From Candidatus Methylomirabilota bacterium (GTDB lineage: Bacteria > Methylomirabilota > Methylomirabilia > Rokubacteriales > CSP1-6), in the NCBI GenBank assembly GCA_046726415.1, contig JBKPAK010000010.1, positions 1-18,860 on the forward strand: a stretch of DNA of 18,860 nt, given 5' to 3'. A program made the translations under genes and the position numbers. The notes beneath the pieces were generated by a model, which saw only the letters and a list, made by a program, of their open reading frames with translations, searched no databases and was not told the origin of the DNA. Below, in pieces: positions 1 to 18,860 of this stretch (position 1 is the first letter of the stretch; every line of letters starts with the position of its first letter).

Positions 1-1
1 C

Positions 2-238
2 GACGCCGTCTGGTCCGAGCCCGCCCGCGCGTCCGCGTGCATCGCGTGGACCCGGGAGCTGTGGGAGGCGGTGCGTCCGTATTCCACGGGCCGTGTCTAC
101 GTGAACTTTCTCGGGGAGGAGGGGCAGGACCGAGTGCGGGCCGCCTACGGCGAGGCCAAGTACGAGCGGCTCCGGGCGCTCAAGCGCAAGCACGACCCGA
201 CGAACTTCTTCCGGCTGAACCAGAACATCCGACCGTAG
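2..238 (+). CDS. 3' end of FAD-binding oxidoreductase (berberine bridge enzyme-like C-terminal domain), truncated by window edge
   Basis: Frame 2 translates ...VYVNFLGEEGQDRVRAAYGEAKYERLRALKRKHDPTNFFRLNQNIRP*, with the typical BBE YxN...Y..L..LK.K.DP.NFF..NQNI signature; TAG at 236-238. Confidence 0.9.
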   Translation, partial: DAVWSEPARASACIAWTRELWEAVRPYSTGRVYVNFLGEEGQDRVRAAYGEAKYERLRALKRKHDPTNFFRLNQNIRP

Positions 239-380
239 ATCGGGCGGCGCACCGGGGACACTTCATGCCGGGGCCTCCCCTGGGCGACGTGAGCACTGAA
301 CGGCCGGCTCCACAACCTGGCTGAGCGGTGGCCAGACTCTAGCGCGCGGCGACTGGAAGGGTCAACCACTCACGACCCGA

Positions 381-403
381 TGTCACCTCAGGGGTTCACT
401 TCA
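381..403 (-). mobile_element. Isolated fragment of IS3-family left inverted repeat
   Basis: TGTCACCTCAGGGGTTCACTTCA matches 2655-2677 (TGTCACCTCAGGGGTTCACTCCA) at 22/23; CACTC also recurs at the same spacing further in. Confidence 0.75.
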
Positions 404-423
404 CAGTCTTTACCGGGTAGAAA

Positions 424-570
424 CCGGTGACATCCGGTGCAAGCGGTGACACGCCAGTGTTTATGCGGGTTGTCACCGCTTCGGCGCTGAGCGTTCAAGC
501 TCGATGCCCGAAGTGGTGACACGCCGCTATTCATGCGGGTTGTCACCGTTGTCACCGCTTGTCACCGGAT
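424..570. repeat. Iteron-like palindromic array, putative replication origin of an integrative element or phage satellite (copy A)
   Basis: GGTGACA at 426, 445, 515; TGTCACC at 471, 541, 550, 560; two ~40 bp hairpin units (441-481, 511-550) 70 bp apart. Confidence 0.7.
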
Positions 571-1067
571 TGGAGCCGGAAAAGGTGGCTGGACTGGCGC
601 TGTCCGGTTGTTCCTCGGTGTCGCCGCCCCGCCGTACCGGGCCCGAAGGGCGGCGCGTTGCTCAGCCGAGAGGACGTAGCACCCAGCGGCGCCGAGGTCC
701 ATCCCGCACCTGCTAGCGCACAACACCCTGGGGGTCATGAGACCAAGCCAGCCGCCGGGTACTTTTCACCCGGGCCGGGCTCGCAGGGCGCCCAGTAACT
801 GGGCGGGGTGAGCGTGTCGTCGTCCCGCTCGCGGATCGCTCGCAGGGCCTCGGGAGCCGCGCGACCGGCCCCGCCTCGGCGTCGGCATCCCGGACTGCCG
901 CGAGGGCCTTGGCGGCGTGGAGGATGTCCTGGCCGCGGTTGCCGTCTCCGAATCGGCGACGAAGCCGAGGGCGAGGGGCGGGACCAGAGGTCCACTGCCC
1001 GCCGATCGATCCCTTCCCGTTCGAGAGGGGCCAGGACAAGATCGAAGGCCGGGGCATATCCCCCCGG
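567..1067 (-). pseudogene. Frameshifted C-terminal remnant of DUF3631-like (primase/replication-associated) protein, copy A
   Basis: Across frames: ..RAVDLWS.PLALGFVAD..QDILHAAKALAAVRDADAEAG..ALRAIRERDDDTLT..VKSTRRLA..; resembles DUF3631 DRAADxWxPLLAIAD...RLAxLLxPxG pattern. Confidence 0.6.
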
Positions 1068-1245
1068 AGGCGGTTAAGGTACGCGCGCTCGTGGGGCTCG
1101 CCCTTGCGCCGCAGCAGCTCGGCCTCCTCGTCCGGCAGGTGCGGGCTCGGGCGCTCGCCGCGCGCCGAGCGCCGTGAGGCGGGCTTTCGACGTAGTCGTT
1201 GAGGTCCGAAGGGGAGAGGACGATCTGTCCGTCTACTCGCTGCAT
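1064..1245 (-). pseudogene. 5' fragment of TM0106-family RecB-like nuclease
   Basis: MQRVDGQIVLSPSDLNDYVE then, after a frameshift, PHLPDEEAELLRRKGEPHERAYLNRLR; cut off at the repeat A boundary. Confidence 0.75.
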
Positions 1246-1311
1246 GAATCGCCGCGATGATGCGCCAGCATCCTCAGCCGTGCAACCGATCGCGTATCTG
1301 ACCGGCGCCCG

Positions 1312-1746
1312 TCAGGCGAGTGGGTCGATCACCTCGAGGAAGGCGAAGCGCCGGAAATCCGCATCGCGGGTGTAGACCCGGGCGATCCCATGCTCACGCA
1401 TGAGGACCGCGGTGTGGAAGTCGTGGAACAGATTGCCGGCGAGACCCGGCACGGCCTCGGCAAGCTCCCGCGCGACCGCGGCGTGTCGTTCGGATTCCAC
1501 GAGGATCCGGTGTGCCGGCGTCGCCCGCAGCGCGTCCACGAACTCCAGCGCGGCGGCGGCGCTCCACGGATGCGGCAACACCCGCGGGTGGGTGACCACT
1601 CGGGCGAACTCATACAGAATCGCCCACGTTGTGTACCACGGGCCGCGCTCCGCTCGCCATCCCTCCAGCAGCTCGCGGCAGCGGTCGTGCTCCGGCGAGT
1701 CGGCGTTCGCCGCGTAGATCAGCACATTCGTGTCGACCACGAACAT
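1312..1746 (-). CDS. vapC: VapC PIN-domain ribonuclease toxin
   Basis: VVDTNVLIYA, conserved E, GNLFHDFH, TRDADF acidic PIN motifs; start overlaps the antitoxin stop. Confidence 0.92.
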   Translation of the reverse strand: MFVVDTNVLIYAANADSPEHDRCRELLEGWRAERGPWYTTWAILYEFARVVTHPRVLPHPWSAAAALEFVDALRATPAHRILVESERHAAVARELAEAVPGLAGNLFHDFHTAVLMREHGIARVYTRDADFRRFAFLEVIDPLA

Positions 1747-1976
1747 CAGCCCCGCTCCATCGCCTCGTAGAGCGCTTCCCGGTTCGCCACGTCGACGCGC
1801 GGCCGGCCCCCGTGGAAGCGCGGCAGCGGCGCGAGTGTTCGAGACGGCGCTTCTTCCTCCTCGAGCAGAAGCCGCAGCGCGCGCTCGACCAGGGCCGACA
1901 CCGTGGTGCGCTGACGCGCCGCTTCGCGCTTCAGCCTCCGCAGCAGGGGGTCGGGAATGATCAGGGTTGTCTTCAT
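1746..1976 (-). CDS. vapB: VapB ribbon-helix-helix antitoxin
   Basis: MKTTLIIPDPLLRRLKREAARQRTTVSALVERALR; directly upstream of the PIN gene; ATG at 1976. Confidence 0.88.
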   Translation of the reverse strand: MKTTLIIPDPLLRRLKREAARQRTTVSALVERALRLLLEEEEAPSRTLAPLPRFHGGRPRVDVANREALYEAMERG

Positions 1977-2012
1977 ACGGAAAACCATACCTTCAGGAAG
2001 GCTTGCCGTCAA
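1977..2012 (-). promoter_or_regulatory. sigma70 promoter of vapBC, probably leaderless
   Basis: Minus strand TTGACG-17 bp-TATGGT-7 bp-ATG; spacer carries palindrome CCTTC-CT-GAAGG. Confidence 0.75.
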
Positions 2013-2106
2013 TCAGCCTCTCCATCTCCCTCAAGACCTATGTGTACTCGCATGCCCATCGTCCGTGATACCGTGTCCCGTCGAGCCGCGTGGACACTCC
2101 TGTGAC

Positions 2107-2619
2107 TCATTTTCGGGCTTGTTGCACGGTGGGGTGACCCCCTAGAGTGAGACAACGAAATTGGTGACAGTCTCGCTGGTTTCTGCGGCTGCAGCGCGAA
2201 GATGCGGATCCGCCACGCCCGTCGCTCGGCCGGGGTGGTGCCTTGACGTACCGCAAGGCCCTTCTGAAAAAATCCAGTTCCAGCGCCTGTTCGCCGACCT
2301 TCCGCTCGAGCTCTGCGATCCGCTTCCCGGCTTCGTCGTCCCGGTCCGCCCGGCGCCGACCCCGGCGGCGGTGTCGCACTGCGCGCGGCGGCAGCGGCGC
2401 CGTGGGCTCGATCACCTCCCCAGCCGACCTCGGCGGCCGGCCCGCGCGGCGCAACGCGGCCGCCCCGCCCCGATCGTACCTGCTCCACCAGTCGTACAGC
2501 AGCTTGGGCCACACGTGGAGCTCGGCGGCCAGCGCCTGGACCCGCTCGCCCGCCAAGATGCGCAACACGGCGGCTTCCTTGAACTCCTGGCTGAAGACCC
2601 GCGCTCCCTTCCCGGGCAT
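2107..2619 (-). CDS. IS3-family transposase OrfA (HTH + leucine zipper); reads through the right IR
   Basis: RVFSQEFKEAAVLRILAGERVQALAAEL..LLYDW and KRIAELERKVGEQALELDFFRRAL; GAGGGGG SD before ATG 2619. Confidence 0.85.
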   Translation of the reverse strand: MPGKGARVFSQEFKEAAVLRILAGERVQALAAELHVWPKLLYDWWSRYDRGGAAALRRAGRPPRSAGEVIEPTAPLPPRAVRHRRRGRRRADRDDEAGKRIAELERKVGEQALELDFFRRALRYVKAPPRPSDGRGGSASSRCSRRNQRDCHQFRCLTLGGHPTVQQARK

Positions 2620-2677
2620 TCGTCCCCCCTCGACGAATATCACTCGTTTCTTTGTGTCACCTCAGGGGTTCACTCCA
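2130..2677 (-). mobile_element. Internally deleted IS3-family element (orfA only, no DDE orfB)
   Basis: 40 bp imperfect IRs TGGGGTGACCCCCTAGAGTGAGACAACGAAATTGGTGACA vs TGGAGTGAACCCCTGAGGTGACACAAAGAAACGAGTGATA (29/40), TG...CA ends; no target duplication seen. Confidence 0.8.
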
Positions 2678-2698
2678 AACCGCCTTCTTCGGGCAGAA

Positions 2699-2838
2699 AC
2701 CGGTGACATCCGGTGACAGCGGTGACACGCCAGTGTTTATGCGGGTTGTCACCGCTTCGGCGCTGAGCGTTCAAGCTCGATGCCCGAAGTGGTGACACGC
2801 CGCTATTCATGCGGGTTGTCACCGCTTGTCACCGGATT
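2699..2838. repeat. Iteron-like palindromic array (copy B)
   Basis: GGTGACA at 2702, 2712, 2721, 2791; TGTCACC at 2747, 2817, 2827; outer arms ATCCGGTGACAGCGGTGACA...TGTCACCGCTTGTCACCGGAT. Confidence 0.7.
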
Positions 2839-3307
2839 GGAGCGGGAACAGGTGGCCAGCGCGGCGCCGTCTGGCTGTTCGTCGGTGTCGGCCGCCCCGC
2901 CGTATCGGGCCGGAAGGTCGGTGAGTTGCTCAGCCGAGAGGACGTAGCACCAGCGTCGCCGAGCTCTATCCCGCACCTGCTGGCGCACGACGCCGAGCGG
3001 GTTGAGGAGGCCCGCCAGCCGCCGGGGCTCTTCACCAGTCCCACCCGAGCCAGCTCGCAAGTTTCCCAGAAACTGGGCTGGGCGAGCGTGTCTCCGTCCC
3101 GGACGCGGATAGCTCGCAGGCCTCTGAGGAGCCGCGCGGCCAGCCCAGCCTCGGCGTCAGCATCCCGGACTGCCGCGAGGGCCTTGGCGGCGTGGAGGAT
3201 GTCCTGGCCGCGGTGGAGCGAAGACCGGAGGCCCACTGTCCGGCCATCGATCCCTTCGTGCTCGAGAGGGGCCAAGGCAAGATCGTAGGCGGGGGCGATA
3301 TCCCCGG
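2803..3307 (-). pseudogene. C-terminal remnant of DUF3631-like protein, copy B
   Basis: EGIDGRTVGL..QDILHAAKALAAVRDADAEAGLAARLLRGLRAIR.. then frameshift, RRLAGLLNPLGVVRQQVRDRARRRWCYVLSAEQLTDLPARYG..SNPVTSGDNP running into the iterons. Confidence 0.62.
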
Positions 3308-3484
3308 GTCCGAGTCAGACAGGCGAGAGCACACTGGGCTCGCAGGCCTTCGGCTTCCGCGACGAAGCGCTCGCCGCCCTTCTCGAGACGCGCCACCACA
3401 CCGTCGCGCTCGAATCCGGGGCCAGCACGGTGATCAGCGCATCCTTCACCGGCTAATCCCGGGCCGGGGCGGTCGCTCGACCCA

Positions 3485-3725
3485 ATGGTGCTCCACTCGG
3501 CCGAGGTGTATGCCGCCATCGCCGACGCCGAGAGCGGCCTGGCCGCGTACCTGGACGATCTCCTCGCCGTCCGACGCACGAGGCCCGGGGGACGACCTCC
3601 TCTCGGCGCTGCTCGACGTGGAGCCGACGGCGATCGCATCTCGCGAGACGAGGTCGTCGACCTCCACTTGCTCCTGCTCATCGCCGGGCACGAGACGGCC
3701 GTGAACCTCATCGCGAGCGTCGGCC
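3485..3725 (+). pseudogene. Cytochrome P450 internal fragment (G-H-I helices)
   Basis: LAAYLDDLLAVRR.PG / DDLLSALLDVE / GDRISRDEVV..LLLLIAGHETAVNLI with frameshifts; I-helix AGHET motif; no heme-Cys region. Confidence 0.85.
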
Positions 3726-3781
3726 GAAGACGCCGGAGCCGCCAACCGCCCTGCCACCTATTGCCCGAGCGCCCGACGCTA

Positions 3782-3809
3782 TTGACACGCGATTCGGCTG
3801 CGCTCTAAT
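3782..3809 (+). promoter_or_regulatory. Candidate sigma70 promoter of the ABC operon
   Basis: TTGACA-16 bp-TCTAAT about 100 bp upstream of the permease. Confidence 0.5.
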
Positions 3810-3907
3810 AACCGCACCGTGAACTGATGCTGGCCTCGTCGGACCTCATCGACACGGTCGTGGCCGGGACGTTCGCGGCGGCAAGGCCGTTCGCGAAGGG
3901 ATGACGC

Positions 3908-4705
3908 ATGGCAGTGGTGACGCGTCCGCTTCGTCGATCCTGGATGTCTGGGGACGTGATCGTCAGCATGGTGACCGTGCTGGCGATCCTCACCGCCTGG
4001 AGCGTCGTCACCACGATGTTTCGCGTCTCACCGCTCGTGTTGCCTTCACCGAAGGCAATGGGCGATGAGCTGCAGGTCCTGCTCGGCGTCGGCTACGCCG
4101 GTAAACCGCTCCACGTTCACATCGCGGCGAGCCTCTTTCGCAGTCTGACCGGCCTCGTGGCGGGGATTCTACTCGCCGTCCCCATCGGCCTGGCCATGGG
4201 CTACAACCGTAGAGTCAGCGCCGCGCTGGTGCCCGTGTTCGGCTTCTTCCGCCCCATCCCGCCCATCGCGTTCATCCCGCTCATGATCCTGTGGTTCGGC
4301 ATCGGTGAGCTGAGCAAGATCCTCTTGATCTTCGCCGCGTCGTTCAACTACACCGTGCTCAACAGCGCGGCGGGGATGCGCGCGGTGCCCGAGCAGCTCA
4401 TTCGCAAGGGCCGCAACCTCGGACTCAATCGCTGGCAGCTCTTCACCAGCGTGATGCTGCCGGCGGCCATGCCCCACATCTTCACGGGCATCAAGACCTC
4501 GACGGCCGTGAGCTGGGCCATCGTGGTCGCCGCCGAGCTGATCGCCGCCCAGGAGGGGCTGGGCTTCATCATCCAGGACGCCGGCACCTTCTTTCGGATC
4601 ACCGACGTCTTCTTCGGGATCATCATCGTCGGCCTGATCGGGGTGAGCCTGGAGCTCGTCATCGCGTTCATCGAGCGCCGAACCCTGCACTGGCAGGGAA
4701 AGTGA
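3908..4705 (+). CDS. ABC transporter permease, TauC/SsuC (nitrate/sulfonate/taurine) family
   Basis: LPSP, HIAASLFR, RPIPPIAFIPL.ILWFGIGE, VAAELIAAQEGLG motifs. Confidence 0.93.
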   Translation: MAVVTRPLRRSWMSGDVIVSMVTVLAILTAWSVVTTMFRVSPLVLPSPKAMGDELQVLLGVGYAGKPLHVHIAASLFRSLTGLVAGILLAVPIGLAMGYNRRVSAALVPVFGFFRPIPPIAFIPLMILWFGIGELSKILLIFAASFNYTVLNSAAGMRAVPEQLIRKGRNLGLNRWQLFTSVMLPAAMPHIFTGIKTSTAVSWAIVVAAELIAAQEGLGFIIQDAGTFFRITDVFFGIIIVGLIGVSLELVIAFIERRTLHWQGK

Positions 4706-4717
4706 GCGGCGGCCCCC

Positions 4718-5526
<809 letters not shown>

Positions 5527-5530
<4 letters not shown>

Positions 5531-6654
5531 AGCGAGACCGCATCATCGACTGCGACGGACACCTGCTCGAGCCCCATGATCTCTGGGAGCGCTACATGCC
5601 TGGCGCGCTCCGAGCCAAGGCACCCCGGCTGGTGCGAGACCGCCAGGGTGGCATCCGGATCGCGATGGAGGACCGGCTCTATCCGCAGCCCGAGGGTAAG
5701 GGCAAGGGCTTCCCGGGATTACCGGAGGCCTGGTACGCGATCGACGACAAGGGGCGGGTGAAGTCGCACGAGATCGTTCAGGCCCAGTCGCGCCTCAAGG
5801 CCATGGACACCGACGGCATCGACGTGGCCGTGCCGTTCCCCACCCTGGGGCTCTACACGGTCGATGCACGCGACCCGGAGCTGAACGCAGCCATCTGCCG
5901 CGCCTACAACGACTGGCTCCATCAAGAGTACCTCGCGGCGGACCGCGCGCGCCTCATCGGGATCGGCATGGTGACGTTGCGCGACGTGAAGGCGGCGGTG
6001 GCGGAGCTGCGCCGCTGCGTTACCGAGCTCGGCTTCAAGGGCGTCTACCTCCGCCCGAACCCGATCGGCGACCGGAACCTGGAGAATCCCGCCCACGATC
6101 CGTTCTGGGGAGAGGCCGAGCGGCTCGGCGTGCCCGTCATGTTCCACGAGGGCACCGACGGCCAGCTGCCCACGGCCGGGCTCGACCGCTACGACAACTT
6201 CTTTATGACCCACATGATCTCCCACCCCTTCGAGCAGATGCTGGCTGCGCTGTCGATGATCGCCGGCGGCGTGCTCGAGCGCTTCCCCCGGCTGAAGGTC
6301 GCGTTTCTCGAATCCGGGTGCGCGTGGCTGCCTTTCTGGCTCCACCGGATGCACGAACACTGGGAGAAGCGACCCCAAGAAGTGCCGTGGCTCAAGAACG
6401 ACCCGGTAGCCATCTTCCGCCGGCAGTGCATCATCTCGTGCGACCCGGACGAGGCGACCATCCCCGCGGTGGTCAACTACATCGGCGAAGAGTACGTGTG
6501 CTGGGCGTCGGACTACCCGCACTGGGATGCCATCTTCCCCGGGGCGGTCGAGGAGCTACGCAAGCACATGAGCGGGCTCGGCGAGGGCGCGCAGCGCAAG
6601 ATTCTCGGCGAGAACGCGCGCCGGTTCCTGGCCCTCGACGGCCGGGCCGCCTGA
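5527..6654 (+). CDS. Amidohydrolase_2 family metal-dependent hydrolase/decarboxylase
   Basis: Start MKRDRIIDCDGH (ATGA overlap), YNDWL, GVLERFPRLKVAFLESG, WASDYPHWD, ILGENA. Confidence 0.9.
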
Positions 6655-6673
6655 TCCTCAGCCGCTGACATGA

Positions 6674-6697
6674 CGGGGCCGGCGCTCGCCGGCCCCG
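6674..6697. other. GC-rich intergenic hairpin (no U-tract)
   Basis: CGGGGCCGGCG-CT-CGCCGGCCCCG perfect inverted repeat. Confidence 0.6.
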
Positions 6698-6733
6698 CGC
6701 ATCACCATCCCGGCCGGCTCACGGGAGAGAACA

Positions 6734-7768
6734 ATGCCTGAGACCCCGACGCGCCGCACATTCGTCGCTGCCACCCTGGTGATCGCGCTCGTCGTCACCC
6801 TGCTCCTGCCGCTCGGCGGTGCGCGCGCCCAGCAGGCGCCGCAGCCCATCAAGATCGGGTATCAGGCGGTCGCCTCCTGGCTGCTGTTCGGGGCGCGGGC
6901 GATGAAGCTCTACGAGAAGGCGGGACTGGCGCCGACCTTCGTGAAGTTCACGGCCGGGGCGCCCATGATCGCCGCCGCCCAGAGCCAGAGCATAGACGTC
7001 GCCATGGTGGGCACGGTGCCGTTCCTGGCCGGCGTCGCCTCCGGTGTCGACTGGGTCTACATCGGCGTCGACAACGAGTACCCACGGGCCGTGGGCTTCG
7101 TGGCGCGAAAGGACGGCGGCGTCCGCTCGCTGGCCGACCTGAAGGGAAAGACCATCGGCTTCTTCCGAGGCTCGACGTCTCACTACGCGGTGCTGACGGT
7201 CCTGAAACGCCAGGGCATTCCCACGACCGAGGTCAAGCTCCTGCAGCTCGAGCCGGCCCAGCAGGTCGCGGCGATGATGAACCGCCAGATCGACGTGGCC
7301 GCGACCTGGGAGCCGTGGATGCAGAAGATGGTCCACCAGGCGGACGGCACGATCGTCGCGCGCGAGGCCGATATCGGCATCTACACGGGCCTCGGGGTGT
7401 ACGCCGTGCGCAGCTCGTGGCTCAAGGCGAACGGGGAAACGGCGCGGCGTTACTTGCGGGCCCTGGTCATGGCCTACGACGCGCTGGAGAAGGATCCCTC
7501 GCCGGCGATCAACGCGGTGATGCAGGAGATGGGAATTCCCGAGGAGTGGGCGCGGGCCATCTTCAAGGAAGCCGGACTGCCCGCGATCTACAAGCAGAGC
7601 GATGCCACCTATCGCTACTCCGCCGCCAAGGACAGCCCGCTCCAGGCAAGCATGGCCGATCTCGCGAAGTTCCTGTTCGAGGAGAAAGTGCTGCCGAGGC
7701 AGGTGGACGTGAGTGGGCTGATGGACGGCGCGCCTCTGGCCGAGGTGCTCGCCGCGCACAAGAAGTGA
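6734..7768 (+). CDS. ABC transporter substrate-binding protein, SsuA/TauA family
   Basis: Signal peptide ending ARA-QQ, IKIGYQ, DLKGKTIG..GSTSHY, IDVAATWEPW. Confidence 0.92.
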   Translation: MPETPTRRTFVAATLVIALVVTLLLPLGGARAQQAPQPIKIGYQAVASWLLFGARAMKLYEKAGLAPTFVKFTAGAPMIAAAQSQSIDVAMVGTVPFLAGVASGVDWVYIGVDNEYPRAVGFVARKDGGVRSLADLKGKTIGFFRGSTSHYAVLTVLKRQGIPTTEVKLLQLEPAQQVAAMMNRQIDVAATWEPWMQKMVHQADGTIVAREADIGIYTGLGVYAVRSSWLKANGETARRYLRALVMAYDALEKDPSPAINAVMQEMGIPEEWARAIFKEAGLPAIYKQSDATYRYSAAKDSPLQASMADLAKFLFEEKVLPRQVDVSGLMDGAPLAEVLAAHKK

Positions 7769-7839
7769 AGAGCAGCTCGATCAGGGGCGGTATCGCCGTT
7801 GCGGCGTGTTGCAGGCGTGGTCCAGGCGCTCGGAGATAG

Positions 7840-7899
7840 GGACCTACCAGAACGGTCCTCAAGCTTATCGCGGAGCTCGAGGCAGAGGGGCGGCTATGA
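7840..7899 (+). pseudogene. 3' remnant of small toxin-like gene coupled to the downstream HTH gene
   Basis: GPTRTVLKLIAELEAEGRL*, stop overlaps the next start (ATGA 7896-7899); in-frame TAG at 7837 and no start codon. Confidence 0.5.
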
Positions 7900-8363
7900 A
7901 GATTCGCAGTGTGAACGCCAACAATCGACGCAAGGCGTTCGAGGTGACTGCGGGCAAGAGGCGGCTTATTTTCCCGTTTGCCAAACTCGAAGTGCGGCCA
8001 ACGTCGGATGATCCCATTGCCAAGGTGTTCGTCGACCAAGAGCTGGGCGCCGAGGGATTCACGTACTCCCTACGGTCGGGTCGCGAGGGAACGGTGCACA
8101 TCGAGGACATTCTCGAACACAACCAAGATCCTGACCACCTACGCGATCTCCTCCTCTATCGGCTGACGCTCGAAGCTCAGAAGGCTGCCGCCACCACGCC
8201 GCTGGCCAGGCGGGAAATTATCCGACGGCTCGGCACATCGCCGTCTCAGCTCTACCGACTTCTTGATCAGACGAACTACCGGAAGTCCGTCGACCAGTTA
8301 CTTCGACTGCTCAAGGTCCTCGATTGCGACGTCGAACTCGTGGTACGGACAAGGAGCGCGTAG
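7896..8363 (+). CDS. XRE/Cro-like HTH antitoxin-type regulator
   Basis: C-terminal LARREIIRRLGTSPSQLYRLLDQTNYRKSVDQLLRLL helix-turn-helix; start MKIRSV. Confidence 0.8.
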   Translation: MKIRSVNANNRRKAFEVTAGKRRLIFPFAKLEVRPTSDDPIAKVFVDQELGAEGFTYSLRSGREGTVHIEDILEHNQDPDHLRDLLLYRLTLEAQKAAATTPLARREIIRRLGTSPSQLYRLLDQTNYRKSVDQLLRLLKVLDCDVELVVRTRSA

Positions 8364-8422
8364 CCACGCGAGGCGAATCGCGCCACAGAGGAGCCGCAGG
8401 AGGGCAACAGGCGGTTCAAGCC

Positions 8423-8638
8423 ATGAAAGTCAACTACCATCCCGAGACGGACTCGCTGTACATCGACTTGTCGGAGCAACCGAGCGTCGACAGCCGTGAG
8501 ATCTCTGAAGGGGTTGTGCTCGACTACGACGAGTCAGGAAACCTGGTCGGTATAGACATCGACAACGCCAGCCGCAAGGTCGAGCTCCAGCGGTTTGTCG
8601 TCAGCCGGATCCCGGCACCAGTCGAAACCGCTGGCTAA
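8423..8638 (+). CDS. DUF2283 family protein (putative antitoxin)
   Basis: MKVNYHPETDSLYIDL...GVVLDYDESGNLVGIDI family pattern. Confidence 0.88.
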   Translation: MKVNYHPETDSLYIDLSEQPSVDSREISEGVVLDYDESGNLVGIDIDNASRKVELQRFVVSRIPAPVETAG

Positions 8639-8714
8639 CCCCACGCTTGAACCATCGCCCTCCTGGCGGCGCCGAACGTGCGTGGCTCAGGATCAAACTC
8701 CCCGCTCGTTAGCG
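8633..8714 (+). other. Degenerate attC-like integron recombination site
   Basis: GGCTAAC (contains the gene stop)-CCCAC-GCTTGAACCATCG ... CGTGGCTCAG ... GTTAGCG; L'-R' spacer too long. Confidence 0.5.
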
Positions 8715-9038
8715 GAGGAGTCTCTGACGCAGGAGCTTTCTGGCCAGGTCGTAAATGTCCTTCTTGTCTCCGGCTCGCCGGGAGCCGACGGCGACGATGA
8801 GAACGACGACCTCTCGGCGTTCGACGCGATAAACGATCCGGTAGCGCTGACCGACGGCCGGGATACTGCGGAAGCCGGCGAGTTCGCCGATGAGGGCCTT
8901 GCCCTGTTCCTCGGGCGATTTAGCAAGCTGATCGGCCCTCTGAGTGATGAGTCGCCGGATCCGCTGGTCGGGGATAGCCGCGGCGAGCTTGAGGGTGGTC
9001 TGCGTCCACGTGATCGCGAACGTGCGATCACCCGTCAT
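8709..9038 (-). CDS. RelE/ParE family toxin
   Basis: FAITWT..PEEQGKALIGELAGFRSI..GQRYRIVYRV..VVVLIVAVGSR. Confidence 0.9.
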   Translation of the reverse strand: MTGDRTFAITWTQTTLKLAAAIPDQRIRRLITQRADQLAKSPEEQGKALIGELAGFRSIPAVGQRYRIVYRVERREVVVLIVAVGSRRAGDKKDIYDLARKLLRQRLLR

Positions 9039-9304
9039 GCACCGAGACGCTTCTTGGCCTCCGCATGACTGACCACACGCCCGCGCTTGAGGTCATCGAG
9101 GCTGGCGCGGATCGCCGTGACCATCTCGGGATCACCGAGAATCTCGAGTGTCTCGACGATGCTCTCGTAAAGCTCCCACGGCAAGATGGCCAGCACCGGT
9201 TGCCCCCGGCGCGTGATGGTCACAGCGCGCTCTGGCGTCCGGGCGAGCCTCTCGGGGAGATCGAGCAACGCCTTCCGTGCTTCAGAGATCGTCAGCTGGG
9301 TCAT
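9035..9304 (-). CDS. Phd/YefM family antitoxin
   Basis: LTISEARKAL..AVTITRRGQPVLAIL..YESIVETLEIL.DP; ATGA overlap with the toxin. Confidence 0.92.
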   Translation of the reverse strand: MTQLTISEARKALLDLPERLARTPERAVTITRRGQPVLAILPWELYESIVETLEILGDPEMVTAIRASLDDLKRGRVVSHAEAKKRLGA

Positions 9305-9315
9305 CCGTGGCCTCT

Positions 9316-9356
9316 CTTGTACACCTAAATGTACAAGGAGATGGACAGATCGTCAA
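9316..9356 (-). promoter_or_regulatory. Promoter and YefM-type operator
   Basis: Minus strand TTGACG-17 bp-TACATT; palindrome CTTGTACA-CCTAAA-TGTACAAG with TGTACA at 9318 and 9330. Confidence 0.8.
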
Positions 9357-9370
9357 GTTCGAGCCCGTCA

Positions 9371-9444
9371 CGCCAACGAGGGCCTCATGCCTTCTCAGGC
9401 CTCAGGCAGCCTGGCGACTCACCGCTGAGCCCTTGGGGTCAGGT
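9371..9444 (+). other. Degenerate attC-like site
   Basis: CGCCAAC-GAGGGCCTCA ... GCTGAGCCCTTG-GG-GTCAGGT; arms pair with one extra base; core is GTC rather than GTT. Confidence 0.5.
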
Positions 9445-10371
9445 GGACAAGCGACGATCGCCCAAGGCTGCCATGTAATGGCGGAAGAAGCTGTCATCCA
9501 GCTGCCGGAGCGCTCGACGCTGGCGGACAACCTCGTCGGAGAGGCCACGCTGTTCGAGGGGCAGGAGAACCAGGAGATGTCGAAATACCCGGGCGCCGTC
9601 TCCCGCATCAGGGATGTCGTCGACGCAGAAGAGGGGAGCCAGGGCCCGGTGGCGCACGAGGAGCCAGGCAGGGAACCAGGCGGCGGCTGGCGCCCTGTCG
9701 GCCAGCGTCTCCTCGAAGGGGAGGACTTGCATGAAGGTGAGCCAGGCTGCGCGAAGGGCGTGGTCTGGCAGCGTCGGCGCGTGCGCCTCGAAGAAAAGGG
9801 GATCCATCCAGCACAGCGGCAGCCATAGGCAAGTCGCGATCTCGGGTGCGCCGAGGTGGTGCTGCGCCAACCCCATCCAGTAGCGCAGGGGCGGCGTGTC
9901 CCTCCACCGCGGTTCATCGTCGACGGCAGCGCGCACGCCCGGCCAATCGCCGTACTGCTGGCAAAGCCACGCGCGGTGTGCCGACGGATGGGCGGGTGCG
10001 AAGGGAAGATCGGCTGCCCCCGCGGCCAGCGCTTGCCACACCGGACGGAGGAAGGCGGAGGCGTCCCCACCGAGGAAACGCCGCGCCGCCGGGACGAGTC
10101 GGCGCTCGGTCATCTCGATCCGCCCGGTCAGTTCCTCATGGGTGAGGGCGACGATGGGCACGGTCAGCATCTCGGCCAGCACCGTGAGTGCTCCCAGGTC
10201 AGGGTGAAGTGGGTAGTCCTGCCCGAGACGACACAGGGTCGCCTCGGTGCGATCGACATCGCGCATGATGAGCCCGGTCACGACGTCGTGGATCAGGATG
10301 GCGTCACGGCCGTCGACGAAGAGATCGAGCTGTCGCCGATCGGCAGTCTGATCCGCAGGCGCTCGATCCAT
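9439..10371 (-). CDS. Hypothetical protein, predicted helical, with N-terminal QLDLF motif
   Basis: 310 aa ORF with protein-like composition (Trp-rich: WLPLCWMDP, AWFPAWLL); QLDLF at 10318-10332. Confidence 0.7.
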   Translation of the reverse strand: MDRAPADQTADRRQLDLFVDGRDAILIHDVVTGLIMRDVDRTEATLCRLGQDYPLHPDLGALTVLAEMLTVPIVALTHEELTGRIEMTERRLVPAARRFLGGDASAFLRPVWQALAAGAADLPFAPAHPSAHRAWLCQQYGDWPGVRAAVDDEPRWRDTPPLRYWMGLAQHHLGAPEIATCLWLPLCWMDPLFFEAHAPTLPDHALRAAWLTFMQVLPFEETLADRAPAAAWFPAWLLVRHRALAPLFCVDDIPDAGDGARVFRHLLVLLPLEQRGLSDEVVRQRRALRQLDDSFFRHYMAALGDRRLST

Positions 10372-10555
10372 CAAGGAAGGACCATCCGCATCATCTGCTT
10401 GGAGGAGCGATCATCCACCGCGGCATGTTCATGTATATCTGAACGGGAGCCTCGCCGTGAAGCGGGAACTCGAGAACAGGAGGCCGAAGAAAGGTGAGGC
10501 GTCGCCCAAGCTCGGCGAACCGATCGAGCAGCTCGCGGCCGAGGTGCGGCTCTGA

Positions 10556-10680
10556 AGCGACCTCCTGCCTGGCATCCAGGGCGTCGTCGTCTACGGGGCC
10601 GCGCTGATCATGATCATGCTGTACCCGCCCGAGGGGCTTACTGAGAGCGTACGCCAGGCGCTCCGGGAGCGCGCCGAGCG
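10556..10680 (+). pseudogene. 3' fragment of branched-chain amino acid ABC permease (LivM-like)
   Basis: LLPGIQGVVVYGAALIMIMLYPPEGL, last TM helix pattern YG...ML..PEGL; preceded by in-frame TGA. Confidence 0.65.
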
Positions 10681-10891
10681 CGGTGTCGCGGAGGCGGGAT
10701 CTCTCTGGCTGGACGCCCTGCGCTGGTCTACACTCTGTGAGGAGGCCATCGCGATAGCGCGAGCAGCTCGCCGGCCGGGTCTCGCCCGGCCGGCGCTCGC
10801 GGGAACGGACGTACCCCCGCGCGTTCCGCCGCATGCGACCGCTGTTCTCGGTTAGCCTCGGAGCAGGGCCAACATACCCCCGGAGGTCCCA

Positions 10892-11350
10892 GTGCCAGTC
10901 GATCGCTCGTACGTGGCCGAGAACGATGCAGAGCGGGAGCGGCTTCGCGCGCTTGCCCGGCGCCTGAGCGACCAGGACCTCGCGCGCCCGATGGACGCTG
11001 GCTGGACGGTGGCCGCCGTGCTCGCGCACCTGACGTTCTGGGATCAGCGCATCGTGGTCCTGCTCGACCAGTGGGAGCGAAAGGGCGCCTCGTGGACGCC
11101 GCCCCTGGAAGAGGCGCGCGACGTCAACTGGATCAACGATGCGGCGAAGCTGCTCTGCCTGGCCCTCCCGCCCCGTGTCGCGGCGGAGCTCGCCCTGGCC
11201 GTCGCCGAGACGGTGGATCGGCGAGTCGCCGCGGTGAGCGACGCGATCATCGAGGCAAACGCGCGGGCCGGCGCGCCCCTCAACTGGCGGCGCGCCGAGC
11301 ACCGCCGCGAGCACCTGGACGAGATCGAACGCGCGCTCCGGCGCGCCTGA
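10892..11350 (+). CDS. DinB/YfiT superfamily (maleylpyruvate isomerase N-terminal-like) protein
   Basis: GWTVAAVLAHLTFWD and EHRREHLDEIE His triad; GGAGG SD before GTG. Confidence 0.85.
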   Translation: MPVDRSYVAENDAERERLRALARRLSDQDLARPMDAGWTVAAVLAHLTFWDQRIVVLLDQWERKGASWTPPLEEARDVNWINDAAKLLCLALPPRVAAELALAVAETVDRRVAAVSDAIIEANARAGAPLNWRRAEHRREHLDEIERALRRA

Positions 11351-11431
11351 CGCCCCGTCCCTGGCGCCGCCGCGCGGTCGACTGGGACAATCTCGGCGCG
11401 GGCCGGCGGGGCTCGCGCGAGGAGGGCGGTC

Positions 11432-11614
11432 ATGGCTGCAGAGCGCGCGCAGCACGCTGACCTCTTCCACGCCACGCCGGGCGCCCAGGTCGATCTTTTC
11501 GCCACCGAAGCCAAGCTCGCGCCGCGGCGAGATCCGCGCTGGACGTCACCAACAGAGACGACTGATGACGCAGACGTCGTCGATTGGTTGACACTCAACG
11601 AGAGGGTCCAGTAG
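11432..11614 (+). CDS. Small hypothetical protein or 5' gene fragment
   Basis: Strong SD GAGGAGG before ATG; TGgGACAAT extended -10-like motif upstream; no family recognised. Confidence 0.35.
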   Translation: MAAERAQHADLFHATPGAQVDLFATEAKLAPRRDPRWTSPTETTDDADVVDWLTLNERVQ

Positions 11615-11657
11615 TGTGACGCCACCGACGAACACACGCCGGGCCTGCCAGGAGGAC

Positions 11658-12097
11658 ATGAAAGGCGAGAAGATCGGTCGGAAGCCATTCGAATCGCTAT
11701 CACGTTAGGCTCCCCCAAGATCCGGACGGCGGTTCGCTACGTCGCCACGAACCTTGGCGTGCCCCATCCGCTCGCCAACGAGCGTTTCGAGACTGACGAT
11801 GTGGATCTCTTCGTCCGCCGGTTCGGCGAGCTGATCAATGCGAGCCGCGATGGCCAGACCGCGATCGCCGAACTCCTCCGGCTCCACCTTCGACGCGTCC
11901 AGCACGACCAGGTTGGGCTGGCGGTCCGTCTGTATCCCTTCACCCGTTCGCGGCACCAGGACCAGCCCCGCGTGGTCATCATCGATCCGGCGGTGGCGTT
12001 CGGTCGCCCGGTGATCGCTGGTACGGGAATCGCCACGGCTAGCATCGCCGAACGCTACCGGGCCGGGGAGTCGATTGCGGACCTCGCCGAGGACTAC
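11658..12097 (+). pseudogene. DUF433 / VapB45-like antitoxin, frameshifted and truncated
   Basis: AIR..RYHVRLP/KIRTAVRY..HPLANERFETD.VDLFV..LINASRDGQ..IDPAVAFGRPVIAGTGIAT..ERYRAGESIADLAEDY, then abrupt junction; 5' boundary uncertain (SD + ATG at 11658). Confidence 0.8.
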
Positions 12098-12182
12098 ACC
12101 GGGCCGTTGAGATCGAGGCCCTGATCCAGGGGGCGGCGTCCGCGCATTCGTGCTGACGGCGAAAAATCTCAGTGGCCCGTAG
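12097..12182 (+). pseudogene. Internal fragment of VapC45-like PIN toxin
   Basis: HRAVEIEALIQG / GVRAFVLTAKNLSGP* with a frameshift; fused to the DUF433 remnant. Confidence 0.6.
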
Positions 12183-12271
12183 AGAACCTCGAGCTCGGCT
12201 CCCACCGCCGCGCTGCCCGTCCCGGCCGCGCCGGTAGGGTCTCAGTTTGAATTGGGCGGTGGCGCGCTCCG

Positions 12272-12478
12272 CCCTCTGATCTTTACCTCGCGCGTGCCCG
12301 TGCACTCGGCCGGGCTGTAACGCTGCTCGGCGCTCGCGCCCTTCCCTGAATCGCTGCCGTTCAGCTTGATGAGCATGGCGTAATCCACGTTCGCGCCGAA
12401 GGCGCCCTCTACAGCCTCTAGGTAGGGCTTGTGGTCGTCGGTGGTGAGCTGGACTCGATGGGCCAGGCGTGCAGCCAT
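12272..12478 (-). mobile_element. IS1-family transposase internal fragment
   Basis: RLAHRVQLTTDDHKPYLEAVEGAFGANVDYAMLIK...RYSPAECTG. Confidence 0.8.
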
Positions 12479-12715
12479 CTCGACGAGCCCTCGCAGGGCC
12501 TCGGCCCCCGCATCGTCGAGCTGATCTTCGAGGCCATCGACCCCATCCGCCGGCAGCGGCGATTGACGATCCTGCTCGTGGAGCAGCGCGTGGTGGAGGC
12601 GCTGGAGCTGTGCGACCGCGGCTACGTGCTGGAGACCGGGCGCGTCGTGCTGGAAGGGCCGCGCGAGGCACTGCTGCCCGACGCGCGAGTGCAGCGCGCC
12701 TACCTTGGGGCGTGA
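12479..12715 (+). pseudogene. 3' fragment of LivF-type ABC ATPase
   Basis: LDEPSQGL.P..TILLVEQ..ALELCDRGYVLETGRVV..VQRAYLGA*; Walker A missing. Confidence 0.85.
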
Positions 12716-12793
12716 GCGACGACCGCTCGGTCAGTAGTTCCGGGCGTCCCGGGCGCTGGGCCGGGAACGCGCATGCCCCGAGGCGACGCTTCC

Positions 12794-12829
12794 TTGACCG
12801 TGCTGACGTAAGACGATATCTTACCCAGC
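12794..12829 (+). promoter_or_regulatory. sigma70 promoter and operator of abrB-vapC, probably leaderless
   Basis: TTGACC-17 bp-TATCTT-7 bp-ATG; palindrome GTAAGA-CGATA-TCTTAC over the -10, flanked by TGCTG/CAGCA. Confidence 0.75.
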
Positions 12830-13060
12830 ATGAAGACGAGAGTGTCCTCGAAGGGCCAGATCGTACTGCCCGCCGAGATTCGACAGCAAGATGACATCGA
12901 AGCGGGACAGGAATTCGAGGTCGAACGCCTCGATCGTGGCGAATACCGGCTCCTGCGCCGCAGCGCTCCGACAAACGAAGGGGTTGTCGATTGGCTGCTC
13001 GCATGTCCCGACAAAGGATTCTTCGTCGCGGTTGAATCCGAGTCGACCAACACCCTGTGA
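12830..13060 (+). CDS. AbrB/MazE/SpoVT family antitoxin
   Basis: MKTRVSSKGQIVLPAEIRQQDDIEAGQEFEV. Confidence 0.9.
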   Translation: MKTRVSSKGQIVLPAEIRQQDDIEAGQEFEVERLDRGEYRLLRRSAPTNEGVVDWLLACPDKGFFVAVESESTNTL

Positions 13061-13467
13061 GGTACCTGGTCGACGCCAACATCCTCAGCGAACCTACCAA
13101 GCTGTCGCCCGACTCCAGGGTTGTCGAGTGGCTCCGCCGCAACGAGCGGGAGATCGCGGTCGATCCCATCATTCTCGGCGAGGTCCGGTTCGGCATTCTC
13201 CTCCTGCCAAAGGGCCGGCGCCGCGCCAGGCTCGAACGGTGGTTCGATGAGGGCGTTCAGCGCGTCGAATGTCTGCCGTGGGAGATGCAAACGGGGCTGC
13301 GCTGGGCAGAATTGCTCGCCCGTCTGCGCGGGTCGGGCCGCGCCATGCCGATCAAGGACAGCCTCATCGCCGCCACCGCCCTTGTCCATGGGCTCGTCGT
13401 CGCCACCCGAAACCGCACCGATTTCGAAAAGGCGGGAGTGAAGGTCGTCGTCCCCTTCGCTGGCTGA
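13057..13467 (+). CDS. vapC: VapC PIN-domain toxin
   Basis: YLVDANILSE, GE, DSLIAATALVHGLVVATRN..DF; GTGA overlap. Confidence 0.92.
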   Translation: MRYLVDANILSEPTKLSPDSRVVEWLRRNEREIAVDPIILGEVRFGILLLPKGRRRARLERWFDEGVQRVECLPWEMQTGLRWAELLARLRGSGRAMPIKDSLIAATALVHGLVVATRNRTDFEKAGVKVVVPFAG

Positions 13468-13762
13468 GAACTCGTCTTCCGGCCGTCGCCAGCGTGCACG
13501 GCTCTCGCAGCTCGGGCGGTGCGGGTTCCGGGTGCCACCGCCCAGCCTCTCGTGGGCGTGACGTTCTCCTCGGACCTCGTGCCAACCGCGCGAGATCCAG
13601 GTCTACGAGCTCGTCGAGCTTCGACCTGAGCACGTCGTCCAGCCGGAGAGCCACGGGCTTCGCGTGGTGGTCATCTTTCCCTCAGCGTAGAACAGCGTGC
13701 GAGCGAGTGCTATAGTCGGGCGCCGCGCATCGCTTCATTCCGCCAGGAAAGGAAAAACTCGG

Positions 13763-16099
13763 ATGGTCGACCACGCCGGCGTCGGCGCGCCCCGGAAGCG
13801 CAAGGAGGATCCGCCATTCCTCACCGGCGCCTCCCGCTTCACCGACGACATCTCGCTGCCCGGGCAGCTCCACGGCGTGGTCGTGCGGTGCCCCCACGCC
13901 CACGCGCGCATCCGGGCCGTCGACGCCACCGCCGCTCTCGCCGCGCCTGGCGTGCGGCTGGTCCTGACGGCGGCCGACATCGAGGGCGAGATCGTCCGAC
14001 CGATTCCCTCCTTCTCTCGCACCCCGCCCTTCGACATCCGCGGCCCGGACGGGGCGATGGCGTCCGAGGCCGAGCAGTTTCCCCTGGCCGGAGAGGTGGC
14101 GCGCTATGCCGGCCAGCCGGTCGTGCTCCTGGTGGCCGAGACGCTGGCCGAGGCCGAGGACGCGGCCGAGCTGGTGCGGATCGACTACGAGCCACAGCGG
14201 GCGGCCATCGGCATCGAGCAGGCGCTCGCGCCGGGAGCGGCTCTTGTCTGGGACGATCGGCCGGACAACGTGTCGTTCGAGTGGGAGGGCGGGGACCGGA
14301 GGGCCGTCGATGCGGCGTTCGCCCGCGCGGCTCACGTGGCACGGGTGGAGGTCGTCAACAACCGCATTGCCCCGGTCTTCATGGAGCCCCGGTCGGCCGT
14401 CGCCGAGTACGACCCCGCCGCGTCGCGGTGGACGCTGCGGGTCGGGTGCCAGTCCGCCCACGGCATGCGCGCCGTGCTCGTGCACATGATGGGAATCGAC
14501 CTCGACCGCCTGCGCGTCGTCGTACCCGACACCGGCGGCGGCTTCGGGGCGCGCGGGGGCGTGTACCCGGAATATCCGCTGCTCCTCGTCGCCGCCCGGC
14601 GGCTCGGGCGTCCCATCAAGTGGACGGCCGAGCGGCGGGAGGCGTTCCTCAGCGATTACCAGGCGCGCGATCACGTGCTGCGTGGCGAGCTTGCCCTGGA
14701 CGCCGACGGCCGCTTCACCGCGATGCGGGTGCGGGTCGACTGGCACCACGGTGCGTATTTCACGACCCGCAACGTGTGGGTCATGGTGCACTACCTCCCG
14801 CCCACCCTCGGCGGGCCTTATCACATCCCGTGTGGCCACGTGGCCATCCGAGGCGTGTTCTCCCACACCACGCCCCTCGCCGCCTTCCGGGGCATCGGGC
14901 GCATCGAGGCGAACTACCTGACGGAGAGCCTGATCGAGGCGGCGGCTCGCGAGACGCGGATCGATCGGATCGAGCTCCGACGACGCAATATCGTGGAGCC
15001 CGGGGCCCTTCCCTGGACCACTCCGGGCGGCGCCGTCGTGACCGGGGGTGCCTTCAGGGAGCACTTCGAGCGCGCGCTCGATCTGGCCGACTGGCGTGGC
15101 TTTCCCGGGCGGCGCGCGACGAGCCGGCGCCGAGGTAGGCTCCGAGGCTTCGGCATCGCGATGTACGTGGAGAACGACGGGAGCACGCCGACGGAGTTCG
15201 CCGAGATCCAGGCGACGGGGGACGGCCGGGTGATGGTGTGCGCCGGTACCCAGGACTTCGGCATGGGCCACGCCACCGTGTTCTCCCAGATCGCCGCGGA
15301 GGCGCTGGGCGTGTCTTTCGACTGTGTCGATGTGATCTTCGGCCACACCGACCGGGTGGTACGGGGAGCCGGTTCCCACGGCTCGCGATCCGCCCGGATG
15401 GGCGGCGGGGCCGTTGTGCTCGGCGCGCAGAAGCTGGTGGAGGAGGGACGGCCGCGCGCGGCCCGTCTGCTCGAGGCGGCGGCAGCCGACCTCGTCTATA
15501 CGAGCGGGCGCTACACAGTCGCCGGCACCGACCGCGGGGTCGGGCTCTTCGAGGTCGCCGCGGCGGCCGAGGCAGCGCGCGAGCGCCTGGCGGCTCAGGC
15601 CGATTTCGTCACCGCCGGCGACGCCCACGCCACTGGCTGCCATGTCTGCGAGGTGACGGTCGATCCCGACGACGGCACCGTGCGGATCGAGCGGTACGCG
15701 ATCGTGGCCGATGTGGGGAAAGCTATCAATCCGCTGATCGTTCACGGCCAGATGCACGGAGGCGCCGCACAGGGCCTCGGTCAGGCGCTGATGGAGCACG
15801 TCGTCTTCGAGGCTGCCAGCGGACAGCCACTGGCCGGTAGCTTCATGGACTACGCCATCCCGCGGGCCGACGATCTTCCGCCTCTCACCGTGGAGCTCGA
15901 CGAGCTCGCCGAGCCCGACAATCCGCTCGGCGTGAAGGGCGCGGGAGAGAACGCGACCACCGGGGCGCCGGCCGCGGTGATGAACGCGCTGCGCGATGCC
16001 CTGCACGCGGCCGGCGCCGGCGGCGTCGACATGCCCGCCACCCGCGAGCGGGTGTGGCGCGCCCTCGATCGCGCCCGGCTTACCGATCGATCCAGGTGA
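13763..16099 (+). CDS. Xanthine dehydrogenase family molybdopterin-binding large subunit (CoxL/CutL-like)
   Basis: RKEDP.FLTG...FTDD, GGGFG, AFRGIGR, GQMHGGAAQGLGQAL, NPLGVKGAGE; start at ATG 13763 after AGGAAAGGA; TGcTATAGT extended -10 upstream. Confidence 0.92.
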   Translation: MVDHAGVGAPRKRKEDPPFLTGASRFTDDISLPGQLHGVVVRCPHAHARIRAVDATAALAAPGVRLVLTAADIEGEIVRPIPSFSRTPPFDIRGPDGAMASEAEQFPLAGEVARYAGQPVVLLVAETLAEAEDAAELVRIDYEPQRAAIGIEQALAPGAALVWDDRPDNVSFEWEGGDRRAVDAAFARAAHVARVEVVNNRIAPVFMEPRSAVAEYDPAASRWTLRVGCQSAHGMRAVLVHMMGIDLDRLRVVVPDTGGGFGARGGVYPEYPLLLVAARRLGRPIKWTAERREAFLSDYQARDHVLRGELALDADGRFTAMRVRVDWHHGAYFTTRNVWVMVHYLPPTLGGPYHIPCGHVAIRGVFSHTTPLAAFRGIGRIEANYLTESLIEAAARETRIDRIELRRRNIVEPGALPWTTPGGAVVTGGAFREHFERALDLADWRGFPGRRATSRRRGRLRGFGIAMYVENDGSTPTEFAEIQATGDGRVMVCAGTQDFGMGHATVFSQIAAEALGVSFDCVDVIFGHTDRVVRGAGSHGSRSARMGGGAVVLGAQKLVEEGRPRAARLLEAAAADLVYTSGRYTVAGTDRGVGLFEVAAAAEAARERLAAQADFVTAGDAHATGCHVCEVTVDPDDGTVRIERYAIVADVGKAINPLIVHGQMHGGAAQGLGQALMEHVVFEAASGQPLAGSFMDYAIPRADDLPPLTVELDELAEPDNPLGVKGAGENATTGAPAAVMNALRDALHAAGAGGVDMPATRERVWRALDRARLTDRSR

Positions 16100-16406
16100 A
16101 GGAGAGCCGCCGGCCGAGATCATAGCCGTCGTGGTGGCGAAAGCCCTTCACGTACGGCGGATGGGCAACTCATCGACCGATTATTCACGTACGCTATTGC
16201 ATCGAGCAGGCGAAGGAGTCTTCGAGGAATGCCGCTTATCTCGGGCTGCTTGGAGGACGTGTCTCGCTAGGATGAAAGGCCGGCCATCGCGGCTAGCCTC
16301 ACTCAAGTAGCCCCTTCAGCAGGGCATCTTTCCCATCCACATAGAACTGGACGCTTAGCTTCGCCTGGGATACACACTCATCGGACGTGGCGATCGCGGC
16401 GCGGGG

Positions 16407-17713
16407 TTACGTTCGCAGTACCCCCCGAGTGCGAGTCCCGTTCTGGAGCCTGGTGTATGGCCGCAGTCCGCCACAACCCAGCTGGTTCTTGTAGATGACG
16501 CCGTCTTTCATGATGAGCTTCAGGTTCTTCTCGGGATCCGCCAGGACATGCAGGTCTGCCAGCGGGTCTCCCTCCACGACCAGTAGATCCGCGTAGGCGC
16601 CAGGGGCGATGGTGCCGAGCTTCCCTTTCTGCAGGAGCAGCTCGGCATTCGTCGCCGTGGCAGAGCGGATGATGCAGGCAGGCGCATCCAATCCCGCCCT
16701 CATTTCAAATTCCTGGAGCTGTGACTTCCGAGCATCCACCCCCTACAAGTCCGTGCCAAAGGCGATCGGCAGGCCGTACTGCTTCGCCCACGCATATACC
16801 TGCCTCCCCTTCGATACGGTCTGCTTGAGACTGCTGACGATCGCCTCGGGAAGATGGGTCTCGTTCGCGCTTTCCATGCGCTGGACGAGCGATATGAATG
16901 TCGGATCGAAGTAGACACCGTACTCGGACATCATCGCCACCGTCTCTTGACTCACAAAATTGGCATGCTCGATGGAGCGCACGCCCGCCCGCAGGCACCG
17001 CCGGACCCCTTCGTCCGTGTAGACATGAGCCATGACATAGGTGCCACGAGCCTTCGCTTCCTCGACGGCCGCTTGCAATTCCGCCTCTGAAAATTCATAG
17101 AGCGTCGGATGAGATTCCGATGGAAACACGACACCCCCTGAAGCAAACAGCTTGATTTGCGTCGCTCCTTTTCGCAACTCCTCGCGGGACGCCTTGCGCA
17201 CCTCGTCGATCCCATCGGCGATCACCGACATGACCGAGAATGGATTAACGTGTCCACATGGATCATTGAGCTCGGCGGGAGAGCGAAAATCAGCGCCCCC
17301 GCCCGTCTGGGTCAGCGCCCGTCCCGAGTAGAAGAGTCTCGGCCCCACGATGGCCCCCTCGGCCAAGAGCCGGGCAATCGAGTAGTCCGCGCCACCAGCC
17401 TCTCGAATCGTCGTGAACCCGTCCATCAGGCTGTTGCGCAGGTAACTCGCGGCCACCAGGGCAATTTCTGAAGGAGGATAGGAAATGTTCCTGGGGCTCA
17501 ATGACAGTCCCGTGATATGCGCGTGCGCATCGATGAGACCTGGCAGGAGAGTGTTCGACCGGCGACGTCGATGACCGTCGCGTCGCCGTGATCGATGGGT
17601 CTCGAGGACACTGAGTGTATGGCGTTGCCCTTGACGAGAACGTCGAAGGATCCCTGCCGTTCTGCGAACCCATCCAGGATGACGTTGGCGTTTGTAAAGA
17701 GCGTGTTCGGCAT
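16407..17713 (-). pseudogene. Metal-dependent amidohydrolase (imidazolonepropionase / Xaa-Pro dipeptidase-like), disrupted
   Basis: GRTL/LPGLIDAHAH with a frameshift in a CT run near 17548; GFTTIREAGG, SIEH; in-frame TAG at 16743-16745 in GTDL*G; continues GTIAPGAYADLLVV..IMKDG. Confidence 0.88.
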
Positions 17714-17945
17714 GTCAGGAGCTCTCGGCCACTCCCGTAGCTCGTGGCGCCGTCAGTCGTGGGAACCGCTCATGAGCGTGTTCACGCCCATGTCCTCGCG
17801 GGCGCAAGGCGGACCGGCCATTATCGGCGGACGGCTGACCAGGAACTGCTCTCACCCGGCTCCTCCCGGGGAGCCTCTACCATTCGCGCTGTTCCTGGTC
17901 GCATCGCAGAGCCCGAGCGCCAGGACGAATTGCACATGCTCGTGC

Positions 17946-18563
17946 TCACGCCTCGCGCGGCCGGGCCACGCCGACCAACCGCTGCAGCTCGCCCACCGCC
18001 CGCAGGAAGCTCTCCCCTGGCGTCGTGTCCGGGTCGATGAGCCGGTGGAGACGGAAGCCGTCCTCCAGGGCGAGCAGCATCGCGCCGGCCCAGTCCGGGT
18101 CGAGGTCGGCGCGGCCGGTGGCCCGATTGGTGACGGTGATGATCTCGGTGACAAGAGCGCGGCGGGCTCGCAGGCGCTTGGCCAGCTCGGGGCGGTACCG
18201 CTTGGCGCGGGCTGCGAAGAGGATCAGCTCCATGTGGAGCAGGGGCGCCCGGCCCAGCGGGTCTTGGCGGCTCCGGTCGGAGGCCCGGAGGGCGGCGACG
18301 AAGTCGACGGGGTCGCGGTGGCGGGCCAGCAGCTCTCGGTGATGGCGCACGGACCGCTCCACGTGGTCCTCGAGCATGGCGATGATCAGCTCGTCCTTGC
18401 TGGCGAAGTTCGAGTAGACGGCGCCGCGCGTGAACCCCGCCGCGGCCGCGATGGCCTCGATGCTCGCCGCGCCGATGCCCCGTTCCTCGAAGACCCTGGC
18501 GGCGGCCTCGAAGAGCCGGTCGCGCGTCTCGTCGCGGGTCGGGCGGGTGCGCGCCCTTGACAT
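17946..18563 (-). CDS. TetR/AcrR family transcriptional regulator
   Basis: LFEAAARVFEERGIGAASIEAIAAAAGFTRGAVYSNFASKDELI. Confidence 0.95.
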   Translation of the reverse strand: MSRARTRPTRDETRDRLFEAAARVFEERGIGAASIEAIAAAAGFTRGAVYSNFASKDELIIAMLEDHVERSVRHHRELLARHRDPVDFVAALRASDRSRQDPLGRAPLLHMELILFAARAKRYRPELAKRLRARRALVTEIITVTNRATGRADLDPDWAGAMLLALEDGFRLHRLIDPDTTPGESFLRAVGELQRLVGVARPREA

Positions 18564-18572
18564 CGGCTACAG

Positions 18573-18610
18573 GATACAGCAATGTATCTATACGATACAG
18601 TATTGTATCG
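18573..18610. promoter_or_regulatory. Tandem TetR operator palindromes in the divergent promoter
   Basis: GATACA-GCAA-TGTATC (18573-18588) and GATACA-GTAT-TGTATC (18594-18609), 21 bp apart. Confidence 0.85.
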
Positions 18611-18635
18611 AGTTGCCGACGTCGGGAGGGTGCCA

Positions 18636-18860
18636 ATGACGCAGATGAGCCTGGCCGACCGCTTTTTCGTCGACGCCATGTCCGCGGCGTTCCGGGAGGA
18701 TCCGTACCCCTACTACGAGACGTACCGCGGCCGGGAGCGGCTCCTGCGCGTGGACGACACGATCTGGCTCTCGCTCGGCCACGCCGACGTTACCGCCATG
18801 CTCCGCCACCCGAAGCTCTCGTCAAACGAGTCGCGCGCCACCACCGAAGCCGGTTGCCCG
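18636..18860 (+). CDS. Cytochrome P450, 5' part (runs off window)
   Basis: GGGAGG SD; FREDPYPYYETYR...W....HADVTAMLRHPKLSS typical bacterial P450 N-terminus; diagnostic heme motif lies outside the window. Confidence 0.75.
   Translation, partial: MTQMSLADRFFVDAMSAAFREDPYPYYETYRGRERLLRVDDTIWLSLGHADVTAMLRHPKLSSNESRATTEAGCP

Follow-up and report, generated by a model that had tools for sequence, protein, structure and literature searches.

The window analysed here, an 18,860-nucleotide stretch of a Candidatus Methylomirabilota contig, contains two nearly identical arrays of short repeats, each beside the remnant of a gene. This study was concerned with what these arrays are and with how they remained alike. 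Each is probably the initiator-binding hairpin, and the probable origin, of a RepAM-type integrative element, of which the window would hold two decayed copies. The combination of an array with an initiator is already a known design; at this locus the arrays stayed intact as the adjoining initiator gene decayed. The features of the locus are as follows.

381..402 (copy A) and 2655..2677 (copy B), minus strand: 22-bp motif common to A and B, with 1 of 22 positions different.
424..568, no strand: array A, two hairpin units (444-478 and 514-548) around a 35-bp spacer hairpin (479-513); forward repeats CGGTGACA at 425 and 444 and TGGTGACA at 514, with the variant CGGTGCAA at 435; reverse repeats TGTCACCG at 471, 541, 550 and 560.
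530..1025, minus strand: stub A, pseudogene remnant of a RepAM-type initiator, corresponding to approximately residues 754-924 of the 924-residue protein of the intact relative G223.
1312..2012, minus strand: VapBC-type toxin-antitoxin pair between the two relics, with a PIN toxin (1312-1746; Pfam PIN, 1.7e-19) and an RHH antitoxin (1746-2012; RHH_1, 5.2e-6).
2107..2643, minus strand: IS3-family orfA-like HTH gene without orfB (Pfam HTH_28 and HTH_Tnp_1).
2700..2835, no strand: array B, without one 9-bp unit present in A; forward repeats at 2701, 2711, 2720 and 2790; reverse repeats at 2747, 2817 and 2827.
2806..3417, minus strand: stub B, remnant of the same RepAM-type initiator, approximately residues 656-924 of the G223 protein.

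The cores of the arrays, positions 442-548 and 2718-2824, are identical at 107 of 107 bases, as the first-pass annotation had reported. Across the whole arrays (2697-2837 for B) 139 of 141 aligned bases agree, with one 9-bp indel in addition, whereas the gene stubs agree at 392 of 454 gap-free columns (86.3%) and carry many indels. The annotation's estimate by eye of 75-80% for the flanking gene is close to the BLAST value for the two copies, 80.5% over 698 columns with gaps counted. The left flanks of the arrays agree at 33 of 40 bases, and a further identical run of 57 bp lies within the stubs at 885/3160. At 86.3% identity the expected number of runs of at least 107 identical bases is 1.2e-5. 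Thus, the divergence between the copies is not uniform, which is in keeping with the annotation's appeal to selection or gene conversion. The annotation had also allowed for a collapsed assembly. The contigs of runs X2 and X3 end precisely where the core does (442, 2717 and 2819), each with its own flank, and the arrays are therefore not a collapse; the contigs of runs X1 and X4 leave the arrays without cover but are short, so they are uninformative. Tandem duplication of a 2275-bp unit was rejected, since positions 1064-2654 have no counterpart after copy B.

Each array contains seven perfect GGTGACA/TGTCACC heptamers, the number first counted, and an eighth lies outside the array at 381/2655. 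In terms of 8-bp repeats, which occur in both direct and inverted order, there are six exact copies of CGGTGACA and one of TGGTGACA per array. The window contains 13 occurrences of the 8-mer CGGTGACA, where 0.78 would be expected, and 0 of 200 shuffles gave as many. Genome-wide, the heptamer has a density of 0.088 per kb and clusters only at arrays A and B and at C93 and C133. The heptamer at 436 was initially regarded as mutated; however, GGTGCAA or its complement is also present in the relatives L010, L011 and L015, which makes it a recurrent variant. The nested hairpins that had been described were recovered, as units of about 35 bp (444-478 and 514-548) placed 70 bp apart and enclosed by outer inverted repeats. 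As single-stranded DNA, array A has a predicted fold of -51.7 kcal/mol (z -8.3) and array B one of -48.5 kcal/mol (z -8.2), and 0 of 200 shuffles were as stable in either case.

The gene beside each array was identified by tblastn with the G223 protein. Stub A (E 7e-25) is split between frames -2 and -1 and contains frameshifts and in-frame stops, and its tail runs on into array A. Stub B (E 8e-27, 1e-10 and 7e-5) falls in frames -3 and -1 and has lost an internal segment, and its tail runs on into array B. The annotation had called these remnants DUF3631-like. Pfam is silent on this point, with neither DUF3631 nor any other match on the seven ORF pieces of the stubs, and the assignment holds through G223, the protein of which is above the PF12307 cut-off. 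That protein consists of a Toprim-like domain (DUF3854; PF12965 is likewise above cut-off), a probable AAA+ ATPase of MCM-like type and DUF3631, with a putative winged helix at the C-terminus. Searches of the G223 protein against PHROGs, NCBIfam and, with phmmer, the PDB sequences returned no match, and the protein of C174, the only intact DUF3631 gene of the assembly, had only a marginal primase match in PHROGs/NCBIfam.

The link between array and gene extends across the phylum. The G223 gene lies in a tyrosine-integrase island (integrase, HTH_17), its array uses the same word as the window, CGGTGACA, and its stop codon is in the first hairpin loop of the array. In 251 genomes of the phylum, ten of the 12 DUF3631 genes examined have a repeat or hairpin array at the 3' end (L039 and L043 do not), which upholds an association with replication genes elsewhere. 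Walker A (R/K)RCGK(S/T) and Walker B-like DE motifs were present in 10 of 10 proteins. The repeat word is lineage-specific among the arrayed genes; for example, the related proteins L038 and L045 (271 of 389 residues identical) have the same word, GTAGAGA. In 15 aligned arrays the words co-vary, direct and inverted copies alike (GGTGAGG/CCTCACC, GTTTACA/TGTAAAC and GGTGATG/CATCACC). RNAalifold chose one long palindrome and not separate hairpins; all words are alike, so several pairings fit, and thus covariation cannot separate structure from protein binding.

The annotation had pointed to satellite phage P4 for comparison. The P4 ori and crr contain short direct and inverted repeats bound by the C-terminal domain of the alpha protein. 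For the window arrays this is an analogy only, with homology not shown here, and a literature search for the P4 iteron word returned unrelated primer matches only. P4 alpha, a fused primase-helicase according to PMC7145576, is absent among the structural matches listed for the modelled C-terminal 419 residues, and a relationship is still compatible with this result. The AlphaFold model has middling confidence (pLDDT 67.7) and ends in an H-H-H-E-E-H unit. Its best Foldseek matches were SaPIbov1 Rep (8tch, E 3.5e-4), PriRep1 and SCCmec Cch (5dgk, E 4e-3), with low TM-scores of 0.25-0.31, and VIA-align gave Z 11.0 for MCM (212 aligned, rmsd 4.1) and Z 10.6 for Cch (276 aligned, rmsd 12.1). Among the structural matches of this modelled half, the SaPI/PICI Rep and SCCmec Cch proteins, MCM-like self-loading initiators of chromosomal islands, rank best. 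The SaPI origin is located directly 3' of rep and has two sets of short repeats. Classical iteron origins are AT-rich and the region of the window arrays is not, a point against the origin reading. The system described here differs from SaPI Rep and Cch in its lack of sequence similarity (phmmer against PDB), in the low TM-scores and in a central region that is not AT-rich. PMC7145576 presents SaPI/PICI Rep and SCCmec Cch as island-borne initiators with helicase and primase activities.

The precise precedent is RepAM of the actinomycete element pMEA300. According to a review (PMC2440964), the sites bound by purified RepAM are identical 8-bp repeats located where its own gene ends (3' end), and these repeats form a hairpin that is the putative origin (te Poele et al. 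2006, as cited there); the review leaves rolling-circle versus theta replication undecided. DUF3631 is equated with RepAM, the initiator, in the same review and in Table 1 of PMC3218068. The locus and its relatives share with pMEA300 a PF12307 (DUF3631) protein as initiator, an integrase-borne element (in G223 and at C174), identical direct and inverted 8-bp repeats that extend over the 3' end of that protein's gene, and a stable predicted hairpin. In addition, the hairpin outlives the gene, as it does in the AICE remnant Sare1208, where the same hairpin is retained, and in pSE101 and pSE102, where it is kept without repAM (PMC2440964). There are several differences from pMEA300. First, the named records with an array are metagenome-assembled genomes titled Rokubacteria, NC10 and Chloroflexota, not Actinobacteria. 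Secondly, the G223 initiator is fused to the Toprim-like DUF3854 domain. Third, the window array has a spacer hairpin and outer repeats in addition to its two 35-bp units, in which the loop is conserved. Fourth, the G223 island is without an FtsK-type transfer gene among the ORFs scanned. Lastly, the window initiator gene is dead, and the exact pC194-like nick motif CTTGAT is missing from 424-568 and 2700-2835 in the sequence read by eye, in which one-mismatch versions were seen at 500-505 (CTCGAT) and, on the other strand, at 494-499 (CTTGAA).

The annotation's proposal of a cis-acting, origin-like protein-binding module linked to DUF3631 therefore agrees with the RepAM precedent and with the ten arrayed genes. 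During the life of such an element, the C-terminal domain would bind the 8-bp words, which form two inverted sets with a spacing of roughly one helical turn; the MCM-like ATPase would then assemble at the array and open the DNA, and the element would replicate once excised. We infer the origin role by analogy with the actinomycete members, any binding or replication experiments on this family being confined to actinomycetes. What survives of the initiator gene in the window is its final 170-270 codons, in broken form; the arrays are therefore orphans. Neither an integrase nor any other element gene was detected in the window by tblastn with 12 G223 ORFs, and thus the arrays are relics.

The arrays and their surroundings differ in how freely they vary. 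In a comparison of A, B and C93 the hairpin units vary at 0 of 65 sites, and in one of six copies at 2 of 65, against 8 of 35 sites in the spacer and 48 of 81 in the gene stub. By this comparison of sequences the hairpin units are constrained across genomes. The loosely constrained spacer has 0 of 35 differences between A and B and 6 of 35 relative to C93, and the A/B differences rise from 0 in the array to 7 of 32 immediately to its right. In run X4, a soil metagenome, one contig joins 872 to 3148, an A/B crossover seen at depth 5 in this single run. The identity of the spacer, together with this recombinant, points to gene conversion. Most likely, the near-identity of the arrays results from past constraint on the hairpin units combined with short-tract recombination (gene conversion). 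The hairpin units would have been strongly constrained during the active life of the elements, and gene conversion between copies 2.3 kb apart would have homogenised the remaining array sequence. Continuing selection on the orphan arrays is possible and is not needed for this explanation.

Such selection is nevertheless the alternative that survives best, although we regard it as rather unlikely. The orphan arrays would still be under purifying selection, either because they titrate an incoming initiator (an incompatibility decoy) or because a resident element fires them in trans. The orphans A, B, C93, L010 and L011 have zero private changes in the 65 bp of the hairpin units and their gene stubs are broken; the three copies in G201 have a complete array, with rep-gene homology that stops at varying points; arrays are present in genomes that yield rep fragments only; and pSE101 and pSE102, mentioned above, belong to the same pattern. 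However, array loci were collected by array similarity, which biases the sample toward intact arrays, and decayed or half arrays are known (L020, C133, L019 and L021). A codon-position test aimed at dating the A/B divergence gave an intermediate answer. Substitutions between stubs numbered 17/149, 18/148 and 26/146 at the three codon positions, as compared with 75, 62 and 195 of 385 in intact pairs. The third-position excess is weak, and thus much of the stub divergence appears to be recent and neutral, which still allows genuine selection on the orphan arrays. Selection on the repeats leaves the A/B identity of the spacer unexplained. The annotation's suggestion that an intact DUF3631 protein serves the arrays in trans found no counterpart in the assembly, in which neither a cognate initiator nor a cognate-clade C-terminal domain was found intact. 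At C250 an unbroken N-terminal half is cut off by the end of the contig; the intact gene at C174, where an integrase is also present, has a different array word, GGTTACA. A particular version, which we judge improbable, is that the host keeps the orphan arrays as a chromosomal "origin decoy" that soaks up the initiator of incoming related elements. Cloned iterons titrate Rep, which is the basis of iteron-mediated plasmid incompatibility, and this would be the mechanism if the arrays act as decoys; the cognate Rep was not found in the genome.

An unlikely alternative is that the array serves chiefly as an operator or terminator controlling the initiator gene or the downstream gene (gene X in G223), and not an origin. 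In G223, L010, L011, L040 and L045 the array has the rep stop on one side and the next gene's start on the other, a long GC-rich palindrome is able to terminate transcription, and the review itself suggests a regulatory role for the RepAM site (PMC2440964). However, the downstream gene in the window has been lost (A) or swapped for an IS gene (B), and the arrays are nonetheless intact; the orfA-like gene occupies the place where relatives have the element's next gene. In addition, turn-spaced words in two inverted sets beside a helicase-type initiator are the usual layout of an origin, a role with which an operator or terminator is compatible.

The orfA-like gene is no part of the origin module. 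It scores 32 bits against NCBIfam transpos_IS3, under the cut-off of 160, and its only homologues elsewhere in the genome, at C93 and C133, both adjoin arrays. This distribution, and an 18-bp motif adjoining the array that contains the heptamer, would suit arrays that serve as the ends of a transposon or form a MITE, with the IS3-like OrfA as the protein that moves them. This reading was rejected as very improbable: there is neither an orfB nor a full IS copy in the genome, an orfA homologue was found at 0 of 17 array loci searched in other genomes, rep-gene homology extends past the array to varying end points with no target duplications seen, and the array is tied to rep in ten of 12 cases. 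The 22-bp motif marks the end of A/B homology and is possibly an IS terminal repeat; copy B is just upstream of the orfA-like gene and copy A stands alone. Lastly, a structured RNA gene or an assembly artefact is the least credible reading, since, although the predicted folding is strong and 16 of the 31 predicted pairs show compensatory changes, the sole Rfam 15 match (HgcF, E 0.55, with 17.6 bits where the threshold is 70) is outside the arrays, direct copies of the word co-vary like inverted ones, which a fold does not demand, and both copies are present with their own flanks in independent runs.

Read as initiator-binding hairpins of RepAM-type elements, the arrays would extend to uncultured soil lineages a replicon of initiator and hairpin described only in actinomycete elements, in a form in which the initiator is fused to a Toprim-like domain. 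The practical value is modest, namely better annotation of mobile-element remnants in metagenome-assembled genomes; the corresponding rule for island origins is a turn-spaced repeat hairpin on the DUF3631 stop codon with a lineage-specific word. The relics also provide a natural set for the survival of an array without its protein, and for conversion versus selection as its keeper. If the improbable decoy role were true, it would represent an incompatibility-type immunity against RepAM-type integrative elements, and would explain both why, in several genomes of the phylum, complete arrays have persisted longer than their genes and why the repeat word has diversified.

The two array-bearing segments of the window (A, 381-1063; B, 2655-3305) are direct copies of about 650 bp. 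On the minus strand each runs from a gene stub into its array (A, 424-568; B, 2700-2835) and then a 22-bp motif common to both copies, beyond which the sequence is specific to A, where nothing is recognisable, or to B, where an IS3-like orfA without orfB follows. The interval between the copies contains a VapBC pair.

Features of the window and of related loci in the same genome (G000)
Window, left of the copies: end of a BBE-domain gene (Pfam)
Window 2107-2643, minus strand: IS3-like orfA (HTH_28/HTH_Tnp_1)
Window, right of the copies: ABC-transport and amidohydrolase genes
Contig C93, 1386-1766: IS3-like orfA
Contig C133, 779-991: IS3-like orfA
Contig C174, 12609-12735: array (L047); the contig end falls inside the array
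Contig C306, 8978-9119: C-terminal rep stub and array, words GTAACAA/GTTGACA, then a homologue of G223 gene X
Contig C147, 28230-28370: C-terminal rep stub and array, word GTTGACA; the stub begins directly after a tRNA 3' end

The orfA, lacking orfB, occurs at only three sites in this genome, each directly beside an array, and a 20-bp end motif like that near orfA is found by itself next to array A and next to the L020 array. The element may be an IS targeting these palindromes. An ORF fragment at 3485-3808 (plus strand) shows a cytochrome-P450-like helix motif by eye and has no Pfam match at E 0.01.

A Pfam search of seven ORF pieces from the stubs matched none of them. The intact relative G223 encodes on its contig C22 a protein of 924 aa in which the domains DUF3854 (Toprim-like) and DUF3631 both score over the cut-offs. 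In tblastn with this protein, stub B matched aa 656-924 and stub A aa 754-924, spanning frame changes and stops; thus, both stubs derive from the C-terminal end of a DUF3631 protein, as the first-pass annotation had guessed. The G223 array (L015) uses the word of the window, and the rep frame terminates within the first hairpin loop. In the G223 island, an integrase and an HTH_17 gene come first, followed by unknown genes, rep, the array and two small genes; chromosomal transport genes lie beyond.

The link between array and replication gene, whose absence elsewhere would have counted against an origin-like role, recurs across the phylum. The PF12307 (DUF3631) search of 251 genomes gave 13 places in 11 genomes, and 12 loci were inspected, L044 and L037 being two halves of one locus. 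A repeat/hairpin array was located on or just past the stop codon at 10 of the 12, each with its own word (for example GGTTACA, CCGCAAC, GTAGAGA, GTCTACA/GTCAACA, CGTCGAC and GGTGACA). The L038 and L045 proteins, identical at 271 of 389 positions, have the word GTAGAGA in common. No array was found at the other two of the 12 loci, L039 (G015, contig C25) and L043 (G181, contig C19), where open DUF3631 frames have no recognisable array after the stop; the L043 protein is near kin of the G223 protein.

Thirteen copies of the repeat CGGTGACA are present in the window where 0.78 would be expected, and across the 7.6-Mb genome clusters of the heptamer GGTGACA/TGTCACC are confined to arrays A and B, contig C93 and a half array at C133. 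The layout first described, in which every array holds seven perfect heptamers and its two units lie 70 bp from each other within outer inverted repeats, was confirmed. One detail is otherwise: the heptamer GGTGCAA, taken for a mutated copy, is a variant found in relatives too. Spacing between the 8-bp words is 9-10 bp, with the forward set on the left and the reverse set on the right. Each of the two 35-bp units per array (444-478 and 514-548 in A) is an inverted word pair around the loop TTCATGCGGGT, which is kept even in arrays with other words. The 35-bp spacer (479-513) is also a hairpin, and its variation shows compensating changes. The single-strand folds of the arrays reach -48.5 and -51.7 kcal/mol (z -8.2 and -8.3). 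When 15 arrays were aligned, double changes were found in 16 of 31 predicted pairs, and direct copies of the word also changed in concert, which points to a single binding protein and not to the fold alone.

A structural model was built for the last 419 aa of the G223 protein (pLDDT 67.7, pTM 0.62). At that model confidence, the top Foldseek matches were SaPIbov1 Rep, PriRep1 and SCCmec Cch, and VIA-align gave Z scores of 11.0 for MCM and 10.6 for Cch. Walker A and Walker B motifs were present in all 10 aligned proteins, and the model terminates in a helix-helix-helix-strand-strand-helix unit. In the proposed mechanism, a C-terminal winged helix would recognise the 8-bp words, an MCM-like ATPase would assemble on the array, and the Toprim-like domain would provide priming.

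The identity claimed for the core of the twin arrays is exact: 442-548 and 2718-2824 match over 107 bp without a difference. The arrays agree at 139 of 141 aligned bases, apart from one 9-bp unit in A alone, whereas the stubs agree at 392 of 454 gap-free columns (86.3%) with at least 10 indels; the left flanks agree at 33 of 40, and BLAST gives 80.5% over 698 columns, gaps counted. Uniform divergence is thus contradicted, since only 1.2e-5 runs of at least 107 identical bases are expected at 86.3% identity. The stubs themselves contain a further identical run, of 57 bp, at 885/3160 (expected number of runs of at least 54: 0.03). Assembly collapse of the core is likewise contradicted, because contigs from runs X2 and X3 end at 442, 2717 and 2819 with their own flank on each, so both copies are present in independent data; one contig spans 442-589 without any difference from the window.

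Constraint on the hairpin units is evident. None of their 65 sites varies among A, B and C93, and two vary among six copies (A, B, C93, L010, L011 and L015), against 8 of 35 in the spacer, 9 of 19 in the flank and 48 of 81 in the stub. Substitutions between the stubs at codon positions 1, 2 and 3 number 17/149, 18/148 and 26/146, compared with 75, 62 and 195 of 385 and 100, 72 and 220 of 389 in two intact gene pairs, so much of the A/B divergence looks to have followed decay. Two differences in 141 bp are not accounted for by legacy constraint alone. The spacer, the least constrained part, differs between A and B at 0 of 35 sites and from C93 at 6 of 35, and differences climb to 7 of 32 directly right of the array. 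A 490-nt contig of depth 5 from the soil-metagenome run X4 has 872 linked directly to 3148, leaving out 2275 bp; this hybrid copy, with its junction beside the 57-bp identical run, is either an A x B crossover or the state preceding two copies. Taken with the unit constraint, these sequence patterns favour short-tract conversion atop real constraint on the hairpin units; the orphan arrays may also still be under selection.

Array B as query matched 11 of the 251 genomes, the present one among them. A pattern scan of named records turned up three MAGs, with the titles Rokubacteria, NC10 and Chloroflexota. In the Chloroflexota-titled record (L009, 28-185, at the contig start) the hairpin units nearly equal those of the window (one change, in unit 1), and the spacer is longer and of other sequence; the array reflects either cross-phylum transfer or a binning error. 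Loci L013 and L014, whose repeats are placed just as in L010 and L011, were tallied once with them. Outside the present genome, only G223 has an intact DUF3631 gene adjoining such an array. The remaining arrays lie in unrelated neighbourhoods, several beside toxin-antitoxin genes, with the rep tail short or absent and with initiator fragments only in the host genomes. Arrays at C133, L019, L021 and L020 are half-deleted or decayed, and because loci were collected by array similarity, intact arrays are over-represented. In G201 there are six C-terminal rep fragments, of which four begin near aa 793-802, together with three complete arrays. One contig holds two of these arrays at a distance of 7.6 kb, with a MerR gene beside each. 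In the present genome, the sole intact DUF3631 gene, on C174, ends in a GGTTACA/TGTAACC array and has an integrase 1.3 kb upstream; many additional initiator fragments are spread over other contigs. A C-terminal stub joined to its array seems to be the most common form of relic.

According to Table 1 of PMC3218068, PF12307 corresponds to RepAM, which initiates replication of pMEA300, an integrative conjugative element of actinomycetes. In the passages of a review concerned with these elements (PMC2440964), purified RepAM of pMEA300 is reported to bind identical 8-bp repeats located where its own gene ends (3'), these repeats form a stable hairpin regarded as the origin, and comparable hairpins are described in pMEA100, pSE211, the remnant Sare1208, and pSE101 and pSE102, both without repAM. 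A pC194-like CTTGAT motif is located there in the RepAM-element hairpin, and those passages leave rolling-circle versus theta replication, and an additional regulatory role, undecided. The window arrays share with the pMEA300-like module the gene link, the 8-bp words and the hairpin. The exact nick motif CTTGAT was not found in them, and the element context is lost in the window. The arrays are RepAM-type modules, probable origins with putative initiator binding. New here are the lineages that serve as hosts, the fusion to a Toprim-like domain, an array built of two units whose loop is conserved, and the number of orphan arrays.
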